Below are positions 1 through 64,000 of a stretch of DNA of 64,000 nucleotides, piece by piece. The translations under genes were made by a program, and so were the position numbers. The notes beneath the pieces were generated by a model. That model was given only the letters and a program-made list of their open reading frames with translations. It had not been told where the DNA came from and did no database searches. Positions within the stretch are counted from its first letter, which is position 1. Every line of letters begins with the position of its first letter. Source of the DNA: Escherichia coli (GTDB lineage Bacteria > Pseudomonadota > Gammaproteobacteria > Enterobacterales > Enterobacteriaceae); assembly GCF_048403405.1 (NCBI RefSeq), contig NZ_CP183129.1. The stretch is one strand, 5' to 3'.

Positions 1-1167
1 AAATACCCATAAATAACGCAGCGGCATCACTACCGAATTAAGGTTCAACAGCCATTTATAGAGATTGTTCATATCACCAATGCCGAGAGTCGGTAGCATT
101 ATCAGAATCGCCACCAGCACCAGGGTCAGAAAATAGCCATTAACGGGCGTACCAGAAGCGTTGGTACGACATAAACTGGCTGGAATATATTTGCTGTCAG
201 CATCGCCTAATAACACTTTAAGCGGCGCATCAATCGAGAATACCAGCGCAGCTACTTGTCCCAGGGTATTCGCAATGGCATAAATCACCATTAAAGTATT
301 ACCCATGTTGTAATACTCGCCCAGCTTCTGAAAGGCGTAATACTGACCGTTAGTCATTAAGTCATCCGGGATATTACGCGAGTCAAACATCATCCCCATC
401 GCCAGTGAGCCCAGAATGGCACAAACCGCAACCATCACCGCCAGGCATAACATCCCTTTTGGAAATTCTTTTCCTGGGTTGCGCGTTTGATTAACGTAAG
501 GAGAAATCTTCTCTGCTCCGCCAACCGCGAAAACCAGCATTGAAATAGTGGTAATGTAGGTAAAGTCGATATGAGGAATGAACGTTTCCCAGGTAATGTT
601 TGTGGTCGCAATATGCACTTCAGTAATTGCAGGCGCGGTTACCGCCATCGCCACATACAGGAGCGACATAACAAACATCGCAATCCCTGCCACAGAACCG
701 ACGATTTTCAGCGATTTCATACCGCGTGAAGCAACCCACATAAAGAAGATAAACAGCACCAGCGTTAACCCCTGTAACGCTACGACTGAATATTCTTTGA
801 TTAACGAACCGTCGCCTTTCATCGCCCAACCGAGCGCAATCAGTATTGCCTGGGGTTTTTGTGCCAGATAGGGAATATGCACTACCCAGTAGGTCCACGC
901 GGCGAGGTAAGCCAGTCCGGGTCCCATCGTGTGTTTAATCCAGGTACTGACCCCGCCCTTCCCATCTTTGAAGGTCGAGCCTAACTGACCAACAATTAGC
1001 GCATAAGGTGTGAAATAGAGCGCAAAGATAAACACCCATGAAAAAACAACCACCAGCCCCTGGTTGGCGTAGTTATTAACAACGTTGCCAAAACCCCAGA
1101 CAGTGATAAAAGACATCAGCGCAATGTTGTACCATCGCAGCTGTTTTTCCTGAACATTCCCAGCCAT
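1..1167 (-). CDS. ycaM: Putative APC-family amino-acid transporter, 5'-complete but truncated at the window edge (3' end missing)
   Basis: Open frame on the minus strand runs off the window start; the ATG at 1165-1167 gives MAGNVQEKQLRW, matching the remembered YcaM N-terminus; position upstream of ycaD as in K-12. Confidence 0.8.
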   Translation of the reverse strand, partial: MAGNVQEKQLRWYNIALMSFITVWGFGNVVNNYANQGLVVVFSWVFIFALYFTPYALIVGQLGSTFKDGKGGVSTWIKHTMGPGLAYLAAWTYWVVHIPYLAQKPQAILIALGWAMKGDGSLIKEYSVVALQGLTLVLFIFFMWVASRGMKSLKIVGSVAGIAMFVMSLLYVAMAVTAPAITEVHIATTNITWETFIPHIDFTYITTISMLVFAVGGAEKISPYVNQTRNPGKEFPKGMLCLAVMVAVCAILGSLAMGMMFDSRNIPDDLMTNGQYYAFQKLGEYYNMGNTLMVIYAIANTLGQVAALVFSIDAPLKVLLGDADSKYIPASLCRTNASGTPVNGYFLTLVLVAILIMLPTLGIGDMNNLYKWLLNLNSVVMPLRYLWVF

Positions 1168-1326
1168 AGACAAATCCTTCGCCAAAATTAAAGGGGCATC
1201 TGTAAAACGAGGGATTATGCGCGGCAAATAAGAAGTGCGGAAATAGCGAAATGCAAAATTATAACCTGCTGCACATTTTATTTTTAAACGAATAAAATTT
1301 GGAATAAAGCAAGTCAGATAGAAGAA

Positions 1327-1366
1327 ACAAAAAAGCAGAGTGTGAAACAGTAAGTTCACACTCTGC
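1327..1366 (-). terminator. Rho-independent terminator downstream of ycaD
   Basis: Inverted repeat GCAGAGTGTGAAC...GTTCACACTCTGC followed by a T-run on the minus strand, immediately 3' of the ycaD stop. Confidence 0.6.
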
Positions 1367-1376
1367 TTGAATTCAT

Positions 1377-2525
1377 TTACACGTGAGCAACGGGTTTCGG
1401 CGTATGACCGGCGTTGCGAAGCAGCATCAGCAAATAGATAAACGATACGCTGGCGATCATGATAAACAATAAATTATCGGAGAAATTCTGCATTAGCATG
1501 GCAGTAAATGACGGGCCAAGCAGACTTCCCACGGTATAGCTCAACAGTAAGGCCTGGTTCATCGCCACCAGTTGATGATGTTCAACTTTCTCGCAAGCCC
1601 ATGCCATCGCCACCGGATATAGCGTAAAGCCAGCGGCACCGAGGATGAATAACGCTGGGGCCATCGCCGCCTGGCTAAGCATCGCGATACTGCCGAGAAT
1701 GACGACAAAGACCTGAACACGCAACACCAGCAGTCGACCAAACTTATCCGCCAGACGTCCAATCGGCCATTGTCCAAGGATACCCGCACTGACCAGTACC
1801 GCCATCCAGAAACCAATGCTGGCATTGCTCACCCCTTTGTGATTGAGGTACAGCGGCATCAGGCCATATAGAGATCCCAGAACGATTCCTGAGATAATGC
1901 AGCCATTCACGCCAAGCCGCGCCTGACGGAGTTTTAGCATTGACGTAATTGACGTCGCATCATGGTTTTCAGCCTGCTGATTCAGCACACGCGTAAACAA
2001 CAACGGTAAGATCCCTGCCAACGTCAAACCTGTAACCCACGGCAATACGGACATCAGCTCGGTTGAAACTTTGCTGACCAGTAACTGGCCTAAAAACGTT
2101 CCCACGTAATAAACCATCATATACGCAGCAAGCAAACGCCCACGGTTACGTGACGTCCCACTGCACATCAGCGCGCTCTCAACAACCACCCAAATCATGG
2201 CACAGCCGACGCCGGCGACAAAACGCCAAGCCAACCAGCTCCAGAATCCAATCATTAGACCAAGGCCGGCACAGCCAGCGGCAAAAATGAAGGAGGCCAG
2301 ATAATAGCTGCGGTTAAAGCCAATGCGCTTAATGACATACCCTGTCAGCAATGTACCGACCAGGTTGCCGGTAAAATAGGATGAGCTGACAACGCCTACC
2401 TGCCATGTGGACATGTGTTCCTGGGCGAGCCAAAGCGGTACGAGTGTATTTAACACTGCGATCGCCAGAGTCAACAAAAGCAGGCCAGACAGCAAAAGCA
2501 TGACAGGCCGGGTATACGTGGACAT
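1377..2525 (-). CDS. ycaD: MFS transporter YcaD
   Basis: 382-aa ORF, multi-helix hydrophobic MFS-like sequence; length and synteny match K-12 YcaD. Confidence 0.9.
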
Positions 2526-2839
2526 GAATTAAAACCGTGAGGAAGTTCAAATTTCATGCGCATCATGCCACCGCCAAAAACATTGTCAATGGGTGAAAAT
2601 ACGCGCATATCGCAGCGGAGGTATTATCGATTTATATTACTCATTCATAACGCTAATGCTGGAGAGACGATTAATCTCATCTGATTGTTTTTATTGATCT
2701 AACACAAATTTCATACGCTTCGTTCAGTCGAAAAATTTCATGGTCACAGCAAACTCATATTTCCCGTCTATGCTTTCAGAGCAATGCATCGCGTCTGACC
2801 GATTTCAGACGTACCACTGACTCTCGAAAGGAGAAGAGG

Positions 2840-3466
2840 ATGACCAAACCGTATGTTCGTCTTGATAAAAATGATGCTGCCGTTTTGCTTGTTGATCACC
2901 AGGCTGGTTTACTTTCCCTTGTACGGGATATCGAACCCGATAAGTTTAAAAATAACGTGCTGGCGCTGGGTGACCTGGCTAAGTATTTCAACTTACCAAC
3001 TATTCTTACCACCAGTTTTGAAACCGGTCCTAACGGCCCATTAGTTCCAGAACTGAAAGCACAATTCCCCGATGCACCTTACATTGCTCGCCCGGGCAAT
3101 ATTAACGCCTGGGATAACGAAGATTTTGTAAAAGCAGTCAAAGCGACAGGTAAAAAACAGTTAATTATTGCCGGTGTGGTAACCGAAGTTTGCGTGGCAT
3201 TCCCGGCGCTTTCAGCCATTGAAGAGGGGTTTGATGTATTTGTCGTGACTGATGCATCAGGGACCTTTAATGAAATTACCCGGCATTCGGCGTGGGATCG
3301 CATGTCGCAAGCTGGTGCGCAATTGATGACATGGTTCGGCGTGGCTTGCGAGCTGCACCGTGACTGGCGTAATGATATTGAAGGACTGGCGACGTTGTTC
3401 TCTAACCACATTCCTGATTATCGTAATTTGATGACCAGTTATGACACATTAACGAAGCAGAAATAA
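2840..3466 (+). CDS. ycaC: Isochorismatase-family hydrolase YcaC
   Basis: 208-aa ORF; matches YcaC in length and position next to dmsC. Confidence 0.9.
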   Translation: MTKPYVRLDKNDAAVLLVDHQAGLLSLVRDIEPDKFKNNVLALGDLAKYFNLPTILTTSFETGPNGPLVPELKAQFPDAPYIARPGNINAWDNEDFVKAVKATGKKQLIIAGVVTEVCVAFPALSAIEEGFDVFVVTDASGTFNEITRHSAWDRMSQAGAQLMTWFGVACELHRDWRNDIEGLATLFSNHIPDYRNLMTSYDTLTKQK

Positions 3467-3501
3467 AAGAGAACCGGGGTCGAAACCCCGGTTGTTACTG
3501 A

Positions 3502-4365
3502 TTAGCTTGCGACGGCCATCCCCACGGTCATATGCAAACCATAGAATACGCCGCGACCGATTAATTCCCCTGCCAGAAGCAGAATGAATGATACGGAAAG
3601 TAGCGGAACCGCAGGCTGATAACCTTTTAGCTGTGGTGCAATCCACAAGCACAGGGCAACAGCCAAAAGCACGATCCGCCAGGACATCAGCGCACCATAG
3701 TCCGGCACCAGCGCTGCGGCCTGCTGCACAGAGCTATGAATAGTCGCCAGCTCTGCGCCCTGCATCACTGACACCACGCCACTCACTACCAGGGCCAGTA
3801 CAGAAATGGCTGGCAGCAGACGCATCGCCCAGCCATCGACGCCAGCCAGACTCAGCAACAGGTAACCCAGTAACGGGCCGCCCATAAACATCGTCAGGAA
3901 GAAGCCCATCGGCGTCCAGATGCTGTACCAGGTCGGAACGGTATCAATGCTGTTATACACACGCACCATCATCCAGACAAAGATGACGCCAAGAACCATC
4001 GTCACTATCAGCCACAGCGTACGCAATGCCGGTGACAGCTTTTTCAGCATTGCCAGCAACCAGCCGATGCCACCAACAGCAAAAAAGATCGAACCGCTGG
4101 CGATTTCGTTACTGAGTGCTGAAGCCCCTACCCGGTTGAGCGAGTTAAAGGCGCGCATCGGTGAACCAAGATGAAGCATAGAGGCGATAAAGCCAATGCC
4201 CATCAGCACCCATAAACCAAACATGCAGGCAATAACACGCTGCTGGGCTTCTGCTCGCAGGTCGCCTTTGAGCAGCGCCAAAGCCAGAACGATAAAACCA
4301 CCCGCTACACATTGCCCGAAGACCGTGAAGATCATCAGCGGCCATTCATGCCATCCACTTCCCAT
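3502..4365 (-). CDS. dmsC: DMSO reductase membrane anchor subunit DmsC
   Basis: Track ORF 3502..4428; start moved to the internal ATG (MGSGWHEWPLMIF...) giving 287 aa as in K-12; start overlaps the dmsB stop, consistent with translational coupling. Confidence 0.9.
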   Translation of the reverse strand: MGSGWHEWPLMIFTVFGQCVAGGFIVLALALLKGDLRAEAQQRVIACMFGLWVLMGIGFIASMLHLGSPMRAFNSLNRVGASALSNEIASGSIFFAVGGIGWLLAMLKKLSPALRTLWLIVTMVLGVIFVWMMVRVYNSIDTVPTWYSIWTPMGFFLTMFMGGPLLGYLLLSLAGVDGWAMRLLPAISVLALVVSGVVSVMQGAELATIHSSVQQAAALVPDYGALMSWRIVLLAVALCLWIAPQLKGYQPAVPLLSVSFILLLAGELIGRGVFYGLHMTVGMAVAS

Positions 4366-4366
4366 C

Positions 4367-4984
4367 TCACACCTCCTTCGGGTTTGCCAGATAGCCAGTG
4401 GTATCCCCGGTCGGGCGGCTGTTGGCATTGGGTTTGATCACAATATTCGGTTTGGTAAAGTGAGCTCGCGGCAACGGCGCAACGGCCGCCAGATCGCCAT
4501 GTTTTTTACGCAGCTCGTCGATAGGGCCGAAATCCAGCGCCCGCAGCGGGCAAGATTCAACACAGATCGGCTTTTTCCCCTCCGCAACACGGTCATAACA
4601 ACCATCGCATTTGGTCATATGGCCTTTCGTTTCGTTATATTGCGGTGCGCCATACGGGCAAGCCATATGGCAGTAGCGGCAGCCAATGCACACATCTTCA
4701 TCGACCACAACAAAACCATCTTCACGTTTATGCATCGCACCGCTCGGGCAGACTTTAGTACAAGCCGGATCTTCGCAGTGGTTACATGAAATCGACAGAT
4801 AGTAGGCAAACACGTTCTGATGCCAGACACCGTTATCTTCCTGCCAGTCACCGCCAGCATATTCATAAATGCGGCGGAAGCTGACTTCCGGCGTCAGATC
4901 TTTATAGTCTTTACAGGCCAGCTCGCAGGTTTTGCAACCGGTGCAACGGCTGGAATCAATAAAAAATCCATACTGGGTTGTCAT
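4367..4984 (-). CDS. dmsB: DMSO reductase iron-sulfur subunit DmsB
   Basis: 205 aa with four Cys clusters (CxxCxxCxxxCP-type ferredoxin motifs) visible in the translation. Confidence 0.95.
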   Translation of the reverse strand: MTTQYGFFIDSSRCTGCKTCELACKDYKDLTPEVSFRRIYEYAGGDWQEDNGVWHQNVFAYYLSISCNHCEDPACTKVCPSGAMHKREDGFVVVDEDVCIGCRYCHMACPYGAPQYNETKGHMTKCDGCYDRVAEGKKPICVESCPLRALDFGPIDELRKKHGDLAAVAPLPRAHFTKPNIVIKPNANSRPTGDTTGYLANPKEV

Positions 4985-4994
4985 CGGTTACTCC

Positions 4995-7439
4995 TTACAC
5001 CTTTTCAACCTGAACAAGGTTTGTATGTGACGGATTCCCCTTAGCGAGAGGAGACGGACGTTGAGTGGTCAGTACATTGATACAACCGCCCTTATCGACA
5101 CGTTTTGCATCCGGGTCATACCAGGCACCTTCACCCAGTGCGACCACACCCGGCATCATTCGTGGCGTCACTTTCGCCTCAATATGAACCTCACCACGAT
5201 CGTTAAAGATCCTGACTTTATCGCCGTTGTTGATACCGCGTTTTTGCGCATCAAGCGGGTTGATCCACATTTCCTGACGGCAAGCCGCTTTCAGCACATC
5301 AACGTTGCCGTAAGTTGAGTGAACGCGAGATTTATAGTGGAAACCCGTAAGCTGCAGCGGATATTGTTTGTTCAGCGGATCCTGATAACTTTCAAAGCCC
5401 GGCGTATAGATCGGCAGTGGATCGATCACATCGCCTTCTGGCAATTCCCAAGTCGCGGCAATGTCAGCCAGCGCCTGCGAATAAATCTCAATTTTACCCG
5501 ATGGCGTGGTCAGTGGATTTGCCTGAGGATCTTCACGGAAAGCTTTATAAGCAACGTGGTGCCCTTGTGGGTCGCGCTTTTTAAAGATCCCCTGCTTGCG
5601 GAACTCTTCAAACGTTGGCAGTTCAGGAATCGCTTCCCGCGACTGGGCATACAGATGCCGCATCCACTCTTCCTGTGTACGGCCTTCAGTAAACTGTTGC
5701 TCAACGCCAAGACGTTTTGCCAGTTCGCTGGTCATTTCATAGATGGTCTTACATTCAAAGCGCGGTTTAATCACCTGATCGTTGAAAATCACGTAAGACA
5801 TATTCCCGCAGGATGCATCCAGTGCAAAGTCCATCTGTTCGGAAGCGGTGCAGTCAGGCAGCAGGATGTCAGCATATTTCGCTGATGAGGTCATGTGGCA
5901 GTCGATAACCACAATCAGCTCGCACTTCTTATCATCCTGAAGGATTTCATGGGTACGGTTGATTTCAGAATGCTGGTTAATCAGGCAGTTACCGGCATAG
6001 TTCCAGATCATTTTGATCGGCACATCCAGCTTATCTTTCCCGCGCACACCATCACGCAGCGCTGTCATTTCCGGGCCACGTTCAATGGCATCGGTCCACA
6101 TAAACATCGAAATGCTGGTCTGGATCGGGTTTTCGAGGGTCGGCATACGGACAAACGGTAAGCTGTATGAACCTTCACGCGCGCCGCTGTTGCCTCCGTT
6201 AATACCAACGTTACCGGTCAGAATCGCCAGCATCGAGATAGCACGGGTTGCGATTTCACCGTTAGCGTGACGCTGCGGGCCCCATCCCTGGCTGATAAAC
6301 GCCGGTTTGGTACTGCCGATTTCACGAGCCAGTTTGATGATTTTGTCTGCCGGAACACCGGTGATTTGCGAGGCCCATTCCGGCGTTTTAGCCACGCCAT
6401 CTGGCCCTTCACCCAGAATATAAGCTTTATAGTGACCATTTTTCGGCGCACTGGCTGGCAGTGTTTTCTCGTCGTAGCCAACGCAATATTTATCGAGGAA
6501 TGCCTGATCCACCAGGTTTTCGGTGATCATGACATACGCCAGACCGTTAACCAGTGCGGCATCTGTTCCCGGACGAATGGGGATCCACTCATCTTCGCGC
6601 CCGGCTCCGGTGTCGGTATAGCGCGGATCGATGATGATCATGCGAGCATTAGATTTCTGACGCGCCTGTTCAAGATAGTAAGTCACCCCACCGCCACTCA
6701 TTCGCGTTTCGCCAGGGTTATTACCAAACAGCACTACCAGTTTACTGTTTTCGATATCCGACGGGCTGTTACCATCTGCCCAGCCGCCGTAGGTATAGTT
6801 CAAACCTTCCGCAATTTGCGCGGAAGAGTAGTCACCGTAATGGTTCAGATAACCGCCGCAGCAGTTCATCAGGCGAGCGACCAGGGTATTTCCCGGCGGC
6901 CAGGAGCGGGTCATGGTGCCGCCCAGCGTACCGGTACCATAGTTCAGATAGATAGACTCGTTGCCGTACTCTTTGATCAGGCGCTGCATATTGGTCGCGA
7001 TGATGTCGTAGGCTTCTTCCCAGCTAATGCGCTCGAATTTGCCTTCACCGCGCGCCCCGACTCGTTTCATCGGATATTTCAGGCGGTCCGGATTGTAGAC
7101 ACGGCGACGCATGGAACGCCCACGCAGACAGGCGCGCACCTGGTGCAGGCCGTCATAGTTGTCATCGCCGGTATTATCCGTTTCAACATATTTAATTTCA
7201 CCGTCCACAACGTGCATACGTAGCGGGCAGCGACTACCACAGTTAACTGTACAGGCGCTCCAGATAACCTTTTCGTCTGATTTTGTTGGAATGGCGCTAT
7301 CGACAGCGTGCGCAATCCGACTAAAAGGTAATGTTAATGCGCTGCTGGCCATTGCCAGGCCGCCGATCGCTGTCGTTTTTACCAAACCACGGCGACTCAC
7401 CTCAGCAGCCAATACCGCATCAGGGATTTTCGTTTTCAT
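4995..7439 (-). CDS. dmsA: DMSO reductase catalytic molybdopterin subunit DmsA
   Basis: 814 aa; N-terminal twin-arginine signal (SRRGLVK) and a Cys-rich motif near the N-terminus; synteny dmsABC. Confidence 0.95.
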   Translation of the reverse strand: MKTKIPDAVLAAEVSRRGLVKTTAIGGLAMASSALTLPFSRIAHAVDSAIPTKSDEKVIWSACTVNCGSRCPLRMHVVDGEIKYVETDNTGDDNYDGLHQVRACLRGRSMRRRVYNPDRLKYPMKRVGARGEGKFERISWEEAYDIIATNMQRLIKEYGNESIYLNYGTGTLGGTMTRSWPPGNTLVARLMNCCGGYLNHYGDYSSAQIAEGLNYTYGGWADGNSPSDIENSKLVVLFGNNPGETRMSGGGVTYYLEQARQKSNARMIIIDPRYTDTGAGREDEWIPIRPGTDAALVNGLAYVMITENLVDQAFLDKYCVGYDEKTLPASAPKNGHYKAYILGEGPDGVAKTPEWASQITGVPADKIIKLAREIGSTKPAFISQGWGPQRHANGEIATRAISMLAILTGNVGINGGNSGAREGSYSLPFVRMPTLENPIQTSISMFMWTDAIERGPEMTALRDGVRGKDKLDVPIKMIWNYAGNCLINQHSEINRTHEILQDDKKCELIVVIDCHMTSSAKYADILLPDCTASEQMDFALDASCGNMSYVIFNDQVIKPRFECKTIYEMTSELAKRLGVEQQFTEGRTQEEWMRHLYAQSREAIPELPTFEEFRKQGIFKKRDPQGHHVAYKAFREDPQANPLTTPSGKIEIYSQALADIAATWELPEGDVIDPLPIYTPGFESYQDPLNKQYPLQLTGFHYKSRVHSTYGNVDVLKAACRQEMWINPLDAQKRGINNGDKVRIFNDRGEVHIEAKVTPRMMPGVVALGEGAWYDPDAKRVDKGGCINVLTTQRPSPLAKGNPSHTNLVQVEKV

Positions 7440-7609
7440 AATGGCTCACTCAAGCTTGCTCACGATTGATTCCAGTAACAAACCGTATTGTGTAATTATT
7501 TCTATAGCAGGTCGCTATATAGGCTTGTATACATCGAATAATTTGAAAATCAAAGAGATAGGTAGATTTTCACTCGAAAGTAGTATTACGTGTAAGTGAG
7601 GAGTAATTA

Positions 7610-7623
7610 TTGTTCGGTATCAA
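7610..7623 (-). promoter_or_regulatory. Candidate FNR binding site of the dmsA promoter
   Basis: Plus strand ttgttcggtatcaa, i.e. TTGATaccgAACAA on the dmsA strand, matching the TTGAT-N4-ATCAA FNR consensus with one mismatch; dmsABC is a known FNR-activated anaerobic operon. Confidence 0.55.
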
Positions 7624-7631
7624 AGGGAGAC

Positions 7632-7657
7632 AAAAAAAGCGCCCGCAGGCGCTTTTT
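7632..7657 (-). terminator. Rho-independent terminator downstream of serS
   Basis: GC hairpin GCGCCCGCAGGCGC flanked by an A-run and a T-run, so potentially bidirectional; lies just 3' of the serS stop. Confidence 0.6.
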
Positions 7658-7677
7658 AGATTCAGAAAAATTGGGTA

Positions 7678-8991
<1,314 letters not shown>

Positions 8992-9060
8992 TTAAATGGG
9001 AGATGTGGCCACAGCCTGCGACCACAGGGATACAGTAACAACATTACCGCAACGATAACA

Positions 9061-10404
9061 TTAACGGTAGCGTTTTATGGGGCTATTTTGATCCTGTTCA
9101 GCCAGCCAGGCGAGCTTTTCGCCAATCTTGCCTTCAAGGCCCCTGTTTGTCGGGAAATAATAGCGTGTTTGTGCTATTTCCGGCGGGAAATAAACCTCAC
9201 CGGCAGCATAAGCGTTTGCTTCATCATGAGCGTAACGATATTCCTGCCCGTAGCCCATTTCCTTCATTAATTTCGTCGGCGCATTACGCAAATGAACCGG
9301 CACGTCATAATCCGGACGTTCGCGAGCATCCGCCAGCGCGGCTTTAAACGCAGTGTAGACAGCGTTGCTTTTTGGCGCGCAGGCCAGGTAAACAATCGCC
9401 TGAGCAATGGCGCGTTCACCTTCCGCCGGGCCAACTCGGGTAAAGCAATCCCAGGCCGCAATTGCCACCTGCATCGCTCGTGGATCAGCATTACCCACAT
9501 CTTCCGACGCTATCGCCAGACAGCGACGCGCGACATATAACGGATCGCCACCGGCAGTAATAATTCGTGCATACCAGTACAGCGCCGCATCGGGTGCGCT
9601 ACCACGTACCGACTTATGCAGTGCGGAAATGAGATCGTAAAAGCGATCGCCTTTGTTATCAAAGCGGGCGCTACGTTCACCGGCGATTTCGGTCAGTAAT
9701 TCAGGCTTCAGGACCCGCTTACCGCTATCATTGACTTCGGCCATATCCGCCATCATTTCCAGCGTATTTAACGCCCGGCGCGCGTCGCCATTCACCAGTT
9801 CAGCAATGGCGCGTCGTGTTTCATCTGGCAGAACAATATCCTGACCACCATAGCCACGGGTTTTGTCTTCCATCGCCTGAGTCAGTACTTGCTCAATATC
9901 CTCTGTACTCAGGGATTTCAGCAGATAGACACGGGCACGGGAAAGCAGTGCCGAATTAAGCTCAAATGACGGGTTTTCAGTGGTTGCACCAATAAAAGTG
10001 ATGGTGCCGTCTTCAATATGTGGCAGAAACGCATCCTGCTGGCTTTTGTTGAAACGGTGAACTTCGTCAACAAAAAGAATAGTGCGGCGACCAGCATTGC
10101 GGTTTTGCCGAGCGCGCTCGATCGCCTCGCGAATCTCTTTCACGCCTGAAGTAACGGCAGAAATACGTTCCACATCAGCGTTCGCATAGCGGGCAATCAC
10201 TTCAGCGAGGGTTGTTTTGCCGGTACCTGGTGGCCCCCAAAGGATCATAGAATGCAAATGCCCGGCTTCGATAGCGCGCGGCAACGGCTTCCCCGCAGCC
10301 AGCAAATGTTGCTGGCCGATATACTGTGCTAAATTTTCTGGCCGCATACGCGCGGCCAGAGGTTGAAAAGTATTATCCGAAAAATCGAGCGACAGATTGC
10401 TCAC
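9061..10404 (-). CDS. rarA: Replication-associated recombination protein A (AAA+ ATPase)
   Basis: 447 aa; Walker [10 protein letters not shown] present; matches RarA (MgsA/YcaJ). Confidence 0.95.
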
Positions 10405-10414
10405 TCAGGTGCCT

Positions 10415-11026
10415 CTACTTACGTTGATCATCTACCGTGACGCCTTGCGGCGGGGTGAAGGTAAATTTCGCTGCTTCCACAGCCCCATTTTGCTGGGATT
10501 TCAGTTGATAACTACTGCGCTGATCATCCTGCTCCACCGCGCTAAACTGATGGATTGTGCCATCACGTCCCACGTTAATGGTGAATTGCTTCAGATTGCC
10601 ATTGCTGGCTTTCGGCGTCAGGACAAAGTCATCGCCATTCTGTTTGATATTGTACTGCTGCCAGTCGCTGGACTGGTTGCGGGCAATCAGCATAAACGGC
10701 GTATTACCGGTGGCGTCTTTCAGCCAGGTCGCCGTAGCTTGCTCAACGAACGGGTTATAGAACCACAGTGTTTTACCGTCAGAAACCAGAATGCTTTCAT
10801 CAGGTTGAGTCATATGCCAGTTGAATAAGTTTGGACGTTTCACCCACAGATCGCCCTGACCTTCCTGCACCGCCGCGCCGCTACCGTCAGTCACTTTTTG
10901 TGTGAAGCTGGCGTGGAAGCTGCTGACTTTATCCAGGCGGCTTTTCAGATCGCTTGCGGCATCAGCCCAAACGCTGCTTGCTACTAAGCTTGAGAGTAAT
11001 GCACAGGTGATGGCAATTTTTTTCAT
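10415..11026 (-). CDS. lolA: Outer-membrane lipoprotein carrier protein LolA
   Basis: Track ORF starts MMKK; second ATG gives the 203-aa LolA with signal peptide [21 protein letters not shown]. Confidence 0.9.
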
Positions 11027-11138
11027 CATTATTCCTCAAATTACGTCACTCCCGACCGGGAGCTCCCTCTACTCTCTATTCCAGGCTAATAATCAGCTTG
11101 AGGAAAGAAGAAAATACTGAATTTTCAGTTACCAGATT

Positions 11139-11174
11139 GCCGGATGCGACGCTACCGCGCCTTATCCGGCCTAC
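11139..11174. repeat. REP (repetitive extragenic palindromic) element
   Basis: gccggatgcgacgc...gccttatccggcctac, the canonical E. coli REP motif, in the lolA-ftsK intergenic region. Confidence 0.8.
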
Positions 11175-11184
11175 GATGCATTAA

Positions 11185-14100
11185 TTAGTCAAACGGCGGT
11201 GGGGCCAGCACTTCACGATTACCGTTGTGCCCCTGTTCGCTGACAATCCCCTGCGCTTCCATCTGTTCGATAATACGCGCTGCACGGTTATAACCAATGC
11301 GGAACTGACGCTGTACGCCAGAAATTGATGCTTTGCGTTTTTCAGTGACAAACTGCACCGCCTGATCGAACAACGGATCCAGCTCTTCAGCGCCATCGAA
11401 ACCGCCCGCGCCACCTTCGCTTTCGCTGTCGGAGGTGATGCCATCAACATACTGTGGGCGACCACGCGCTTTCCAGTCCTGCACCACGGCATGAACTTCC
11501 TGATCGCGAACAAAAGCACCATGAACACGTACCGGCAACGTGGAGTTCGGCCCAGAGTAAAGCATATCCCCCATACCCAGTAGTGATTCCGCGCCAGCCT
11601 GATCAAGAATGGTACGTGAGTCAATCTTACTGGATACGGTAAAGGCGATACGGGTCGGAATATTCGCTTTAATCAGACCAGTAATAACATCAACCGATGG
11701 ACGCTGCGTTGCCAGTACGAGGTGGATACCCGCGGCACGGGCTTTTTGCGCCAGACGTGCTATCAGCTCTTCCACTTTTTTACCTACCGTCATCATCAGG
11801 TCGGCAAATTCGTCCACCAACACCACAATGTACGGTTCTTTTTTCAGCACCGGATGCTGGGCATCCATACTGTCACCCGGCTTCCAGTACGGGTCTGGAA
11901 TCGGACGCATCATCCTATCGGCTTCAGCAATTTTTTCGTTATAACCCGCCAGATTACGCACACCCAGCGCAGACATCAGTTTATAACGACGCTCCATCTC
12001 GTTAACACACCAGCGCAGCGCGTTGGCGGCATCTTTCATATCAGTAACGACTTCCGTTAACAGATGCGGGATGCCTTCATAAACCGAAAGCTCCAGCATT
12101 TTCGGGTCGATCATGATGAAACGCACATCTTCTGGCTGTGCTTTATAAAGCATGCTCAGGATCATCGCGTTCACACCGACAGACTTACCGGAACCGGTAG
12201 TCCCCGCAACCAACAAGTGCGGCATTTTCGCCAGATCGGCAACCACCGGCTCACCGGCGATATCTTTACCCAGCACCACGGTTAATGGCGACGGATTATC
12301 GCGGAATTTGGCGTTATCCAAAACTTCGCGCAGATATACGGTTTGTCGTTTTTTATTCGGTAACTCCAGACCTACATAGGGTTTGCCAGGAATAACTTCA
12401 ACGACACGCACCGCCACCGTCGAAAGTGAACGGGCAAGGTCCCGTGACAAGTTAGAAATGCGCGCCGCTTTTACGCCAGGAGCCAGGTTAAGTTCAAAGC
12501 GAGTGATAACTGGCCCCGGAGAGTAATTGACGACATCGGCTTTAATACGGAAATCAGCCAGACGCGCTTCCACCAGACGCGCCATTTGTTCAAGCGCAAA
12601 GGTATCTACCGGCTCCACTTCGCTCGGCGGAGGTGTCAACAAATCCAAAGAAGGCAGCGGCGTCGTCGGTTTATGCAACGGACGGCTGTCGCCATTACGC
12701 ATCAACAGCGGATGAAGCAGGGTATCCTGCGGCTGTGGCGCAACTGGCTGTTGCGGCTGCGGCGCAACCGGCTGTTGCGGCTGCTGATACTGCGGCTGCT
12801 GTGCAACCGGCTGTTGTGGCTGCTGATATTGCTGCTGCGGTGCAACCGGCTGTTGCGGCTGCTGATACTGCGGCTGCGGCGCAACTGGTTGCTGCGGCTG
12901 CTGATAATGTTGCTGCGGTGCAATCGGTTGTTGCGGCTGCTGTACAGGTTCAACAATTGGCGTAAACAACGGTTCGTGTGGACCATCATCCAGCAACGCT
13001 TTCATTGGCGAAAATTCAAAATCATCCAGCGAGAACGGATTCGCCCCAGCCGGTTGTTCGCCGGAATAACGTTGTTGTTGAGTTTGCGCAAACTGACGAG
13101 CCAGTTCAGCCTCTGCCGCAGCATCTGCATCTTCTGCGTTTACGGGCACATCATGTTGATACTGTTCGCCATAGCGTTGCTGCTGTGTCTGGGCGAACTG
13201 ACGTGCCAGTTCATCCTGCTGCATCGCATCGATTTCATCATCGTTGTACTGATCGCCAGAATCGTACTGATTGCGCTGGGCTTCACGGGCTTTTTCTTCC
13301 GCCGCACGCTGTGAGGGCAGCTTAATACCGTAAGACGCCAATTCACGACGAGTTGGCACGCGGATACGTTTCGGTCGTGGCAACTGCGGGCCAATCCCCT
13401 CTTTGACCTGCGGACGCGGTCCACCGCTATTTGCCAGACTGAAGACTGGCGCGGCAACGGTTGCGGCAGCCCCCGTCGCCAGTGTCGCTTTTTTCACGCC
13501 AGATGCCAGCGGAGAAACAGCGGCAGCGGCTTCTACTGGAGGTACTGCTGCAACAGAAGGTGCTTTCAGCGAAGATTTGATCGGTTCTGGTTCTTTAACC
13601 GGTTCTGGAATCGGTTGATACCAGGCCGCAAGTTGTTCACGTTCACGGGCTCGCTTCTCTTCCACTTCTTCAAAGTAGTAAAGCGGCGGACGCGCGGGTT
13701 TTGTCTCTTCTACAACGGGTTCAGGCTCCACAACAGGCTGCTGTTCAACGGGTTGCGGCTGTTGGTACAACGGCTCCTGAGCGGCTGGCTGCTGATAAGT
13801 TTGCTCAGTCTGGTATGTAGACTGTGGAGCAAAAGTGGATTGCTGCTCTTCGGCTTGCCAGGCGTTACCTGCCACCGATTGTTCTGGCGCAGGGGCGTAA
13901 TACGGCTGTTGCGCAGACTGTTCCGGCGCAGGGGCGTAATACGACTGTTGCGCAGACTGTTCCGGCGCAGTTGCGTAATGCGGTTGCTGAACAGGTTGTT
14001 CAGCTGCAGGCGCATAATACGGCTGCTGTGGCTGTACAGGTTGTTGCAGCGGCTCATTATATTGCACTGCAGGCTGCGCATATTGTGGCTGCTGTGGGTA

Positions 14101-15237
14101 ACCTTCCGGTGCAGGAGCAATAACCGGCTCTCCCGTTTGTGGCCCCGGTACAGGCTGCCAGGCTACTGTAGGTTGTGCAGGTGGAACATCAACAGAGGCA
14201 ACAGGCGGCGTCTGAGTCACAGGTTCAACCGGCGCAGCCCAGCTTTGTGTCGCCGTGGTAGCAGCAGCTGCTACAGCAACAGGTTCGGTAATTGGCGCAC
14301 CGTTTAATAATGGATCGTATTCGTCATATTCTGGCTGCGTTGCACGATTGCCCGAAAAGAGGACGTCGTCCGGGTCGGCAGCCACACCGCGTGCAGTGTA
14401 GGTAATCTCTTCTTCATCATCCATCCGCTTACCGGAGAACAACGCAGCATCTGTTTGCCGCCCCATCGGATTAATGAATTTTTCCGCCAACCGTTTACGA
14501 CGCGCTAGCGCGCCGCGAAGAATACGGGCACGGCGTGATTCATGCTGTTTGCCGTGATTTTCATCTTCGTATTCTTCGTCGTCTTCATACTCATCTTCAT
14601 CGACCCAGGTATCATCGCGACGGGTACGATTACTGGCGAAGGTGAGAATATTTAAAATCCAGCCGCCGAGTTTTTCAGCAATGGTCACCCATGACCAACC
14701 GGTGAACAGCGTCAGGCCCGCTGCCCAAACGCAGAGCAGCGCAATAGTTCCCCCGCTACTGTGTAGCAGTGGTTGTAGCGTAGTGCTTAGTAAGCTGCCA
14801 ATGACGCCACCGGAGGCAAAATACCAGATATCGTCAGCGTTGATTGCCGCCAGACCACAGGAGGTAAGGATGAGCGCCAAAACGCCAATGATGCGTAGCG
14901 AAACGGCAAAATAATCAATGTATTCGTCGCTGGACTGATGACGCCAGGCAAACCAACAACCGCCGACAATAATGACGGGAATGGTGTAAGCCATCACGCC
15001 AAAAATAAAGAACAGCGTATCTGCCAGCCACGCACCGGGCATCCCACCTAAATTATGGATAGGTTCATGCCAGGCCGTTTGCGACCAGCTGGGGTCCGAA
15101 GGGTTAAAGCTTAGTAAGGCAGCCATCAACCAGACGGCAAACAGGACAATAAGGATCAGCAACGCCTCCAGAAGGCGGCGGCCGCTACTTAACTTTGTCA
15201 ATGTGACTTCTTTGTCTTCAGTGTATTCCTGGCTCAA
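11185..15237 (-). CDS. ftsK: DNA translocase FtsK
   Basis: 1350 aa; N-terminal membrane domain, long Pro/Gln-rich linker encoded by tandem DNA repeats, C-terminal Walker-A motor domain (GTTGSGKS). Confidence 0.95.
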
Positions 15238-15371
15238 GAAAGGCTCTCCAGGTTACAGGCTTTTCCTGCCCGATGCTAAAACGGACAACAGTACCAGGTT
15301 ACCCCAGTACTGTTGCTGTATGGATTAACAGGAGTGTAATCAAAATACGCCGATTTTGCACCTGTTCCGTG

Positions 15372-15866
15372 TTAGCGCGTCTTAATAACCAGACGATTAC
15401 TCTGCTTAACTTCTTCCATAACAACGTATGTCCGTGTGTCATTGACGCCAGGCAGACGCAGCAGGGTTTCCCCCAACAACTTACGGTAAGCTGACATATC
15501 CGGCACGCGTGTTTTCAACAGGTAGTCGAAATCACCGGATACTAAATGACACTCCTGAATTTCTTCAAGTTTTTGTACAGCGGTATTGAATTGTTCAAAC
15601 ACATCCGGTGCGCCACGATTCAGAGTAATCTCAACGAATACCAGAAGTGATGCATCCAGATAATGAGGGTTCAGCAGCGCCGTATAGCCCTGAATAAACC
15701 CTTGTCTTTCCAGCCGACGCACACGCTCAAGGCACGGCGTTGGGGAAAGTCCCACACGTTTAGAAAGCTCGACGTTAGAAATACGCCCATCCTTTTGCAA
15801 CTCATTAAGAATGTTACGATCGATACGGTCGAGATCTTTGCCAGGGCGCTTCTTGCTATCTACCAT
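15372..15866 (-). CDS. lrp: Leucine-responsive regulatory protein
   Basis: Start moved to MVDSKKRPGKDLDRIDRNIL..., giving 164 aa as in Lrp; AsnC-type HTH. Confidence 0.95.
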   Translation of the reverse strand: MVDSKKRPGKDLDRIDRNILNELQKDGRISNVELSKRVGLSPTPCLERVRRLERQGFIQGYTALLNPHYLDASLLVFVEITLNRGAPDVFEQFNTAVQKLEEIQECHLVSGDFDYLLKTRVPDMSAYRKLLGETLLRLPGVNDTRTYVVMEEVKQSNRLVIKTR

Positions 15867-16293
15867 TATTATTGTCTCTCTGTATTCCTTCCCTACTCCT
15901 GTCTGACCCTGAAACATCACTGTTCAGAGTCGCTACCCGTCACGATAGACCGAAATCATGAAGATTCACGGCGCGCAATGCCTGGGTCTACGGTGAGAAG
16001 ACCGTTGCCTTGTGGCAGCTATCGACATCACGAATGGCGTCTGTCCACGCCATACGTAGATTTCACTAGCACGGTAAACATGGTATTTACATGCATGGTT
16101 ATGCGCATATAAGAATACTGTTTTTTTTCTTCCTCGAATGTTTTCGCAAAACACCAGGGGATTGTCAAAGCAAAACATCGATTTTTAGTACAACATGCCA
16201 GATATTCATTACCAGGGGCGTTTATTCATCATTTAATCGGCTTATAAAGCGGGAAATTTAAGTAGCAGAGGTGATAATGACGGGAGAATTTGA

Positions 16294-17376
<1,083 letters not shown>

Positions 17377-17404
17377 TTTTACAAATCAGTAACAAAAGTA
17401 AAGA

Positions 17405-17441
17405 AGGCGACACCATGCGACTATGGGTCGCCTTTATTTTT
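17405..17441 (+). terminator. Rho-independent terminator after trxB
   Basis: Hairpin aggcgacaccatgcgactatgggtcgcct followed by a T-run. Confidence 0.65.
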
Positions 17442-17498
17442 TCCTCGTTGTAACATTGCTCTGCAAATAATTCTGATAACTCACCTGCTAAGCGTGCA

Positions 17499-19265
17499 AT
17501 GAATAAATCCCGTCAAAAAGAGTTAACCCGCTGGTTAAAACAGCAAAGCGTCATCTCCCAACGTTGGCTGAATATTTCTCGTCTGCTGGGCTTTGTGAGC
17601 GGCATATTGATCATTGCCCAGGCCTGGTTCATGGCGCGAATTCTGCAACATATGATTATGGAGAATATTCCCCGTGAAGCCCTGCTGCTTCCCTTTACGT
17701 TACTGGTTCTGACCTTTGTACTGCGCGCATGGGTGGTCTGGTTACGCGAACGGGTGGGTTATCACGCCGGGCAGCATATCCGCTTTGCCATCCGCCGTCA
17801 GGTTCTCGACCGTCTGCAACAAGCAGGGCCAGCGTGGATTCAGGGTAAACCGGCGGGGAGCTGGGCGACGCTGGTACTCGAGCAAATTGACGATATGCAT
17901 GATTACTATGCACGCTACCTGCCGCAAATGGCGCTGGCAGTGTCGGTGCCGTTGCTGATTGTGGTGGCTATCTTCCCCTCTAACTGGGCTGCGGCGCTGA
18001 TTCTGCTGGGCACTGCTCCGTTAATTCCGTTGTTTATGGCGCTGGTTGGAATGGGGGCTGCCGATGCTAACCGACGTAACTTTCTCGCTCTTGCTCGCTT
18101 AAGTGGGCATTTTCTCGATCGCCTGCGCGGCATGGAAACATTGCGTATTTTTGGTCGTGGTGAAGCTGAAATTGAAAGTATTCGTTCTGCTTCGGAAGAT
18201 TTCCGCCAACGGACAATGGAAGTGCTACGGCTGGCGTTTTTATCCTCCGGCATTCTCGAATTTTTTACCTCGCTGTCAATTGCTCTGGTGGCGGTCTACT
18301 TTGGTTTTTCCTATCTCGGCGAGCTGGATTTTGGTCACTACGATACTGGCGTGACGCTGGCTGCGGGTTTTCTGGCCCTGATCCTTGCGCCGGAGTTTTT
18401 CCAGCCATTACGCGATCTCGGTACGTTTTATCATGCTAAAGCCCAGGCTGTTGGTGCAGCTGACAGTTTGAAAACGTTTATGGAAACCCCGCTTGCCCAT
18501 CCGCAGCGTGGTGAGGCGGAATTAGCATCGACCGATCCGGTGACCATTGAAGCCGAGGAGCTGTTTATTACATCACCAGAAGGTAAAACGCTGGCCGGAC
18601 CGCTGAACTTTACTTTGCCAGCAGGCCAACGTGCCGTGTTGGTTGGTCGCAGCGGTTCAGGTAAAAGCTCACTGCTGAACGCGCTTTCTGGTTTTCTCTC
18701 ATATCAGGGATCGCTACGAATCAACGGGATAGAATTACGCGATTTATCACCGGAATCATGGCGTAAACATCTCTCCTGGGTTGGGCAAAACCCACAATTA
18801 CCAGCAGCAACACTACGGGATAACGTACTACTGGCACGACCTGATGCCAGCGAACACGAGTTACAAACAGCGCTGGATAACGCCTGGGTCAGTGAGTTTC
18901 TACCGCTCCTGCCACAAGGCGTTGATACGCCTGTTGGCGACCAGGCTGCCCGCCTTTCCGTGGGGCAGGCACAGCGCGTGGCGGTGGCCCGAGCATTACT
19001 AAATCCCTGTTCGCTATTACTGTTGGATGAACCCGCTGCCAGCCTTGATGCTCACAGTGAACAGCGCGTAATGGAGGCGCTTAATGCCGCCTCTCTGCGC
19101 CAGACAACGTTAATGGTCACCCACCAGTTAGAAGATCTTGCTGACTGGGATGTCATTTGGGTAATGCAGGATGGTCAGATTATTGAGCAAGGACGTTACG
19201 CGGAATTAAGTGTGGCTGGTGGTCCTTTCTCCACATTACTGGCCCATCGTCAGGAGGAGATTTAA
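17499..19265 (+). CDS. cydD: Glutathione/cysteine ABC exporter subunit CydD
   Basis: 588 aa; N-terminal transmembrane domain plus C-terminal ABC ATPase (GRSGSGKSS); abuts cydC with no gap. Confidence 0.95.
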   Translation: MNKSRQKELTRWLKQQSVISQRWLNISRLLGFVSGILIIAQAWFMARILQHMIMENIPREALLLPFTLLVLTFVLRAWVVWLRERVGYHAGQHIRFAIRRQVLDRLQQAGPAWIQGKPAGSWATLVLEQIDDMHDYYARYLPQMALAVSVPLLIVVAIFPSNWAAALILLGTAPLIPLFMALVGMGAADANRRNFLALARLSGHFLDRLRGMETLRIFGRGEAEIESIRSASEDFRQRTMEVLRLAFLSSGILEFFTSLSIALVAVYFGFSYLGELDFGHYDTGVTLAAGFLALILAPEFFQPLRDLGTFYHAKAQAVGAADSLKTFMETPLAHPQRGEAELASTDPVTIEAEELFITSPEGKTLAGPLNFTLPAGQRAVLVGRSGSGKSSLLNALSGFLSYQGSLRINGIELRDLSPESWRKHLSWVGQNPQLPAATLRDNVLLARPDASEHELQTALDNAWVSEFLPLLPQGVDTPVGDQAARLSVGQAQRVAVARALLNPCSLLLLDEPAASLDAHSEQRVMEALNAASLRQTTLMVTHQLEDLADWDVIWVMQDGQIIEQGRYAELSVAGGPFSTLLAHRQEEI

Positions 19266-20987
19266 ATGCGCGCTTTGCTACCCTATCTGGCACTGTATAA
19301 ACGTCATAAATGGATGTTAAGTCTTGGTATTGTGCTGGCAATTGTCACGCTGCTCGCCAGTATCGGTCTGTTGACACTTTCCGGCTGGTTCCTCTCGGCC
19401 TCAGCGGTAGCGGGGGTTGCCGGACTGTACAGCTTCAACTATATGCTACCCGCTGCGGGCGTGCGTGGTGCAGCAATCACCCGTACTGCCGGGCGCTATT
19501 TTGAACGTCTGGTAAGTCACGACGCGACTTTCCGCGTGTTGCAGCATCTGCGCATTTACACCTTCAGCAAATTGCTGCCCCTCTCCCCTGCCGGACTGGC
19601 GCGCTATCGTCAGGGCGAATTGCTCAACCGCGTGGTGGCGGATGTTGATACGCTCGATCATCTTTACCTGCGCGTTATCTCGCCGCTGGTGGGCGCTTTT
19701 GTGGTGATTATGGTGGTGACAATCGGGTTAAGTTTCCTTGATTTCACCCTCGCCTTTACGCTGGGCGGCATTATGTTACTGACGCTTTTCCTGATGCCAC
19801 CGCTGTTTTATCGTGCGGGAAAAAGCACCGGGCAAAATCTGACTCATCTTCGCGGGCAGTATCGCCAACAACTGACGGCCTGGCTGCAAGGGCAAGCTGA
19901 GCTGACCATTTTTGGTGCCAGCGATCGTTATCGCAAGCAGTTAGAGAATACCGAAATTCAGTGGCTGGAAGCGCAACGCCGTCAATCTGAACTCACCGCA
20001 TTGTCGCAAGCGATAATGCTGCTCATTGGCGCGTTAGCGGTGATCCTGATGCTGTGGATGGCGTCTGGCGGCGTTGGCGGCAATGCTCAACCCGGCGCGT
20101 TAATTGCCCTGTTTGTCTTCTGCGCGTTAGCCGCGTTTGAAGCACTGGCACCAGTAACGGGTGCATTTCAGCATCTGGGGCAAGTCATTGCCTCTGCCGT
20201 ACGGATCACTGACTTAACGGATCAAAAACCGGAGGTCACCTTCCCTGATACCCAAACTCGTGTTGTCGATCGCGTTTCGCTGACGTTACGGGATGTTCAG
20301 TTCACTTATCCGGAGCAATCCCAACAGGCACTTAAAGGGATTTCTCTTCAGGTAAACGCCGGGGAACATATAGCGATTCTCGGGCGAACCGGATGCGGCA
20401 AATCAACACTGTTACAACTGCTGACCCGCGCATGGGACCCGCAACAGGGCGAGATTTTGCTTAACGGTAGCCCCATAGCCAGCCTGAATGAAGCGACTCT
20501 ACGACAGACCATCAGCGTTGTTCCTCAGCGAGTGCATCTGTTTAGCGCCACGCTGCGTGATAATCTGTTACTCGCCTCGCCTGGCAGTAGTGATGAGGCT
20601 CTGGCGGAGATCTTACGTCGCGTTGGTCTGGAGAAGCTGCTCGAGGATGCAGGTCTCAACAGTTGGTTAGGTGAAGGCGGACGCCAGCTCTCCGGTGGTG
20701 AACTGCGCCGTCTGGCTATCGCCCGTGCGCTGTTACATGATGCGCCACTGGTACTGCTGGACGAGCCTACAGAAGGCTTAGATGCCACAACCGAAAGTCA
20801 GATCCTTGAATTGCTTGCAGAAATGATGCGTGAGAAAACGGTGTTAATGGTCACCCATCGACTTCGCGGACTCTCTCGTTTCCAACAAATAATAGTGATG
20901 GACAACGGGCAAATTATTGAGCAAGGTACTCACGCAGAACTGCTTGCCAGACAGGGGCGTTATTACCAGTTTAAGCAGGGTTTGTAA
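19266..20987 (+). CDS. cydC: Glutathione/cysteine ABC exporter subunit CydC
   Basis: 573 aa; transmembrane domain plus ABC ATPase (GRTGCGKST). Confidence 0.95.
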   Translation: MRALLPYLALYKRHKWMLSLGIVLAIVTLLASIGLLTLSGWFLSASAVAGVAGLYSFNYMLPAAGVRGAAITRTAGRYFERLVSHDATFRVLQHLRIYTFSKLLPLSPAGLARYRQGELLNRVVADVDTLDHLYLRVISPLVGAFVVIMVVTIGLSFLDFTLAFTLGGIMLLTLFLMPPLFYRAGKSTGQNLTHLRGQYRQQLTAWLQGQAELTIFGASDRYRKQLENTEIQWLEAQRRQSELTALSQAIMLLIGALAVILMLWMASGGVGGNAQPGALIALFVFCALAAFEALAPVTGAFQHLGQVIASAVRITDLTDQKPEVTFPDTQTRVVDRVSLTLRDVQFTYPEQSQQALKGISLQVNAGEHIAILGRTGCGKSTLLQLLTRAWDPQQGEILLNGSPIASLNEATLRQTISVVPQRVHLFSATLRDNLLLASPGSSDEALAEILRRVGLEKLLEDAGLNSWLGEGGRQLSGGELRRLAIARALLHDAPLVLLDEPTEGLDATTESQILELLAEMMREKTVLMVTHRLRGLSRFQQIIVMDNGQIIEQGTHAELLARQGRYYQFKQGL

Positions 20988-21028
20988 GCTATTATTGAAC
21001 GATCCGACTTGCGTGGAGTTTTGCGGTC

Positions 21029-21733
21029 ATGCGCCTGGTTCAGCTTTCTCGCCATTCAATAGCCTTCCCTTCCCCGGAAGGCGCATTACGTGAGCCTAAC
21101 GGCCTGCTGGCACTTGGGGGCGATCTTAGCCCTGCACGCCTGTTAATGGCTTACCAGCGTGGTATTTTTCCGTGGTTTTCTCCCGGCGACCCCATCCTCT
21201 GGTGGTCGCCCGATCCCCGCGCGGTGCTTTGGCCTGAATCACTGCATATCAGCCGTAGTATGAAGCGATTTCATAAACGCTCGCCCTATCGTGTCACGAT
21301 GAATTACGCTTTTGGTCAGGTCATTGAAGGCTGTGCCAGCGATCGCGAAGAAGGAACCTGGATCACGCGTGGCGTGGTCGAAGCCTACCATCGCCTTCAC
21401 GAACTCGGTCATGCCCACTCCATTGAAGTCTGGCGTGAAGATGAGCTTGTCGGCGGTATGTACGGCGTGGCCCAGGGAACGCTATTTTGTGGTGAGTCCA
21501 TGTTCAGCCGGATGGAAAATGCGTCTAAAACGGCGCTTCTGGTATTCTGTGAGGAATTTATTGGTCATGGCGGTAAGCTTATCGACTGCCAGGTACTTAA
21601 CGATCACACAGCGTCGCTTGGTGCCTGCGAAATTCCCCGCCGGGATTACCTCAATTATCTCAATCAAATGCGCCTCGGACGATTGCCGAATAATTTCTGG
21701 GTACCACGGTGCTTGTTTTCACCACAAGAATGA
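21029..21733 (+). CDS. aat: Leucyl/phenylalanyl-tRNA-protein transferase
   Basis: 234 aa; synteny cydC-aat-infA. Confidence 0.93.
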
Positions 21734-22014
21734 ATGTTTTCGGCACATTTCTCCCCAGAGTGTTATAATTGCGGTCGCAGAGTTGGTTACGCTCATTACC
21801 CCGCTGCCGATAAGGAATTTTTCGCGTCAGGTAACGCCCATCGTTTATCTCACCGCTCCCTTATACGTTGCGCTTTTGGTGCGGCTTAGCCGTGTGTTTT
21901 CGGAGTAATGTGCCGAACCTGTTTGTTGCGATTTAGCGCGCAAATCTTTACTTATTTACAGAACTTCGGCATTATCTTGCCGGTTCAAATTACGGTAGTG
22001 ATACCCCAGAGGAT

Positions 22015-22236
<222 letters not shown>

Positions 22237-22489
22237 TTGTTTTACCGCCTGATGGGCGAAGAGAAAGAACGAGTAAAAGGTCGGTTTAGCCGGCCTTTTT
22301 ATTTTGTGATATGTATGAAGTACTTTGGAAGTATAAATCCATAACTTGTCTCGATGTAGATATACTGCACAACTTGTTTACAGTATGAGCAAACAATAAT
22401 TATCATTAAAATTCTTCTTGACCGTTTTACTCCAACTCCCTATAGTAGCGCCCCGTTGCCACCCATGAGGTTTGGCAGCAAAACAATTT

Positions 22490-22577
22490 GGTGAGGTGTC
22501 CGAGTGGCTGAAGGAGCACGCCTGGAAAGTGTGTATACGGCAACGTATCGGGGGTTCGAATCCCCCCCTCACCGCCA
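22490..22577 (+). tRNA. serW: tRNA-Ser (anticodon GGA)
   Basis: 88-nt sequence GGTGAGGTGTCCGAGTGGCTGAAGG...GGTTCGAATCCCCCCCTCACCGCCA with D-loop, long variable arm, T-loop GGTTCGAAT and an anticodon loop containing GGA. Confidence 0.93.
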
Positions 22578-23160
22578 TATTTAAAGAAAAGCTCGTACGA
22601 AAGTGCGAGCTTTTTTTTTCGCATATTGCACTCCAGGGGGGATGAGAAGCCCCGACCGGGGTTCGACAACTGGCGCAGCCAGTTGGACAGACCACGAACA
22701 CAGTGAGTGGGCTGCCCGCAGGGCGAGCGAAGCGAGTCAATCCCCCCCTCACCGCCATATTCAAAGAAGAGCTCGTACGAAAGTGCGAGCTTTTTTTTCG
22801 CATATTGCACTCCAGGGGGGATGAGAAGCCCCGACCGGGGTTCGACAACTGGCGCAGCCAGTTGGACAGACCACGAACACAGTGAGTGGGCTGCCCGCAG
22901 GGCGAGCGAAGCGAGTCTATCCCCCCCTCACCGCCATATTTAAAGAAAAGCTCGTACGAAAGTGCGAGCTTTTTTTTCGCATATTGCACTCCAGGGGGGA
23001 TGAGAAGCCCCGACCGGGGTTCGACAACTGGCGCAGCCAGTTGGACAGACCACGAACGCAGTGAGTGGGCTGCCCGCAGGGCGAGCGAAGCGAGTCTATC
23101 CCCCCCTCACCGCCATATTCAAAGAAGAGCTCGTACGAAAGTACGAGTTTTTTTTCGCAT
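22561..23160 (+). repeat. Tandem array of about 179-bp units, each ending in a copy of the serW 3' end
   Basis: The 17-mer tccccccctcaccgcca recurs at 22561, 22741, 22920 and 23099 (period 179-180); units are near-identical and alternate between two variants (tatttaaagaaaag / tattcaaagaagag); each carries the terminator hairpin. Confidence 0.85.
22587..22619 (+). terminator. Rho-independent terminator after serW
   Basis: Hairpin GCTCGTAC-gaaa-GTGCGAGC followed by nine T; the same hairpin recurs in every downstream repeat unit. Confidence 0.7.
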
Positions 23161-23458
23161 TTTATCTGCCTGTACGGCAGTAAACGGTATAAAAATCGGG
23201 TTTTTCTTTCGGCTGGCTTTCTAAGCTGCCTGTACGGCAGTGAACTCAAATACTACACGTCTAGCCCGTTGTTAATAAAGCAAAACCATCTCATTTTCCT
23301 GCTACCACCCTTTTTTATCCTTACCTTCCCGCAGCACTAATTATCAACAACTTACCATCATCATCAAAAAAAGGGTCTGAACCTCCTCCACCCCATAAAC
23401 AAAAAGTCCGTAACCTCTTTCGAGATTACGGACTTCACCAACCTACCTAACAATTAGA

Positions 23459-25735
23459 TTAATGCGCTGCTTCCGCCTTGTGCTTTTGTGCACTCTGGAA
23501 TCCATAAGTCAGCTCATTTTTCTCTTTATCCAGCGCAACCGTCACCTGACCGCCGTCCACCAGCGAACCAAACAACAGTTCGTTGGCGAGCGGTTTTTTC
23601 AGGTTGTCCTGGATGACACGCGCCATCGGACGTGCGCCCATTGCCCGGTCGTAACCTTTCTCGGCCAGCCAGTTACGCGCTTCCTGGCTCACTTCCAGAG
23701 AAACACCTTTCTGATCCAACTGAACCTGCAACTCGACGATGAATTTATCCACTACCTGATGGATCACGTCGGTTGACAGATGATCGAACCAGATAATGTT
23801 GTCGAGACGGTTACGAAACTCCGGCGTAAAGATCTTCTTGATCTCTTCCATCGCATCGGTGCTGTTGTCCTGGTGGATAAGACCAATCGATTTACGCTCA
23901 GTTTCTCGTACCCCAGCGTTGGTGGTCATCACCAATACCACGTTACGGAAGTCCGCTTTGCGTCCGTTGTTATCGGTCAGCGTACCGTTGTCCATCACCT
24001 GCAACAGAATATTGAACACGTCCGGGTGCGCTTTCTCGATTTCGTCCAGCAGCAGCACCGCATGTGGATGCTTGATGACCGCATCAGTCAGCAAACCGCC
24101 CTGATCAAAACCAACGTATCCCGGAGGCGCACCAATCAGACGGCTGACGGTATGGCGTTCCATATACTCGGACATATCAAAGCGCAGAAGCTCAATGCCC
24201 AAAGCTTTCGAAAGCTGTACCGTCACCTCTGTTTTCCCGACCCCGGTAGGGCCGGCAAACAGGAACGAACCGACCGGTTTATGTTCGTGACCTAAACCTG
24301 CACGCGCCATCTTAATGGCTTCAGTCAGCGCCTCGATGGCTTTATCCTGACCGAAGACCAGCATTTTCAGGCGATCGCCGAGGTTTTTCAGGGTATCGCG
24401 GTCACTCTGAGAAACACTCTTCTCTGGAATGCGCGCAATACGGGCCACCACGGACTCAATATCCGCCACATTAACGGTTTTCTTGCGTTTGCTTACCGGC
24501 ATCAGGCGTGCGCGAGCGCCCGCTTCGTCGATAACGTCAATGGCTTTATCCGGCAGATGACGATCGTTAATGTATTTCACCGCCAGCTCTACCGCTGCAC
24601 GCACCGCTTTTGCGGTATAACGCACGTCGTGGTGCGCTTCATACTTCGGTTTCAGGCCATTGATGATTTGAACAGTTTCTTCGATCGACGGTTCAGTAAT
24701 ATCAATTTTCTGGAAGCGACGCGCCAGAGCACGGTCTTTCTCGAAAATGTTGCTGAACTCCTGATAGGTTGTCGAACCAATTACGCGAATTTTACCGCTG
24801 GAGAGCAACGGTTTGATTAGGTTAGCCGCATCGACCTGACCACCAGACGCTGCACCCGCACCGATAATGGTGTGGATCTCATCAATAAACAGGATGCTGT
24901 TAGTGTCCTGCTCCAGCTGCTTGAGCAACGCTTTAAAACGTTTTTCAAAGTCGCCGCGATATTTTGTGCCCGCTAACAGAGAACCGATATCGAGAGAGTA
25001 AATCGTACAGTCAGCCATCACTTCCGGCACATCGCCCTGAACAATTCGCCAGGCAAGACCTTCTGCAATCGCGGTTTTACCGACACCAGATTCCCCCACC
25101 AGCAGCGGGTTGTTTTTACGGCGACGGCAGAGAACCTGAATAGCACGCTCCAGCTCCTTCTCACGACCAATCAGTGGGTCGATTCCGCCCACGCGCGCAA
25201 GCTGATTCAGGTTCGTCGTGAAATTCTCCATACGTTCCTCCCCACCAGCTTGTTCTTCGCTGTTTGGCTGGCTGCCAGGATCAGAAGACTGTGTCGGCTC
25301 GTCTTTACGCGTGCCATGAGAGATAAAGTTCACCACATCGAGACGGCTGACTTCATGTTTACGCAACAGATATGCCGCCTGCGACTCCTGTTCGCTAAAG
25401 ATAGCGACCAGAACGTTTGCACCGGTAACCTCATTGCGACCGGAGGACTGGACATGGAAGACCGCACGTTGCAGTACACGCTGAAAACTCAGCGTTGGCT
25501 GTGTGTCGCGCTCCTCTTCACTGGCAGGCAGAACGGGTGTGGTTTGTTCAATAAAGGCTTCCAGTTCCTGACGGAGCGCAACCAAATCCACAGAACACGC
25601 TTCCAGCGCCTCCCGGGCAGATGGGTTACTGAGCAGCGCCAGTAACAAGTGCTCGACGGTCATAAACTCATGACGGTGCTCGCGCGCTCTGGCGAAAGCC
25701 ATATTTAAACTGAGTTCCAGTTCTTGATTGAGCAT
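23459..25735 (-). CDS. clpA: ATP-dependent Clp protease ATP-binding subunit ClpA
   Basis: Start moved to [17 protein letters not shown]... (758 aa); two AAA+ modules (GESGVGKT and GPTGVGKT). Confidence 0.95.
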
Positions 25736-25765
25736 AGGCACCTCCCCCAATTTTTATGCCTGCAT

Positions 25766-26086
25766 TCAGGCTTTTTCTAGCGTACACAGCAATGGATGCT
25801 CATTCTCCCTCGCGTACTTGTTCACCATCGCCACTTTGGTTTCTGCAACCTCGGCGGTAAAGACTCCGCAAATGGCCTTCCCCTGGTAGTGAACAGCGAG
25901 CATCAATTGCGTTGCACGTTCTACATCATAAGAAAAGAATTTTTGTAACACGTCAATAACAAACTCCATCGGAGTGTAATCATCATTGACTAATATCACT
26001 TTATACATAGATGGCGGTTTTAGCGCGTCGCGAACTTTTTCTTCCGCCAGTTGATCAAAGTCCAGCCAGTCGTTCGTTTTACCCAT
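25766..26086 (-). CDS. clpS: ClpA adaptor protein ClpS
   Basis: 106 aa; immediately upstream of clpA on the same strand. Confidence 0.95.
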
Positions 26087-26408
26087 TGTCAGTTATCATC
26101 TTCGGTTACGGTTATCGGCAGAACGCCCTGCCGCTGACAAGAGCTTATTTGCCTGACCAATCTACTCCACATGATAGATAACTATCATCTATCGTTGGCA
26201 TCAGCGACATCTGTCACATTCCTGTCAATAGCGTTAACTGCTTCAAATTTTTGATTCATACCTGCCCCCTGGCCCCTGTCAAATGCTTGACGGCTCGCCC
26301 TAATTCTCTAAATTGTATTTCTAGAGTTGGCGAGGTTTTGAACAGCCCCCTCTCTGACCCCGGTTTATTCCATCTTACTTGTATAAGATTTGCGAAGGAT
26401 GTCGAAGC

Positions 26409-26633
26409 ATGGAAAAGGGTACTGTTAAGTGGTTCAACAATGCCAAAGGGTTTGGTTTCATCTGCCCTGAAGGCGGCGGCGAAGATATTTTCGCTCATTA
26501 TTCCACCATTCAGATGGATGGTTACAGAACGCTAAAAGCTGGACAATCCGTTCAGTTTGATGTCCACCAGGGGCCAAAAGGCAATCACGCCAGTGTTATT
26601 GTGCCCGTCGAAGTAGAAGCGGCAGTCGCATAG
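26409..26633 (+). CDS. cspD: Cold-shock-domain protein CspD
   Basis: Start moved to MEKGTVKWFNNAKGFGFI... (74 aa); cold-shock domain RNP motif. Confidence 0.93.
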   Translation: MEKGTVKWFNNAKGFGFICPEGGGEDIFAHYSTIQMDGYRTLKAGQSVQFDVHQGPKGNHASVIVPVEVEAAVA

Positions 26634-26666
26634 CTCTTCTGTCTCATTGTGTACATCCTAAAGGCA

Positions 26667-26696
26667 AAATGCCAGCCCGATCGGCTGGCATTTTTA
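26667..26696. terminator. Terminator hairpin between convergent cspD and macB
   Basis: gccagcccgatcggctggc flanked by an A-run and a T-run. Confidence 0.55.
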
Positions 26697-26705
26697 TCTC
26701 AAAAA

Positions 26706-28652
26706 TTACTCTCGTGCCAGAGCATCTACTGGATCCAGTCGTGCCGCATTTCGTGCGGGTAACCAGCCAAATAAAATCCCGGTGACCGTCGAGCAGAGAA
26801 ACGCCAGCAGCAGCGCCAACGGTGAAAAACCAATCTCCCAGCCGGGTAAGAAAAGCTGCAAGGTGAAAGCAATTAACAGTGACAGTGTTATTCCCAACGC
26901 GCCACCGACCAGGCAAACCAGCACGGCTTCGATCAGGAACTGTTGCAACACATCACTTGCTCGCGCACCTACAGCCATGCGAATGCCAATTTCCCGCGTC
27001 CGCTCGGTCACTGACACCAGCATAATATTCATTACACCAATACCGCCCACCACTAGCGAAATCACTGCCACCAGCGTCAGAAACAGTTGTAAAGTACGTG
27101 TGGTCTTTTCAACGGTTTTCAAGACGCCGTCCATGTTCCAGGTAAAGAAATCCTTCTTACCGTGGCGCAGTGAAAGTAAACGCGTGAGTTGCTGTTCCGC
27201 CTCGGCGCTGTCAAATCCTTCTTTCACCCTGACAGTAATGGAGTTCAGCCACGACTGGCCCATAACTCGCCCGGACATAGTGCTGTAAGGTAGCCAGACA
27301 CGCAGCACTTTACTGCTACCAAACATCGACTGTTTTTCTTCCGCCACACCAATGACTCTGGCGGGCATATTGCCGACCAGAATCACCTCGCCAACCACAT
27401 CTGCTTTATGGGGGAAAAGCTGGCGGCGAGTATTACTGTCGAGAACCACGACCTGCGCACGACCGTTCAGCTGCTCCTGATTAAAGGTGTTCCCTTCACT
27501 GAAGGTCATGCCATAGACATTAAAATAATCGCCGCTCACGCCATTGGCACTGGCAGCCACATCAACATTGTTATAACGCAGGCGCAGGTTTTGCGAGACG
27601 GCAGGTGTGGCTGAGGCGACCCACGGTTGTTTTTGGATGGCGATTAAGTCATCGTACTTCAGCGCCTGCTGATATTGCGGATCGTCATCGCCAAAATCTT
27701 TCCCGGGATAGACATCAATAGTATTCGTACCAATAGAACGAATATCCGCCAGCACCATTTGTTTGGCGGCGTCGCCGACCACAACAATGGAAACCACCGA
27801 CGCAATACCGATAATAATCCCCAGCATGGTCAGTAAAGTACGCATTTTATTCGCTGCCAGCGCCCGCCATGCCATCGTCAGCGCCTCGTTAAAACCACTG
27901 ACAAACTGCCGCCAGCCAGACGCCGTGTTGACAACAGGTTCCGTCCCGCCAGCAACATTCACTTTTTCAATGGCGGGAGGATTGCGCACAATTTCACCGT
28001 CGCGAATTTCGATCACCCGCTCGGCCTGAGCAGCGACCTGCGGATCGTGGGTAACGATAATCACCGTATGCCCGCGATCGCGCAGCTGATGCAGGATCGC
28101 CATCACCTCTTCGCCAGAATGGCTGTCCAGTGCGCCGGTTGGTTCATCGGCAAGAATTACCTGACCGCCGTTCATCAATGCCCGCGCGATGCTGACGCGC
28201 TGTTGCTGACCACCCGAAAGCTGTGCCGGATAATACTCTGTACGGTCTTCCAGCCCCAGTCGTTGCAGCAACTCCTGGGCACGAAGCAGCCGCTGTTTCC
28301 GCTCAAGACCGGCATAGACGGCGGGTACTTCAACGTTCTGCTCGGCGGTTAAATGCGAAAGCAAATGGTAACGCTGGAAAATAAAGCCGAAATGCTCGCG
28401 GCGTAGTTGCGCCAGCGCATCGGCGTCCAGCGTGGCAACATCCTGACCGGCTACGCGATAGGTGCCGCTGGTGGCCTTATCCAGGCAGCCGAGAATATTC
28501 ATCAGGGTCGATTTACCGGAACCCGAAGCGCCGACAATCGCCACCATCTCACCAGCATAAATATCGAGGCTGATGCCCTTCAGCACCTCAACCTGCTCAT
28601 CACCGGCAGGATAGCTGCGACGAATATCCTTTAATTCGAGCAAGGGCGTCAT
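26706..28652 (-). CDS. macB: Macrolide ABC exporter ATPase/permease MacB
   Basis: 648 aa; N-terminal ABC ATPase (GASGSGKST) and C-terminal FtsX-like permease; overlaps macA by 4 bp. Confidence 0.95.
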
Positions 28653-29764
28653 TGTGCAGCTCCTGGTTTGGCCTCACCAATCACCACTTCATCGCCCGCT
28701 TCCAGCCCTTTGACAATCTCAACATCGGTATCGTTACGTGCGCCAATCGTCACTTCACGCTCGCGTGTTTCACCATTACGCAACAATTTGACTTTATAAC
28801 GATTATCGCCAACCGGATCGCCTAACGCCGACAAAGGGATCGTCAGCACATTTTTCACATCGGTGAGCTGAATATGCACTTGCGCGGTCATATCCAGCCG
28901 CAGCAAACCATTGGGGTTGGGTACTTCAAAACGGGCGTAATAGAAAATAGCGTCGTTAACCTTTTCCGGCGTCGGTAGCACATCCTTGATTTGCCCTTCG
29001 TAGCGCGTCAGCGGATCGCCAAGCACCGTAAACCAGGCTTTTTGCCCCGGCTTCAGGTGGATTACATCCGCTTCAGAAACCTGCGCTTTTACCAGCATGG
29101 TGCTCATATCTGCCAGCGTCAGAATGTTCGGTGCTTGTTGTGCGGCAATCACCGTCTGGCCTTGCAGAGTGGTGATTTGCGTGACTTCCCCGGCCATCGG
29201 AGCAACGATGCGGGTGTAATCGAGATTGGTTTTAGCCGTATCGAGAGAGGCCTGATTGCGCTTGATTTGCGCGTCAATGGTGCCAATTTGCGCCTGTTTC
29301 ACAGCCATCTCCGTCGCGGCGGTATCGAGATCCTGCTGTGAAACCGCCTGCGTTTGTGCAAGACGTTGCTGACGGGAATACGTCACCCGCGCCAGTTTCA
29401 GCTCCGCTTCCGCCTGCTGCCGCTGCGCGCGTAGCTCCATCAGCGTTGCTTCCACCTCCTTGATCTGGTTTTCAGCCTGTTCAGGATCAATAACCCCTAA
29501 AAGCTGGTCTTTTTTTACTTTATCGCCAATCGCCACCGACAGCGTTTTCAACTGACCGCTGACCTGCGCGCCCACATCAACCTTACGCAGCGCGTCCAGC
29601 TTTCCGGTCGCCAGCACGCTTTGCTGTAAATCACCGGGGCGCACAATCAGCGTCTGATAAGTCGGCACGGGTGCGTTAAGAATTCTCCATAACGTAATCA
29701 GCCCGGCGATGACTATCACCAGCGCAATAACGTAACGCTTCTTCACGGTTTTCCGCTTTTTCAT
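28649..29764 (-). CDS. macA: Macrolide efflux periplasmic adaptor MacA
   Basis: Start moved to [12 protein letters not shown]... (371 aa); coiled-coil HlyD-family adaptor. Confidence 0.92.
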
Positions 29765-29878
29765 AAATATTCTGAATACTCCATATGCCAATCCGGGTCA
29801 TTAACTTCAACGAAATATCAACAAAACCCTAAAATTTACGTTAATAATCACACTATTGATGTTTGGTTAAGATACGCA

Positions 29879-30871
29879 ATGGTGAAATCGACGTCATGTA
29901 TAACCATTGATTTCATGAATATGTCGCAGCTAACTGAACGGACCTTTACGCCATCTGAATCTCTCAGCAGCCTGTCACTTTTTCTTAGTCTGGCACGTGG
30001 ACAGTGTCGGCCGGGTAAATTCTGGCATCGCCGTAGTTTTCGCCAGAAATTTTTGCTGCGCTCGTTGATTATGCCGCGTTTAAGCGTTGAGTGGATGAAC
30101 GAACTTTCCCACTGGCCTAATCTCAATGTGTTGTTAACGCGCCAGCCGCGACTGCCTGTGCGTCTGCATCGCCCTTACCTTGCGGCGAATCTTAGCCGTA
30201 AGCAATTGCTGGAGGCGTTACGTTACCATTATGCGTTACTCCGCGGGTGTATGTCGGCGGAAGAATTCAGCTTATATTTGAATACCCCCGGGCTGCAACT
30301 GGCGAAGCTGGAAGGCAAAAACGGCGAGCAGTTCACACTTGAGCTGACCATGATGATCTCAATGGATAAAGAAGGTGACAGCACAATCCTGTTCCGCAAC
30401 AGCGAAGGTATTCCTCTGGCAGAGCTCACGTTTACCCTGTGTGAATATCAGGGGAAAAGAACGATGTTTATTGGCGGACTGCAAGGCGCAAAATGGGAAA
30501 TTCCACATCAGGAAATCCAGAATGCGACGAAAGCCTGCCACGGGCTATTTCCCAAACGCCTCGTGATGGAAGCGGCCTGTCTGTTTGCCCAACGTTTGCA
30601 GGTAGAGCAGATTATTGCCGTCAGCAATGAAACGCATATTTACCGCAGCCTGCGTTATCGCGATAAAGAAGGCAAGATCCATGCCGATTACAACGCTTTC
30701 TGGGAATCGGTTGGCGGCGTATGTGATGCTGAACGCCATTACCGCCTTCCGGCACAGATAGCACGAAAAGAGATTGCCGAAATCGCCAGTAAAAAACGGG
30801 CTGAATACCGTCGGCGCTATGAGATGCTCGACGCTATTCAGCCACAAATGGCCACGATGTTTCGCGGTTAA
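29879..30871 (+). CDS. ybjX: DUF535/VirK-like protein YbjX (start uncertain)
   Basis: 330-aa ORF at the K-12 ybjX position; internal ATGs such as MNMSQ are alternative starts. Confidence 0.8.
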   Translation: MVKSTSCITIDFMNMSQLTERTFTPSESLSSLSLFLSLARGQCRPGKFWHRRSFRQKFLLRSLIMPRLSVEWMNELSHWPNLNVLLTRQPRLPVRLHRPYLAANLSRKQLLEALRYHYALLRGCMSAEEFSLYLNTPGLQLAKLEGKNGEQFTLELTMMISMDKEGDSTILFRNSEGIPLAELTFTLCEYQGKRTMFIGGLQGAKWEIPHQEIQNATKACHGLFPKRLVMEAACLFAQRLQVEQIIAVSNETHIYRSLRYRDKEGKIHADYNAFWESVGGVCDAERHYRLPAQIARKEIAEIASKKRAEYRRRYEMLDAIQPQMATMFRG

Positions 30872-32526
30872 TCCGCGCGACCGCGCGCCAGCCACAGCAC
30901 GCGTGAGAACATTTTTTTCAGCAGCGTCGGTACGGAATCCACACCACGACGTCCTGCCTCCATTGCCACTTCAATGGCAAGATCGGGTTTGGAAGAGCGA
31001 TGGATCGCTTTCGAGATAATTTTGCGCAGATTCATCGGTACATTTTCCGGGATTTGCGCCACGCGGTGGAACACATCGGAAAATCCCTGGCGATACATAA
31101 AATGTTCCATATCCAGCGCCGGTAACGCCGTTAAATGTTCTCGTTCGGCTTCCCGATCGTTATTCAACAGGCTGCGTACCGTAGCGGCATATTTCTTCCC
31201 TGCTTCATCGCCATCGACCAGTACATGCCATTCAATCCCCATTCGCCGGGCAAATTTAACCAGTGGCTTTAGCCCGGACTGGGCAAACTCAATGACCTTG
31301 ATCCCTTCAGCATCAAAATGATGTCCGCACTGACGCGCCAGTTCATTGATAACCCAGGTTTCCGTTTCCCCTTCCACCAGCAGCCAGCAGCGTGCAAACA
31401 GCGATGATGGACGATTAAAACGAATGTGGAAAGAGATGCGTCGGCTGTCTTCGGTACTCAAACCACTCGGCCCCAGACGCCAGGCGGCAACGCGCGAGGA
31501 CTCACGTACCAGTCGGCAAATATGCTCTACCGGCGTTAACGAAAGCAACTCACCCGAGTTGGTGGTGGCAATGCGCTGCAATGGCAGAAGATTCAACAGA
31601 TGCCAGGCAACTGAAAGCATAATGGGGTGTAAACGGGTTTCTGGATCTTCGATCAGCAACAATGGACGGGCGTCTTTATCCAGTCGCAATGTGCCTTTTG
31701 CCTGCAATAAAGTAGCAAACAGGCCGAGCAAAATAACCCGATACGAGCGCCCTCCTGGTCGGTCAATCATCCTGTTGATGATATCCAGATAGCGCCAGCT
31801 TCGTTGCTCATTGCTGGCTCGCCGCCGCATTAAACGATATCGCGCCTGTCCGGCCCCCTGCTCAGAGAAATAATGCTCAAGCAGCTGTACCATTGCGGAA
31901 AGTCCCTGACGAATCTGTCCATCAGAGAGATTTTGCGGATGTGAGGACAACTCACGGGCGAGGAAATCGAGCTGGCGCGCGGTGACTTCCACATTAGGGA
32001 CATTTGGCACCGTGCCGTTACGAATACGGCGCATAAAACGGGCATCACGCAAGCGCAGCACCGGCATTAAACGCACCAGATGGCGTGCCTGATCGTTAAT
32101 ATCCTCGACATCAATCGGATGTCCGTCTTTATCGAGAAAACTGCGCAGTGTCATCACGCTGCCGTCTTCCGCACTCTCCCCTTCCAGACGATAAAAAATA
32201 CGGTGATAGCCATCGGTGCATGGCATCCAGCACGCTTCCAGCGGCCGATAGCGGCGAACCCGATGTCGGCCTGGCAGCGATTCGCGGAAGGTCAAAATAA
32301 TATGCAGATGATGTTCCCGACCGTTGATATCTCCCGGCGGGAACCAGAAATCGTCGCGCTCAAAATGGTAGAGATCTGATTCTGGCGATAGCAGCAGAGT
32401 TAAGGCGTCCAGCAAGCTGGATTTACCCCACGCGTTCTCCCCAATCAGGACGTTGTTTTGTTCCAGCATCAATGACAAACGATTGATACCGCGAAAACCC
32501 ACAATTTCAACGCGCTCAAGAATCAT
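30868..32526 (-). CDS. ybjD: OLD-family-like ATPase/nuclease (DUF2813) YbjD
   Basis: 552 aa; N-terminal P-loop (GENAWGKSS) and C-terminal Toprim-like region; same position as K-12 ybjD. Confidence 0.88.
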   Translation of the reverse strand: MILERVEIVGFRGINRLSLMLEQNNVLIGENAWGKSSLLDALTLLLSPESDLYHFERDDFWFPPGDINGREHHLHIILTFRESLPGRHRVRRYRPLEACWMPCTDGYHRIFYRLEGESAEDGSVMTLRSFLDKDGHPIDVEDINDQARHLVRLMPVLRLRDARFMRRIRNGTVPNVPNVEVTARQLDFLARELSSHPQNLSDGQIRQGLSAMVQLLEHYFSEQGAGQARYRLMRRRASNEQRSWRYLDIINRMIDRPGGRSYRVILLGLFATLLQAKGTLRLDKDARPLLLIEDPETRLHPIMLSVAWHLLNLLPLQRIATTNSGELLSLTPVEHICRLVRESSRVAAWRLGPSGLSTEDSRRISFHIRFNRPSSLFARCWLLVEGETETWVINELARQCGHHFDAEGIKVIEFAQSGLKPLVKFARRMGIEWHVLVDGDEAGKKYAATVRSLLNNDREAEREHLTALPALDMEHFMYRQGFSDVFHRVAQIPENVPMNLRKIISKAIHRSSKPDLAIEVAMEAGRRGVDSVPTLLKKMFSRVLWLARGRAD

Positions 32527-32951
32527 ATCCCCTCCAGAAATATGTGACTTATCCTTTACGCTGGCAGTATAACGGGAAAGGCCATGCTAATACGTGATGA
32601 CATCACATTTAAGCATGGCAAATGTCTGAAAAATGAGCGAATAATCGCGTTATACTCCCTCTTGCTGATAAGCCTGCAAAAACAACAAAATCAAATAATT
32701 AGCATGATAAATTATTTTTTATTACGCCTAAAGGATTAAATCTTTCGCTTGCACTACACTGTCAATCAGACAAATGACTATATGGGGCAACCCGCTGTTG
32801 CCCTAAATCAAATTTACTGGATTTATTTATCTGGCGAATGATTTGCCTTCGTTTTTAAAATAGCCGCGCATTATTTCCGTCGTCACTTTTTTACGACGAC
32901 CCTATAAAACGACCATATTTTTCACAGGGTCAATTTTTAATTGAGGTGGAT

Positions 32952-33647
32952 ATGTTCAGAAAATTAGCAGCTGAATGTTTTGGTACTTTCTGGCTTGTTT
33001 TTGGTGGCTGTGGTAGTGCCGTACTGGCCGCAGGCTTCCCGGAATTAGGCATTGGTTTTGCCGGCGTGGCGCTGGCATTCGGTCTGACCGTTCTGACGAT
33101 GGCCTTTGCTGTTGGTCATATTTCTGGTGGTCATTTTAACCCGGCGGTCACTATTGGTTTATGGGCTGGCGGACGTTTCCCGGCAAAAGAAGTCGTTGGC
33201 TACGTAATTGCCCAGGTTGTCGGCGGTATTGTTGCGGCGGCGCTGCTGTATTTAATTGCCAGTGGTAAAACGGGTTTTGACGCGGCAGCCAGCGGTTTTG
33301 CTTCTAACGGTTATGGCGAGCATTCGCCAGGCGGTTATTCCATGCTTTCCGCACTGGTAGTTGAACTGGTATTGAGTGCAGGTTTCCTGCTGGTGATCCA
33401 CGGCGCAACCGACAAATACGCTCCGGCAGGTTTTGCACCGATCGCTATTGGTCTGGCCTTAACCCTGATTCACTTAATCAGTATTCCGGTGACTAACACT
33501 TCTGTTAACCCGGCGCGCAGCACCGCGGTTGCTATCTTCCAGGGCGGCTGGGCATTAGAACAACTGTGGTTCTTCTGGGTGGTGCCAATTGTCGGCGGTA
33601 TTATCGGTGGTCTGATTTACCGGACTCTACTGGAAAAGCGTAATTAA
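32952..33647 (+). CDS. aqpZ: Aquaporin Z
   Basis: Start moved to [13 protein letters not shown]... (231 aa); two NPA motifs (HFNPAV, VNPARS). Confidence 0.95.
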
Positions 33648-33656
33648 TTAACGCAG

Positions 33657-33686
33657 AAGGCCTGGCGCAATGTCAGGCCTTTTTTA
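33657..33686 (+). terminator. Rho-independent terminator after aqpZ
   Basis: Hairpin aggcctggcgcaatgtcaggcct followed by TTTTTT. Confidence 0.7.
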
Positions 33687-33699
33687 AATATATTGATTC

Positions 33700-33990
33700 A
33701 TCTTCCTGTTGCGCTCCTTGATGTGTTAAGCCACATATAGTCACTGGCGCAGGGAGCGCGCAGGGGGCGGCCAATCGCCGCCGCCCCCTGCACCCCCAGG
33801 CTCTGGCGAACAAAATCGCCGCTGCGCGGTGCCCTCGACTTATCCCTTACGGCTACCGGGTCGGGCGCGAGGTAACATCCCTGTAAAACGCGCCCTCAGC
33901 CCACATCCATGTGGGCTGCCCCGGCCTTCAGGGAACGCCTCGGCGATTTTGACGCCACCAACACCGGTGCGGTTTGTAATTAAAGCGCAA
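33700..33990. repeat. GC-rich extragenic element built from nested imperfect palindromes
   Basis: Inverted repeats cagggggcggc/gccgccccctg, cagcccacat/atgtgggctg and ggcgaacaaaatcgccg/cggcgattttgacgcc; no ORF. Confidence 0.5.
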
Positions 33991-34130
33991 GAATATCTTT
34001 AAATGAAAATGAATACCCTACCGATCCTTATGCATAACATTTCCTTTTAATTGCAACTTTACTCGCCCTTCCGCTTTCAGTAGTGTGTCATCGCGCATTT
34101 CGACTTCATCTTTGCAAGGACTGGGTTTTC

Positions 34131-35030
34131 ATGTTTTCTGGGCTGTTAATCATTCTGGTTCCCCTGATTGTGGGTTACCTCATTCCTCTTCGCCAAAAAG
34201 CTGCATTAAGAGTTATTAATCAGCTATTAAGCTGGATGGTTTACCTTATTCTCTTTTTTATGGGTATCAGTCTGGCGTTTCTCGATAACCTCGCCAGTAA
34301 CCTGTTGGCGATTCTGCATTATTCTGCCGTCAGTATTACCGTTATTTTACTGTGTAATATTGCCGCCCTTATGTGGCTGGAGCGAGGCCTGCCATGGCGC
34401 AATCACCATCAGCAAGAAAAACTCCCGTCGCGTATTGCGATGGCGCTGGAGTCGCTAAAACTGTGCGGCGTAGTAGTGATTGGTTTTGCCATTGGCCTGA
34501 GTGGACTGGCTTTCTTACAACATGCGACCGAAGCCAGTGAATACACCTTAATTCTGCTACTTTTCCTCGTCGGTATTCAGTTGCGCAATAATGGCATGAC
34601 CTTAAAGCAGATTGTCCTTAATCGCCGGGGAATGATTGTCGCCGTGGTGGTGGTTGCCAGTTCATTAATTGGTGGTTTAATTAACGCCTTTATTCTTGAT
34701 CTTCCCATCAATACCGCGCTGGCAATGGCCTCTGGTTTCGGCTGGTATTCTCTTTCCGGTATTTTATTGACTGAATCTTTTGGTCCGGTAATCGGGAGCG
34801 CGGCGTTTTTTAATGATTTGGCCCGTGAGCTGATTGCTATTATGTTGATCCCCGGGCTGATTCGCCGCAGCCGCTCTACTGCACTGGGCTTATGCGGTGC
34901 CACATCAATGGATTTCACCCTGCCCGTTCTTCAACGTACTGGCGGGCTGGATATGGTCCCGGCGGCGATTGTTCACGGTTTTATTCTTAGTCTGTTAGTG
35001 CCGATCCTCATCGCCTTTTTCTCTGCATAA
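34131..35030 (+). CDS. lysO: Lysine exporter LysO (YbjE)
   Basis: Start moved to MFSGLLIILVPLIVGYL... (299 aa); polytopic membrane protein. Confidence 0.9.
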   Translation: MFSGLLIILVPLIVGYLIPLRQKAALRVINQLLSWMVYLILFFMGISLAFLDNLASNLLAILHYSAVSITVILLCNIAALMWLERGLPWRNHHQQEKLPSRIAMALESLKLCGVVVIGFAIGLSGLAFLQHATEASEYTLILLLFLVGIQLRNNGMTLKQIVLNRRGMIVAVVVVASSLIGGLINAFILDLPINTALAMASGFGWYSLSGILLTESFGPVIGSAAFFNDLARELIAIMLIPGLIRRSRSTALGLCGATSMDFTLPVLQRTGGLDMVPAAIVHGFILSLLVPILIAFFSA

Positions 35031-35063
35031 TACCTCTCTGGCGGTAGATCCCTGCCGCCAAAA

Positions 35064-35077
35064 TTGCGCTAAATCAA
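35064..35077 (+). promoter_or_regulatory. Candidate FNR site in the hcp promoter
   Basis: TTGCGctaaATCAA resembles TTGAT-N4-ATCAA; hcp is a known FNR-dependent anaerobic gene. Confidence 0.45.
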
Positions 35078-35135
35078 TCTCCCTTAAAGTTGCACAAAAA
35101 ATCCCTTTTATCCCCGCGTTAAGCGTCTTAACCTT

Positions 35136-35158
35136 AAACATGCATATTAAATATAACT
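35136..35158 (+). promoter_or_regulatory. Candidate NsrR operator in the hcp promoter
   Basis: aaacatgcatattaaatataac resembles the AT-rich ATGCAT-containing NsrR inverted-repeat consensus; hcp-hcr is a known NsrR target. Confidence 0.4.
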
Positions 35159-35173
35159 TTAAAAGGTGTGATC

Positions 35174-47022: not shown

Positions 47023-47538
47023 ATGCGCTACCGTTCACTATCTCTACTTATTCCATGTGCACTGCTGCTGAGTGCCTGTACCACCGTCACGCCAGCTTAT
47101 AAAGATAACGGCCCCCGCACCGGTTCCTGTGTCCAGGGTGGCCCTGACAGCGTGGCTCAACAATTCTATGACTACCGCATTCAACATCGCAGCAATGACA
47201 TTACCGCCCTGCGCCCCTATTTGAGTGACAAACTGGCAACCCTACTTAGCGATGCCAGCCGCGATAACAGTCATCGTGAATTGTTAAGCAGCGATCCGTT
47301 CTCCAGTCGAACCACCTTGCCAGACAGCGCCCACGTTGCCAGTGCATCGACTATCCCTAATCGTGATGCCCGTAACATTCCATTGCGCGTGGATCTCAAA
47401 CAGGGTGACCAGGGCTGGCAGGATGAAGTGTTAATGATTCAGGAAGGCCAGTGTTGGGTCATCGACGATGTGCGCTACTTAGGCGGTAGCGTTCATGCCA
47501 CAGCGGGTACGCTCCGTCAGTCCATCGAGAATCGCTAA
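47023..47538 (+). CDS. ybjP: Lipoprotein YbjP
   Basis: Start moved to MRYRSLSLLIPCALLLSACTT (lipobox LSAC), 171 aa. Confidence 0.92.
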   Translation: MRYRSLSLLIPCALLLSACTTVTPAYKDNGPRTGSCVQGGPDSVAQQFYDYRIQHRSNDITALRPYLSDKLATLLSDASRDNSHRELLSSDPFSSRTTLPDSAHVASASTIPNRDARNIPLRVDLKQGDQGWQDEVLMIQEGQCWVIDDVRYLGGSVHATAGTLRQSIENR

Positions 47539-47755
47539 CGCCTTGATCAACCAATAAACCCCGTAAATTGTCCGGCATTTCGTGAGGAATGCCGACATTT
47601 ATGCTCGCCGACCACCGCCCCCGTTATTTTGTGCTATGTTTATTGAATAATGCGCTTTGCTTTTAACTTTTAAAGCAGAAATATTGCATAATTATTCTGT
47701 CAAAGGTACTATCTTCGACCTCAATAGCTATCAGACTGCCAGTATACGAGTGTCA

Positions 47756-48484
47756 ATGAGTATTCAATTAAACGGCATTAATTGCTTCTACGGCGCGCAT
47801 CAGGCGCTGTTCGATATCACGCTGGATTGCCCACAGGGCGAAACGCTGGTGTTACTTGGCCCCAGCGGCGCGGGTAAAAGCTCGCTGCTGCGTGTACTCA
47901 ATCTGCTTGAGATGCCGCGCTCCGGTACGCTCAACATTGCAGGCAACCATTTCGATTTCACCAAAACACCCTCTGACAAAGCGATTCGCGATTTGCGTCG
48001 TAACGTTGGCATGGTGTTTCAGCAATACAACCTGTGGCCGCATCTGACCGTGCAGCAAAACCTGATTGAAGCGCCCTGCCGTGTACTGGGGTTGAGCAAA
48101 GATCAGGCGCTGGCCCGTGCAGAAAAACTGCTGGAACGTCTGCGTCTCAAACCTTATAGCGATCGTTACCCGCTGCATCTTTCTGGTGGTCAGCAGCAGC
48201 GTGTTGCTATTGCCCGTGCGTTGATGATGGAACCGCAGGTACTGCTGTTCGATGAACCGACCGCCGCACTGGACCCGGAAATTACGGCACAAATCGTCAG
48301 CATCATTCGTGAGTTGGCAGAAACGAATATTACCCAGGTGATCGTCACCCACGAAGTTGAAGTGGCGCGTAAAACCGCCAGCCGAGTGGTGTATATGGAA
48401 AACGGTCATATCGTAGAACAAGGCGACGCGAGCTGCTTTACCGAGCCGCAAACCGAAGCATTTAAAAACTATCTCTCTCACTAA
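47756..48484 (+). CDS. artP: Arginine ABC transporter ATP-binding protein ArtP
   Basis: Start moved to [13 protein letters not shown]... (242 aa); Walker [10 protein letters not shown] and ABC signature LSGGQQQR. Confidence 0.95.
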
Positions 48485-48501
48485 TATTCGGGATAACAAC
48501 A

Positions 48502-49233
48502 ATGAAAAAAGTTCTGATTGCCGCGTTAATTGCAGGTTTTAGTCTTTCCGCCACAGCTGCCGAAACCATTCGTTTTGCTACCGAAGCCTCCTATCCTCCG
48601 TTTGAATCGATTGATGCAAACAACCAGATCGTTGGTTTTGACGTCGACCTGGCACAGGCGCTGTGTAAAGAGATTGATGCAACCTGTACTTTCTCTAACC
48701 AGGCGTTTGACAGCCTGATCCCAAGCCTGAAATTCCGTCGCGTGGAAGCGGTGATGGCCGGGATGGATATCACCCCAGAACGTGAAAAGCAGGTGCTGTT
48801 TACCACGCCGTACTATGACAACTCTGCCCTGTTTGTGGGTCAGCAAGGCAAATACACCAGTGTTGATCAGCTGAAAGGCAAAAAAGTCGGCGTTCAGAAC
48901 GGGACGACACACCAGAAGTTCATTATGGATAAGCACCCGGAAATCACCACCGTTCCGTATGACAGCTACCAGAACGCAAAACTGGATCTGCAAAATGGTC
49001 GTATCGACAGCGTATTTGGTGACACCGCAGTGGTAACCGAATGGCTGAAAGACAACCCGAAACTGGCAGCAGTGGGCGATAAAGTGACCGATAAAGATTA
49101 TTTCGGTACTGGCCTCGGCATCGCGGTACGTCAGGGCAACACTGAACTGCAGCAGAAACTCAACACTGCGCTGGAAAAAGTGAAGAAAGATGGCACTTAC
49201 GAAACCATCTACAACAAATGGTTCCAGAAGTAA
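48502..49233 (+). CDS. artI: Arginine-binding periplasmic protein ArtI
   Basis: 243 aa with signal peptide; paralogous to ArtJ further along the window. Confidence 0.95.
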   Translation: MKKVLIAALIAGFSLSATAAETIRFATEASYPPFESIDANNQIVGFDVDLAQALCKEIDATCTFSNQAFDSLIPSLKFRRVEAVMAGMDITPEREKQVLFTTPYYDNSALFVGQQGKYTSVDQLKGKKVGVQNGTTHQKFIMDKHPEITTVPYDSYQNAKLDLQNGRIDSVFGDTAVVTEWLKDNPKLAAVGDKVTDKDYFGTGLGIAVRQGNTELQQKLNTALEKVKKDGTYETIYNKWFQK

Positions 49234-49239
49234 TTCCTG

Positions 49240-49956
49240 ATGAATGAATTTTTTCCTTTAGCAAGCGCCGCCGGGATGACCGTCGGCCTTGCCGTTTGTG
49301 CATTGATTGTCGGGCTGGCGCTGGCGATGTTCTTTGCGGTATGGGAGTCTGCAAAATGGCGTCCTGTCGCGTGGGCAGGTTCAGCGCTGGTAACCATTCT
49401 GCGTGGCCTGCCAGAAATTCTGGTGGTGCTGTTTATCTATTTTGGCTCCTCGCAGCTGCTGCTGACGCTTTCGGATGGCTTCACTATCAATCTTGGGTTC
49501 GTGCAGATCCCGGTGCAGATGGACATTGAGAACTTCGACGTTAGCCCGTTCCTTTGTGGTGTCATCGCTCTGTCGCTGCTGTATGCCGCCTATGCCTCGC
49601 AAACGCTGCGCGGCGCGTTGAAAGCGGTGCCGATGGGTCAGTGGGAATCCGGCCAGGCGCTGGGGCTGTCGAAATCGGCTATCTTTTTCCGTCTGGTGAT
49701 GCCGCAGATGTGGCGTCATGCGCTGCCTGGCCTCGGTAACCAGTGGCTGGTGCTGCTGAAAGATACCGCGCTGGTCAGTTTGATTAGTGTGAATGATTTA
49801 ATGCTACAAACCAAAAGCATTGCTACTCGTACCCAGGAACCGTTTACCTGGTACATTGTGGCGGCGGCGATTTACCTGGTGATCACCCTGCTCAGTCAGT
49901 ACATTCTCAAACGCATTGACCTGCGCGCGACACGTTTTGAGCGGAGGCCTGGCTAA
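49240..49956 (+). CDS. artQ: Arginine ABC transporter permease ArtQ
   Basis: 238 aa; polar amino-acid ABC permease. Confidence 0.95.
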
Positions 49957-50624
49957 TGTTTGAGTATTTACCCGAACTGATGAAAGGGCTGCACACCAGC
50001 CTGACGCTAACCGTTGCCTCGCTGATTGTGGCACTGATTCTGGCGTTGATTTTTACCATCATCCTGACGCTGAAAACGCCGGTGCTGGTGTGGCTGGTGC
50101 GGGGTTATATCACGCTGTTTACCGGTACACCGCTGCTGGTGCAGATCTTCCTGATTTATTACGGGCCGGGTCAGTTCCCGACGTTGCAGGAGTATCCGGC
50201 ACTGTGGCATTTGTTGTCAGAACCGTGGTTATGTGCGCTGATTGCGTTGTCGCTGAACAGTGCGGCGTATACCACGCAGCTGTTTTACGGTGCAATTCGT
50301 GCGATCCCGGAAGGTCAGTGGCAGTCCTGTAGCGCCCTGGGGATGAGCAAAAAAGATACGCTGGCGATCCTGCTGCCGTATGCCTTTAAACGCTCGCTCT
50401 CTTCTTATTCCAACGAAGTGGTGCTGGTGTTCAAAAGTACCTCTCTGGCTTACACCATTACGCTGATGGAAGTGATGGGATACAGCCAGTTGTTGTACGG
50501 ACGCACCTACGATGTCATGGTGTTCGGTGCGGCAGGGATTATTTACCTGGTCGTCAACGGCCTGCTGACGCTGATGATGCGTCTGATCGAGCGTAAAGCA
50601 CTGGCGTTTGAGCGAAGGAATTAA
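49956..50624 (+). CDS. artM: Arginine ABC transporter permease ArtM
   Basis: 222 aa; start overlaps the artQ stop. Confidence 0.95.
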   Translation: MFEYLPELMKGLHTSLTLTVASLIVALILALIFTIILTLKTPVLVWLVRGYITLFTGTPLLVQIFLIYYGPGQFPTLQEYPALWHLLSEPWLCALIALSLNSAAYTTQLFYGAIRAIPEGQWQSCSALGMSKKDTLAILLPYAFKRSLSSYSNEVVLVFKSTSLAYTITLMEVMGYSQLLYGRTYDVMVFGAAGIIYLVVNGLLTLMMRLIERKALAFERRN

Positions 50625-50637
50625 TTTGGCTGCGTGC

Positions 50638-50684
50638 TGATGCCGGATGCGACGCGGACGCCTTATCCGGCCTACATAGTGCAT
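50638..50684. repeat. REP element
   Basis: gatgccggatgcgacgcggacgccttatccggcctaca in the artM-artJ intergenic region. Confidence 0.8.
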
Positions 50685-50700
50685 AAATTCTTATAATGAA

Positions 50701-50736
50701 GACGGACAACTCACTAAGTTGTCCGTCTTTTTTTAT
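50701..50736 (+). terminator. Rho-independent terminator after artM
   Basis: Hairpin gacggacaac-tcactaa-gttgtccgtc followed by TTTTTTT. Confidence 0.7.
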
Positions 50737-50849
50737 TTCATTTAAATTATTTAATCATATTTATTGCATATAAATTCACTTGATGGCATTGTTATCCCAT
50801 GCCGCAGACACGGCCAAAAATCATAAGATTGACAGACGGGAGTTCCATC

Positions 50850-51581
50850 ATGAAAAAGTTAGTTCTTGCCGCTTTACTTGCTTCCTTTACTTTCGGTGCT
50901 TCTGCCGCAGAGAAAATCAATTTTGGCGTTTCAGCCACCTATCCCCCCTTTGAATCTATAGGTGCTAATAATGAGATTGTCGGCTTTGATATCGACCTGG
51001 CAAAAGCCTTGTGTAAACAAATGCAGGCAGAATGTACTTTTACGAATCACGCTTTCGACAGCCTGATCCCGTCACTGAAATTCAGAAAATATGACGCCGT
51101 AATCTCCGGTATGGATATCACCCCGGAGCGTAGCAAACAGGTATCGTTTACCACGCCCTACTATGAGAACTCAGCCGTCGTGATTGCCAAAAAAGATACC
51201 TACAAAACGTTTGCCGATCTGAAAGGCAAACGTATTGGGATGGAAAACGGCACCACGCACCAGAAATATATTCAGGATCAGCACCCGGAAGTGAAAACTG
51301 TCTCCTATGACAGTTATCAGAATGCCTTTATCGACCTGAAAAATGGCCGTATTGATGGGGTATTTGGTGACACAGCGGTGGTAAACGAATGGCTGAAAAC
51401 CAATCCACAACTGGGCGTTGCGACTGAGAAAGTGACCGATCCGCAGTACTTCGGCACCGGCCTTGGCATCGCTGTACGTCCGGATAACAAAGCTTTGCTG
51501 GAGAAACTGAATAACGCGCTGGCGGCAATTAAAGCTGACGGTACATATCAGAAAATCAATGACCAGTGGTTCCCACAGTAA
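50850..51581 (+). CDS. artJ: Arginine-binding periplasmic protein ArtJ
   Basis: Start moved to MKKLVLAALLASFTFGASA (243 aa). Confidence 0.93.
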   Translation: MKKLVLAALLASFTFGASAAEKINFGVSATYPPFESIGANNEIVGFDIDLAKALCKQMQAECTFTNHAFDSLIPSLKFRKYDAVISGMDITPERSKQVSFTTPYYENSAVVIAKKDTYKTFADLKGKRIGMENGTTHQKYIQDQHPEVKTVSYDSYQNAFIDLKNGRIDGVFGDTAVVNEWLKTNPQLGVATEKVTDPQYFGTGLGIAVRPDNKALLEKLNNALAAIKADGTYQKINDQWFPQ

Positions 51582-51588
51582 GATTCAG

Positions 51589-51612
51589 AAAGCCGCACCT
51601 GCGGCTTTTTTA
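51589..51612. terminator. Terminator hairpin between convergent artJ and rlmC
   Basis: aaagccgcacctgcggcttttttatt. Confidence 0.6.
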
Positions 51613-52737
51613 TTGCTTCGCCAGCAGCGTCAGCACTTCATAGTGCGCGGTGTGCGGGAACATATCAAAAAGCTGTACCCGTTCAATACGGTAACCTGGC
51701 AGTTCGCGGATATCTTTCGCCATGGTTTGGGCGTTACAGCTGGAGTAGATAATAAAACGCGGTGCCATCGTTGAGAGATAATCACACAGCGGTTTACCAA
51801 TGCCACGTCGCGGCGGGTTAACCAGCACCAGCTCAGGCACTTCCCCCTGGGCGGTGGCAAACTGAGTGGAGTCCAGCGCCTGAAATTGCAAACGCGTTAA
51901 GCCCAGTTCAGCGGCTGACTGCTTCGCACAGGCAATGGCCTCTGGTGCAATTTCGATCCCGGTTAACTGCATGTCAGGCGTCGCGCAGTGTAAACCAAAG
52001 CCCCCCACGCCACAGAACAGATCCCACATATGTTTAACTGGCAGCTGCCGTACCCAGTCGCGCGCGGTAGCGTACAGCTGGCTGGCGACCGCCGGATTAG
52101 TCTGGAAGAAACTTTGCGGACGGATCCACAGCGGTACGTCATTAAAACGCTCTGCCAGCGCCTGTTGTTCAGTCAGGTAGATCTCCGTCTCCCCTTCCAT
52201 AATCGCCATATGTACCGGCTGAATATTGACGGTAATAACTTTCAGCTGCGGTAGTTGTTCCTGTAACCACGGCAGCGCCTTACGCAGTTGCGCCAGCTTG
52301 GTATCAGAACGCAGTACAAAGCGCAGCATCATGCCGCCATCGCTCTGGCTTTCAGTCAGCAGAATGTATTTCAGTTCGCCACGCTTACGCGCCACGTTGT
52401 AGGGCGTTAACCCCGCTCGGGCGATAAACGGTTTTAGCGCCGCAAAAACGGGCGCAAATGAGGCAGGATAAAGCGGGCAGTCACAAAGGTCTTCCGGTGT
52501 GCCGTCTCGATGCAGCATACCGAGCAGTGGTTTTTCAACGCTACCACTCACCACCATTTTGGCTTTATTACGAAACCCTTGTTCCGGGCCTGACACTGGC
52601 GCACACCATTCCTCAACCGGAAAGTCGGCGAGCAGATTTTTAAGATCGGCGGTTTTAGCGGAGAGTTGCTCTGGAATCGGCTGCGTTATCCACTGACAGG
52701 AACGACAGCGACCCGCGTCGTAAAGTGCGCACTGCAT
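51610..52737 (-). CDS. rlmC: 23S rRNA (uracil747-C5)-methyltransferase RlmC
   Basis: 375 aa; N-terminal Cys cluster ([14 protein letters not shown]) and SAM-dependent methyltransferase fold. Confidence 0.93.
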
Positions 52738-52777
52738 ACATTGACCTTCACATCATCAGGGGCGACGATTATACACA

Positions 52778-53266
52778 TTATTGCAACTGGAAGAACCGCC
52801 GACTGGTCGAGGGAACGAACAGTAGCAACAGGATGAGCATATCCGGCAACTTCTGCAGCATCAGGCTATGGAAGATTTCACGTTTTGATTCACCGGGAAT
52901 GCTGAACAGCTCCGGATAACCATACCCCAGCGAAGCTGCCCACAAGTAACTTGCGGCCGTGATTTGAGTCAACAGATACAGCCAGCGCGCCCAGCGACGC
53001 CCTTTCACCAGTGAAAACGCACACCAAATCTCAATAAAAACCAGCACCAGACTGCTTAAAAAGACCAGCGTTAAACTCCAGGTTTGTACGCTGCGATGAA
53101 TGAACTCGCCAATACCGCGCACGCCCAGCGTATTGAAAATCATCAGCACGTCGAGGCCACGGATCATAATAATGGCGAGCGCCGCCACCTGCACCAGCGC
53201 AGGCACATTCAGGCGAGCATGAGATGAAGATGTTTTCTTAAAAAATCCCAACGTTTCGTCTTCCAT
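52778..53266 (-). CDS. ybjO: Inner-membrane protein YbjO
   Basis: 162 aa; hydrophobic; synteny. Confidence 0.88.
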   Translation of the reverse strand: MEDETLGFFKKTSSSHARLNVPALVQVAALAIIMIRGLDVLMIFNTLGVRGIGEFIHRSVQTWSLTLVFLSSLVLVFIEIWCAFSLVKGRRWARWLYLLTQITAASYLWAASLGYGYPELFSIPGESKREIFHSLMLQKLPDMLILLLLFVPSTSRRFFQLQ

Positions 53267-53325
53267 GAAAACAATGCCGCGACATGCGCGGCATTATGTA
53301 GCCAGGTTGGCAAATTTTAGTGTCT

Positions 53326-54171
53326 TCAGCCACGTCTTGCACGCTGGATGTCGCGTATCCGCTGTTTTTCTGCGCGCGCCATCAGATACCAGGCGATAAA
53401 TCCGACAATTCCGACCGCACCGAGGATCAATGTTGCCAGGGCGTTGATTTCCGGATTCACCCCCATCCGCACGCTGGAAAAGACCAGCATCGGTAACGTG
53501 GTGGCTCCCGGCCCGGAAACAAAGCTGGCGATCACCAGATCATCAAGCGACAAAGTAAAAGCCAGTAACCAACCAGAAATGATCGCGGGCATGATCATCG
53601 GTAGCGTAATGACGAAAAACACTTTCAGCGGCGTCGCACCGAGATCCATCGCTGCTTCTTCTATCGAGCTATCCAGTTCCCGCAGACGCGACGAAATAAC
53701 GACTGCCACATAAGCCGTACAGAAAGTGACATGCGCCAGCCAGATGGTGAGCATACCGCGGTCCGCAGGCCAGCCAATGGCATGAGCAAGCGCGACGAAT
53801 AACAACAATAGCGACAAGCCCGTGATGACATCTGGCATCACCAGCGGCGCGGTGATCATAAAGGCAAAGCCATTTGATCCGCGAAACCTGCCAAAGCGCA
53901 CCAGCACGACCGCCGCAATCGTCCCGAGGATCGCCGCCGCCGTCGCCGCACAGGCCGCAATTGTCAGGCTTAAACCAACCGCACTCATCATTGCGTCATC
54001 GCGCAATAACTCACCATACCAGCGTGTTGACCAGCCGGCCCACACCGTCACCAGCTTCGAGCTGTTGAATGAATAGATCACCAGCATCAGCATTGGCGCG
54101 TAGAGAAAGGTGAAGCCCAGCAGCAAAATCACAATCCGCCAGGGCGAACGAACTACCGGTAAATTATTCAT
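53326..54171 (-). CDS. potI: Putrescine ABC transporter permease PotI
   Basis: Start moved to MNNLPVVRSPWR... (281 aa); start overlaps the potH stop. Confidence 0.92.
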   Translation of the reverse strand: MNNLPVVRSPWRIVILLLGFTFLYAPMLMLVIYSFNSSKLVTVWAGWSTRWYGELLRDDAMMSAVGLSLTIAACAATAAAILGTIAAVVLVRFGRFRGSNGFAFMITAPLVMPDVITGLSLLLLFVALAHAIGWPADRGMLTIWLAHVTFCTAYVAVVISSRLRELDSSIEEAAMDLGATPLKVFFVITLPMIMPAIISGWLLAFTLSLDDLVIASFVSGPGATTLPMLVFSSVRMGVNPEINALATLILGAVGIVGFIAWYLMARAEKQRIRDIQRARRG

Positions 54172-55121
54172 TCGTGTTCTCCCACGCTTTTTTGCTGATG
54201 CTTGTGGAACCACATTATCGGCACAATTAGCAGCAGCAACATGATGATCGCTACCGCTGAGGCCACCGGCCAGTCGCGATTGTTAAAGAACTCCTGCCAT
54301 AGCACGCGCCCGATCATGATGCTGTCCGGGCCACCGAGCAGTTCAGGGATCACAAACTCGCCCACTGCCGGGATAAATACCAGCATCGATCCGGCAATAA
54401 TCCCGCCTTTGGTCAGCGGCACGATCACAGTAAAGAACGTTTTCAGCGGTCTTGCACCGAGATCCAGTGCCGCTTCCACCAGCGAATAATCAATACGAAT
54501 CAAGGCGGTGTAGATCGGCAGCACCATAAACGGCACGTAGGCATAAACAATGCCGATATAAACGGCCAGATTGGTATGCAGAATGGTCAGCGGCTGGTCG
54601 ATAACCCCCAGCCACAGCAGAAAATTATTCAGTACGCCGTTATTTTTTAATATTCCCATCCAGGCATAAACGCGAATCAGAAACGAGGTCCACGACGGCA
54701 GGATCACCAGTAGCAATAAGATATTACGGGTCGAAGGCTTACTGTGCGCCACCGCCCACGCCAGCGGATAGCCGATCAGTAAACAGCAAATAGTCGAAAT
54801 CGCCGCCACCTGTAGCGACTGGAGATAAGCATCGAAATAGAGCGGATCGTCGGTCAGTTGCAGGAAATTACCGAGATTAAGAGTGATGGAAAGTTGCCCG
54901 TCAGCCCACTCCATCAGTTCGGTATAAGGTGGAATGGCGCGCGCCATCTCCGCCAGGCTTATTTTAAAGACAATCAGAAATGGCAGCAGAAACAGCAGGA
55001 TTAGCCAGATATACGGCAGCGCAATCACCAGTTTGCGCCCATGCTTCATTTGCAGCTGCGACAACCACAGCTTAAATCCGCCCGGCGGTTTCGACTGGGC
55101 AGCAGGTTCAAGTGTACTCAT
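54168..55121 (-). CDS. potH: Putrescine ABC transporter permease PotH
   Basis: 317 aa. Confidence 0.95.
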   Translation of the reverse strand: MSTLEPAAQSKPPGGFKLWLSQLQMKHGRKLVIALPYIWLILLFLLPFLIVFKISLAEMARAIPPYTELMEWADGQLSITLNLGNFLQLTDDPLYFDAYLQSLQVAAISTICCLLIGYPLAWAVAHSKPSTRNILLLLVILPSWTSFLIRVYAWMGILKNNGVLNNFLLWLGVIDQPLTILHTNLAVYIGIVYAYVPFMVLPIYTALIRIDYSLVEAALDLGARPLKTFFTVIVPLTKGGIIAGSMLVFIPAVGEFVIPELLGGPDSIMIGRVLWQEFFNNRDWPVASAVAIIMLLLLIVPIMWFHKHQQKSVGEHE

Positions 55122-55130
55122 TTTTGCTCC

Positions 55131-56264
55131 TTAAACCGTCAGCACCACACAGCTGTCCACTTCCCAGCACAAACGTACTTCATCGCCCCAGGTCGGTAAC
55201 CCTTTACGATGGCGATGGGCGTTTTGTAGCTGGGCGCTGATCATCTGCCCACTTTTCAGACGAACGTGATACACCGAAAGATCGCCGAGATAGGCAATGT
55301 GTAGCACCTCCCCCACCGCGAAGTTACAACCATTGGCGGGCGGCTCTTCGCAAAGCATGATTTTTTCCGGACGCAGTGCCACATGCACCGGCACGTTATC
55401 AACAACCGAAGCATCTACATCGACTTTCAGTGGATGCACCAGCCCCGGCGAATAAAGCACCAGACCATCTTCCTGACGCTCTTTGAGTACACCTTCAAAG
55501 ACATTAACCGAACCAATAAATTCGGCGCTGTAGCGGGTGGTCGGATGCTCATAGATCTCTTCCGGTTCGCCAATCTGGACAAATTTCCCACGATTCATAA
55601 TGGCGATGCGCCCCGCCATGGTCATCGCCTCTTCCTGATCGTGAGTAACCATCACGCAGGTCACACCGACACGCTCCAGAATATCCACCACTTCAAGCTG
55701 CATCCGGTCACGCAGCTTTTTATCCAGCGCGCCCATAGGCTCATCGAGCAGTAATAGTTTCGGGCGCTTGGCAAGGCTTCGGGCCAGTGCCACACGCTGT
55801 CGCTGACCGCCGGAAAGCTGATGCGGTTTGCGTTTGGCGAACTCCTGCATATGCACCAGGCCGAGCATCTCATTGACCCGGCTGGCAATTTCCGCTTTCG
55901 GTAGTTTGTCCTGTTTCAGGCCAAAAGCGATGTTCTGTTCCACGGTCATATGCGGAAACAGCGCGTAAGACTGAAACATCATATTGATGGGGCGCAGGTA
56001 AGGCGGAACCTGTGACAAATCGACGCCATCGAGCATAATCTGCCCGGCAGAAGGTTGTTCGAAACCTGCCAGCATACGCAGCAGCGTGGACTTGCCACAG
56101 CCGGATGCGCCCAGCAGCGCGAAGATTTCGCCTTTATAGATGGTCAGGCTGACATCATCGACCGCATGCTGACCATCGTAAGATTTAGTCAGATTACGGA
56201 TTTCTAATAGCGGCGTCAGCGCCTTACGGGTTTTCGCCTGCGGGCGAGGGATAGCGTCATTCAC
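55131..56264 (-). CDS. potG: Putrescine ABC transporter ATP-binding protein PotG
   Basis: GTG start giving MNDAIPRPQAK... (377 aa); Walker A GASGCGKST. Confidence 0.9.
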   Translation of the reverse strand: MNDAIPRPQAKTRKALTPLLEIRNLTKSYDGQHAVDDVSLTIYKGEIFALLGASGCGKSTLLRMLAGFEQPSAGQIMLDGVDLSQVPPYLRPINMMFQSYALFPHMTVEQNIAFGLKQDKLPKAEIASRVNEMLGLVHMQEFAKRKPHQLSGGQRQRVALARSLAKRPKLLLLDEPMGALDKKLRDRMQLEVVDILERVGVTCVMVTHDQEEAMTMAGRIAIMNRGKFVQIGEPEEIYEHPTTRYSAEFIGSVNVFEGVLKERQEDGLVLYSPGLVHPLKVDVDASVVDNVPVHVALRPEKIMLCEEPPANGCNFAVGEVLHIAYLGDLSVYHVRLKSGQMISAQLQNAHRHRKGLPTWGDEVRLCWEVDSCVVLTV

Positions 56265-56358
56265 GGCTGCTCTCCGGCATTGAATGTGTGCAAGCGCACC
56301 ATAATGGTGCGAATTGCCGGCGGGTGTGGTGCGCCCGTCCGGCATCTACGACTGCGGA

Positions 56359-57471
56359 TTATTTTCCGCTCTTCACTTTGGTCCACGCGCGGGTGCGCAC
56401 ACGGTCTATTTTTGGATCCTGCACTTTCAGAGTGAACAACTTCGCACGAACGTCCGCCGGAGGATAAATCCCTGGATTATCACGCACTTCCGCGCTTACC
56501 AGCGGCGTAGCTTCTTTGTTCGCGTTGGCATAGAACACATGGTCGGAAATATGCGCCACCACATCCGGGCGCAGCAGGTAATTCAGGAACTGATAGGCTT
56601 CGTCTTTATTTTTGGCATCCGCAGGCATGGCGAAGACATCAAAGAACGCCATCGCCCCTTCTTTCGGAATCGAGAACGAGACATTAACGCCATTTTTCGC
56701 TTCCTTCGCGCGGTTTGACGCCTGCCAGACATCGCCCGCCCAGCCAATAGCGACGCAGATATCGCCGTTTGCCAGGTCGTTAATGTATTGAGATGAATGG
56801 AAATAACGAATGTTCGGGCGCAGCTTTAACAGCAGATCGGTTGCCGGTCCGGTGTAATCATCTGCTTTAGTGCTGTTGGGATCTTTACCGAGATAATTCA
56901 GCACGGTAGCAAACACTTCTTCCGGTGCATCAAGGAAAGAGACGCCGCAGCTTTTCAGTTTTTCCAGATTTTCAGGCTTGAGGATCAAGTCCCAGCTATC
57001 GACGGGCGCGTTTTCGCCCAGCACCGCTTTAACTTTATCAACGTTATAGCCAATCCCGGTCGTCGCCCACATATAGGGCATAGCAAATTTATTGTCGGGA
57101 TCGTGTTTGGCAACCAACTTCAGCAGCTCCGGATCGAGATTCTTCCACTCCGGCAATTTGCTTTTGTCCAGCGGCTGGAAAACTCCCGCAGTCAACTGGC
57201 GTTCAAGAAAGCTTGCTGACGGCACCACCAGGTCAAAGCCGGTGCTACCCGCCATTAATTTGCCTTCCAGTACTTCGTTAGAGTCGAAAACATCGTAGAC
57301 GACTTTAATACCGGTTTCTTTTTCAAAATTGGCCACCGTGTCCGGGGCGATATAATCAGACCAGTTATAAATGTGAAGTGTTTTTTGTTCAGCCGCGAGC
57401 GTGCCGACAGAGACGGCCATCAGAGCACCCGTAACCAGACCCGATAGCCATTTTTTATTTAAGGCGGTCAT
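56359..57471 (-). CDS. potF: Putrescine-binding periplasmic protein PotF
   Basis: Start moved to MTALNKKWLSGLVTGALMAVSVGTLA (370 aa). Confidence 0.93.
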   Translation of the reverse strand: MTALNKKWLSGLVTGALMAVSVGTLAAEQKTLHIYNWSDYIAPDTVANFEKETGIKVVYDVFDSNEVLEGKLMAGSTGFDLVVPSASFLERQLTAGVFQPLDKSKLPEWKNLDPELLKLVAKHDPDNKFAMPYMWATTGIGYNVDKVKAVLGENAPVDSWDLILKPENLEKLKSCGVSFLDAPEEVFATVLNYLGKDPNSTKADDYTGPATDLLLKLRPNIRYFHSSQYINDLANGDICVAIGWAGDVWQASNRAKEAKNGVNVSFSIPKEGAMAFFDVFAMPADAKNKDEAYQFLNYLLRPDVVAHISDHVFYANANKEATPLVSAEVRDNPGIYPPADVRAKLFTLKVQDPKIDRVRTRAWTKVKSGK

Positions 57472-57821
57472 ATCTCTTTCCTTCTGAAAGTTCGTTAACA
57501 AACGAACAAAAGTTGTCACACTGAAAGATATGCAATAAACGTGCATATTTTTTATCGGCGCGGTGTAAGAAAAGAGAACTCTCTCCCGGCCAGCACTGCT
57601 CGCTATATAAAAGCATCGCAAGAATAACTTTAGCCAGGGTTTGAGACTATAGCTCGGATTAAAAAACGGTATTTAACAAATTTTTATGCGTATTTGCTCT
57701 ATGTGATAAAGCCAAATCGGCACAAGAGAAGTGAAATAATCTTTAAGAAAAGGTTAAAAACAGCAGATAATTTTGCAGCACGCAGTCACTGCGGCAGCGA
57801 CTGCGTACTCGAAAGGAGTTA

Positions 57822-58298
57822 TCAGTGGAGGAAATAGTTTTCGGTAACGTTGTTTTGCCCTTCATCGTCAGTCGGTAACAGCAGTTGATGGGCATTAGCT
57901 TCAAGAATGACCATCGAAATCTGCTCTTCGCTCTGACGCACGAACCATGCAAACTGCTCATAGGTTACGCCATGCATAACGGATAAAGACTGGCAAACCA
58001 CCAGCTTTGGCAGATTATCATCCTGCATATCAAGAAATGCTTTCACGGTCAGCGAACTGGCATTGATGGCAGATAAATCTGCCGCCAGGGGCAATACGGC
58101 TGAAGGTCGGACTTCCGCCATGGCAGAAAACAGGATCGTGTTATCGATCAGATCGATTTTGGCATCAAAGACACCGTCGAAATTCTGCATATGGGGCAGA
58201 TGCAGAGCCTGACAGTTATCACATTCAAAAAAACTCATCCCCAGGTCATCGAGCCATTGACGCAGCGTATCCAGACCAGGAACGACCAGCGATGTCAT
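57822..58298 (-). CDS. ybjN: YbjN (putative sensory transduction regulator family)
   Basis: Start moved to MTSLVVPGLDTLRQW... (158 aa). Confidence 0.9.
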   Translation of the reverse strand: MTSLVVPGLDTLRQWLDDLGMSFFECDNCQALHLPHMQNFDGVFDAKIDLIDNTILFSAMAEVRPSAVLPLAADLSAINASSLTVKAFLDMQDDNLPKLVVCQSLSVMHGVTYEQFAWFVRQSEEQISMVILEANAHQLLLPTDDEGQNNVTENYFLH

Positions 58299-58385
58299 AA
58301 TTTTGTACAACCTCTTTCGATAAAAAGACCGGCACAGCTTACGCAAAAAGCGCAGGCAAAACCATGATCAGTAATGTGATTGCGA

Positions 58386-64000: not shown

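Follow-up and report, generated by a model that had tools for sequence, protein, structure and literature searches.

The region examined here, positions 7440-7677 of a 64,000-nucleotide stretch of Escherichia coli DNA (the whole of which is called the window), is the intergenic region between serS and dmsA, both encoded on the minus strand. A 501-bp stretch around it shows 100% identity to many E. coli chromosomes and is present in 5425 of 5426 complete genomes; the annotated gene order in the identical chromosomes is lolA-rarA-serS-dmsA-dmsB-dmsC. Relative to K-12 MG1655, one base differs over the 280 bp compared (the intergenic region and short flanks), at window 7511, which is C here and A in K-12, and a window position p is converted to its NC_000913.3 coordinate as 940,959 + (7439 - p). 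The minus-strand text of the region contains ...gcgctttttttgtctcccTTTGATACCGAACAATAATTACTCC..., and the following features are distinguished along it, in the direction of transcription of dmsA.

7678-7680, minus strand: TAA stop codon of serS (serS ORF 7678-8970).
7530-7664, plus strand: match to Rfam RF02084 'STnc130', antisense to dmsA, 140.1 bits against a gathering score of 55, E 3e-25.
7632-7657, minus strand: serS intrinsic terminator AAAAAGCGCC-UGCG-GGCGCUUUUUUU, with an A-run 5' and a U-run 3', bidirectional in shape.
7610-7623, minus strand: FNR binding site TTGATaccgAACAA, centred at -41.5 of dmsA P1.
7599-7605, minus strand: NarL heptamer TACTCCT, a perfect match to TACYYMT, -30 to -24.
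7582-7587, minus strand: -10 hexamer AATACT of dmsA P1, -12 to -7, with A-11 nearly invariant and T-7 invariant.
7579-7585, minus strand: NarL-like heptamer TACTACT, one mismatch, -10 to -4.
7575, minus strand: putative dmsA P1 start (G), K-12 940,823, placed by the -10 hexamer and the -41.5 geometry; 5' UTR 7575-7440, 136 nt.
7558-7564, minus strand: NarL heptamer TACCTAT, perfect, +12 to +18.
7554-7560, minus strand: NarL-like heptamer TATCTCT, one mismatch, overlapping TACCTAT, +16 to +22.
7548-7560, plus strand: IHF-like core AATCAAAGAGATA, +16 to +28, one mismatch to WATCARNNNNTTR, with an A/T-rich tract beside it.
7513-7536, no strand assigned: predicted ModE operator CGATGTATA-caagcc-TATATAGCG (in full CGATGTATAcaagccTATATAGCG), +40 to +63 of P1, K-12 940,862-940,885.
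7456-7477, minus strand: predicted RyhB pairing site UACUGGAAUCAAUCGUGAGCAA, a 22-nt complement at -38 to -17 from the AUG.
7470-7477, minus strand: upstream part of the RyhB pairing site, UACUGGAA.
7445-7451, minus strand: Shine-Dalgarno-like GAGUGAG, 5 nt before the AUG, containing a second GUGAG copy.
7437-7439, minus strand: dmsA start codon (dmsA ORF 4995-7439; the protein begins MKTKIPDAVLAAEVSRRGL, a twin-arginine signal peptide).

Conservation of these features was assessed in 80 loci, one genome per species, drawn from across the Enterobacteriaceae. With few exceptions, serS is the gene immediately upstream of dmsA and the two are separated by 178-345 bp, and an alignment of 24 genera reveals discrete conserved blocks amid otherwise divergent DNA: the serS terminator, a TTGA-N7-CAA motif, the hexamer nATACT, a ModE-type palindrome, and a block directly before the ATG (TGTGAGCAA-N-CAAAGTGAG). 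Across the 24 genera the terminator takes the form AAAGCGCC-N4-GGCGCTTTTTTT, in which the stem never changes and the loop varies. In the window its hairpin has six G-C/A-U pairs, extendable to ten, a 4-nt loop and seven U residues, and folds with a dG of -16.3 kcal/mol (z -4.1, a value reached by 0 of 200 shuffles). A consensus terminator scan of 7300-7800 returned no terminator, which must be regarded as a false negative, since the serS hairpin folds clearly.

A prior examination of the DNA from its letters and open reading frames (the sequence-only reading) had pointed to a near-perfect pair of FNR half-sites about 170 bp from the dmsA start codon, and had reasoned that the usual -41.5 position would then imply a long, AT-rich 5' leader. 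Each element of that proposal is borne out. The pair, TTGATACCGAACAA at 7623-7610 on the minus strand, departs from TTGAT-N4-ATCAA at a single position (AACAA instead of ATCAA); the A of the ATG is 177.5 bp away from its centre, 7616.5, and 171 bp away from its nearer edge, and the segment 7440-7610 has 34.5% G+C, compared with 51% for the whole window. The TTGA and CAA of the box are invariant across the 24 genera, and the variants found within Escherichia alter the spacer only (accg, acca, atca). TTGA-N7-CAA stands exactly 29.5 bp before the -10 hexamer nATACT in 77 of 81 enterobacterial loci, whereas the distance from the box to the ATG, unlike this fixed spacing, varies from 118 to 185 bp. 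With AATACT at 7587-7582 taken as the -10 element, the FNR box falls at -41.5, the position also given by Myers et al. (2013), transcription would start at 7575, and the leader would be 136 nt long, within the range of 77-144 nt (median 109) seen across genera. The exact +1 base is thus a predicted one, and both it and the footprint limits rest on geometry and a secondary citation.

The count of FNR motifs is by itself no more than expected by chance. At one mismatch or fewer, the 64-kb window holds two matches to the consensus, compared with 2.57 +/- 1.74 expected, and 71 of 100 shuffles reach two. Only about 0.01 such one-mismatch match is expected per 238-bp intergenic region, and support for the dmsA site lies in its position, its conservation and published occupancy data. 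The other match in the window, TTGATGATGTTCAA at 1572-1585 on the plus strand, corresponds to none of the published FNR ChIP peaks and is probably a chance match. A simple consensus promoter scan left P1 uncalled, its only call overlapping the FNR site; class II promoters are typically without a good -35. The possibility of a structured leader RNA or riboswitch was also considered and is unsupported: the 166-nt fold of the leader and early coding sequence has an unremarkable energy (z -1.55), and the sole Rfam match at or above the gathering score is the antisense STnc130.

The ChIP coordinates published by Myers and colleagues follow the older K-12 numbering, 777 lower at the dmsA locus; the offset agrees with the sigma-70 peak that they give for serS, at 938,598, since it would place that peak 53 bp before the serS start. 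In that numbering the centre of the FNR site lies at about 940,004.5 and the predicted start at about 940,046. In Table 1 of Myers et al. (2013; PMC3688515), dmsABC appears with a single FNR site, at -41.5, with sigma-70 occupancy and expression both greater without O2, and with prior evidence for binding and regulation; Table S8 of the same study classes the operon as FNR-activated, and its text describes dmsA as activated by FNR and repressed by NarL, referring to a "class II dmsA" after Lamberg & Kiley 2000. The FNR ChIP peaks reported there are centred at 939,992 and 940,035, the former (Table S5) being recovered by four of four peak callers and by earlier ChIP-chip, with a PWM ln(p) of -10.34. 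The sigma-70 peak at 940,050 (Table S2), whose occupancy rises from 30.77 aerobically to 447.51 anaerobically, maps to about window 7571, some 4 bp from the predicted +1, and Table S12 gives dmsA a value of 0.018 for aerobic versus anaerobic wild-type cultures (PMC3688515). The supplementary files of that study were searched for the dmsA FNR sequence, and it was not found in them. The locus accordingly displays the attributes of a class II FNR-activated sigma-70 promoter, namely an inverted repeat, the -41.5 position, and published FNR occupancy and anaerobic expression. The comparison with published promoter data that the sequence-only reading had called for is favorable, in that position and class agree and the peaks of FNR and of anaerobic-only sigma-70 ChIP-seq fall within a few bp of the positions given here, and the finding that would have told against it, a start mapped close to the ATG and independent of the site, is contradicted by the published sigma-70 and FNR data.

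Two other accounts of the FNR motif deserve consideration against this background. One holds that the motif is fortuitous and that the dmsA promoter lies close to the ATG. Such a view could draw on the chance-level frequency of one-mismatch matches in the window, and on an AT-rich region that offers -10-like hexamers further downstream, such as AATAAT at 7500-7495; the segment carrying these hexamers is, however, missing in most genera, while the half-sites are invariant, the spacing to the -10 is fixed in 77 loci even as the distance to the ATG drifts, and the FNR and anaerobic sigma-70 ChIP peaks fall at the site and near +1, 130-190 bp from the ATG. We regard a chance motif as exceedingly improbable. 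The second account accepts a real FNR site but assigns it another role, either as a class I site (-61.5) for a later start or as a repressor of read-through or of another promoter. The one promoter called by the scan, TTGTCT-16-AATAAT (7633-7606), overlaps the FNR site and could be occluded by it, but it scores 9 of 12 and such calls arise at the rate found in shuffles (1 found, 0.9 expected); moreover, the published assignment is class II at -41.5, a conserved hexamer sits at exactly -12 to -7 for a site so placed, and FNR activates dmsA expression, with no repression. This too can be given virtually no credence, and a class II site at -41.5 remains the reading on which the rest of the control region is interpreted here.

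Additional regulatory sites, for example for ModE or NarL, had also been anticipated in the leader. For NarL this expectation holds: predicted heptamers are present, running from -30 to +22 across the core promoter and the first part of the leader, and none occurs further down the leader. Perfect NarL heptamers number 27 in the window on both strands, corresponding to 0.05 expected per 120 bp, and two are found at dmsA P1. The 7-2-7 inverted pair is absent, all good heptamers at P1 being on one strand; the only opposite-strand heptamer, TAATTAT (one mismatch), overlaps TACTCCT at a spacing other than 2 bp. NarL is said to protect a large region at dmsA (Bearson et al., in the statement quoted in PMC11363960), and a protected region of this kind fits multiple single heptamers. 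In other genera the heptamers shift position yet stay over the core promoter, a placement that fits NarL repression by occlusion. An IHF-like core with at most one mismatch begins at +14 to +16 in 23 of 75 loci, and the title of one abstract cited in the literature states that dmsA regulation "requires both ModE and IHF"; Table S4 of Myers et al. (PMC3688515) contains no IHF ChIP-chip peak at the dmsA locus. Binding of NarL, IHF and ModE to the particular bases named here is predicted from motif matches and conservation.

For ModE, the leader holds a predicted and strongly conserved operator at 7536-7513. The box departs at one position from the pattern CGNTATATA-N6-TATATANCG (CGnTATATA-N6-TATATAnCG), and no second match with three or fewer mismatches occurs in the 64-kb window. 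Of 75 loci, 74 carry it, against 0 matches in 233 kb of coding background, with a cross-genus palindrome consensus of CGTTATATA-N6-TATATAGCG. Its centre lies between +48.5 and +53.5 in 70 loci and at +82.5 in four Citrobacter loci, a shift of 31 bp, or three helical turns, which would keep the box on the same face of the helix. The same displacement is seen relative to the FNR site, from which the ModE-type box of the Citrobacter group (loci L013, L014, L016, L018-L021 and L067) is separated by 123 bp, versus about 92 bp elsewhere. ModE control of dmsA is stated in the literature, in parts of which ModE is reported as necessary for full dmsA expression. An activator site downstream of +1 is unusual; the IHF-like site between P1 and the ModE box, together with the three-turn shift, may fit a bent architecture. 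An initial candidate for the ModE box, CCTATATAgcgacctgCTATAGA (about 7524-7500), was set aside when the alignment placed the conserved palindrome at 7536-7513 and showed the CTATAG segment to be Escherichia-specific. The idea that the ModE box serves as the -10 of a further promoter, in either orientation, was likewise discarded: inspection by eye found no conserved -35 on either strand, the flanking DNA being variable or deleted between genera. Just 3' of the box, window position 7511 carries all four bases among four aligned E. coli strains (the window has C, K-12 has A, strain 83972 has T and P276M has G), in flanking DNA that is almost invariant there over 60 bp; the P276M assembly is of low quality, with serS and dmsA both frameshifted.

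Toward the 3' end of the leader, the predicted RyhB pairing site forms, with the K-12 ryhB sequence UUGCUCACAUUGCUUCCAGUA, a duplex of 20 base pairs interrupted by one mismatch and one bulge. Its core, GUGAGCAA (7456-7463), is the complement of the RyhB core and falls within the conserved block before the ATG. The best duplex between RyhB and the leader, which includes three further pairs downstream, has an energy of -29.5 kcal/mol, compared with -16.3 +/- 3.2 for shuffled leaders (0 of 500 shuffles as strong; z about -4). The core occurs at -22 to -24 in 48 of 79 loci; the long extension is Escherichia-specific, and the RyhB complement of other genera is limited to the 8-9 nt core. RyhB control of dmsA is already published, the exact pairing given here being a prediction. 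Wang et al. 2015 (PMC4666370) report that RyhB represses dmsA translation (Ribo-seq 2.13, P 5e-5; RNA-seq 0.02), a regulation that followed an earlier computational prediction and was validated with a -300 to +24 lacZ fusion, and Beauchene et al. 2015 place dmsABC among the operons lowered by RyhB anaerobically. The arrangement resembles RyhB-sodB type repression, in which the single-stranded core GACAUUGCUCACAUUGCUUCCAGUA of RyhB pairs beside the ribosome-binding site of an iron-sulfur enzyme mRNA, but differs in that the predicted dmsA pairing is unusually long in Escherichia and ends 17 nt before the AUG.

The match to Rfam RF02084 presents the region in quite another light, as a small RNA gene on the strand opposite to dmsA. 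In detail, the model is almost unstructured except for a terminator hairpin, and when reverse-complemented its consensus reads as the FNR box, -10 hexamer, IHF region and one half of the ModE box. In Table S3 of Sittka et al. 2008, STnc130 is a class V (predicted only) candidate with 0 reads in both cDNA libraries; the same study gives the orientation serS ->, STnc130 <-, dmsA ->, and describes its Northern, under limited conditions, as showing "no detectable transcript", while Barquist et al. 2013 refer to STnc130 as a "putative sRNA". The dmsA region thus resembles RF02084 in the sense of a full-length match far above the gathering score, and is distinguished from the family's nominal identity in that the RNA, on the strand opposite to dmsA, has never been detected and the conserved positions are the DNA-binding sites and terminator of other genes. 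RF02084 is probably a conserved promoter and a bidirectionally shaped hairpin mistaken for an sRNA gene, so that the family would consist of promoter and terminator DNA rather than an RNA gene.

The alternative, that 7530-7664 is a genuine antisense sRNA gene with a plus-strand promoter inside the ModE box and an end at the reversed serS hairpin, has some attractive features. The Rfam match is full-length, at 140 bits and E 3e-25; the A-run and U-run of the hairpin could support termination in both directions; and the 5' end of the model, 7530, lies within the ModE box, each half of which looks like a -10 hexamer, the same being true of the modA operator. In this scheme ModE-molybdate would repress STnc130 as it does at modA and relieve interference with dmsA P1, which would account for an "activator" site at +51.5, and a ModE-repressed RNA could have been missed by the sole expression test, whose cultures are not described as molybdate-starved. 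Weighing more heavily, in our estimation, are the status of STnc130 as a prediction, with 0 reads, no Northern transcript and the label "putative"; the coincidence of the conserved columns with the FNR box, -10 hexamer, IHF region and ModE box, such that promoter conservation explains the score; the lack of a conserved plus-strand -35, in DNA that is variable or deleted between genera; and a low aerobic sigma-70 occupancy at the locus (30.8). An antisense gene is therefore considered improbable, and we would attach little likelihood to its corollary, that ModE "activates" dmsA by shutting off convergent STnc130 transcription, without contacting RNA polymerase.

We conclude with high confidence that the region comprises dmsA P1, the oxygen-responsive promoter of the E. 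coli DMSO reductase operon dmsABC, together with its 5' leader, operating according to the class II FNR model. The locus identity, motifs, conservation and spacing documented here, and the FNR and sigma-70 occupancy, anaerobic induction and RyhB repression already in print, can be accommodated in a single sequence of events. Under anaerobiosis, FNR binds TTGATaccgAACAA at -41.5 and recruits sigma-70 RNA polymerase to the weak -10 AATACT. Transcription would begin near window 7575, leaving 136 nt before the ATG, and the serS terminator, about 8 bp upstream of the FNR site, insulates P1. Nitrate-activated NarL represses transcription, and would do so by occupying the heptamers from -30 to +22, over the polymerase footprint; the ModE-molybdate operator and IHF-like site may tune anaerobic expression to molybdenum supply; and RyhB, the iron-starvation sRNA, represses translation, with a predicted pairing near the ribosome-binding site. 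The dmsA promoter is a standard model of class II FNR activation and NarL repression, and its control region is already characterised and adds no new biology. The analysis provides base-level coordinates for the whole control region and a measure of the conservation of each control element over about 75 enterobacterial species, and it illustrates that a real regulatory site and its long leader can be recognised from raw sequence at a first-stage reading.

Comparison with characterised promoters places these features in context. The closest is dmsA P1 of E. coli K-12 itself (Lamberg & Kiley 2000; Bearson et al. 2002; Myers et al. 2013), which represents the same locus, FNR site, geometry and regulators, with no functional difference and the single variant base at 7511, just 3' of the ModE box. 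The narG promoter shares a class II FNR site at -41.5, NarL and IHF inputs, and control of an anaerobic respiratory operon, but there NarL and IHF activate from upstream sites, whereas NarL is a repressor at dmsA, its heptamers lying across the core promoter, and the IHF-like and ModE sites of dmsA are downstream of +1. The K-12 modA operator, CGTTATATTgtcgccTACATAACG, and the dmsA box CGATGTATAcaagccTATATAGCG fit the same palindrome, modA with two mismatches; the box of modA is found 21 bp upstream of the modA ATG and the dmsA box at +40 to +63 of an FNR promoter. ModE acts as a repressor at the modA operator.

The serS-dmsA junction is also a site of mobile element insertion. In about 350 of the 5425 complete E. 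coli genomes, the match to the region breaks in two precisely at the terminator hairpin, the two pieces sharing 22 bp (7634-7655), and in strain F11 (locus L082; NZ_CP184143.1, 1-6000) a P2-like prophage lies between serS and dmsA. The proteins encoded by this prophage include Cox, a tyrosine integrase and one with an HTH domain, and its identity to phages of the P88 type is about 80%. The split matches at the hairpin and the F11 prophage together indicate that the serS terminator serves as a phage attachment site. Seven of the matches to the serS-dmsA region in the E. coli genome search fall on records classed as plasmids. F11 retains the dmsA promoter, 81 bp beyond the end of the integrase gene, and the FNR promoter remains intact beside the prophage attachment site.

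Follow-up and report, generated by a model that had tools for sequence, protein, structure and literature searches.

Gene context and domain architecture of ftsK

The window, the 64,000-nucleotide stretch of Escherichia coli DNA analyzed here, carries among its listed open reading frames a gene for the DNA translocase FtsK (Table 1). The open reading frame matched the ftsK annotated in RefSeq for E. coli TUM14771 (WP_000077093.1) with 100% identity. Outside the repeats described below, it shared 98.8% nucleotide identity with ftsK of E. coli K-12 MG1655, which is 3990 nt long, encodes 1329 aa, and has the TTG start in common with it. The genes lrp and lolA flank the window gene, and the order lrp-ftsK-lolA is also seen in reference genomes. 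Both its near-identity and its genomic context identify the open reading frame as the E. coli ftsK ortholog.

The encoded protein has the complete architecture of an FtsK/SpoIIIE translocase (4TM, alpha, beta, and gamma), and all four Pfam scores were far over the curated cut-offs. No Pfam domain was found between aa 192 and 860, a span that contains both repeat blocks. Proline and glutamine made up 29% of the whole linker, 46% of the upstream repeat block, and 75% of the downstream block. Judged by Pfam and composition, the region is a low-complexity Pro/Gln linker without a folded domain, and reviews describe the FtsK linker as unstructured, PQ-rich, and varying in length between species (PMC5357621; PMC5345879). 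This linker joins the membrane and division domain to the DNA-pumping motor.

A search for structured RNA found no Rfam family at gathering score in 10900-15500. Stop-free reading frames inside ftsK on the plus strand (12586-13314, 12633-12965, and 13615-14307) and on the ftsK strand in another frame (13710-14120) were judged to be by-products of the stop-poor CAG/CCG repeat composition within a well-supported gene.

Table 1 Features of ftsK and its repeat blocks, with in-silico amplicons of published typing loci (window positions).
Feature	Position	Strand	Residues	Remarks
ftsK CDS	11185..15237	-	1350 aa	DNA translocase FtsK; TTG start; from the open reading frame list
FtsK_4TM membrane domain (PF13491)	14665..15180	-	20-191	Pfam E = 5e-42; upstream end of linker
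Upstream repeat block (block U)	13873..14043	-	399-455	57 aa; 39-bp unit; VNTR locus ms06
ms06 amplicon	13760..14138	-		379 bp, largest of three published size classes
Downstream repeat block (block D)	12727..12945	-	765-837	73 aa; VNTR locus ms07/CVN001
Fused last unit of block D	12727..12786	-		60 nt; 12-residue piece, then QPVAPQPQ
ms07 amplicon	12631..13202	-		572 bp
CVN001 amplicon	12626..13055	-		430 bp; (430-250)/39 = 4.6 repeats by published formula
FtsK_alpha domain (PF17854)	12355..12657	-	861-961	Pfam E = 1e-29; motor start, downstream end of linker
FtsK_SpoIIIE, beta, P-loop (PF01580)			969-1182	Pfam
FtsK_gamma (PF09397)			1285-1345	Pfam

Two arrays of 39-bp units in the linker

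An earlier sequence-only reading had placed two tandem-repeat blocks in the linker, and TRF recovered both where they had been reported. Block U was detected at 13880-14025 with a period of 39, 3.7 copies, and 81% matches (score 180), and block D at 12752-12942 with the same period, 4.9 copies, and 86% matches (score 284). A repeat-family search returned four copies at 39-bp spacing in block U and two families with alternating 24/15 spacing in block D. The fraction of matching bases at lag 39 was 0.80 in block D and 0.73 in block U, and in 2000 codon shuffles no value this high arose at any lag between 9 and 90. Both blocks therefore consist of head-to-tail units of at least 10 bp repeated beyond chance, and are coding VNTRs (minisatellites).

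The peptide units were as the sequence-only reading had written them. However, the unit lengths that it gave, about 24 and 45 bp, had to be replaced by 39 bp (13 codons) in both blocks according to TRF, repeat families, and autocorrelation, a length already implied by its own 13-residue peptides. There was no signal at lag 45 in block U (0.37), and the 24-bp period is only a sub-period of the block D unit (39 = 24 + 15), appearing locally by TRF at 12728-12784, where the last two units of the block are fused.

Codon-level decomposition resolved block U into an 11-residue piece, three 13-residue units, and PAPEQSV. Block D comprises four full 13-residue units and the fused terminal unit, its end lying 24 residues ahead of the FtsK alpha domain. 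Compared with a K-12-type array, the fused unit is without 15 nt of the type CAG TAT CAG CAG CCG (Q-Y-Q-Q-P), and CAGCCG microhomologies border these absent nucleotides.

Comparison with K-12 and variation across E. coli

The K-12 length of 1329 aa given in the sequence-only reading, against 1350 aa here, proved correct, and protein alignment located the net difference of 21 aa wholly within the two repeat blocks. The difference thus lies neither outside the repeats nor in the choice of start codon, and the start codon and N-terminus are identical in both proteins. Block U has two more units than in K-12 (+26 aa), and block D is 5 aa shorter, the 5-aa alignment gap falling in the fused last unit. 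Among 5,426 complete E. coli genomes, the fused-unit configuration occurred only in six genomes with an identical linker, and this 1601-bp linker was base-for-base the same in all six, which are separately recorded. The window allele is therefore a combination of the long state of block U (379-bp class) with a rare, slightly shortened state of block D, which together give 1350 aa.

Population figures were obtained from systematic samples of about 59 of the 5,426 complete genomes, a RefSeq collection that is biased toward clinical lineages. Block D was sized with a 1701-bp long-flank query, as megablast with the 430-bp CVN001 query split more than half of the genomes in two. In the 59-genome sample, FtsK length ranged from 1316 to 1407 aa in 11 classes, and the 1350-aa allele was near the median (25 shorter and 33 longer). 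Block U had three states of nearly equal frequency, 57 aa (20 genomes), 44 aa (20), and 31 aa (19), and a single genome had 25 aa. Block D was mostly 78 aa (22 genomes) or 91 aa (26 genomes), with further states of 83 (two), 104 (three), and 117 aa (two), and rare short states of 57, 65, 70, and 73 aa in one genome each. The last of these is the strain of the window itself, whose block D is below both common states.

When 14 alleles representing 11 length classes were decomposed, the non-repeat part was constant at 1220 aa and every allele was in frame. These alleles combined a block U of 31, 44, or 57 aa in many ways with a block D of 65-130 aa, one allele reaching 130 aa; one further strain had a block U of 25 aa. 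Copy number is thus strain-variable (four states of block U and nine of block D), with the rest of the gene constant, and the repeat number varies between strains as the sequence-only reading had expected. Its description of the linker as expanded holds relative to K-12 but not for the species, since the allele is near the median and block D is 5 aa shorter than in K-12. K-12 itself is near the short end of the FtsK length range and carries the shortest common state of block U. Block states were lineage-specific and consistent in all sampled K-12 and O157:H7 records.

Correspondence to published typing loci

Published MLVA primers map onto both blocks, which shows that their polymorphism was already known; typing schemes have relied on it since about 2007. 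For ms06, the primers match exactly at 14119-14138 (minus strand) and 13760-13779 (plus strand), and the in-silico sizes in the 14 alleles were 301, 340, or 379 bp. The source of these primers reported three ms06 alleles with amplicons of 301-379 bp and a 39-bp unit, and many ms07 alleles with amplicons of 392-821 bp and a 39-bp unit (PMC8215070). According to the same source, both loci come from a Shigella/E. coli MLVA panel (Gorge et al. 2008, J Clin Microbiol 46:1026); they are also known as SF33 (ms06) and SF12 (ms07) (PMC2806262). Primers, the 39-bp unit, and ms06 sizes agree with the window blocks, and nothing essential differs.

The ms07 primers match exactly at 13183-13202 (minus strand) and with three mismatches at 12631-12650 (plus strand). 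The window size of 572 bp is 15 bp off the 39-bp ladder because of the fused last unit, and typing would class the allele as intermediate or imperfect. CVN001 belongs to the generic E. coli MLVA of Lindstedt et al. (2007), the primers, 39-bp unit, and 250-bp offset of which are quoted in PMC8143711. Its primers match exactly at 13037-13055 (minus strand) and, for the reverse primer, with two mismatches at 12626-12645 (plus strand), and the repeat number of the window allele is non-integer. They bracket block D, so CVN001 is the same locus as ms07. Block U is thus ms06, and block D is ms07/CVN001.

Repeats at the same position in other Enterobacterales

In Salmonella, the ftsK VNTR SENTR2/STTR7 has a 39-bp unit, with 9.3 copies in S. 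Enteritidis (PMC2430564), and a natural two-repeat indel at residues 757-784 of the PQ-rich linker has been described (PMC6137255). This locus shares with block D the 39-bp unit and a pre-motor position matching aa 765-837, whereas it belongs to another genus and has more copies. It appears to occupy the same place as block D, orthology being suggested by position and unit size.

Other Enterobacterales were compared through the best 80 matches of a contig scan, among which Salmonella and full-length E. albertii did not occur. Among these matches, in-frame PQ repeats were present at the pre-motor position with units of 9, 36, 39, 42, 45, and 72 bp. The 39-bp units were found in Citrobacter, Kluyvera, and Pseudescherichia, and 36-bp units in Leclercia and Siccibacter. 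Enterobacter sp. Bisph1 had 42-bp units, Superficieibacter 45-bp units, Pseudocitrobacter 72-bp units, and Xenorhabdus and Photorhabdus 9-bp units. The block of E. albertii was short, with a poly-Ala run. Compared with E. coli, these linkers are lineage-specific in unit length, sequence, and copy number.

Gain and loss of repeat units

Strains with nearly identical ftsK genes differed by whole units. Strains 2015C-4498 and 2013C-4225 had no differences in 3663 nt of non-repeat ftsK, yet their block D differed by exactly two units; K-12 and 23CRST009, with two differences in the same 3663 nt, were one unit apart. In AST20 a two-unit segment was duplicated (A B A B), and in ETEC6335 a three-unit segment (A B C A B C). 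Variants of 15 and 24 bp match the internal 24+15 repeat structure of the unit. The blocks thus change in register by whole units on otherwise identical backgrounds, as is characteristic of VNTRs, and there is good support for slippage or unequal recombination as the source of unit gain and loss. The sequence-only reading had anticipated this origin, and the observed changes by whole units or sub-units bear it out.

We propose that misalignment of units would add or remove whole 39-bp (13-codon) units and, at internal CAGCCG-type microhomologies, also 24- and 15-bp sub-units. Replication slippage could cause the misalignment, as could unequal homologous recombination. Because each step is divisible by three, neither the reading frame nor the flanking domains are affected. 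A variety of copy numbers evidently survives in wild isolates, so that length alleles persist there and mark lineages, and the variation in copy number is probably close to neutral.

It should be noted that the arrays do not mutate fast. Most units of an allele were distinct in DNA (34 DNA variants among 76 units), and this divergence, together with the linker shared by six genomes, means that the slippage rate must be modest. Part of the variation could reflect exchange of alleles among lineages instead of de novo slippage. Differences between units were mostly at third codon positions (8, 23, and 84 at the first, second, and third positions, respectively), with 77 synonymous and 32 non-synonymous codon changes. 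This pattern suggests that the peptide motif is under purifying selection and that the repeats may do more than serve as a neutral spacer, which counts against a purely neutral view of the arrays.

Alternative explanations and the role of linker length

A length difference of this kind might be an artefact of assembly or annotation, through repeat collapse or expansion or through a different start codon. Such repeats can be mis-assembled, and ftsK of E. coli CRE10 is indeed annotated as 'frameshifted', with a scrambled block D. However, six complete genomes with separate records share the identical linker, the protein begins with the same start codon and N-terminus as in K-12, all 14 decomposed alleles are in frame with an invariant remainder, and independent studies that sized the amplicons by PCR obtained classes matching the in-silico sizes. 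An artefact is thus already refuted for the window allele and is extremely improbable. A tandem repeat with copy-number polymorphism in a coding sequence could likewise be a phase-variable contingency locus that switches FtsK function at high frequency. However, the 39-bp unit is divisible by three and every observed variant keeps the reading frame; the units are diverged; the allele is stable in six genomes; and the K-12 and O157:H7 states are lineage-specific. In addition, division depends on the essential N-terminal domain of FtsK. The short homogeneous unit shifting frame or promoter that defines such loci is absent here, so phase variation is effectively refuted and almost certainly does not apply.

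Selection might also tune how long the linker is or how many 13-residue motifs it contains, through motor reach or motifs for divisome partners, and thereby alter the coupling of division and segregation. Linker deletions lead to filamentation, and linker segments interact with FtsQ, FtsL, FtsI, and FtsZ (reviewed in PMC5357621). The peptide motif is kept despite many synonymous differences, similar Tyr-containing PQ units occupy the same position in Citrobacter, Kluyvera, and Pseudescherichia, and block U is confined to three main states with similar frequencies. However, motif conservation speaks for a role of the sequence and not of copy number, FtsK lengths of 1316-1407 aa occur in healthy wild isolates, and each block varies independently of the other. 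We found no evidence in the literature or in our analysis for a functional effect of natural FtsK length variation, and no tested phenotype is tied to natural copy-number variants. The literature yielded one allele-swap test, in which exchanging the Salmonella ftsK repeat indel between strains produced no phenotype in the assay used (PMC6137255). The earlier suggestion that the length may matter thus lacks support, and we consider such tuning unlikely. A specific form of functional role, which we regard as very unlikely, is that the 13-residue Tyr-containing PQ units, whose peptide is retained despite synonymous drift and reappears in other genera, are functional short motifs and not filler, and that their copy number in the pre-motor array (about 4 to 10 units) alters the tether reach or multivalency of septal FtsK. 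This would make the efficiency of chromosome dimer resolution, or its timing relative to constriction, measurably different between lineages. Taken against these alternatives, the best explanation, and very probably the correct one, is that the FtsK linker contains two protein-coding minisatellites (VNTRs) with in-frame gain and loss of units and persisting alleles.

Implications

The finding is real but ordinary, being a rediscovery of two VNTR markers with which E. coli and Shigella have been typed for almost two decades. The 1329 aa of K-12 are not typical of the species, so residue numbering based on K-12 shifts in most strains. Long-read assemblies can also create false frameshifts at the repeats, within a gene that cell division requires. 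Natural alleles, with 31-57 aa in block U and 57-130 aa in block D, offer a ready series of linker-length variants for tests of FtsK tether length.

Two 39-bp repeat blocks in the FtsK linker

The ftsK gene of the window is flanked by its canonical neighbours, lrp upstream and lolA and rarA downstream, and is 100% identical over its full length to ftsK of strain TUM14771 (WP_000077093.1). A megablast match annotated 'ftsK: DNA translocase FtsK' was present in 5,425 of 5,426 complete Escherichia coli genomes, with one genome lacking any ftsK match. Some genomes had 2-4 matching places, and 8 to 16 places in the searches of the 5,426 genomes fell on plasmid-labelled records. The Pfam domains leave aa 192-860 uncovered, which are therefore a domain-free linker between the membrane/division domain and the DNA-pumping motor. 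The E. coli linker has been described as ~650 aa long, unstructured, PQ-rich and different among species (PMC5357621; PMC5345879; PMC3870252).

Two tandem-repeat blocks, upstream (block U) and downstream (block D), were detected in the linker by TRF, and a repeat-family search agreed, resolving an internal 24+15 structure in the block D unit. The base-match fraction at lag 39 was 0.80 in block D and 0.73 in block U; apart from its multiple, 78, and a weak signal at 24 (0.61) in block D, other lags were unremarkable. Of 2000 codon-order shuffles, none equalled the observed autocorrelation, whichever lag between 9 and 90 was taken. Hence the repeats are genuine and lie where the sequence-only reading had placed them, but its units of ~24 and ~45 bp do not stand, as both blocks are built of 39-bp (13-codon) units.

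Features of ftsK in the window and of ftsK loci from other genomes (L numbers, own coordinates)
Feature	Location	Strand	Residues (aa)	Description
ftsK ORF	11185-15237	minus		1350 aa, TTG start
FtsK_4TM			20-191	Pfam
FtsK_alpha			861-961	Pfam
FtsK_SpoIIIE			969-1182	Pfam
FtsK_gamma			1285-1345	Pfam
Block U	13873-14043		399-455	one 11-residue and three 13-residue segments, then PAPEQSV
Block U array	13880-14025			TRF: period 39, 3.7 copies, 81% matches, score 180
Block D	12727-12945		765-837	four full 13-residue units and a fused 20-residue last unit
Block D array	12752-12942			TRF: period 39, 4.9 copies, 86% matches, score 284
Third repeat	13066-13112 and 13171-13217		~676-690 and ~711-725	14-residue motif, twice
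Acidic repeat	14560-14601			TRF: short 6- and 9-bp repeat
Overlapping ORF	12586-13314	plus		stop-free
Overlapping ORF	12633-12965	plus		stop-free
Overlapping ORF	13615-14307	plus		stop-free
Overlapping ORF	13710-14120	minus		stop-free
Pantoea sp. 1.19	L055 2094-2419			105-bp tandem array, 3 copies
Xenorhabdus ehlersii	L052 2158-2345			9-bp array, 20.9 copies
Photorhabdus cinerea	L087 2246-2350			9-bp array, 11.7 copies
P. thracensis	L053 2072-2114			9-bp array, 4.8 copies
E. coli CRE10	L095, NZ_CP034404.1 222487-226736			'frameshifted' ftsK, 4250 nt

Long stop-free frames of 110-242 aa also run across ftsK: three lie on the opposite strand, and a fourth shares the ftsK strand in another frame. 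All four translate into Leu/Arg- or Ala-rich repeats, and we rejected them as genes since they look like by-products of CAG/CCG-rich repeats. The acidic repeat encodes a 14-residue stretch directly after the membrane domain, and no length variation was seen in it across 14 alleles. The two copies of the third linker repeat share 81% DNA identity and are spaced by 35 aa (105 bp). This repeat was also found twice in E. albertii, and the Pantoea array carries an apparently related motif (…ALAAQFAAQQQ…). The motif may be functional and conserved, not filler.

Comparison with K-12

The K-12 MG1655 gene has 3990 nt, starts with TTG like that of the window, and encodes 1329 aa, the length given in the sequence-only reading. 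In the FtsK alignment, four residues within the first 400 were substituted, and the two gaps fell only in blocks U and D, so the length difference does lie inside the repeats. Block U was longer in the window by 26 aa (two 13-aa units) and block D shorter by 5 aa, a net gain of 21 aa. The simplest account of the 5-aa shortfall in block D is loss of 15 bp of the type CAG TAT CAG CAG CCG between CAGCCG microhomologies, fusing the last two units. The linker had been called expanded, a K-12-centred reading that holds for block U but not for block D, and the window allele is near the survey median.

Length variation among E. coli genomes

Ranked matches were sampled at even spacing, one representative was taken for each ftsK length found there, and 14 alleles were compared. 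Outside the two blocks, all 14 had exactly 1220 aa of protein, and the copy number of the third repeat is thus fixed in them. Block U came in three lengths (31, 44 or 57 aa) and block D ranged from 65 to 130 aa, combined in many ways, so that the predicted strain variability of repeat number was borne out. Strain H22 added a block U of 25 aa. Length distributions were taken from the spans in sampled match tables of the 5,426-genome searches.

Length distributions in sampled E. coli genomes (aa: number of genomes)
Region	Genomes	Lengths
Whole FtsK	59	1316: 1; 1329: 13; 1339: 1; 1342: 8; 1347: 2; 1350: 1 (query's own strain); 1355: 14; 1360: 1; 1368: 16; 1381: 1; 1407: 1
Block U	60	57: 20; 44: 20; 31: 19; 25: 1
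Block D	59	57: 1; 65: 1; 70: 1; 73: 1 (query's own strain); 78: 22; 83: 2; 91: 26; 104: 3; 117: 2

K-12 therefore combines the shortest common block U state with one of the two common block D states. The window allele pairs the longest common block U state with a rare block D state. Its exact 1601-bp linker occurred in six genomes (TUM14771, GN02461, 4621, MS 69-1, TUM1226 and OX030728), and the next best match had 97.8% identity.

The two blocks are well-known coding VNTRs, ms06 and ms07/CVN001, and the feature is already known. The ms06 and ms07 primers, from the panel of Gorge et al. 2008 as quoted in PMC8215070, flank block U (379 bp in the window) and block D (572 bp), respectively. In-silico ms06 amplicons over the 14 alleles were 301, 340 and 379 bp, matching the three published alleles of 301-379 bp; for ms07, seven alleles of 392-821 bp are given (both PMC8215070). 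The primers of CVN001, a generic E. coli MLVA locus scored in 39-bp units with an offset of 250 bp (quoted in PMC8143711), also flank block D (430 bp in silico). In the Shigella flexneri scheme, ms06 and ms07 are SF33 and SF12 (PMC2806262), and the Salmonella 39-bp VNTR SENTR2/STTR7 is located in ftsK (PMC2430564).

Changes in copy number

All length changes were in frame, in registers of 39 bp or in 24- and 15-bp sub-registers that yield QQPQY mini-units and the fused unit; an 18-bp in-frame change was a further variant, in block U of H22. Strains 2015C-4498 and 2013C-4225 had no difference in 3663 nt of non-repeat ftsK and block D exactly two units apart, and K-12 and 23CRST009 were 2 nt and one unit apart. 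Duplicated segments were visible at the DNA level as A B A B (two-unit) in AST20 and A B C A B C (three-unit) in ETEC6335. The slippage or recombination proposed earlier is consistent with such in-register, in-frame unit changes, and we infer that units are gained and lost by replication slippage or unequal recombination between them.

The ftsK of CRE10 is annotated as a pseudogene, and its block D is scrambled: the frame changes several times, and the flank directly upstream of the array is present a second time. A long-read assembly error in the repeat is the most likely cause, and a real rearrangement the less likely one.

The blocks are not hypermutable, since units inside one allele are mostly distinct in DNA (34 DNA variants in 76 units), the sampled K-12-type and O157:H7 records were uniform, and the exact window allele recurs in six genomes. 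Differences between units fell mostly at third codon positions (8/23/84), with 77 synonymous versus 32 non-synonymous codon changes. The peptide motif thus seems conserved even as copy number floats, and the 13-residue unit appears to be kept at the peptide level.

Parts of the linker touch FtsQ, FtsL, FtsI and FtsZ, and engineered linker mutations lead to filamentation (reviewed in PMC5357621; PMC5345879; PMC3870252). When a natural indel of two repeats at PQ linker residues 757-784 was swapped between two strains of Salmonella Enteritidis, egg-white survival was unchanged (PMC6137255). The earlier view that linker length may matter functionally is speculative. Given the apparent peptide conservation, copy number of the 13-residue unit might conceivably tune FtsK function, a reading we hold very improbable.

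FtsK linker repeats beyond E. coli

TRF was run on 79 FtsK loci among the best 80 matches, with one genome per species. Other taxa had in-frame PQ-rich arrays at the pre-motor position shared with block D, with lineage-specific units of 39 bp (Citrobacter, Kluyvera, Pseudescherichia, Escherichia sp. ESNIH1), 36 bp (Leclercia, Siccibacter), 42 bp (Enterobacter sp. Bisph1), 45 bp (Superficieibacter), 72 bp (Pseudocitrobacter) and 9 bp (Xenorhabdus, Photorhabdus). The 9-bp repeats, with unit GCAGCAACC/CGCAGCAAC, were perfect (100% identity), and such homogeneous arrays should undergo slippage much more readily than the E. coli arrays with their diverged 39-bp units. In E. albertii NBRC 107761 (L027, first 560 nt), block D had only about two units, with an 11-residue poly-Ala run (VQQQPAAAAAAAAAAAPQPQY…) in place of the E. 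coli PQ units. The recurrence of pre-motor arrays across taxa thus makes repeat-driven turnover at this position a general, unremarkable property of the family.

Follow-up and report, generated by a model that had tools for sequence, protein, structure and literature searches.

Three probable RtT-type tRNA-trailer units in tandem behind the tRNA-Ser gene serW of Escherichia coli

Directly behind serW, the gene for tRNA-Ser(GGA), a stretch of 64,000 nucleotides of Escherichia coli DNA (here called the window) carries what is very probably a tandem array of three RtT-type tRNA-trailer units, belonging to a tRNA-Ser subfamily of the element first described from the tyrT repeats. The element itself is already known: its family is in Rfam, and it is annotated at serW in public genomes. 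The systematic differences that set the Ser subfamily apart from the Tyr type are a minor addition to this knowledge. No paper describing Ser-linked arrays was found in the literature searched.

The tyrT operon was reportedly found to contain 178-bp repeats by Egan and Landy in 1978, and Bosl and Kersten are said to have observed in 1991 that the tyrT rtT RNA is released with a 3' end in CCA. PMC3318445 describes RtT as the RNA product of the 178-bp repeats that follow tyrT and cites Bosl and Kersten 1991 for this. A link between the tyrT rtT RNA and the stringent response is a suggestion repeated in a recent preprint (10.1101/2024.07.17.603846).

Table 1. Features of the infA–clpA region, in window coordinates.
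Feature	Position	Strand	Basis or remark
infA	22018-22236	+	window gene
Second promoter candidate for serW	22377-22406		promoter scan
serW promoter, predicted sigma-70	22418..22446	+	TTGACC, 17-nt spacer, TATAGT; promoter scan
serW, tRNA-Ser(GGA)	22490..22577	+	ARAGORN; Rfam tRNA 53.8 bits
Unit 1, 180 bp from CCA to CCA	22578..22757	+	Rfam RtT match 22621-22757, 45.1 bits
Terminator T1, after an A/U-rich tract	stem 22583-22618, T-run to 22619	+	fold -21.2 kcal/mol
Unit 2, 179 bp	22758..22936	+	T2 ~22763-22798; body 22800-22936; Rfam RtT 44.0 bits; unit alignment
Unit 3, 179 bp	22937..23115	+	T3 ~22942-22977; body 22979-23115; Rfam RtT 43.9 bits; unit alignment
Terminal partial unit: A/U-rich tract, T4 (23122-23155), CGCAT	23116..23160	+	terminator scan; K-12 comparison
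CRISPR degenerate repeat	23158-23185	-	26.4 bits
Single 32-nt CRISPR spacer	23186-23217	-	differs from the K-12 spacer at the same place
CRISPR good repeat	23218-23245	-	Rfam CRISPR-DR4, 50.1 bits
clpA own terminator	23403-23436		terminator scan
clpA, convergent with serW	23459-25750	-	window gene

Three parts make up a unit of the array: the serW 3' end including CCA (17–19 nt), an intrinsic terminator and a body of about 117 nt that is structured. The final 17–19 nt of serW, AATCCCCCCCTCACCGCCA, are re-used as the end of each unit. The 17-mer TCCCCCCCTCACCGCCA, which represents the last 17 nt of tRNA-Ser(GGA), starts on the plus strand at 22561, 22741, 22920 and 23099, exactly where the original prediction had placed it, and has no further occurrence in the 64,000-nt window, for which chance would give about 7e-6. 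According to the ARAGORN placement of the tRNA, the copy at 22561 is the genuine tRNA 3' end. The copies follow one another at periods of 180, 179 and 179 bp, resulting in three tandem units directly 3' of serW and on the same strand. Tandem Repeats Finder sees the whole as one array of 3.4 copies (22559–23160), in which the period is 179 and matches amount to 97%. The identity between the copies covers 62 bp, comprising the tRNA 3' end, the terminator and CGCAT, and beyond that the entire 179-bp unit, at 97–99%.

Behind every 3'-end copy stands the hairpin GCTCGTACGAAAGTGCGAGC, with a tract of 8–9 T after it. The hairpin with its T-run folds at -21.2 kcal/mol (z = -5.5 versus shuffles). The expectation of a terminator after each copy is thus confirmed, the fourth hairpin bearing substitutions (GTACGAG, then T8). 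The terminal partial unit to which this fourth hairpin belongs is the counterpart of the lone serW terminator in the K-12 allele. The motif GGTTCGA is found at 22553, where it is the true T-loop, and again at 22660, 22839 and 23018. A conserved stretch of about 130 bp with this motif had been assigned to each 3'-end copy, which is correct for the first three copies but not for the fourth, as a CRISPR remnant follows the fourth terminator.

Successive units alternate between TATTTAAAGAAAAG and TATTCAAAGAAGAG in the 14 nt after CCA. This alternation had been noticed before and was taken to indicate the amplification of a two-unit block. The alternation stands, but the block does not. Three other polymorphic markers, T9 versus T8, ACACAG versus ACGCAG and GTCAAT versus GTCTAT, are out of step with it, so the units form a mosaic and not a clean two-unit-block duplication. 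Protein coding by the array was considered and set aside as improbable; there are many open reading frames, but they shift at every unit, 179 being indivisible by three.

All three bodies, together with their tRNA-like ends, match the Rfam family RtT (RF00391) over the full model. The gathering score of this model is 45 bits; unit 1 lies above it, also in a scan of the whole window, and units 2 and 3 lie just below. Elsewhere, orthologous serW units reach 45.1–48.6 bits, serX units 46.3 bits and tyrT units 133–137 bits, and two Citrobacter serW units are absent from the output at the gathering threshold. Since the Ser-type scores lie at the threshold, membership in RtT leans partly on alignment and architecture. 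The window units and the tyrT units have core motifs in common, namely GGATGAGAAG, four free positions, GACC, four free positions, TTCGAC, and then CCCGNAGGGCGAG and GAGTNAATCC, and these shared motifs extend the homology of body and tyrT unit outside the tRNA-derived end. Furthermore, each unit closes with the 3' end of the tRNA ahead of it, copied with its CCA, which also holds for the Ser and Tyr units of other genera.

In other E. coli genomes, RefSeq marks this serW position as "RtT sRNA". Such labels are also found behind serX, where a K-12-lineage genome has three units with a 181-bp period, and behind tyrT and tyrV, the order in the same genome being tyrT, RtT, tyrV and three RtT units. 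The low scores make the Ser-linked units a divergent subfamily that the model only just captures, which explains why all three serW units go without an RtT annotation in a genome identical to the window. Because these units lie at the edge of the Rfam model and are systematically unlike the tyrT type, the labels given by automatic annotation are uneven, which a dedicated Ser-type model would mend. One of the alternatives raised initially, that the array might encode a tRNA-derived small RNA, is supported by its placement in the RtT family, which is known for a small RNA derived from a tRNA operon.

The likeness to the tyrT RtT repeats concerns the whole layout. Both consist of tandem units of about 178–181 bp directly behind a tRNA gene, both re-use the last 17–19 nt of their own tRNA including CCA as the unit end, and both combine the common core motifs with a closing stem between the 5' segment and the tRNA-derived 3' segment and with a copy number that varies between strains. 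They differ in the host tRNA, which is Ser(GGA) and not Tyr in the window, in the G/C-only composition of the T-stem-like segments, in the Rfam score (about 45 versus about 135 bits) and in two internal hairpins of different sequence and length. They differ in the terminator as well. Among the units collected, 38 of 39 of the Ser type have a strong hairpin with a T-run ahead of the body (median -21.5 kcal/mol), as against none of the 30 Tyr-type units (median -1.9 kcal/mol).

A close relative of the window array is that of K-12 behind serX, in the ghrA–ycdU interval. It follows an identical tRNA gene sequence, has the same module of 3' end, terminator and body, and comprises three units whose bodies are 92–93% identical to those of the window. 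It differs in its chromosomal locus, in its period of 181 instead of 179 bp and in a few body indels.

Folding of one unit, which had been recommended at the outset, gives a body (-55.9 kcal/mol, z = -2.0) with four internal hairpins in addition to the terminator at -21.2 kcal/mol. In the predicted fold, the closing stem is formed by GGGGGGAU of the 5' body segment and the tRNA-derived AUCCCCCC, and the tail CUCACCGCCA is left single-stranded. The structure of the window unit, including the terminator, was transferred to 36 distinct units of the Ser type, which come from about a dozen genera. In these, 92.4% of the cells are paired, a percentage that is inflated, as the structure was derived from one of the same sequences. 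Changes on both sides of a pair affect 13 pairs and 77 cells, compared with 24.6 cells in shuffles, and the covariation score was reached by none of 500 shuffles. Slid controls remain at or below 55% paired cells and 19 cells with changes on both sides. The compensatory changes are located in the terminator stem and two internal hairpins, while the closing stem and the CCCC/GGGG hairpin are nearly invariant within the Ser type. Covariation gives no separation between the pairing of S1 with S4 plus S2 with S3 and the pairing of S1 with S2 plus S3 with S4, since the four T-stem-like segments differ between tRNA types as a set and show little variation inside either type.

The occurrence of the element in other species was surveyed by scanning one genome per species with the pattern GATGAGAANNNNNGACNNNNGTTCGA, which returned at least 80 loci. 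As the pattern demanded GATGAGAA, GAC and GTTCGA, it would miss relatives behind other tRNAs that have diverged further. Among the matches listed, those from enterobacteria with a detectable tRNA lie 60–68 nt behind tRNA-Ser(GGA) or tRNA-Tyr(GTA), or about 180-nt steps further downstream. Matches in unrelated phyla, again among those listed, have no tRNA nearby, and their number is about what chance predicts. The free positions of the pattern correspond to the T stem of the host tRNA, reading CCCC/GGG behind tRNA-Ser and CTTC/AAG behind tRNA-Tyr in the listed matches.

Most of the listed loci with recognisable flanks are syntenic, being flanked by ghrA (serX), by infA/aat or clpA (serW) or by purU/narI (tyrT); the serW-type loci with infA/aat or clpA flanks include three Citrobacter loci. 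Such syntenic placement across genera implies that the element is old and vertically inherited at three tRNA loci, and not specific to a strain. When serW-type and serX-type bodies are compared across genera, the closest similarity is that between neighbours of the same array. The greater likeness within arrays than between loci points to concerted evolution.

Two of the loci at ghrA deserve a description of their own. In Enterobacter cloacae DSM 26481 (locus L037, 6042–9445), RtT units lie about 65 nt behind each of two tRNA-Ser(GGA) genes that are about 3.4 kb apart; the module of tRNA plus RtT seems to have been duplicated as a whole. E. coli SCPM-O-B-8794 (locus L051, around 6640) has a short unit of 106 nt, in which GGGGTTCGA of the body runs without a gap into AATCCCCCCCTCACCGCCA/AATCCCCC. 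A complete T-arm sequence is thereby restored, which shows that the body segment concerned corresponds to the 5' half of a T arm. The short unit looks like a deletion product, recombination having joined the T-loop-like motif in the body to the tRNA-derived end.

Within E. coli, the number of units at serW is variable. The infA–clpA interval was used as a query against 5,426 complete E. coli genomes. It spans 1145, about 1322, about 1500 or 1683 bp in the sequences read, equivalent to 0, 1, 2 or 3 units at serW, and the array at this locus is therefore a true variable-number tandem repeat (VNTR), one of the alternatives originally offered. The span of 1145 bp, with no unit, is that of K-12 and most strains, and E. 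coli B strains have two units. In the K-12 allele, the single terminator with CGCAT leads straight into the downstream sequence. The spacer between serW and clpA, put beforehand at about 880 bp and expected to be much shorter in K-12, measures 881 bp in the window and 343 bp in K-12, and the difference of 538 bp is exactly three units. The comparison of this interval over the 5,426 genomes likewise bears out the suspicion that the copy number varies between strains. The number of units at serX also differs, being three in the K-12 lineage and one in another strain.

Variable RtT arrays are not new to strain typing. One MLVA locus, ms09, is built on a repeat of 179 bp (PMC8215070), with a forward primer that maps next to the tyrT array; RtT arrays are thus already in use as a VNTR marker. 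Because the family is in Rfam, is annotated by RefSeq at serW in other strains and has a sister array at tyrT that serves in typing as ms09, the present finding is of small weight. What the serW locus offers is ready material for work on the function of the RtT RNA, in the form of natural alleles with 0–3 units, of which K-12 carries none and B strains two.

To judge from the structure of the array, units of 179 bp would be gained or lost when they undergo unequal homologous recombination or when replication slips between them, and recombination between the bracketing 62-bp direct repeats could remove the array as a whole and leave the K-12 allele. As regards expression, a consensus promoter scan of both strands detected no promoter-like site within the array. 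Behind the T-run, TATATT/CATATT was considered as a promoter and discarded, an acceptable -35 being absent by eye. Besides the second candidate listed in Table 1, the predicted serW promoter is the sole promoter-like site positioned to drive the array. With no promoter of their own, the bodies would be transcribed solely by RNA polymerase that starts at the serW promoter and reads through the preceding terminator. As each body is preceded by a terminator of -21 kcal/mol with 8–9 U, expression could be very low.

A CCA followed by an A/U-rich tract is the usual setting of tRNA 3' processing. The tRNA-like 3' end of a unit and the A/U-rich tract behind it may accordingly be cut and trimmed by the tRNA 3'-processing enzymes, which would yield RtT-like RNAs ending in CCA, like the tyrT rtT RNA. 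A comparable case is the 3'ETS of leuZ, which Lalaouna et al. reportedly identified in 2015 as a sponge for sRNAs. Like the proposed RtT RNA, it is a trailer of a tRNA transcript that is freed by tRNA processing. It differs from the window array in being unrelated in sequence and not repeated.

The main rival explanation is a neutral, silent VNTR. According to this explanation, the serW array is a serX copy that spread or was converted recently, is silent behind the first terminator, has no function at serW and is governed by drift. It has a real but minor chance of being right. The interval query was matched over at least 80% of its length in 778 of the 5,426 genomes (14%); this was taken as at least one unit, the two coinciding among the matches listed, and it leaves about 86% of the genomes with no unit at serW. 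A Ser-type body is detectable anywhere in 3,806 genomes, with no match in the other 1,620 (about 30%). Arrays at serX are common in E. coli and those at serW belong to a minority. With so many genomes lacking units, any function must be dispensable in this species. The strong terminator ahead of every body and the concerted evolution within arrays also speak for neutrality. However, the body and terminator are conserved in about a dozen genera with compensatory changes in three helices, a pattern that is hard to keep without selection on the RNA and that counts against neutrality for the family as a whole. The Citrobacter arrays at clpA/infA, moreover, show that the placement at serW is no recent accident of E. 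coli.

A more far-reaching view is that the Ser-linked elements form a distinct, terminator-coupled RtT subfamily whose RNA acts as a mimic or pairing partner of tRNA-Ser, namely of its T arm and 3' end. This view is speculative and rather improbable. The Ser-type body resembles a T arm whose halves GGGGTTCGA and AATCCCCC have been parted by about 75 nt of inserted sequence, and the T-stem-like segments of the Ser-linked elements, GGGGGG, CCCC, GGGG and CCCCCCC, track the T stem of the host tRNA. Together, the two features suggest an RNA that imitates or pairs with these parts of tRNA-Ser. If so, it might serve as a decoy for enzymes acting on the tRNA 3' end or T-loop, or for RelA, the dose of which would be set by conditional read-through of the terminators and by the copy number. 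No description of a role of the Ser-linked elements as a T-arm mimic or decoy was found in the literature searched.

Four near-identical terminators within 600 bp could also be understood as a stack or insulator, in which bidirectional hairpins stop transcription between the strong serW promoter and the convergent clpA and CRISPR remnant and the RtT bodies act as spacers. The A-rich and T-rich flanks of the hairpins (A-tract, stem, T-tract) make termination plausible both ways. Even so, this explanation is very unlikely. A single terminator is enough in K-12 and most strains, clpA has a terminator of its own, and both the covarying, conserved body and the terminator-free tyrT arrays would be left unexplained.

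Equally slim are the prospects of the RtT body being a small, non-autonomous mobile element with tRNA 3' ends as its targets, which it would duplicate on insertion. Its presence behind two different tRNAs and at three E. coli loci, bounded in each case by the local tRNA 3' end, would suit such an element. Nevertheless, only two tRNA species serve as hosts among the matches listed, at loci that are syntenic across genera, and the internal segments are fitted to the T stem of the host. Neither terminal inverted repeats nor an association with a transposase nor scattered copies were found, and just 7 of the 9,223 places at which the Ser-type body occurs in E. coli records are on plasmids.

The interpretation favoured initially, stacked att remnants, fares worst. 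It regards each 3'-end copy as a scar left by the integration and excision of an island targeting tRNA-Ser, and the 130-bp segments as arms of these elements. The sequence CCCCCTCACCGCCA is the 14-bp direct repeat used by the islands OI-43, OI-48 and SRL-PAI at serW and serX (PMC3064760), and each of the four copies contains it. There are also strains with a tyrosine integrase at a distance of about 160 bp from a 3'-end copy of this kind. The likeness to these P4-integrase island repeats ends with the core, however: in OI-43, OI-48 and SRL-PAI (PMC3064760), the same 14-bp core alone is duplicated, with tens of kilobases of island DNA and an integrase gene in between, whereas the window has 179-bp units head to tail. 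No island DNA was found between the copies in the window. The copies are identical far beyond the core, over 62 bp and then over entire units, and the DNA between them is an RtT element kept at syntenic tRNA loci across genera, including tyrT. Clean excision, in addition, is scarless and restores a single copy.

The islands that do occur at serW tell the same story. In three E. coli loci (L008, L011 and L012), islands with a P4-type integrase are inserted in the genuine tRNA 3' end, and the rebuilt tRNA end is followed by the island's own, different terminator. The integrase looks towards a 15-bp copy at the clpA end of the island, behind which the host terminator follows undisturbed, in L012 with one RtT unit. 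The use of distal copies as secondary attB sites was searched for with a chimera of the RtT end and the left end of one island family, which at 80% query coverage or more was matched in 0 of 5,426 genomes; the junction of the same left end with the true tRNA is common among them. Stacked att scars are rejected on these grounds, their residual probability being negligible: whole units are identical, RtT lies between the copies, the islands examined sit in the true tRNA and distal junctions of the one island family searched for are absent from the 5,426 genomes.

The left end of the island in E. coli THO-010 (L008, 4561–4600) shows how such an insertion alters the tRNA gene's surroundings. The tRNA 3' end is rebuilt and then followed by the unrelated terminator hairpin GCGCATGTTATTGTTTAACATGCGC and a T-run, so that the island terminator replaces that of the host for serW transcripts.

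The array is directly followed by an orphan type I-F CRISPR remnant on the minus strand (23158–23245), consisting of a good repeat, a degenerate repeat and a single spacer. The spacer matches csy3 of type I-F systems, at 27–28 of 30–32 nt, in E. coli genomes with I-F cas genes. Anti-cas spacers in orphan CRISPR4 arrays are a published idea, and the csy3 match fits it.

Elsewhere in the window, two arrays of a 39-bp repeat (12728–12950 and 13880–14025) lie inside an open reading frame of 1350 aa on the minus strand (11185–15237), which we take to be ftsK from its size and position. MLVA primers map in this frame, those of ms06 at 13760 and 14119 and one of ms07 at 13183, which identifies the two arrays as known in-frame VNTRs. 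Two further Rfam matches above the gathering score, STnc130 (7530–7664, plus strand, 140.1 bits) and RybB (63201–63279, plus strand, 104.1 bits), are ordinary for this part of the E. coli chromosome.

Follow-up and report, generated by a model that had tools for sequence, protein, structure and literature searches.

The overlapping open reading frames (ORFs) that crowd the DNA downstream of the serine tRNA gene serW are most plausibly by-products of a repeat array. The region lies within the window, i.e., the whole 64,000-nucleotide stretch of Escherichia coli DNA that was analyzed, and we read it, with a probability of about 0.9, as three tandem RtT-type tRNA-linked repeat units 3' of serW, followed by a CRISPR remnant, and as non-coding. 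The array is an element of an already known kind: a Ser-type member of the RtT tRNA-linked family, with a variable copy number. It is a biologically ordinary case, and the repeat family has been known since the tyrT work of 1978–1991. The main value of the analysis lies in annotation hygiene: repeat-generated frames of this kind are already in public protein databases.

Organization of the serW Locus

Positions 22240–23460 are 100% identical, in a genome comparison, to the infA–serW–clpA region of E. coli GN02461. The locus contains the following features:

22018–22236, plus strand: infA (IF-1), a called ORF annotated infA in GN02461; a true neighbor gene used as positive control
22490–22577, plus strand: serW, tRNA-Ser(GGA), found by ARAGORN and by the Rfam tRNA model (53.8 bits); tRNA-Ser/serW in RefSeq
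22583–22618, plus strand: terminator copy 1, the serW intrinsic terminator (inverted repeat, minimum-free-energy (MFE) fold)
22621–22757, plus strand: RtT-type unit 1 (RF00391, 45.1 bits, E = 4.5e-7; covariation)
22763–22798, plus strand: terminator copy 2 (direct-repeat family and inverted repeats)
22800–22936, plus strand: RtT-type unit 2 (RF00391, 44.0 bits; 98% identity to unit 1), ending in 18 nt of the serW 3' end
22942–22977, plus strand: terminator copy 3 (inverted repeat)
22979–23115, plus strand: RtT-type unit 3 (RF00391, 43.9 bits), ending in 18 nt of the serW 3' end
23122–23155, plus strand: terminator copy 4, slightly diverged (terminator scan; comparison with the K-12 junction)
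23158–23245, minus strand: orphan type I-F CRISPR remnant, CRISPR4.1-2 (RF01317, CRISPR-DR4; direct repeat)
23459–25750, minus strand: clpA, a true flanking gene (called ORF; annotated clpA)

Tandem Repeats Finder places the array at 22559–23160, with a period of 179, 3.4 copies, and 97% matches, and a repeat search finds in it three 186-nt copies with a mutual identity of 98–100%. Each 179-bp unit is built from a copy of the serW terminator, a GC-rich structured body of ~120 nt, and the last 18–19 nt of serW. In unit 1, for instance, the structured body is closed by the last 19 nt of the tRNA gene (AATCCCCCCCTCACCGCCA), and the tRNA-derived tails of the three units (22739–22757, 22919–22936, and 23098–23115) are identical to the serW 3' end. 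Terminator copy 1 consists of a 16-bp stem, a GAAA loop, and a T9 run, and its hairpin recurs in every unit; a 59-nt segment comprising the last 18 nt of serW, the hairpin, and the T-run is present four times. Copy 4 is the version that directly follows serW in unit-free strains, e.g., K-12. Each array unit is 57–59% G+C and has about one stop codon per frame.

The three unit bodies match Rfam family RF00391 (RtT) across the full model, with E-values of ~5e-7 to 9e-7; measured against the gathering score of 45 bits, unit 1 (45.1) lies above and units 2 and 3 (44.0 and 43.9) lie just below. The array has the arrangement that characterizes the RtT family, namely tandem units of ~178 bp placed right after a tRNA gene, each with the 3' ~19 nt of this tRNA at its end. 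It does not belong to the tyrT (tRNA-Tyr) operon, since the upstream tRNA here is Ser(GGA). RefSeq annotates an ‘RtT sRNA’ at the serW locus of identical and sister strains, and also at the paralogous serX locus.

Reading Frames Across the Array

The array is covered on both strands by ORFs that we take to be spurious; LLR denotes the codon log-odds score described in the next section, and SD a Shine-Dalgarno sequence:

22378–22989, minus strand: 203-aa ORF (LLR −0.20 per codon; first start without SD)
22427–22810, minus strand: 127-aa ORF (LLR 0.00 per codon; without SD)
22603–22824, plus strand: 73-aa ORF (LLR −0.30), including the frame positionally homologous to K-12 tpr
22703–22885, plus strand: 60-aa ORF (MSGLPAGRAKRV...; LLR −0.31), exactly one repeat period long
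22882–23064 (60 aa) and 23061–23183 (40 aa), plus strand: called ORFs, repeats of MSGLPAGRAKRV...
22707–22943, plus strand: 78-aa ORF (MGCPQGERSES...; LLR −0.27)
22886–23224, plus strand: 112-aa repeat of the 78-aa ORF (LLR −0.22)
23065–23340, plus strand: 91-aa ORF, beginning in RtT unit 3 and reading through both CRISPR repeats
22917–23249, minus strand: 110-aa ORF, beginning in a CRISPR repeat and reading into RtT unit 3 (LLR −0.15; without SD)

The first-pass annotation of this DNA had described 60–203-aa ORFs with recurring peptides on both strands across 22378–23340. Every ORF that it cited is present, and the two limits coincide with the outer ends of the 203-aa ORF (22378) and the 91-aa ORF (23340). 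The peptide MGCPQGERSESIPPSPPY... begins three times, at 22707, 22886, and 23065, yielding products of 78, 112, and 91 aa, while MRKKSSHFRTS... lies inside two minus-strand ORFs, those of 203 and 110 aa. The same annotation stated that the frames run through tRNA-derived and terminator sequence, which agrees with what we find: the array frames cross four terminator hairpins and three tRNA fragments, the latter being the serW tails. The 203-aa ORF by itself crosses two RtT units, three terminators, and the serW promoter region, and it passes antisense through all of serW; its C-terminal, serW-antisense half corresponds to an unannotated 90-aa ORF in array-free K-12. Neither the RtT family identity of the repeats nor the CRISPR remnant under the last ORFs was noted in the first-pass annotation.

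The period of 179 equals 2 modulo 3 and is not divisible by three. For this reason, an ORF that continues into the next copy reads each copy in a new frame, and the 60-aa ORF ends exactly at the start of the next one. The peptides recur because every copy brings the same accidental start and stop. A GC-rich unit with about one stop per frame, tiled at a distance that is not a multiple of three, yields many overlapping ORFs on both strands, and shuffling experiments are in line with this scheme. Between 22300 and 23420, we count 10 ORFs of 57 aa or more, as compared to 3.0 ± 1.5 in dinucleotide shuffles, none of which (0/1000) reaches 10. With three tandem copies of a single shuffled unit, the number rises to 5.8 ± 1.7 ORFs, 14 of 1000 such sequences reach 10, and a 203-aa ORF arises in 17.5% of them. 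Tiling of a stop-poor unit accounts for much of the ORF excess, and the earlier description of these frames as repeat-generated is borne out.

Coding Potential of the Array Frames

We scored codon usage using a log-odds model trained on the 32 long genes of the window, with leave-one-out scoring. Real genes average 0.30 ± 0.08 per codon (minimum 0.02), with infA at +0.40, while 122 shadow ORFs inside genes average −0.17 ± 0.20. All array ORFs fall between −0.32 and 0.00 per codon, i.e., they have the usage of shadow ORFs and lack the codon usage typical of the genome's genes.

A Shine-Dalgarno sequence of at least 4 nt, located 3–12 nt before the first start, was found in none of the array ORFs; by comparison, infA has an AGGA Shine-Dalgarno with a dG of −5.8 kcal/mol. 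The earlier statement that the frames have no ribosome-binding sites holds for all first starts and is slightly overstated for internal ones. A scan of all internal starts found that the minus-strand ATG of MRKK... (22803 and 22624) has a GGAG 6 nt upstream with a dG of −5.9 kcal/mol, close to the infA value, and that a minus-strand TTG at 22740, antisense to a tRNA tail, reaches −10.7. These exceptions are not conserved in serX-type units, in which the MRKK ATG reads ATA and its GGAG reads GGTG.

Searches of Pfam and NCBIfam with six window ORFs plus Tpr and YchS returned no match at E ≤ 1. Every database relative of the array ORFs is an E. coli entry labeled ‘hypothetical protein’, and the lengths of these entries vary widely; literature searches on translation of the array frames, on ychS/b1229/ycdV, and on ribosome profiling of tpr found nothing relevant. 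Judged from these sequence tests, the array ORFs are very probably spurious and not protein-coding.

Homologous Units in Other Enterobacteria

Scanning one genome per species for a conserved 30-nt pattern identified 120 loci in more than 30 enterobacterial genera. In this set, the GGGGGG-type unit always follows tRNA-Ser(GGA), and the GGAAGG-type unit always follows tRNA-Tyr; the first unit begins 52–62 nt after the tRNA, and the unit tail is the 3' end of that same tRNA. Across genera, 81 of 93 Ser-type units come after an intrinsic terminator, made up of a conserved hairpin and a run of T; among 84 Tyr-type units, none does.

The first-pass annotation had proposed comparing conservation in strains with different repeat copy number. 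In homologous units, no frame is conserved: the comparison comprised 96 Ser-type and 86 Tyr-type units of other species, and the share of units with any given frame open never exceeded 45%. Cores differ in length by 1-nt steps (119–125 nt in Ser-type, 112–119 nt in Tyr-type units), and tandem spacings range from 170 to 185 bp, with all residues modulo 3 represented. When 55 distinct Ser-type units are compared to unit 1 of the window, 97% of internal indels are not multiples of three (3% are). Along the same lines, column variability in these 55 units has no 3-nt periodicity, the observed value being reached by 2915 of 5000 permutations.

These comparisons bear on the proposal that one frame encodes a real small protein, either the Tpr-like frame starting at ATG 22642, 22821, and 23000 or the minus-strand MRKK frame, which we regard as highly improbable. 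In its favor, K-12 still has tpr (b1229) annotated as a CDS inside the homologous tyrT RtT unit. The Tpr-like frame shares similarity with Tpr over its first 13 residues and stays open for 60 codons here (MRSPDRGST...), but the resemblance ends exactly where the nucleotide-conserved segment ends, and the Tpr frame stops after five codons in 61 of 86 Tyr-type units and after 16 to more than 43 codons in Ser-type units. At ATG 22642, moreover, the G-run abuts the start with no spacer. The MRKK frame has the GGAG described above; however, both its start and this GGAG are lost in serX-type units, the start sits right on a bidirectional terminator hairpin, and a T9 or T8 run shifts the frame between copies of one and the same array, giving MRKKKLALSY... 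or MRKKSSHFRTS..., respectively, right after the MRKK start. The codon LLR of the small-protein frames is negative. Altman et al. 1981 reportedly made an experimental claim for tpr; the serW frames have none.

The same survey helps to weigh a second idea, that the repeated tRNA 3' ends are attL/attR-type scars left by islands or phages that entered serW and are not members of the RtT family. Each unit does end in the 3' 18–19 nt of the tRNA, starting inside the T-loop, which is the typical extent of tRNA att cores. In EHEC, serW and serX have reportedly been treated as loci that bear islands (PMC3064760). Yet neither an integrase nor island DNA lies between the copies, and the units are only 179 bp long. 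Their body is homologous to RtT, the first unit is always 52–62 nt from the tRNA, and the same architecture, with a conserved structure, follows tRNA-Ser(GGA) or tRNA-Tyr in more than 30 enterobacterial genera. A scar origin is very unlikely on these grounds, and the integrase att scar was rejected on account of the missing integrase and island DNA, the RtT-homologous body, and the architecture shared by so many genera.

Conserved Structure of the RtT-Type Units

What is conserved in the RtT-type units is their fold. The 180-nt unit folds at −76.9 kcal/mol (MFE), with a z-score of −5.05. RNAalifold applied to 15 units predicts 30 pairs, 13 of which have double changes, and for the 55 distinct Ser-type units, it again predicts 30 pairs, 10 of them with compensatory double changes and few cells unpaired; these counts come from related sequences and a structure derived from the same alignment, are somewhat inflated, and serve as support and not as a formal test. 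In the outer stem and the inner hairpin, GG/CC and AA/UU switch together between Ser- and Tyr-type units, and one hairpin pair changes from A-U to G-C between serW- and serX-type units. In a combined alignment of Ser- and Tyr-type units (119 units), RNAalifold loses the middle hairpins owing to a length difference between the two types at this point, and each type was subsequently folded separately. The array has the outer stem closing several hairpins, backed by covariation, that is expected of RtT. The covariation and the indel patterns support the view that selection acts on the nucleic-acid structure and would be indifferent to any reading frame.

Whether such a structure would function as RNA can be considered in light of two features. 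(i) Transcription: with a strong terminator before each unit, expression would need read-through, and the accumulation of a stable RNA of ~171 nt, processed from the tRNA primary transcript, is doubtful given that terminator. (ii) Pairing: the Ser-type unit bears both T-arm halves of its cognate tRNA, in the order ...GGGGTTCGA, a structured insert of ~72 nt, and ATCCCCCCC-acceptor-CCA, together with an upstream G-run and C-run, and these four segments can pair as 1-4/2-3 or as 1-2/3-4. The four segments co-vary with the T-stem of the neighboring tRNA, reading GGGG/CCCC for Ser, GAAG/CUUC for Tyr, and GGGAGG/CCCTC in Tenebrionibacter. One may speculate that the Ser-type RtT unit is a selected tRNA-derived RNA module as opposed to inert repeat DNA, a reading that we consider unlikely. 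The RNA of such a module could switch between a closed form and a form exposing a tRNA-like T-arm/CCA end, and the exposed form could compete for tRNA-processing or tRNA-binding factors. If true, such behavior would agree with an early proposal of an effect of rtT RNA on the stringent response.

Copy Number and the Adjacent CRISPR Remnant

The number of units at serW differs between strains: K-12 and most E. coli have none, while other strains have one, two, or three. Of 5426 complete genomes, about 776–916 match the query over 80% of its length or more, for which at least one unit is needed, and about 1030 genomes contain a unit body with an identity of at least 95%; roughly 14–19% of complete genomes have the serW array. 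In K-12, CGCATTTTAT and the CRISPR repeat come immediately after serW and its terminator. Direct repeats of ~64 bp, made of the tRNA tail, the terminator, and CGCAT, delimit the units, and terminator variants alternate along the array in the order A-B-A-B'. An array of this kind would grow or shrink by unequal crossing-over (recombination) or by slippage between the ~64-bp direct repeats.

The CRISPR remnant has two 28-nt repeats (23158–23185 and 23218–23245) around one 32-nt spacer, at a spacing of 60 bp, which score 50.1 and 26.4 bits with RF01317. One could suppose that the 179-bp repeats are themselves part of this locus, as a leader or a degenerate array; they directly adjoin CRISPR4.1-2, and a spurious CDS called by PGAP covers both. 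This supposition has almost nothing to recommend it once the two elements are compared. The type I-F CRISPR4 repeat (CRISPR-DR4) is detected at 23158–23245 only, with no CRISPR repeat in the 179-bp units; the CRISPR repeats recur every 60 bp and are on the other strand. Units of 179–181 bp also occur at serX, where there is no CRISPR, and in most E. coli, the CRISPR remnant is present although the units are missing. The serX locus and the unit-free strains together refute a CRISPR leader or degenerate array as the source of the RtT-type units.

Array Frames in Public Protein Databases

The earlier expectation that automated pipelines would mis-call these frames has materialized: products of 60, 91, and 152 aa have database entries as hypothetical proteins. 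KAA1889385.1 and PZQ67139.1 match the 60-aa product exactly, and HMPREF9534_01739 (EFJ82192.1), from E. coli MS 69-1, is an exact match to the 91-aa one; each is labeled a hypothetical protein. Members of the protein clusters of the array ORFs range from 60 to 255 aa, and their length tracks the copy number of the RtT-type and CRISPR repeats. Where a single unit lies beside a longer CRISPR array, PGAP calls a ‘hypothetical protein’ of 132 or 152 aa (WP_012602745.1 and WP_077698801.1), which begins with VSGLPAGRAKRV in the RtT unit and continues as ...LSCLYGSE... through the CRISPR repeats. The 152-aa WP_077698801.1 is recorded on at least 1000 contigs, and in a spread sample, PGAP placed a spurious CDS in three of 11 serW-type loci. 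Where the DNA is the same as in the window, PGAP reports one RtT sRNA in some strains and nothing in others, an inconsistency explained by the position of the Ser-type units right at the Rfam RtT threshold. Both the miscalls and the inconsistency would disappear with a dedicated Ser-type RtT model.

Comparison with Known Systems

The CRISPR remnant belongs to a known system of its own. A CRISPR locus between clpA and infA has been described (PMC3903273, PMC12736100), and the two type-4 repeats with one spacer found here correspond to CRISPR4.1-2 of the clpA–infA (CRISPR-III, type I-F) locus as it appears in E. coli lacking cas-F. With respect to the ORFs, the remnant is a neighbor and not a cause, supplying only the 3' parts of the 91-aa and 110-aa ORFs.

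The closest relative of the serW array is found at serX, which is itself a copy of serW. K-12 has three units between serX and ycdU, unannotated in the curated record. They are Ser-type, 92.7% identical to the serW units, and have the same terminator, and their period of 181 bp differs from the 179 bp of serW by two 1-nt indels. Most E. coli have the serX array; the serW array is limited to the roughly 14–19% of complete genomes given above.

The founding members of the family are the tyrT–tyrV repeats (RF00391; rttR, b4425). Egan & Landy (1978) reportedly described the tyrT repeat as ‘178 bp repeated 3.14 times’, and Bösl & Kersten (1991), a study cited in PMC3318445, are said to have studied the rtT RNA of the tyrT operon. 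A paper on premature terminators linked rtT-like similarity only to BIMEs, and RtT is no longer mentioned in the current version of the CoCoNuTs preprint. The tyrT–tyrV and serW arrays have the same tandem units of ~178–181 bp right after a class II tRNA gene, and both end their units in ~19 nt of the 3' end of their own tRNA. They also have a common body (GGATGAGAA...CGAC...GGTTCGA...CCCGNAGGGCGAG), with the same outer stem and hairpins. The two arrays also differ. Ser-type units score 44–48 bits with RF00391 as compared to 133–137 bits for the four K-12 tyrT/tyrV units; their T-arm-derived segments are GGGG/CCCC instead of the GAAG/CTTC of tyrT; their middle hairpins are longer; and the preceding intrinsic terminator is a feature of Ser-type units that is absent from Tyr-type ones.

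Similarly, the frames have a counterpart in K-12, where the tyrT units carry the sRNA rttR, a 29-aa CDS, tpr, inside rttR, and a 91-aa CDS, ychS, on the opposite strand. The tpr-like frames of the window are longer than Tpr and diverge from it after 13 residues, and neither the tpr nor the ychS frame is conserved in the family. Like the serW frames, tpr (b1229, the 29-aa ‘protamine-like protein’) and ychS (b1228, 91 aa) are ORFs from RtT units, read in sense and antisense, respectively.

Reading frames arising from RtT and CRISPR repeats

The frames running through the array had been described in the first-pass annotation as devoid of ribosome-binding sites, a description that needs amending for the minus-strand peptide MRKK..., whose internal ATG (window 22803 and 22624, - strand) is preceded by GGAG 6 nt upstream (dG -5.9 kcal/mol). 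The region of this start is the RtT 5' region read in antisense, and neither the MRKK... start nor the GGAG is present in the serX-type units. Frames of related origin are already listed as proteins in RefSeq, at two comparison loci from other genomes:

L002 1963-2421: WP_077698801.1, 'hypothetical protein', 152 aa
L005 1285-1683: WP_012602745.1, 'hypothetical protein', 132 aa

Both start inside an RtT unit and continue in frame across four or five CRISPR repeats, from which their recurring peptide …LSCLYGSE… derives; the 152-aa sequence is carried by at least 1000 contigs. A CRISPR element also lies in the window, between clpA and the RtT array, reduced to two repeats and one spacer that differs from the K-12 spacer:

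23158-23245, - strand: orphan type I-F CRISPR remnant (CRISPR4.1-2; RF01317, 50.1 and 26.4 bits)

Conserved elements of the RtT unit

Copies of an intrinsic terminator, and segments related to the tRNA T-arm, recur along the array:

22583-22618, 22763-22798, 22942-22977, 23122-23155: intrinsic-terminator copies
22636-22668, 22739-22757: T-arm-related segments (repeated at the corresponding places of the second and third units; also in comparison loci L124, 2805-2939, and L015, 82-218)

Among loci L008-L127, a conserved terminator hairpin with a T-run stands 5' of 81 of the 93 Ser-type units across genera, its stem showing compensatory changes; before the Tyr-type units of the same loci, this combination was found in 0 of 84. 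Within the unit, both halves of the cognate tRNA T-arm are present, divided at TTCGA|AT by a structured insert of ~72 nt, with an additional G-run and C-run upstream. The segments follow the T-stem of the respective tRNA (GGGG/CCCC in Ser, GAAG/CTTC in Tyr, and GGGAGG/CCCTC in Tenebrionibacter), and the four of them could form two alternative pairings.

Uneven annotation of identical DNA

DNA identical to window 22621-23115 (hits H71-H77) is annotated inconsistently by PGAP: no feature is given in strains GN02461 and NRZ14408, while one 'RtT sRNA' is given in 4621, MS 69-1, and others. With the cut-off at 45 bits, the three units of the window reach 45.1, 44.0, and 43.9. The PGAP remark 'processed from tyrT transcript' is incorrect at the serW locus.

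Other repeats

Tandem repeats of 21-39 bp, all multiples of 3, occupy window 12728-12950 and 13880-14025, within a 1350-aa ORF (11185-15237, - strand) that, judging from gene order, may be FtsK; they probably encode a repetitive proline/glutamine-rich linker in this large protein. RtT-like units also follow tRNA-Ser(CGA) and tRNA-Tyr in two genomes labelled as non-Enterobacterales (L077, Stenotrophomonas maltophilia; L084, Martelella alba), which could reflect a wrong label, contamination, or a broader distribution.

Comparison with the K-12 serX and tyrT loci

In K-12, three Ser-type units lie 3' of serX (46.3, 46.3, and 36.1 bits; L007 1523-2021) and carry no annotation in the curated record of MG1655; between ycdU (b1029) and serX (b1032), the locus tags b1030 and b1031 are absent. 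At tyrT, two annotated CDSs, ychS (b1228) and tpr (b1229), are contained entirely in the RtT repeats (L006 1210-1485 and 1588-1677). Of the 86 Tyr-type units in other species, 61 break the tpr frame after 5 codons, an interruption which suggests that this frame is likewise repeat-generated.

What the first reader, a model, noticed from the sequence alone, without database searches (positions are those of the whole stretch)
23160..23250. Pair of identical short hairpins between the repeat array and the clpA 3' end
ctgcctgtacggcag (arms ctgcc/ggcag, 5-nt loop) occurs twice about 60 bp apart (near 23166 and 23227), just beyond where the tandem array decays. They could be protein-binding sites, RNA processing sites or the edge of the ancestral unit.
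Basis: seen in the sequence. Interest (0 to 1): 0.25.

Follow-up and report, generated by a model that had tools for sequence, protein, structure and literature searches.

The report
Orphan type I-F CRISPR mini-array
The two identical "hairpins" are the cores of two CRISPR repeats flanking a single 32-base spacer: the well-known cas-less type I-F mini-array that E. coli carries between clpA and serW, whose spacer is copied from a CRISPR gene (csy3). It is real but already described.

Summary
CTGCCTGTACGGCAG occurs exactly twice, at 23166-23180 and 23226-23240, against 0.13 expected by chance.

Read on the minus strand, the two copies are the stem-loops of two 28-bp type I-F CRISPR repeats. One matches Rfam CRISPR-DR4 at 50.1 bits; the other is a degenerate terminal repeat. 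A single 32-bp spacer separates them, giving the 60-bp period (28 + 32).

This is the orphan E. coli array named CRISPR4.1-2 (Almendros/Mojica) or cas-less CRISPR3 (Touchon and Rocha 2010). It lies between clpA and serW, and the window has no cas-F genes.

The spacer matches csy3 (Cas7f) of the E. coli I-F operon, directly after a CC PAM. That fits the published "anti-cas" pattern, which I reproduced in five other strains whose spacers match cas1f, cas3f or csy3, all with CC.

The window's copy is slightly decayed. It has two extra substitutions, one at spacer position 5 (which I take from memory to lie in the seed), plus one change in the terminal repeat.

The array is unrelated to the neighbouring RtT tandem repeats, because K-12 has it without them.

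Verdict: already known, low interest.

The parts
23218..23245 (-). Leader-proximal CRISPR repeat R1, GTTCACTGCCGTACAGGCAGCTTAGAAA.
   Evidence: Rfam CRISPR-DR4 RF01317, 50.1 bits (gathering 35), E 3.3e-10, 27/28 to the consensus. It is identical to the repeats of the arrays flanking cas1f-cas6f in strains 504211 and MS7163.
23186..23217 (-). Single 32-nt spacer, GCCAGCCGAAAGAAAAACCCGATTTTTATACC; an anti-csy3 spacer in a mutated variant.
   Evidence: It matches the sense strand of csy3 directly after a CC PAM. There are 4 mismatches to each of the two E. coli csy3 alleles; the common variant of the spacer has 2. The exact window variant is in only 12 of 5426 genomes.
23158..23185 (-). Degenerate terminal (leader-distal) repeat R2, GTTTACTGCCGTACAGGCAGATAAAATG.
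   Evidence: Rfam CRISPR-DR4, 26.4 bits, below gathering. It shares 22/28 positions with R1, with the 3' third diverged. The same ...GATAAAATG terminal repeat occurs in all cas-less strains sampled that keep one (K-12 and S42 carry a G>A stem variant of it). The window copy has an extra C4>T change.
23246..23402 (-). CRISPR leader: about 157 bp, 41% G+C, between the clpA terminator and R1.
   Evidence: The stretch from the clpA stop to R1 is 208/215 identical to that of K-12 and also to that of the cas-F-bearing strain 504211. G+C 0.41.
23340..23367 (-). Sigma-70 promoter-like site in the leader (TTGATG-16-GATAAT), pointing into the array.
   Evidence: Consensus scan only, 9/12 matches. The -10 GATAAT is conserved in K-12 and L002. 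Function was not shown here.
23403..23436 (-). clpA intrinsic terminator, the upstream boundary of the leader.
   Evidence: 15-bp stem followed by a T-run. The clpA ORF ends at 23459.
23122..23155 (+). Terminator hairpin of the last serW/RtT unit, which abuts the terminal repeat. It marks the boundary and is not part of the array.
   Evidence: Terminator-like site. The same terminator abuts the terminal repeat in K-12, which lacks RtT units.

Best explanation
The two hairpins are the stem-loops of a minimal orphan type I-F CRISPR array on the minus strand, in the same direction as clpA. Its layout is leader (23402..23246), repeat 1 (23245..23218), one 32-nt spacer (23217..23186) and a degenerate terminal repeat (23185..23158). 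It is the E. coli clpA-infA array called CRISPR4.1-2, or cas-less CRISPR3.

The spacer was copied from csy3 (Cas7f) of the cognate I-F cas operon, next to a CC PAM.

Inferred mechanism, following published work on other strains: the array is transcribed from its leader. With no Cas6f in the cell the transcript stays unprocessed and inert. If a I-F cas operon enters the cell, Cas6f would cut at the 3' base of each hairpin. That would release one crRNA (CUUAGAAA + spacer + GUUUACUGCCGUACAGGCAG), and the incoming Csy complex would be guided against its own csy3 gene, destroying or destabilising the incoming system (an 'anti-cas' guard).

In this strain the guard is probably weakened. The spacer has 4 mismatches to known csy3 alleles, including position 5, which I take from memory to lie in the seed. 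Priming is therefore more likely than direct interference.

Identity is shown here. Transcription, processing and interference are inferred.
For: - **Repeat identity:** Rfam CRISPR-DR4, 50.1 bits, E 3.3e-10 for R1 and 26.4 bits for R2. The period is 60 = 28 + 32.
- **Link to cas-F:** the same repeat forms the long arrays flanking cas1f-cas3f-csy1-csy2-csy3-cas6f at this very locus in strains 504211 and MS7163.
- **Leader:** conserved with those strains, 208/215.
- **Variable spacer content:** 0, 1 or 2 spacers of different sequence at the same site in other strains.
- **Spacer target:** the spacer matches csy3 with a 5'-CC PAM. That PAM is as defined for E. coli I-F in PMC3506596.
- **Anti-cas pattern reproduced:** spacers of other cas-less strains match cas1f (O157:H7), cas3f (32/32 in AVS0093 and DETEC-E1005; GPEC206-621) or csy3 (266917_2), all with CC.
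- **No cas-F in the window:** tblastn and blastn both empty; RefSeq annotation of the identical genome shows none.
- **Near-exclusive distribution:** 654 genomes hold a match to the spacer, in only 657 places in all. Roughly 415 of these matches are array copies and about 240 are csy3 genes.
- **Literature:** locus and nomenclature in PMC3903273; the anti-CRISPR hypothesis in PMC2886076; a csy3-matching spacer already listed in PMC12736100. Almendros 2016, as summarised in PMC8616872, reported that orphan arrays are constitutively expressed, interfere with cas-F plasmids and drive priming.
Against: - No expression or processing data exist for this strain.
- The window spacer carries derived substitutions A5>G and T19>C, on top of two synonymous differences to each csy3 allele. 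The terminal repeat has C4>T.
- An intermediate with A5>G only exists in strain ETEC6334, so the changes look like neutral stepwise decay.
- Leader divergence between strains (3-10%) greatly exceeds that of the clpA 3' end (0.7%, measured against L003 only). By that yardstick, 2/32 changes in the spacer show no purifying selection.
- Whether GN02461-like genomes carry cas-F elsewhere could not be checked directly.
Confidence: 0.85

Rival explanations
1. Same identity (an orphan I-F array), but in this lineage it is only a decaying fossil with no present function. It would be what remains after cas-F loss and would now drift neutrally.
For: - Substitutions accumulated stepwise: common variant, then A5>G (ETEC6334), then A5>G + T19>C + terminal-repeat C4>T (window).
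- T19>C would be a Leu>Pro change if read as csy3, so it was not copied from a real allele.
- Position 5 is mismatched to both csy3 alleles; I take it from memory to be a seed position.
- Some strains are down to a single repeat, e.g. AREA_492.
- The spacer's divergence is no lower than that of the leader.
Against: - Six of the seven distinct spacers sampled from cas-less strains target cas-F genes with the correct PAM. That is hard to explain by drift alone.
- Published experiments on other strains show such arrays are expressed and active once cas-F is supplied (PMC8616872).
- Mismatched spacers can still prime in I-F systems (PMC4117759).
Confidence: 0.35
2. The hairpins are cas-independent cis elements, for example binding sites for a host regulator or bidirectional terminator/insulator hairpins between the convergent serW-RtT and clpA transcription units.
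For: They sit between two convergent transcription units. Each forms a stable small hairpin on either strand.
Against: - Both flanking units already have strong intrinsic terminators.
- The hairpins lack T-runs.
- The full 28-bp unit, not just the hairpin, matches a CRISPR repeat family.
- The number of units varies from 1 to 3 between strains, and the intervening sequence is replaced wholesale, as in CRISPR arrays.
Confidence: 0.03
3. The hairpins are the degenerate edge of the serW-linked RtT tandem repeat.
For: They begin a few bases after the last RtT unit's terminator.
Against: - K-12, O157:H7, S42, AVS0093 and others have the array directly after the serW terminator with no RtT unit.
- The 15-mer does not occur inside the RtT units.
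Confidence: 0.01

Closest known systems
E. coli orphan CRISPR4.1-2 array, also called cas-less CRISPR3 or 'anti-CRISPR / anti-cas' array (Diez-Villasenor 2010; Touchon & Rocha 2010, PMC2886076; Almendros 2014, PMC3903273; Almendros 2016 Nat Microbiol)
   Same: Same locus (clpA-serW-infA), same 28-bp repeat, same ...GATAAAATG terminal repeat and same leader. It has one or two spacers that match I-F cas genes with a CC PAM, and no cas-F genes. A csy3-matching spacer is already listed in PMC12736100.
   Different: Only point changes: spacer A5>G and T19>C, and terminal-repeat C4>T. This exact spacer variant is in 12 of 5426 complete genomes.
Complete type I-F CRISPR-Cas loci of E. coli (e.g. LF82, ED1a, strains 504211 and MS7163), Yersinia pestis and Pseudomonas aeruginosa
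   Same: Repeat sequence and hairpin, 32-nt spacers, 60-bp period, leader, and the GG/CC PAM.
   Different: Those loci have cas1f-cas3f-csy1-csy2-csy3-cas6f and two arrays of many plasmid- or phage-derived spacers. Here there are no cas genes and a single self-system-derived spacer.
RtT / tRNA-linked repeats (Rfam RF00391), the neighbouring tandem array
   Same: Adjacent position downstream of serW.
   Different: Unrelated sequence: 179-bp units that carry the tRNA 3' end and a terminator. Their number varies independently of the CRISPR array.

Membership tests
CRISPR array, type I-F repeat family (Rfam CRISPR-DR4 / 'CRISPR4' repeats) | 28-bp repeat matching the family consensus, with the 5-bp stem and 5-nt loop | tested here: met
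   R1 scores 50.1 bits against a gathering score of 35, and is 27/28 to the consensus. Hairpin -8.6 kcal/mol. It is identical to repeats next to cas-F genes.
CRISPR array, type I-F repeat family (Rfam CRISPR-DR4 / 'CRISPR4' repeats) | Repeats separated by unique spacers of constant length (32 nt, period 60) | tested here: met
   Two repeats and one 32-nt spacer, period 60. This is the minimum possible array.
CRISPR array, type I-F repeat family (Rfam CRISPR-DR4 / 'CRISPR4' repeats) | Degenerate terminal repeat at the leader-distal end, and a conserved AT-rich leader at the other end | tested here: met
   R2 is diverged in its 3' third. The leader is 208/215 identical to that of the cas-bearing strain and of K-12, with 41% G+C.
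CRISPR array, type I-F repeat family (Rfam CRISPR-DR4 / 'CRISPR4' repeats) | Spacer content polymorphic between strains at the same locus | tested here: met
   Strains have 0, 1 or 2 spacers of different sequence in the same frame.
CRISPR array, type I-F repeat family (Rfam CRISPR-DR4 / 'CRISPR4' repeats) | Protospacer found elsewhere, with the subtype's PAM (GG on the target strand, i.e. CC 5' of the spacer-sense strand) | tested here: met
   The csy3 protospacer is preceded by CC in both alleles. The PAM definition is from PMC3506596.
Complete CRISPR-Cas I-F system | Adjacent cas1f, cas2-3f, csy1-3 and cas6f genes | tested here: not met
   No tblastn or blastn match to cas-F in the 64-kb window. 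Nothing is annotated between serW and clpA in the identical genome. Hence the array is an orphan, not a complete system.
Anti-cas orphan CRISPR4 array (Almendros 2016) | Array in a cas-F-less genome whose spacer targets a cas-F gene with a functional PAM | tested here: met
   Caveat: the match is 28/32 to each of the two csy3 alleles, mismatched at positions 5, 19, 26, 29 (L002) or 2, 5, 19, 23 (L004).
Anti-cas orphan CRISPR4 array (Almendros 2016) | Constitutive transcription of the array, and interference or priming against incoming cas-F DNA | not testable with these tools
   Only a promoter-like consensus match in the leader. The experimental evidence comes from other strains, via the review PMC8616872.

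The most novel reading that the evidence does not exclude
The lineage-specific decay of the spacer (A5>G at a position I take to be in the seed, T19>C) and of the terminal repeat (C4>T) may have disabled direct anti-cas interference. This lineage, 12 of 5426 genomes, would then again be permissive to acquiring a type I-F system, or would respond only by priming. A less likely alternative is that the retained, expressed mini-array has a cas-independent role.
Probability: 0.3. Interest if true: 0.2.

Novelty: already known. Interest (0 to 1): 0.1.

Why it matters
It matters little as a discovery. The element, its locus, its nomenclature and its anti-cas role are all published, and a csy3-targeting spacer has already been listed.

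It is useful for annotation. RefSeq leaves this stretch blank in the identical genome, so a scan could mistake it for something new.

It also adds a small natural series. Three spacer variants (common, A5>G, and A5>G + T19C) could be used to test how many mismatches the anti-cas guard tolerates.

Tried and rejected
- **Phage protospacer:** searched 50,697 phage records for the spacer. Only partial matches appeared (at most 78% of the spacer, E >= 0.3), so no convincing target.
- **Plasmid protospacer:** searched 72,556 plasmid records. The only full-length match was one record 4.9 Mb long filed under plasmids, probably a mis-filed chromosome holding the array (I did not inspect it); the rest were partial or weak. 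So the target is the cas gene, not a known mobile element.
- **Dispersed repeat (REP-like):** rejected, since only two copies exist in the window at up to 2 mismatches.
- **Link to the RtT array:** rejected by comparison with K-12.
- **Small ORFs across the region** (e.g. 23065-23340 +, 22917-23249 -): they run through repeats and terminators and were not pursued as genes.
- **Almendros 2016 (PMID 27573106):** not held in the library. I relied on the summary in the review PMC8616872.
- **Failed or wasted calls:** script one search failed on a file name. Search searches were rejected for term format. The first K-12 fetch stopped short of the array.
- **Collection scans:** I did not run a genome contigs or metagenome scan for csy3 alleles in other species. 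The cost was not justified for a known element.

Full report
**Observation.** The 15-mer CTGCCTGTACGGCAG occurs exactly at 23166-23180 and 23226-23240 on the plus strand. There is no other copy in the window even allowing two mismatches, and shuffles give a mean of 0.13. The sequence context places the pair between the terminator of the last serW-linked repeat unit (stem 23122-23155) and the clpA terminator and stop codon (23436..23403; ORF end 23459).

**What it is.** A scan of 21500-24000 against Rfam gave a full-length match on the minus strand at 23245..23218 to CRISPR-DR4 (RF01317). The score was 50.1 bits against a gathering score of 35, E 3.3e-10, with 27/28 identity to GUUCACUGCCGcACAGGCAGCUUAGAAA. 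A weaker match to the same family (26.4 bits) lies at 23185..23158.

Read on the minus strand, the locus is:
- repeat 1: GTTCACTGCCGTACAGGCAGCTTAGAAA
- a 32-nt spacer: GCCAGCCGAAAGAAAAACCCGATTTTTATACC
- a terminal repeat: GTTTACTGCCGTACAGGCAGATAAAATG

The two units share 22/28 positions, with the differences concentrated in the 3' third of the leader-distal copy. That is the usual pattern for a degenerate terminal repeat.

**Context and relatives.** The window is E. coli, 100% identical to strain GN02461 over 22560-23480. The gene order is infA, serW, three RtT-like units, the array, then clpA and clpS.
- Strains 504211 and MS7163 have cas1f-cas3f-csy1-csy2-csy3-cas6f at the same place. The operon is flanked by long arrays of the identical repeat, which RefSeq annotates as CRISPR.
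- The stretch from the clpA stop to the first repeat is 208/215 identical between the window and the cas-bearing strain, and also between the window and K-12. This is the array's leader. It contains one promoter-like match pointing into the array (23367..23340).
- The window has no cas-F genes by tblastn or blastn.
- In other cas-less strains the same site holds one, two or three repeats with different spacers. K-12 MG1655 has two repeats and one spacer directly after the serW terminator, with no RtT unit. So the array is independent of the neighbouring tandem repeat.

**The spacer.**
- Against 5426 complete E. coli genomes, the spacer matched in 654. Twelve matches were exact and twelve had one mismatch.
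- The 90-95% band held 592 records. I estimate about 390 of these are array copies with two mismatches and the rest are csy3 hits. The estimate comes from the band counts combined with the csy3 census.
- About 240 genomes match inside csy3, the Cas7f gene of the I-F operon. That census found csy3 in 241 genomes, all chromosomal, in two allele groups of 39 and 201.
- There are only 657 places in 654 genomes. Array copies of the spacer and its csy3 target therefore almost never share a genome.
- The protospacer is on the csy3 sense strand, directly preceded by CC in both alleles. This is the E. coli I-F PAM: GG on the target strand at the leader-proximal end (PMC3506596).
- The common spacer variant differs from each csy3 allele at two positions, all synonymous: 26 and 29 in one allele, 2 and 23 in the other. 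It encodes the same RQPKEKLDFYT peptide.
- The window variant has two further, derived changes. A5>G is silent; T19>C would be Leu>Pro.
- Strain ETEC6334 carries the intermediate, A5>G only, with an unmutated terminal repeat.
- No convincing phage or plasmid protospacer exists.

**The anti-cas pattern reproduced.** I sampled further cas-less strains.
- The O157:H7 spacer matches cas1f; K-12 carries a one-base variant of that spacer (not itself searched).
- AVS0093 and DETEC-E1005 carry a spacer that matches cas3f 32/32.
- GPEC206-621 carries a different cas3f-matching spacer, duplicated in tandem.
- 266917_2 carries the common csy3-matching spacer.

Every cas-F match found is preceded by CC.

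**Comparison with the literature.**
- Almendros et al. 2014 (PMC3903273) describe the clpA-infA locus as CRISPR-III. A single cassette without cas genes is named CRISPR4.1-2. [quoted passage not shown]
- Touchon and Rocha 2010 (PMC2886076) found that the cas-less array, which they call CRISPR3, contains only spacers matching the cognate Ypest/I-F cas genes. They proposed it acts as an 'anti-CRISPR' that prevents acquisition of the system.
- A 2025 survey (PMC12736100) lists eight such spacers: two match cas1f, five cas3f and one csy3.
- The review PMC8616872 summarises Almendros et al. 2016. Native orphan arrays are constitutively expressed, interfere with plasmids carrying the I-F cas genes, and trigger primed adaptation.

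**How it most likely works.**
- Shown here: the identity of the array, its orphan status within the window, and a cas-derived spacer with the correct PAM.
- Inferred from the literature: transcription from the leader; no processing while Cas6f is absent; and, if a I-F operon arrives, cleavage at the base of each hairpin to give a single crRNA that guides the incoming Csy complex and Cas2-3 against csy3.
- Where Cas6f/Csy4 cuts, and the seed positions 1-5, 7 and 8, come from my general knowledge (Haurwitz 2010; Wiedenheft 2011). I did not test them.
- In this strain the spacer is mismatched at position 5 to both csy3 alleles, and additionally at position 2 to one of them. Direct interference is therefore probably weakened. 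Priming remains plausible, since I-F priming tolerates imperfect targets (PMC4117759).

The stepwise substitution series also bears on function. So does the fact that the leader differs between strains by 3-10%, while the clpA 3' end differs from strain 266917_2 (L003) by 0.7%. Both are compatible with neutral drift. I therefore give substantial weight, about one third, to the reading that in this lineage the array is a functionless relic.

**Verdict.** The feature is real and correctly located, but it is a well-described element. RefSeq leaves it unannotated in the identical genome, which explains why it looked unexplained. Novelty: already known. Interest: low.

Noticed in passing
window 22579-23157: Three tandem units of about 179 bp match Rfam RtT (RF00391) at 43.9-45.1 bits, around the gathering score of 45. 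Each unit ends with a copy of the serW 3' end and a terminator. K-12 has no such unit at serW. The identical RefSeq genome does not annotate them, while other genomes annotate 'RtT sRNA' here.
   Followed up: partly
L002 5576-5603 and L004 5581-5595 (cas3f-csy1 gap of cas-F-bearing strains): A lone CRISPR4 repeat-like hairpin (GTAAACTGCCGTACAGGCAGCT...) lies on the strand opposite to the cas genes. It sits just after the cas3f stop codon and is conserved in both cas-F allele groups. It could be a terminator or a Cas6f-related regulatory site. I did not investigate it.
   Followed up: no
L003 2135-3032 (strain 266917_2): A tyrosine recombinase/integrase gene follows two RtT units where serW is expected. 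This suggests a genomic island integrated at serW in that strain.
   Followed up: no
L010 (strain GPEC206-621), array between serW and clpA: The same 33-nt anti-cas3f spacer is present twice in tandem, and the last repeat is a full consensus repeat rather than the usual degenerate terminal repeat.
   Followed up: no
window 23246-23461 versus L003, L006, L009, L011, L002: The clpA-terminator/leader stretch differs by 3-10% between strains (22/215 against L003). The adjacent 1200 bp of clpA differs from L003 by 0.7%. This intergenic region is unusually variable, or it recombines.
   Followed up: partly
window 22378-22989 (-), 22886-23224 (+), 23065-23340 (+): Long mechanical ORFs of 91-203 aa run through the tRNA, the RtT units and the CRISPR repeats. 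They are artefacts of the repeats and are not annotated as genes in the identical RefSeq genome.
   Followed up: partly

Follow-up and report, generated by a model that had tools for sequence, protein, structure and literature searches.

The ybjD gene lies on the minus strand at positions 30868-32526 of the window, a 64,000-nucleotide stretch of Escherichia coli DNA. It is the sole long open reading frame (ORF) listed there, starts with ATG and encodes 552 amino acids, the product length given in an earlier reading of this DNA made from the letters alone (the sequence-only reading). The sequence is 100% identical to the ybjD annotated by RefSeq in strain TUM14771, labelled 'ybjD: ATP-dependent endonuclease' and adjoined by 'ybjX: VirK/YbjX family protein'. 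The neighbours are clpSA, cspD, macAB, ybjX, aqpZ, lysO and hcp-hcr; no partner gene is found among them, as that reading had also stated. The Pfam family DUF2813 matched residues 1-375 (E 2e-160) over the full model (positions 1-372 of 372; 534.6 bits for a cutoff of 21), and OLD-like_TOPRIM (PF20469) matched residues 376-440 (E 4e-16). That YbjD is an OLD-family protein is already known: Schiltz et al. 2019 took it as their OLD query, assigned it to Class 1 and remarked that purification went poorly for most Class 1 homologs (PMC6755086), and a 2026 microPublication carried out experiments that the sequence-only reading had suggested (PMC13261556). A literature search for papers on 'DUF2813' found none. 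The features of the locus are collected in Table 1.

Table 1. Features of the ybjD locus, in positions of the window.
Feature	Position	Strand	Basis or remark
ybjD CDS (proposed name oldB)	30868..32526	-	552 codons + TAA stop; ORF list, RefSeq identity, Pfam
ABC-type (Rad50/SMC/RecF-like) ATPase region incl. helical insert (predicted)	31402..32526	-	residues 1-375
Walker A/P-loop GENAWGKS (K35)	32419..32442	-	residues 29-36; translation
Predicted helical insert in ATPase domain	31696..31998	-	about residues 177-277; AF2 model
Walker B + D-loop LLLIEDPETRLH (E293, D294, E296, H300)	31627..31662	-	residues 289-300; alignments
H-loop position TTNS	31555..31566	-	residues 321-324; hhalign to P2 Old
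Toprim nuclease domain (predicted)	31117..31401	-	residues 376-470; Pfam OLD-like_TOPRIM, conservation, AF2
E385/E389 codons	31360-31374	-	Toprim domain
D438-G-D440 codons	31207-31215	-	Toprim domain
C-terminal four-helix domain (predicted)	30871..31116	-	residues 471-552; AF2 model
Putative metal-B D472/E474 codons	31105-31113	-	C-terminal domain
K513 codon (invariant Lys)	30988-30990	-	C-terminal domain
Candidate -10 hexamer TATACT of ybjD	32566..32571	-	invariant in 11-genus alignment; putative function
Shine-Dalgarno GGAGG	32531..32535	-	4 nt upstream of ATG
TTAA common to ybjD (-) and ybjX (+) stop codons	30868..30871	.	tail-to-tail 4-bp overlap

Conservation was assessed in 106 YbjD relatives, with identities down to about 30%, and the fold was predicted with AF2 (pLDDT 88.9 overall, 95-98 in the Toprim domain). 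Residues 1-375 would form a Rad50/SMC-like ABC ATPase head carrying a helical, probably dimerising, insert. The P-loop GENAWGKSS described in the sequence-only reading was found in the translation at residues 29-37, and within Walker A G29 is kept in 105 relatives, E30 in all 106, G34 in 104 and K35 in 94, with Arg in its place in 10. The insert was modelled as four helices (177-195, 202-220, 242-255 and 260-277), and the loops at 172-175 and 224-240 have low confidence; on the analogy of Ts OLD and GajA, the insert is probably a dimerisation domain (PMC7049728). The Walker B and D-loop segment LLLIEDPETRLH aligns with IYLIEEPEISLH of GajA and with P2 Old, and E293, E296 and H300 are conserved in 94, 98 and 105 of the 106 relatives, respectively. 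At the H-loop, Asn323 occupies the place of P2 Old His332 in the hhalign alignment (N in 65 relatives, H in 18, Q in 13 and Y in 8), an Asn swap known among Class 1 OLDs (Schiltz 2020).

The Toprim domain carries the invariant Glu and the DxD motif of the OLD family, and the second-metal ligands and catalytic Lys of the two-metal scheme (Schiltz 2019/2020) are present as well, in a spatial arrangement taken from the AF2 models. The seven residues of this scheme (E385, E389, D438, D440, D472, E474 and K513) are 96-100% conserved: E385, D440, E474 and K513, together with E387, are invariant, and E389, D438 and D472 are found in 104, 104 and 102 of the 106 relatives. The model places an extra helix (458-464) between alpha3 and beta4 of the Toprim domain and a four-helix bundle at residues 473-548. 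Cleavage by YbjD would follow the OLD two-metal scheme, metal A being held by E385, D438 and D440 and metal B by E389, D472 and E474, with K513 stabilising the transition state and the helical region 471-552 completing the active site. The best Foldseek matches were GajA (2.7e-19) and Ts OLD (1.1e-17), followed by the retron Eco8 OLD. The sequence-only reading had described an N-terminal ATPase followed, towards the C-terminus, by a Toprim-like region, the OLD architecture, and had proposed structure prediction and inspection of the Walker B and Toprim catalytic residues as checks; Pfam, motifs and fold matches agree with this architecture, and the Walker A, Walker B and Toprim residues are intact. 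By its residues and predicted fold, YbjD is expected to be a catalytically intact OLD-family enzyme.

Regarding expression signals, phylogenetic footprinting across 11 genera revealed the candidate -10 hexamer 39 nt upstream of the ybjD ATG, and a G-rich Shine-Dalgarno block in which three columns are invariant and GGAGG is present in most genera. A sigma-70 scan of 30400-33000 gave no full promoter and no canonical -35 for ybjD. A 39-bp palindrome at 32581-32619 covers the expected -35 position. SOS regulation was rejected: no LexA box lies nearby, and the single match, with 3 mismatches at position 1530, is at chance level. No Rfam family was detected in 29000-34500.

At the other end of the gene, the ybjX ORF (+) runs to 30871 and ybjD (-) to 30868, so that the convergence and 4-bp stop overlap noted in the sequence-only reading are real; the two genes, being convergent, are therefore not an operon. 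The scan of 30400-33000 found no terminator between them, and an E. coli RNA-seq study lists the pair among its convergent excludons (PMC12288877). The overlap and this listing could be taken to mean that ybjD and ybjX function as a pair, whether as a two-gene system or through a mutual antisense excludon that is essential for YbjD to function. However, in 25 of 78 species, among them Klebsiella, Raoultella and Pectobacterium, no ybjX lies downstream of ybjD, and where it is present its product averages 56% identity compared to 85% for YbjD. On this phyletic pattern the pairing is largely refuted and appears very improbable, and ybjX was rejected as a YbjD partner on pattern and divergence together.

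By gene context YbjD is a stand-alone, 'Class 1' OLD. By sequence and predicted C-terminal architecture, it would instead be GajA/Class 2-like, without an adjacent helicase gene. A model of the C-terminal region (CTR) only (pLDDT 96) gave TM scores of 0.73-0.76 with the Class 2 CTRs of B. pseudomallei and X. campestris (6nk8, 6njw), 0.43-0.56 with B. cereus GajA (8sm3, 8x5i) and 0.39 with Thermus scotoductus (Ts) OLD, a Class 1 enzyme (6p74). Ts OLD has neither the Insert-3 helix nor the C-terminal helical domain and carries R487 at +7 (PMC7049728), whereas both elements are present in the YbjD model, which has no Arg or Lys at +7: this position (G481) is Gly in 105 of the 106 relatives, and the invariant K513 stands within the helical bundle at +39 from the metal-B Glu E474. 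As in Class 2, the predicted Toprim domain is followed by a helical domain that would supply catalytic residues. Sequence comparisons point the same way. In hhalign, YbjD aligned with a true plasmid GajA over residues 1-491 (E 1e-35), through the D-x-E motif, and with P2 Old over residues 253-448 only (E 1e-12; 28% identity by tblastn); PADLOC scored YbjD at 268 bits with its GajA model and at 84 bits with its Old model, which gives P2 Old 712 bits. Like YbjD, P2 Old is encoded by a stand-alone gene and has its domains in the same order, and its Walker A/B, D-loop, Toprim E and DxD align with those of YbjD; its catalytic Lys, however, is at +7 from the metal-B Glu, and its CTR does not align with that of YbjD. 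It should be noted that identity to the solved GajA proteins is only 12-17%, and that a direct PDB sequence search with YbjD gave weak matches alone (7e-5), which are no guide to class.

The likeness to GajA raises the question of its helicase. The plasmid locus (L092) encodes both GajA and GajB, in contrast to the helicase-free ybjD locus, and no UvrD/PcrA/Rep-like GajB helicase adjoins ybjD in the 87 loci examined (80 orthologous and 7 distant). GajB has homologues in E. coli, the helicases UvrD and Rep. With the Class 2-type CTR and the near full-length alignment to a helicase-linked GajA, this would fit a GajA-like nuclease that has lost GajB and acts in trans with one of these SF1 helicases of the host, a 'split Gabija' serving defence or repair. 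We consider this improbable, as none of the 87 loci holds a nearby helicase and no direct evidence links YbjD to any helicase.

Across genomes, ybjD was found in 5424 of 5426 complete E. coli genomes, with a median of one copy, which bears out its earlier description as a core gene. Of at least 532 genomic relatives, the best 80 were inspected for context; in these 80 Enterobacterales species ybjD is at the same locus with an intact, full-length ORF, and 7 distant family members are all stand-alone among housekeeping genes. The neighbours macAB, ybjX, aqpZ and lysO include neither a UvrD-like helicase nor a reverse transcriptase nor any further defence gene, and the same holds for the 80 species and the 7 distant loci. 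Mean identity of YbjD (85%) is similar to that of MacB (86%), MacA (84.5%) and LysO (84%), with r of 0.80-0.92. Across Enterobacterales the DUF2813 lineage is single-copy, keeps its synteny and is inherited vertically; relatives also occur in Vibrio and Aeromonas. The dN/dS of ybjD is 0.016-0.055, and the Toprim segment has the lowest values within the gene (0.003-0.027), showing that purifying selection on ybjD is strong and bears most heavily on the nuclease domain. These values, the full-length ORF in 80 species and the invariant catalytic residues refute the idea that ybjD is what remains of an old defence gene, decaying and without present function; that the gene is non-essential and that its deletion has no phage-plaquing phenotype (PMC13261556) would suit a relic, but this reading is now barely conceivable.

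Among 50,697 phage records no full-length YbjD relative was found, and the sole phage match was P2 old (28% over one third of the protein). True plasmids likewise gave no full-length relative, only partial matches of 24-31%. A mobile origin of ybjD was rejected, the phage match being partial and the high-identity 'plasmid' matches being chromosome-sized, chromosomal fragments or chromids. The genomic signature typical of defence genes (variable presence, islands, mobile elements and horizontal spread) is absent from ybjD, which, unlike GajA and other Class 2 loci, is a chromosomal core gene with no adjacent GajB/UvrD-like helicase. Unlike a mobile anti-phage gene, ybjD evolves in the manner of a conserved housekeeping gene.

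The sequence-only reading had proposed ybjD as a possible cryptic defence gene whose cellular role was unsettled. The role is still unsettled, though the first phenotypes were published in 2026 (PMC13261556), including the plaque assays which that reading had suggested. Deletion of ybjD, which is non-essential (the Keio deletion strain is viable), left plaque-assay phage susceptibility unchanged, contrary to a defence role. Overexpression weakly restricted a few BASEL phages: induced YbjD lowered plaquing of Bas18 and Bas20 and shrank Bas64-68 plaques. This effect persisted without the Toprim domain and with K35A, and is therefore silent on the conserved nuclease. The K35A mutant was more toxic, and YbjD toxicity was RecBC-independent (PMC13261556), whereas the phage-borne P2 Old kills recBC cells and requires its nuclease. 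The Class 1 Vc OLD of Vibrio cholerae, active against ICP1, is also a stand-alone bacterial OLD with RecBCD-independent action (PMC11741312), but mutations in its conserved ATP-binding residues abolish defence, whereas the overexpression phenotype of YbjD, compared by description, needs neither Toprim nor K35 (PMC13261556).

These phenotypes bear on the interpretation shared by the sequence-only reading and PMC13261556, namely that YbjD is a true stand-alone anti-phage nuclease, silent or ATP-inhibited in healthy cells, which infection (for example through nucleotide depletion or a phage protein) would activate to cause nucleic-acid damage or an abortive outcome. OLD membership, closeness to GajA models and the plaquing effects on the Bas phages are in its favour, as are the toxicity of K35A, like that of an ATP-restrained effector (PMC13261556), and native expression that may be low (no canonical -35; palindrome over the -35 position). 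The deletion result, the independence of the overexpression effect from Toprim and K35, and the genomic evidence (fixed synteny, housekeeping-level identity, low dN/dS, no defence island, no phage or plasmid copies) argue against it, and we regard it as unlikely. Thus the structural part of the earlier proposal stands in full, and its functional part is weakly supported. If true, a silent stand-alone defence in every E. coli would bear on phage-therapy host-range thinking.

Because the lineage is syntenic, vertically inherited and under purifying selection strongest on the nuclease domain, we lean, with modest confidence, towards YbjD being a domesticated, ATP-gated chromosomal OLD nuclease whose selected function needs Toprim and whose anti-phage capacity is latent at most, appearing on overexpression only. 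Gating of the nuclease in a nucleotide-dependent manner would fall to the ATPase head: the greater toxicity of K35A suggests that ATP binding restrains YbjD activity, as in GajA. Gating may nevertheless differ from that of GajA, since 10 of the 106 relatives have Arg in place of K35 and Asn stands at the H-loop, the ATPase motifs being looser than the nuclease motifs. Several points weigh against domestication. No housekeeping phenotype is known for ybjD, a non-essential gene; the K35A-enhanced toxicity resembles a restrained immune effector; some defence genes are chromosomally fixed, so that core status alone cannot exclude defence; and the structural arguments are drawn from predicted models. 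To our knowledge, all characterised bacterial OLD enzymes act in defence. A Salmonella Tn-seq study, known through its citation, reportedly found 'old' to be conditionally essential under temperature stress, and this 'old' may differ from the ybjD orthologue.

A parallel to domestication is offered by Cran1, an OLD-family ATPase of Sulfolobales with a cell-cycle role, which is vertically inherited, keeps its synteny within the order, has an ATPase-dependent, nuclease-independent overexpression phenotype and is apparently not antiviral (PMC12796447). Cran1 differs in being archaeal, essential and in a separate clade (U11), whereas YbjD is non-essential with no known cell-cycle phenotype. Only tentatively, we propose that DUF2813/YbjD represents a GajA-like OLD nuclease whose domestication in Gammaproteobacteria lies far back, a bacterial counterpart of Cran1. 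Its housekeeping role, which would require Toprim, might for example be to process intermediates of replication or repair, or an RNA intermediate, perhaps together with an SF1 helicase of the host; on this view the anti-phage effect of overexpression would be a by-product of the ATPase/DNA-binding head.

With its identification already published, the remaining value of ybjD lies in its function, as a still-uncharacterised E. coli core gene of a family otherwise known from phage defence alone. If YbjD is a domesticated housekeeping nuclease, it would be the first case in bacteria of an OLD enzyme taken into cell physiology, and would warn against reading immunity from OLD or GajA homology. Selection within YbjD is strongest on the nuclease domain, yet this domain is dispensable for the sole phenotype reported so far.

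The open reading frame assigned to ybjD by the sequence-only reading is borne out by the ORF list and the translation, with GENAWGKSS at YbjD residues 29-37. The ATPase and Toprim architecture it had described was recovered in Pfam as DUF2813 (residues 1-375, E 2e-160) and OLD-like_TOPRIM (residues 376-440, E 4e-16), with partial matches to the P-loop families AAA_15, AAA_21 and SMC_N. The DNA is 100% identical to ybjD of E. coli TUM14771, labelled 'ATP-dependent endonuclease' in RefSeq. Its designation as a conserved core gene also holds: ybjD is found at ≥95% identity in 5424/5426 complete E. coli genomes (median one copy per genome), adjoining ybjX in all genomes with a match. The gene order is clpA-clpS-cspD-macB-macA-ybjX, ybjD, aqpZ-lysO-hcp-hcr-poxB, and no defence or mobile genes were found from clpA to poxB, in agreement with the claimed lack of a partner gene. 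The reported 4-bp overlap with the convergent ybjX corresponds to a TTAA common to both stop codons. Only 168 of the 5424 records reach ≥99% identity to the ybjD of the window, most lying at 95-99%, so that the window seems to derive from an E. coli lineage that is sequenced less often.

Features at the ybjD locus (window coordinates)
Feature	Position	Strand	Remarks
ybjD ORF	30868-32526	-	ATG start, 552 aa
ybjX	29915-30871		convergent to ybjD; VirK family
Candidate -10, TATACT	32566-32571	-	invariant across 11 genera, 39 nt from ATG (footprinting)
Shine-Dalgarno GGAGG of ybjD			conserved across 11 genera (footprinting)
Near-perfect palindrome, 39 bp	32581-32619		19-nt arms, 84% complementary
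Inverted repeat, 12 nt	32780-32808		ybjD-aqpZ intergenic, nearer aqpZ
Inverted repeat, 12 nt	32898-32931		ybjD-aqpZ intergenic, nearer aqpZ

Catalytic residues were examined in an alignment of YbjD and 105 relatives (two close orthologues at 90-91% identity, the others at 28-54%), most of which came from an exhaustive HMMER search across 1.84 billion representatives (334 clusters at E < 1e-30). E385, E387, D440, E474 and K513 are kept in 106/106 sequences, E389 and D438 in 104 and D472 in 102, and these residues match the metal-A, metal-B and Lys/Arg sets of Bp OLD, Ts OLD and P2 Old (PMC6755086, PMC7049728). The ATPase motifs can be recognised but vary more than the nuclease residues: position 35 is Lys in 94/106 and Arg in 10, position 293 is Glu in 94, E296 is retained in 98 and the D-loop H300 in 105, and position 294 varies (Asp 59, Glu 28, Asn 10). 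At the H-loop YbjD has Asn323, where the family counts are 65 N, 18 H, 13 Q and 8 Y; this Asn swap is known among Class 1 homologs (Schiltz 2020). Since nuclease and ATPase motifs are both retained, the loss of catalytic residues that would have spoken against the sequence-only reading did not occur, and YbjD is essentially certain to be an intact OLD-family ATPase-nuclease.

The AlphaFold2 model built on this alignment (pLDDT 88.9, pTM 0.87) comprises an ABC ATPase head, a helical insert (about 177-277) with two loops of low confidence, a Toprim domain running from β1 (380-384) to β4 (465-467) and holding an additional helix (458-464), and a four-helix C-terminal bundle (residues 473-548). 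Its best fold matches were OLD proteins, namely GajA (E 2.7e-19; score 22.9 (419)), Ts OLD (1.1e-17; 22.2 (368)) and retron Eco8 OLD (about 1e-13; 21.9 (407)), ahead of the SMC, Rad50 and RecF heads (about 3e-9 to 1e-8 for SMC and Rad50; scores 15-17).

YbjD (b0876) served as the query with which OLD homologs were collected, and E. coli and Salmonella were placed among the isolated genes of Class 1 (Schiltz et al. 2019, PMC6755086). Because OLD classes are set by gene context (PMC10568477), YbjD is 'Class 1'. The Class 1 Ts OLD lacks both the Insert-3 helix and a helical domain at its C terminus, and carries its catalytic Arg 7 residues past the metal-B Glu, a spacing shared by P2 Old (E543 to K550), whereas K562 of Bp OLD sits in the helical domain (Schiltz 2020, PMC7049728). 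By contrast with Ts OLD, the YbjD model has an additional predicted helix at an Insert-3-like position and a predicted C-terminal helical bundle; its +7 residue is an invariant Gly, unlike in Ts OLD and P2 Old, and at +39, within the bundle, lies an invariant Lys. The C-terminal region modelled by itself (residues 372-552, pLDDT 96) matched the Class 2 regions 6nk8 and 6njw with TM-scores of 0.73-0.76 (E 7e-7 to 3e-6), compared to 0.43-0.56 for the Class 2 GajA (E 1e-3 to 0.1) and 0.39 for the Class 1 Ts OLD (E 1.6e-2). The YbjD family profile aligns with P2 Old over residues 253-448 only (E 1e-12) and with an E. coli plasmid GajA, a mobile, helicase-linked relative, over residues 1-491 (E 1e-35). 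PADLOC gives YbjD 268 bits with a GajA model but 84 bits with the 'Old' model, on which P2 Old reaches 712 bits. These structural features, TM-scores and sequence comparisons indicate that YbjD is, as modelled, a stand-alone OLD whose catalytic region is of Class 2 type, which fits the nesting of Class 2 inside a paraphyletic Class 1 (PMC12796447). The plasmid GajA belongs to a complete Gabija locus (NZ_CP081743.1, 3182-6902; GajA 607 aa, 866 bits; GajB 631 aa, 950 bits) on an IncF/IncN plasmid, where it adjoins umuDC and an integrase.

Scanning one genome from each species yielded at least 532 relatives, of which the best 80 were inspected. All of these come from Enterobacteriaceae or Pectobacteriaceae (67-99% identity); among them, the order lysO/aqpZ, ybjD, (ybjX), macA-macB is retained in the former family and lysO, ybjD in the latter. 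Mean identity is 85% for YbjD, 86% for MacB, 84.5% for MacA and 84% for LysO, and YbjD identity correlates with that of these neighbours (r = 0.80-0.92). Identity to E. coli YbjD drops with phylogenetic distance, from 90% in Salmonella and 86% in Klebsiella to 68% in Pectobacterium, 65% in Yersinia, 64% in Serratia, 56% in Proteus, 45% in Aeromonas and 41-44% in Vibrio. The dN/dS of ybjD (Nei-Gojobori) is 0.016-0.055, equal to or below those of macA, macB, aqpZ and lysO, and is lowest in the Toprim segment (0.003-0.027). Each of seven distant DUF2813 members stands alone amid housekeeping genes (for example between ribH-nusB-thiL-pgpA and dxs-ispA-xseB, or between cysS and nrdBA), with no helicase neighbour at these loci. 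The sole real homolog in 50,697 phage records was P2 old (28% over 34% of the protein), and true plasmids gave only partial, GajA-like matches (24-31%). This pattern is different from that expected of a defence gene.

High-identity 'plasmid' copies were rejected as chromosome-sized records, chromosomal fragments or chromids; the PLSDB records with ybjD-ybjX (CP088669.1, CP061270.1, NZ_OL790696.1, NZ_CP141089.1, CP125156.1 and others), of 0.7-5.4 Mb or small chromosomal fragments, appear to be mislabelled chromosomal sequence. OR845570.1 ('Escherichia phage ECO95 1-6-1', 2060 bp) carries at 1-285 the first 98 ybjD codons (91% amino-acid identity), probably of host origin and not a phage gene. 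Six DUF2813 and Toprim proteins of 800-1867 aa (P0149, P0162, P0163, P0165, P0173 and P0166) show big ATPase-domain insertions and long C-terminal extensions; over residues 260-500 they are 40-45% identical to YbjD.

The finding stands, but it had been published before. ybjD is expressed in E. coli, and the Keio deletion leaves phage susceptibility in plaque assays unchanged, whereas arabinose-induced YbjD, screened against 68 BASEL phages, reduced plaquing of Bas18 and Bas20 and gave smaller Bas64-68 plaques (Atahualpa et al. 2026, PMC13261556). Hence the plaque assays proposed by the sequence-only reading exist, negative for deletion and positive for a few phages upon overexpression. The phenotype was kept in point mutants of the three Toprim acidic residues, without the whole Toprim domain (construct 1-377) and, with higher toxicity, in K35A, and was lost upon deletion of the ATPase domain; YbjD did not kill recBC(ts) cells, unlike P2 Old, and the name oldB was proposed (PMC13261556). 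Other papers mentioning ybjD employ the aqpZ-ybjD intergenic stretch for integration or include the gene in expression tables. Genuine stand-alone defence, the cryptic role first suggested for ybjD, draws on OLD family membership and the overexpression phenotypes, but is less likely given the silent deletion, a phenotype independent of the nuclease, housekeeping-like evolution and strongest constraint on that same nuclease. These four observations point instead to a domesticated cellular role and suggest that the selected function of YbjD has so far escaped the published assays. We lean slightly towards a domesticated, ATP-gated nuclease, which would have a cellular role. The evolutionary argument parallels that for Cran1, an archaeal OLD that acts in the cell cycle and whose phenotype upon overexpression requires the ATPase and not the nuclease (PMC12796447); more tentatively, by this analogy, YbjD might be a bacterial Cran1-like housekeeping OLD.

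As a partner for ybjD, ybjX was ruled out by its patchy presence and low identity: of the 78 species with sufficient flanking sequence, 25 lack it downstream of ybjD (among them Klebsiella, Raoultella, Trabulsiella and Pectobacterium), and where present it has a mean identity of 56% versus 84-89% for the locus neighbours, evolving far faster than all of them. Two Kluyvera loci place it about 1.1 kb farther from ybjD. The tail-to-tail gap is ≤30 nt in 47/53 cases, and from this common abutment mutual transcriptional interference is plausible, though not essential; RNA-seq placed ybjD-ybjX among convergent 'excludons' in E. coli (PMC12288877).

Searches found no LexA box for ybjD, no canonical sigma-70 promoter in 30400-33000, no terminator between ybjD and ybjX and no Rfam RNA in 29000-34500. 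In Escherichia, the 39-bp palindrome lies 10 nt upstream of TATACT, over the expected -35 position, and could be an operator. It is single-copy and unannotated, and occurs in 5393/5426 E. coli genomes; Citrobacter and Salmonella retain only the inner ATCAC.

Follow-up and report, generated by a model that had tools for sequence, protein, structure and literature searches.

The TRIP1 repeats of Escherichia coli, described by Rudd in 1999, comprise TRIP1a between aqpZ and ybjE (lysO), TRIP1b between putP and ycdN, TRIP1c between yohI (dusC) and yohG, and the rarer types d and e, and each E. coli TRIP1 type is bound to one locus (PMC10888264). TRIP1a and TRIP1c were later named the "replication risk sequences" (RRS) RRS-lysO and RRS-dusC by Pham et al. 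2023/2024 (PMC10287960, PMC11194060). RRS are 222-bp GC-rich inverted repeats, each located about 650 kb from dif, and they give the two strongest RecA/SSB-ssDNA peaks of the genome, on the lagging strand. In MG1655, these peaks are lost upon deletion of the RRS and gained at ectopic RRS sites, and polymerases stall at the predicted G-quadruplex (G4) GGGGGTGCAGGGGGCGGCGG. Deletion of both RRS was obtained only together with a compensating 200-kb amplification, at least one copy being conditionally essential in K-12, and losing or inverting both RRS alters supercoiling genome-wide (PMC10287960, PMC11194060, bioRxiv 10.64898/2026.06.16.732529). In single-molecule experiments, the G4 strand on the lagging template led to a gap at nearly every replisome encounter, and the complementary C strand to a gap at about two thirds of encounters (bioRxiv 10.64898/2026.06.16.732529, Kusi-Appauh et al. 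2026). The phenotypes published in the RRS papers are cis effects of DNA, observed on M13 and rolling-circle templates.

The only other bacterial G-quadruplex-triggered programmed gap named by the RRS authors is the pilE G4 element of Neisseria gonorrhoeae, which differs from RRS in its unrelated sequence, its role in antigenic variation and its need for an sRNA transcript. Among the extragenic enterobacterial repeats, REP/BIME and ERIC/IRU are likewise GC-rich or palindromic and lie between genes, but they are far shorter (~35 and ~127 bp, respectively), and REP reaches hundreds of copies. At the RNA level, the TwoAYGGAY motif (Rfam RF01731; Weinberg et al. 2010), whose function is unknown, consists of an outer stem around two adjacent hairpins with GGA loops, and RNAs of this family have been proposed to bind CsrA (PMC4333381).

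Identity and extent of the aqpZ-lysO element

The block at positions 33700-33990 of the window (the whole 64-kb stretch of E. coli DNA that was analyzed) lies between aqpZ and lysO, and the element is about 60 bp beyond the aqpZ stop at 33647. Its G+C content is 62.5%, rising to 65.4% in the interval 33708-33973 and to 68% in a 222-bp core, whereas the window as a whole has 51%, and lysO and aqpZ have 48-53%. The first-pass annotation had described a GC-rich, non-coding, palindromic block between the aqpZ terminator and the lysO start, and both the flanks and the composition agree with this description; the three long inverted repeats that it listed were all recovered, two of them being perfect (Table 1). 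No notable open reading frame or annotated feature was found within 33700-33990, and the curated record of MG1655 annotates nothing, including RNA, between lysO and aqpZ. Two small open reading frames, a plus-strand one of 57 aa (33829-34002) and a minus-strand one of 46 aa, were discarded, as their frames are broken by indels among the copies.

Based on its sequence, position and genomic context, we identify the block, with a probability of about 90%, as the published TRIP1a repeat or RRS-lysO, which together with one other full-length copy makes up the replication risk sequences of E. coli, with a mechanism at the DNA level. The core agrees with RRS-lysO of MG1655 (915025-915246) at 220 of 222 positions (99.1% identity, two substitutions) and with RRS-dusC of MG1655 at 98.2% over 220 bp, and its position relative to the lysO ATG (168-389 bp upstream) is exactly that of the published RRS definition. 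Besides this distance, it shares with the MG1655 elements the G4 motif without mismatch and, as predicted, the strand on which this motif lies with respect to the fork. Whether K-12 has the block had been left open at first; it does, with 95.5% identity over 311 bp. The left flank carries a deletion of 10-11 bp relative to K-12.

The affiliation to the TRIP1 family follows from a match to K-12 TRIP1a at a coverage of at least 80%, the location at the aqpZ-ybjE (lysO) site and a G+C content within 62-65%. Family features also include the length of about 266 bp, the paralogues at yohI/dusC and putP and the occurrence in both orientations; we found no difference of consequence, and the window copy represents the "forward" TRIP1a type. 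In an alignment of the paralogues, similarity spans GTTGCGCTCC to GACGCCACC and further. The extent of about 290 bp assigned at first therefore holds a real block, of which the conserved unit is somewhat narrower, with TRIP1a at about 33708-33973 and the RRS core at 33742-33963. The view that the block is no canonical REP or ERIC is shared here: on inspection of the sequence we saw no likeness to either and judge the element to be neither. The element was already known, and the first-pass annotation had missed both its published identity and its experimentally shown function at the DNA level.

Table 1. Features of the aqpZ-lysO region, in coordinates of the window
Feature	Position	Strand	Basis or remark
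Allelic block	33652..34031	.	Replaced in about 1/4 of E. coli by a block with the element reversed; outer junctions identical
aqpZ intrinsic terminator, hairpin AAGGCCTG...CAGGCCTT (33657-33681) plus T run	33657..33688	+	Inverted-repeat search, sequence
TRIP1a repeat, 266 bp	33708..33973	.	Ends 158 bp upstream of the lysO start codon; limits as set in Rudd 1999 and by Li et al. 2024 (PMC10888264)
Closing stem of 33710-33714 and 33747-33751	33710..33751	.	Helix 11; outside the 222-bp RRS, inside TRIP1
RRS-lysO core, 222 bp	33742..33963	- (G-rich "RRS-G4" strand)	168-389 bp upstream of the lysO ATG; definition of PMC11194060
Inverted repeat GCAGGGGGCGGC / GCCGCCCCCTGC	33760-33771 / 33780-33791		12 nt, 100% complementary
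Perfect GC hairpin GCAGGGGGCGGC / GCCGCCCCCTGC	33760..33791	.	12 bp; about 18 pairs on the G strand through G.U; sequesters the G runs of the G4 motif
Published G-quadruplex-forming motif GGGGGTGCAGGGGGCGGCGG	33778..33797	-	One exact match in the window, 0 expected by chance
Long-range outer stem, 33944-33957 with 33804-33818	33804..33957	-	Helix 1; around the two-hairpin domain
Inverted repeat CAAAATCGCCGCTGCG / CGCCTCGGCGATTTTG	33811-33826 / 33936-33951		16 nt, 88%
Hairpin 2, apical motif ACAGGGAUGU on the G strand	33863..33895	-	Helices 7 and 8
Inverted repeat CAGCCCACAT / ATGTGGGCTG	33897-33906 / 33909-33918		10 nt, 100%
Hairpin 1, loop AUGG within ACAUGGAUGU on the G strand	33897..33918	-	Inverted repeat, consensus fold
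lysO (L-lysine exporter) CDS	34131..35030	+	Neighbour gene, outside the element; ATG at 34131

Copies and alleles in E. coli

A 311-bp query was matched in 5,425 of 5,426 complete E. coli genomes, in 5,382 of them with a coverage of at least 80%. The number of places per genome has a median of three and a maximum of eight, and five were counted in NZ_CP128875.1, a genome that is identical at this query. These numbers show a dispersed repeat family, and the element is not a single-copy, unstructured spacer. At yohP-dusC, copies L003 and L005 are full length and 94% identical; the copy at putP-efeU, which corresponds to TRIP1b, is shortened by an internal deletion of its central 125 bp.

Approximately 1,400 of the 5,426 genomes (~26%) match a 1.1-kb aqpZ-lysO query at its two ends only. 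In O157:H7, EC21Z-147 and E69, a replacement block was found in which the element is reverse-complemented and the aqpZ terminator hairpin is missing. This terminator lies outside the repeat proper, as part of the "type A" allelic block, and the "type B" allele in O157:H7 does not have it. The yohP-dusC spacer is equally dimorphic (L003 and L005 versus L004 and L083). Published counts give 3,448 forward and 1,255 reverse copies (~27%) for TRIP1a, and 2,952 forward and 2,789 reverse copies (about half) for TRIP1c (PMC10888264). Both the lysO and the dusC copy are reversed in E69, so that at least one such genome exists, and in FDAARGOS_1300 and WP4-W18-ESBL-08 the two-hairpin core is deleted in place. 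A simple inversion and the known megabase inversion between TRIP1a and TRIP1c were both rejected as sources of the reversed alleles, since the genes on either side stay the same and the inner flanks of the two alleles do not correspond by reverse complementation. No empty aqpZ-lysO site was found in the E. coli genomes sampled, the variation consisting of orientation and internal deletions.

A conserved fold on the G-rich strand

Folding predictions gave stable structures beyond chance on both strands (z of about -5 to -7). As RNA, the minus strand reached -145.9 kcal/mol with z = -5.6, compared to -129.8 kcal/mol with z = -5.3 for the plus strand, and none of 200 dinucleotide shuffles was as stable on either strand; as DNA, the two strands gave z values of -6.95 and -7.6, again with no shuffle as stable. 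We aligned the G-rich strand of 19 different copies, taken from Escherichia, two Kluyvera species, Enterobacter sp. ENT03, Pseudocitrobacter and a Klebsiella-like MAG. The resulting consensus fold contains 73 pairs, with standard pairing in 99.2% of the cells. Changes on both sides were observed at 17 consensus pairs, a covariation reached by none of 500 shuffles, and controls with slid partners gave at most six such pairs.

The fold is biased towards the G strand. G.U cells outnumber A.C cells by 57 to 2, or by about 20 to 2 if two unchanging G.U pairs are left out; RNAalifold, run independently on the C strand, returned a weaker consensus (-102.3 versus -114.6 kcal/mol), and the G strand was about 15 kcal/mol more stable in all 19 copies. 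The formation of a conserved multi-hairpin structure on the G-rich single strand fits what the RRS model needs, and the data are compatible with ssDNA and RNA alike.

Compensatory changes occur at 5 of the 12 pairs of the outer stem (helix 1). Within it, a stem pair of hairpin 1 changes from A-U to G-C in 5 of the 19 sequences and the apical pair of hairpin 2 covaries, the GGA of both loops being invariant. The closing stem surrounds a segment of about 32 nt that is highly variable between copies. As a side observation, the invariant GGA loops have no part in the current RRS gap model.

The arms of the GC hairpin covary as well, copy L004 having C>A twice, matched by G>U twice, which argues that the hairpin is under selection. 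Since one arm of this covarying hairpin of 12-18 bp is made up of the G4 motif's G runs, the structure that blocks the polymerase may not necessarily be a quadruplex, and the GC hairpin may itself be the block or a part of it.

Orientation of the G4 motif and the gap model

In MG1655, GGGGGTGCAGGGGGCGGCGG belongs to the top strand in the lysO copy and to the bottom strand in the dusC copy, and the plus strand of the window contains no match to it. Throughout the 64 kb, the GC skew of the plus strand is negative (cumulative -0.56), and the gene order is the reverse complement of that in MG1655. From the negative skew together with the inverted gene order, the minus (G) strand is predicted to act as lagging-strand template. 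Within a window that contains neither ori nor dif, these features indicate that the G4 strand has the K-12 orientation on the lagging-strand template and corresponds to the top strand of the right replichore of MG1655.

By analogy, the copy of this strain probably behaves as the K-12 copy does. A fork unwinding the element would leave the G-rich strand of the lagging template, here the minus strand, transiently single-stranded. With its GGGGGTGCAGGGGGCGGCGG motif, this strand would adopt a very stable fold and lagging-strand synthesis would be blocked, leaving an ssDNA gap of up to 2 kb that would be loaded with SSB and RecA. We infer that the conserved hairpins would add to the block beside the G4. 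In the proposal of the RRS authors, such programmed transient gaps would work as relief valves for DNA topology where the Ter macrodomain ends.

The natural alleles are not in full accord with this model. Reversed copies at about 27% of lysO and about half of dusC sites, the reversal of both in E69 and the strains with a deleted core are awkward for a strict requirement of the G4 on the lagging template. This conflict is softened by the 2026 preprint, in which about two thirds of the replisome encounters with the C strand lead to gaps as well. In addition, the many copies at unrelated loci in Klebsiella and Kluyvera fit poorly with a role at the Ter boundary.

Relationship to the TwoAYGGAY motif

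The element shares with TwoAYGGAY the outer stem around two adjacent GGA-loop hairpins, and the loop of its hairpin 1, CAUGGAUG, agrees with the family consensus. At a permissive threshold, the full RF01731 model matched 33813-33952 on the minus strand with 30.6 bits (E = 0.043) and the dusC copy with 30.9 bits, both below the gathering score of 43. Apart from this sub-threshold likeness, the Rfam scan returned no riboswitch or leader. The loop of hairpin 1 reads AUGGAU (AGGGAU in Kluyvera) and that of hairpin 2 AGGGAU or AGGGAC, GGA being invariant and position 2 often G. Compared to TwoAYGGAY, the element thus has a second loop AGGGAU in place of AYGGAY, is longer and carries a 3' G-rich GC hairpin; moreover, TwoAYGGAY is an RNA motif, whereas the demonstrated activity of the element is on DNA.

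A first alternative to a purely DNA-level role is that the element acts, solely or in addition, as an RNA gene: a structured non-coding RNA of TwoAYGGAY type would be encoded by the G-rich minus strand, and its two GGA-loop hairpins would bind and titrate an RNA-binding protein such as CsrA. The CsrA SELEX consensus is RUACARGGAUGU, and both hairpin loops, ACA[U/G]GGAUGU, come close to it. For TwoAYGGAY itself, CsrA binding has been proposed, as mentioned above. Invariant loops on covarying stems also agree with such an RNA, and the G.U bias favours the G strand, but the tolerance of G.T wobbles in ssDNA explains this strand bias equally well. Neither a sigma-70-like promoter nor an intrinsic terminator was predicted in or beside the element at four loci (E. 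coli, Kluyvera, Enterobacter, Pseudocitrobacter). Two promoter candidates picked by eye were discarded for their wrong spacings: TTGCGC...CATATA, which lies within the variable loop, and the minus-strand TTCATT-17-TTTAAT. MG1655 has no annotated RNA at the site, and ybjE and dusC are unbound in gene-level CsrA CLIP tables, which, being gene-based, are silent on the spacer. Taken together with the published cis effects on M13 and rolling-circle templates, we regard an RNA gene as unlikely; for the small-RNA gene suggested by the first-pass annotation, neither a predicted promoter or terminator nor a published transcript was found, despite the likeness of the structure to an Rfam motif.

Further points for a relationship with TwoAYGGAY come from other genera. 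Pseudocitrobacter carries a TwoAYGGAY match of 49.2 bits, above the gathering score, at 90 nt from its RRS copy, on the opposite strand and divergent, and in K. cryocrescens a match of 39.4 bits lies beside the RRS in the same divergent arrangement. Each examined copy in Kluyvera, Enterobacter and Pseudocitrobacter has such a divergent partner arm. A covariance model built from the two-hairpin module of the RRS alone finds the partners in Pseudocitrobacter and K. cryocrescens and further ones in Enterobacter and Kluyvera, with E values of 0.01-0.4 (0.01-0.06 for the reciprocal recovery that bears on the RNA-gene reading). Conservation of the partner arms extends over all three genera, and these arms end in G runs and a GC hairpin. 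They are collinear with the RRS arms over about 210 nt and share their structure, with compensatory changes in 26 of 44 pairs. E. coli is devoid of the partner arm, to which a single partial match was found among the 5,426 genomes. In 18 Clostridiales loci that have the same GC hairpin, no TwoAYGGAY was found at the Rfam gathering threshold, and this co-occurrence was put down to chance.

A tentative reading of these data, which we consider possible but doubtful, is that RRS/TRIP1 is a diverged paralogue of the orphan TwoAYGGAY family and that the ancestral unit was the two-armed composite seen in other Enterobacteriaceae. This composite would consist of an RRS arm and a TwoAYGGAY arm on opposite strands, each with two GGA-loop hairpins, G runs and a GC hairpin. 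In the published work on RRS/TRIP1 that we found, a link to TwoAYGGAY is not mentioned, and the main paper contains none of the words "hairpin", "Rfam" and "CsrA". We present the link as a speculative side lead next to the identification as TRIP1a/RRS-lysO.

Spread across genera and the question of mobility

Outside E. coli, copies of the element occur at unrelated loci in several genera: behind mdlB, behind the gene of a TonB-dependent receptor, in the spacer that separates urtA from urtB, and in one flanked by an mscS-like and a pcaD-like gene. In Kluyvera, many copies lie at contig ends, where the assemblies break, and one K. pneumoniae chromosome has 13 places. Genome contigs were scanned with the pattern CAGGGGGCGGC-N(4-12)-GCCGCCCCCTG, which returned at least 120 loci, and the enterobacterial loci alone were used; most of the others are irrelevant, because the hairpin is generic in GC-rich bacteria.

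This distribution, together with the two orientations at one E. coli intergenic site with differing flanks and the short derivatives such as TRIP1b at putP-efeU, could suggest a non-autonomous, MITE-like mobile element of enterobacterial spacers, the structure of which serves transposition and not the host. A miniature inverted-repeat element had indeed been considered at first. However, neither terminal inverted repeats nor target-site duplications were found at the junctions of the type A and type B alleles or of the paralogues, and similarity fades gradually at the ends, with no sharp stop. The lack of an empty site among the sampled E. coli and the restriction of every TRIP1 type to a single locus (PMC10888264) likewise speak against transposition. 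No match was found in the phage collection; all matching plasmid records in PLSDB are typed as non-mobilizable, several of them being mislabelled chromosomes; and no transposase or other enzyme was found in association with the element. A present-day mobile element is hence quite improbable, and mobility is possible rather as an origin of TRIP1a/RRS-lysO through past spread than as its present function.

Finally, the earlier suggestion of a cis-acting 5' leader or riboswitch-like RNA controlling lysO, for which the location upstream of lysO on the same side and the good folding of the plus-strand RNA could be quoted, is refuted in practice and can be excluded: the aqpZ-lysO and yohP-dusC copies occur in both orientations, and about 1,400 of 5,426 genomes have the reverse complement of the element at this very site next to lysO; copies of 94-98% identity lie downstream of the unrelated neighbours dusC, yohP and putP; internally deleted forms exist in natural strains; conservation of the fold is better on the antisense strand of lysO; Rfam yielded no riboswitch, leader or cis-regulatory match; and the lysO promoter predicted in a genomic SELEX study (-35 TTGACG at 33949-33954, TGTAAT at 33975-33980) lies at the right end of the element, so that most of it would be upstream of the lysO transcript.

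Significance

The locus itself is a rediscovery of a published element, and the gain consists in its correct label. This study shows the identity, position, motif and strand orientation of the copy and the evolutionary conservation of a strand-biased single-strand fold. Only one bacterial sequence besides this element has been reported to programme post-replication gaps, and the reversed and internally deleted natural alleles of the element are ready-made tests of the RRS model. Conservation by compensatory change, with a bias to the G strand, extends beyond the G4 alone to the whole multi-hairpin fold and could sharpen work on RRS, as could the selection on the GC hairpin that competes with the G4.

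If the relationship with TwoAYGGAY is true, the "RNAs" of this family in gut Clostridia and gamma-proteobacteria may be ssDNA elements that programme replication gaps, and two opposite arms would provide a block on the lagging template whichever the direction of the fork. Alternatively, a GGA-hairpin RNA, or a protein that binds this RNA, may take part in the RRS phenotypes. The likeness may thereby give an orphan Rfam family a testable function.

Natural alleles of the element in E. coli

The replication risk sequence (RRS) between aqpZ and lysO is found in E. coli in forward, K-12-type orientation or as a reversed allele, in which the element is reverse-complemented at the same site. In strain E69 (CP089930.1), both the aqpZ-lysO and the dusC-yohP locus carry the reversed allele. 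Variants such as GCTGAAGCG, GGACGTTAC and CCGAAGGGG occur in the reversed alleles of both loci and are missing in K-12-type copies. Such sharing points to the existence of two subfamilies rather than to local inversions.

Natural deletion derivatives were identified in place in the aqpZ-lysO spacer of two strains. FDAARGOS_1300 harbors a reversed allele without the entire two-hairpin core, the deletion being flanked by short direct repeats, and WP4-W18-ESBL-08 a forward allele without the equivalent of window positions ~33845-33938. Both deletion alleles retain the published G-quadruplex-forming motif.

A conserved, covarying stem surrounds a segment of ~32 nt (window 33715-33746); its arms read GCGCTCC / GGAGCGC, and GCGCTCT / AGAGCGC in Enterobacter. 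The segment itself is strongly divergent among copies, also within E. coli, with the semi-conserved GCCATATAAA as the exception.

Distribution and partner arm in other genera

A divergent partner arm of ~215 nt was located 90-180 nt from the RRS copies examined in Pseudocitrobacter, Kluyvera and Enterobacter, and is essentially absent from E. coli. It matches the orphan Rfam motif TwoAYGGAY (RF01731), and G runs with a GC hairpin form its end. The Kluyvera partner arm in locus L099 (~7800-7900, minus strand) carries a 74-nt insertion (columns 210-283 of the partner-arm alignment) in the loop of the second hairpin, and within it an additional GGA-loop hairpin, GTCCCAGGGATGGGAC.

Coordinates of the partner arm at loci from other genomes and of tRNA-Ser(GGA) in the window
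Feature	Locus	Position	Strand	Remark
Partner arm	L050 (Pseudocitrobacter)	2165-2400	+	Rfam TwoAYGGAY match, 49.2 bits
Partner arm	L097 (K. cryocrescens)	~720-1040	-	
Partner arm	L034	~5850-6130	-	
Partner arm	L057	~7950-8260	-	
Partner arm	L059	~6990-7300	+	
tRNA-Ser(GGA)	window	22490-22577		

In K. cryocrescens, three RRS copies lie in ~17 kb, within the first 18 kb of contig NZ_BCTM01000029.1; one of them sits in the spacer of two urea-transporter-like genes, putatively named urtA and urtB from their ORF translations. Among PLSDB records, 13 places matching the element were detected in one from K. pneumoniae and 10, using a distant-mode search, in one from E. coli. Several of these “plasmid” records (CP125156.1, NZ_CP141089.1, NZ_OL790696.1, NZ_CP134663.1) are 4.8-5.4 Mb in size and evidently chromosomes.

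Elsewhere in the window, region 22490-23160 comprises tRNA-Ser(GGA) and, 3' of it, a 179-bp unit repeated in 3.4 tandem copies (97% identical). The start of every unit consists of the tRNA's final ~18 bases (ATCCCCCCCTCACCGCCA) together with a terminator hairpin.

Overlap with the predicted lysO promoter

For lysO, a genomic SELEX paper predicted the promoter TTGACG-19-TGTAAT. This promoter spans window positions 33949-33980, and by our own count its spacer comprises 20 nt instead of the 19 given there. The predicted -35 hexamer (33949-33954) falls within the RRS, at its right end; the reversed allele would not supply it.

Follow-up and report, generated by a model that had tools for sequence, protein, structure and literature searches.

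The 143 bp between lysO and hcp in the Escherichia coli DNA analysed here (64,000 nucleotides, hereafter the window) are the native promoter/operator of the nitric-oxide defence operon hcp–hcr, with sites for the oxygen sensor FNR and the nitric-oxide sensor NsrR, a control region already known in detail from strains K-12 and CFT073. We put at about 0.93 the probability that this promoter is activated by FNR from position −72.5, is repressed by NsrR bound over the transcription start and probably receives an additional input from NarL/NarP. The evidence includes an NsrR operator that outscores everything in shuffled sequence, the conservation of the FNR and NsrR sites and of their spacing across the Enterobacterales, and the published in vivo occupancy of both sites in K-12 and CFT073. 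The finding is an ordinary one, which opens no new question and is mainly of use as a check on annotation, and it indicates that real operators can be located by reading sequence alone.

METHODS

The position weight matrix (PWM) for NsrR was built from the 17 ChIP-supported sites in Table 4 of Mehta et al. (2015), and that for FNR from the 61 ChIP-seq-positive predicted sites in Table S6 of Myers et al. (2013); in both cases the tested sites were left out. For the cross-species comparison, 120 hcp loci (one genome per species) were retrieved with a degenerate pattern for the first hcp codons, and the 83 Enterobacterales loci from species other than E. coli were scored with thresholds of at least 15 bits for NsrR and at least 10 bits for FNR.

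RESULTS

Layout of the locus

The window covers the E. coli lysO–hcp–hcr–poxB region, and the 3.9-kb stretch around the hcp promoter is 100 % identical to several RefSeq chromosomes annotated with lysO, hcp and hcr. The lysO reading frame runs from the ATG at 34131 to 35030 and is followed by the 143-bp intergenic region (35031–35173), which has the same length as in K-12 MG1655 and differs from it at three bases. On the + strand, hcp (35174–36826) encodes the 550-residue hybrid cluster protein (MFCVQCEQT…) and is preceded, 5 nt 5′ of its ATG, by the Shine–Dalgarno sequence AAGGTG (35163–35168), with a core, AGG, that the alignment shows to be conserved; hcr (36838–37806, + strand) encodes the 322-residue NADH oxidoreductase. 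An earlier reading of the DNA from its letters alone (the sequence-only reading) had named the operon as hcp–hcr, and the reading frames, their translations and the RefSeq annotation of the identical genomes bear this out; its suggestion that the promoter motifs serve as a positional check on the annotation also holds, as the sites sit where published work puts FNR and NsrR.

An Rfam search found no family in the hcp promoter region. Elsewhere in the window, gathering-level matches were obtained for the STnc130 sRNA (7530–7664), a tRNA followed by an RtT element (22490–22757), a lone CRISPR-DR4 repeat (23218–23245) and RybB (63201–63279). The reviews PMC8139620 and PMC5434802 do not include hcp.

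The FNR site

The FNR-binding site TTGCGCTAAATCAA lies at 35064–35077 (centre 35070.5, i.e. −72.5) and agrees with TTGAT-N4-ATCAA at 8 of the 10 consensus positions. The FNR-like motif of the sequence-only reading is therefore present, but its assignment to the leader was wrong, as it lies some 72 bp upstream of the start. With a leave-one-out score of 12.8 bits (training range 11.8–21.3) the site ranks fifth in the window, and 1.47 equally scoring sites are expected per dinucleotide-shuffled 64-kb window, so that it is not clearly above random; matches to the FNR consensus with at most two mismatches number 46 in the window against 34 expected. When both motifs are weighed against background by matrix score, as the sequence-only reading had proposed, the NsrR operator described below stands out clearly, whereas the FNR site passes only marginally and by its score alone does not rise above background.

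Since the FNR site is unremarkable by sequence alone, its credibility rests on position, conservation and published ChIP-seq data. Myers et al. (2013) list the identical 14-mer for K-12 hcp, printed as the reverse complement TTGATTTAGCGCAA (Table S6), with a PatSer ln p of −11.6 against a precision–recall threshold of −10.75. In K-12, three ChIP-seq algorithms and ChIP-chip, as well as an earlier ChIP-chip study, call a peak over the site, and hcp–hcr belongs to their Category 1 (directly FNR-activated), with the FNR site at −72.5 from the known start (Myers et al., 2013). Of 5424 E. coli records, 5317 (98 %) have the same 41-mer around the site, and the 14-mer itself is unchanged in 53 of the 83 other Enterobacterales species; in a 33-species alignment its mean identity to the window is 95 %, compared with 68 % for the whole intergenic region.

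The ybjD/aqpZ intergenic region contains another FNR site, TTGCCCTAAATCAA (32798–32811). It shares 13 of 14 positions with the hcp site, scores 13.7 bits, and is ChIP-seq positive with an ln p of −12.42 (Myers et al., 2013). The flanks of the two sites are unrelated, which rules out that they are copies of a repeated element.

Conservation extends to the non-consensus half TTGCG and to the N4 spacer CTAA, and a consensus TTGAT half is found in none of the 83 Enterobacterales species, while Aeromonas carries a perfect consensus; this suggests, from sequence comparison, selection for a sub-maximal FNR affinity or for an overlapping signal. The 14-mer would then be composite, with TTGCG-CTAA also read by a second factor, or its affinity for FNR would be held sub-optimal by selection. 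Such an additional layer agrees with the identity of the whole 14-mer, including GCG and CTAA, in the 53 species, with the perfect TTGATCTGCATCAA of Aeromonas hcp promoters at the same distance from the ATG, and with the same form of the aqpZ/ybjD site; we nevertheless regard it as unlikely, given that a second factor is neither known nor indicated, that the FNR site already accounts for the FNR ChIP occupancy, that positions 4–5 vary in deeper lineages (TTGAG, TTGTT, TTGTC), and that the hcp and aqpZ flanks share nothing.

Transcription start and core promoter

Considering the published FNR position of −72.5 and the same-length, near-identical K-12 intergenic region, the start in the window's strain would lie on the + strand at 35143, within about 1 nt, giving a leader of 31 nt. 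A putative −10 element, TAACCT (TAnnnT; 35129–35134, + strand), would fit a start at 35141–35144, and in the 33-species alignment its TA (35129–35130) is conserved in at least 90 % and its final T (35134) in at least 60 %. A putative weak −35 element, TTTTAT (35106–35111, + strand), is proposed from its spacing of 17 bp 5′ of the putative −10 and from a 90 %-conserved CTTT(T) block; the intervening spacer has a mean identity of 37 % in the same alignment. A consensus scan of 34900–35300 for sigma-70 promoters and terminators found nothing, and the failure of such a scan to return a −35/−10 pair is to be expected of an activator-dependent promoter.

No sigma-70 ChIP peak was found at hcp by Myers et al. 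(2013), who cite evidence for sigma-E dependence of hcp–hcr. NsrR repression in their glucose medium, which lacked nitrite, may explain the missing peak, we infer. When a sigma-E promoter was sought by eye, only ATAACTT (35153–35159) resembled the −35 sequence GGAACTT and none was convincing; this heptamer would imply a start inside hcp.

The spacer between the putative −35 and −10 elements also holds a perfect 6-bp inverted repeat, GTTAAG-cgt-CTTAAC (35118–35132), which overlaps the putative −10, is present in Escherichia and is not conserved in other genera.

The NsrR operator

The NsrR operator AACATGCATATTAAATATAACTT occupies 35137–35159 as a 23-bp imperfect inverted repeat of 11-1-11 form, AACATGCATAT-T-AAATATAACTT, centred on 35148 (+6) and extending from about −6 to +17 relative to the start placed by the published −72.5. 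The sequence-only reading had described an ATGCAT-containing inverted repeat about 20 bp upstream of the ATG: ATGCAT does lie within the 23-bp repeat, at 35140–35145, and the distance was a fair estimate, the ATG at 35174 being 15 bp from the near end of the repeat and 26 bp from its centre. The last position given by that reading, 35158, coincides with the end of the 19-bp motif gATGyAT-N5-ATrCATc of Rodionov et al. (2005) at 35140–35158 and falls one base short of the 11-1-11 site.

Against a matrix with a training median of 18.5 bits, the operator scores 25.6 bits (leave-one-out) and ranks first in the 64-kb window; 300 shuffles of the window that preserved its dinucleotides gave 22.2 bits at best and never reached this score. 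Its two half-sites (consensus AAGATGCATTT) score 12.9 bits each, compared with a training median of 10.1. In CFT073, which carries the ATGTAT allele, NsrR occupies the site in vivo: a 12-fold ChIP-seq peak covers it, with the summit 22 bp away from the start codon. Of all 11-1-11 sites in that genome, the operator, listed in its other-strand form AAGTTATATTTAATATACATGTT, scores second best (ln p −23.87; Mehta et al., 2015). The half-site distances of 15 and 27 bp given in that study are reproduced exactly on a B2-type sequence, and its RNA-seq table lists hcp as induced 44-fold. The NsrR motif of Rodionov et al. (2005) was derived partly from the hcp promoter, and these authors remarked on the conserved upstream FNR site.

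It might be argued that the palindrome is kept for a reason other than NsrR, either for a different Rrf2 regulator such as IscR or for a role of the leader RNA in translation or stability, given that two thirds of the site (+1 to +17) would be transcribed and that it lies in very AT-rich surroundings next to the ribosome-binding site. We consider this highly improbable. The RNA from 35143 shows no fold better than those of shuffled sequences (z = 0.04), which rules out RNA structure in the hcp leader and argues that the palindrome is a signal at the level of DNA; the 25.6 bits were obtained with a matrix built without the hcp site; the dyad symmetry is preserved across genera despite changing bases; and the summit of the 12-fold NsrR ChIP-seq peak is 22 bp from the ATG.

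Conservation of both sites and their spacing

Both the proximal NsrR site (mostly 22–31 bits) and the FNR site are present in all 83 Enterobacterales species other than E. coli. The NsrR operator lies at −24 to −33 from the ATG throughout this set, and in the 33-species alignment its mean identity to the window is 86 %; the FNR and NsrR centres are 77.5 bp apart in 49 of the 83 species and 76.5–79.5 bp apart in 78. That both motifs are chance resemblances in AT-rich intergenic DNA with no regulatory role would fit the abundance of FNR matches with at most two mismatches (46 against 34), the expectation of about 1.5 equal FNR scores per 64 kb and the empty sigma-70 consensus scan. The NsrR score absent from 300 shuffles, the sites and spacing kept in 83 of 83 species and the published ChIP-seq peaks of both proteins on these sequences speak against it, and by conservation and ChIP data taken together a chance origin is effectively refuted, leaving it a negligible probability. 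The anaerobic, NO-responsive control that the sequence-only reading had named as known for hcp is supported by the published FNR and NsrR ChIP data, by the Category 1 class and by the conservation of both sites.

Other NsrR-like sequences in the window

The third-best NsrR match of the window, ACATTTCCTTTTAATTGCAACTT (34037–34059, 15.9 bits), precedes the lysO ATG by about 72 bp. Its right half, of which the reverse complement is AAGTTGCAATT, scores 13.0 bits; a literature search for NsrR control of lysO found none. A weaker 23-mer at 63127–63149, 52–74 bp upstream of RybB, scores 14.1 bits, which is about the best match of a shuffled window. A 2025 paper describes repression of rybB by NsrR without robust binding to the promoter, and the motif is probably a chance match.

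Operator alleles and strain variation

The ATGCAT picked out by the sequence-only reading is not the common form of the operator. K-12 and CFT073 carry ATGTAT, from which the window differs by a single T-to-C change at 35143; this change adds 0.9 bit toward the consensus (25.6 versus 24.7 bits) and falls on the putative +1. The exact operator 41-mer of the window is found in 208 of 5424 E. coli records, about 96 % differing, so that the window's operator is a minority allele, for which NsrR binding is predicted from sequence. The K-12 hcp promoter has the same FNR 14-mer, NarL/NarP-like site, putative −10, Shine–Dalgarno sequence, start codon and place of the NsrR operator; of its three differences from the window, one is in the left half of the NsrR operator (35143) and two are in a second NsrR-like element (site II, below), where positions 35095–35096 give CACAA in the window, CATGA in K-12 and CATTA in B2-type strains. 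The E. coli hcp–hcr promoter was reportedly studied by Filenko and co-workers in 2005 and 2007 and by Chismon and co-workers in 2010.

In E. coli O169:H41 strain 2014EL-1345-2, an IS421 element (IS4-like; positions 2624–3961 of the retrieved locus L003) has interrupted the hcp promoter and duplicated an 11-bp target, CCTTTTATCCC, which corresponds to 35104–35114 of the window. About 1.3 kb now separates the FNR site and site II from the −10, the NsrR operator and the start; the insertion is a natural disruption of the promoter.

The hcp promoter is used, as Phcp::lacZ, as an NsrR-dependent reporter of cytoplasmic NO. Given the wide use of this fusion, the ATGCAT allele, the variable site II and the IS421 insertion matter when the reporter is transferred between strains.

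A second NsrR-like element

Site II, AAGTTGCACAA-A-AAATCCCTTTT (35087–35109), is an NsrR-like 23-mer centred at about −45, 27.5 bp downstream of the FNR centre, and overlaps both an A-tract (35096–35101) and the likely −35 region. Its score of 17.5 bits is the second best in the window, with 0.08 such sites expected per shuffled window. At the same +27.5 offset, scores of 17–25 bits are found in Yersinia, Pectobacterium, Brenneria, Kluyvera, Buttiauxella and Mangrovibacter and low scores in Salmonella, Enterobacter and Klebsiella, the local background maximum being 6.8. The B2-type left half, AAGTTGCATTA, is a candidate NsrR 11-mer for hcp according to Mehta et al. (2015); with the 11-mer matrix, the half-site of the window's allele taken alone is at chance level (40 observed against 33 expected).

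Site II may be a second NsrR operator, an UP-like element for the alpha-CTD together with the −35, or both. That 35087–35109 would serve only for alpha-CTD docking, as an UP-like A-tract plus −35 element, we judge to stand at about even odds. The best-conserved part, AAAA..CCTTTT (80 % identity), coincides with the place expected of the −35 and the proximal UP subsite if transcription starts at 35143, Salmonella, Enterobacter and Klebsiella show poor conservation of the NsrR-like left half, and the half-site of the window's allele does not exceed chance; on the other side stand the 17.5 bits that the 23-mer scores here and the 20–25 bits that it reaches at the identical offset in several distant genera, against a local background maximum of 6.8, and the inclusion of the left half by Mehta et al. 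(2015) among candidate NsrR 11-mers under the hcp ChIP peak.

More tentatively, site II could be a second functional NsrR operator over the −35 and alpha-CTD region, conserved from Yersinia and Pectobacterium to E. coli, with natural alleles retuning the sensitivity to NO and oxygen between lineages; we hold this joint reading to be possible, though doubtful. NsrR would in that case both occlude the start and block FNR-dependent recruitment, and the retuning alleles would be ATGCAT at +1 (about 4 % of E. coli), the variable positions 9–10 of site II, and the FNR half-site, held away from the consensus by selection. This reading may in part be contained already in the 2010 work of Chismon and co-workers.

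A NarL/NarP-like site and an adjoining hairpin

The intergenic region opens, directly behind the lysO stop, with a NarL/NarP-like pair of heptamers in 7-2-7 arrangement, TACCTCT-ct-GGCGGTA (35031–35046). Its centre, 35038.5, would be at −104.5 for a start at 35143 and lies 32 bp 5′ of the centre of the FNR site. The positions of −104.5 for NarL/NarP and +6 for NsrR, which we take to be those published by Filenko and by Chismon, agree arithmetically with the sequence. The left heptamer TACCTCT fits TACYYMT, and most Enterobacteriaceae retain it in the form TACYYMY; the right heptamer, read by eye, has TACCGCC as its reverse complement and fits TACYYMT at 5 of 7 positions. Induction of hcp is NarL/NarP-dependent, and candidate NarP sites have been proposed (Rodionov et al., 2005).

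An overlapping stretch encodes a hairpin with a 9-bp stem, UGGCGGUAG-AUCC-CUGCCGCCA (35039–35060), following the lysO stop (−16.5 kcal/mol, z = −4.2). Over 45 Enterobacteriaceae sequences 96 % of its positions pair, one pair alternates between U.G, U-A and C-G, and double changes are few. The G.U wobbles point to an RNA element of the + strand, and the lack of a U-tract indicates that it is not a canonical terminator. Because the right heptamer lies inside this conserved hairpin, its conservation is ambiguous.

DISCUSSION

Of the possible mechanisms, the textbook one is best supported by the sites described above. Under anaerobiosis, [4Fe-4S]-FNR would bind the imperfect TTGCGCTAAATCAA at −72.5 and, from an upstream position of class I type, would activate a weak sigma-70 promoter (putative TTTTAT/TAACCT, start at about 35143) by recruitment of RNA polymerase. 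In the absence of NO, holo-NsrR on the 23-bp palindrome over the start (−6 to +17) would block initiation, presumably by occlusion; NO would damage the NsrR cluster, NsrR would leave the DNA, and FNR-dependent transcription would follow. A further input, from nitrate/nitrite, probably comes in through the NarL/NarP-like 7-2-7 site at −104.5.

In comparison with known systems, the hcp operator shares its 11-1-11 architecture and its regulator with those of ytfE and hmp, all three genes belonging to the core NsrR regulon. The ytfE operator is a perfect palindrome, AAGATGCATTT-A-AAATGCATCTT, whereas the right half at hcp is degenerate (AAATATAACTT), and at hcp FNR is needed. Outside the Enterobacterales, Aeromonas hcp promoters carry an FNR-type site, the perfect consensus TTGATCTGCATCAA, about as far from the ATG as in the window (−108.5; loci L010, L017 and L032 among others). 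They lack a strong proximal NsrR site (most species score 4–7 bits and none above 13), implying another kind of NO input there; in the Vibrionales, hcp uses NorR2 with sigma-54 (Rodionov et al., 2005). Other FNR-activated promoters likewise place an FNR dimer site of TTGAT-N4-ATCAA type upstream of a weak sigma-70 promoter. Among the 23 FNR-activated promoters with a known start compiled by Myers et al. (2013), FNR is centred at about −41.5 (class II) in 19 and at −60.5 in one, and hcp, with FNR at −72.5, is a rare far-upstream case.
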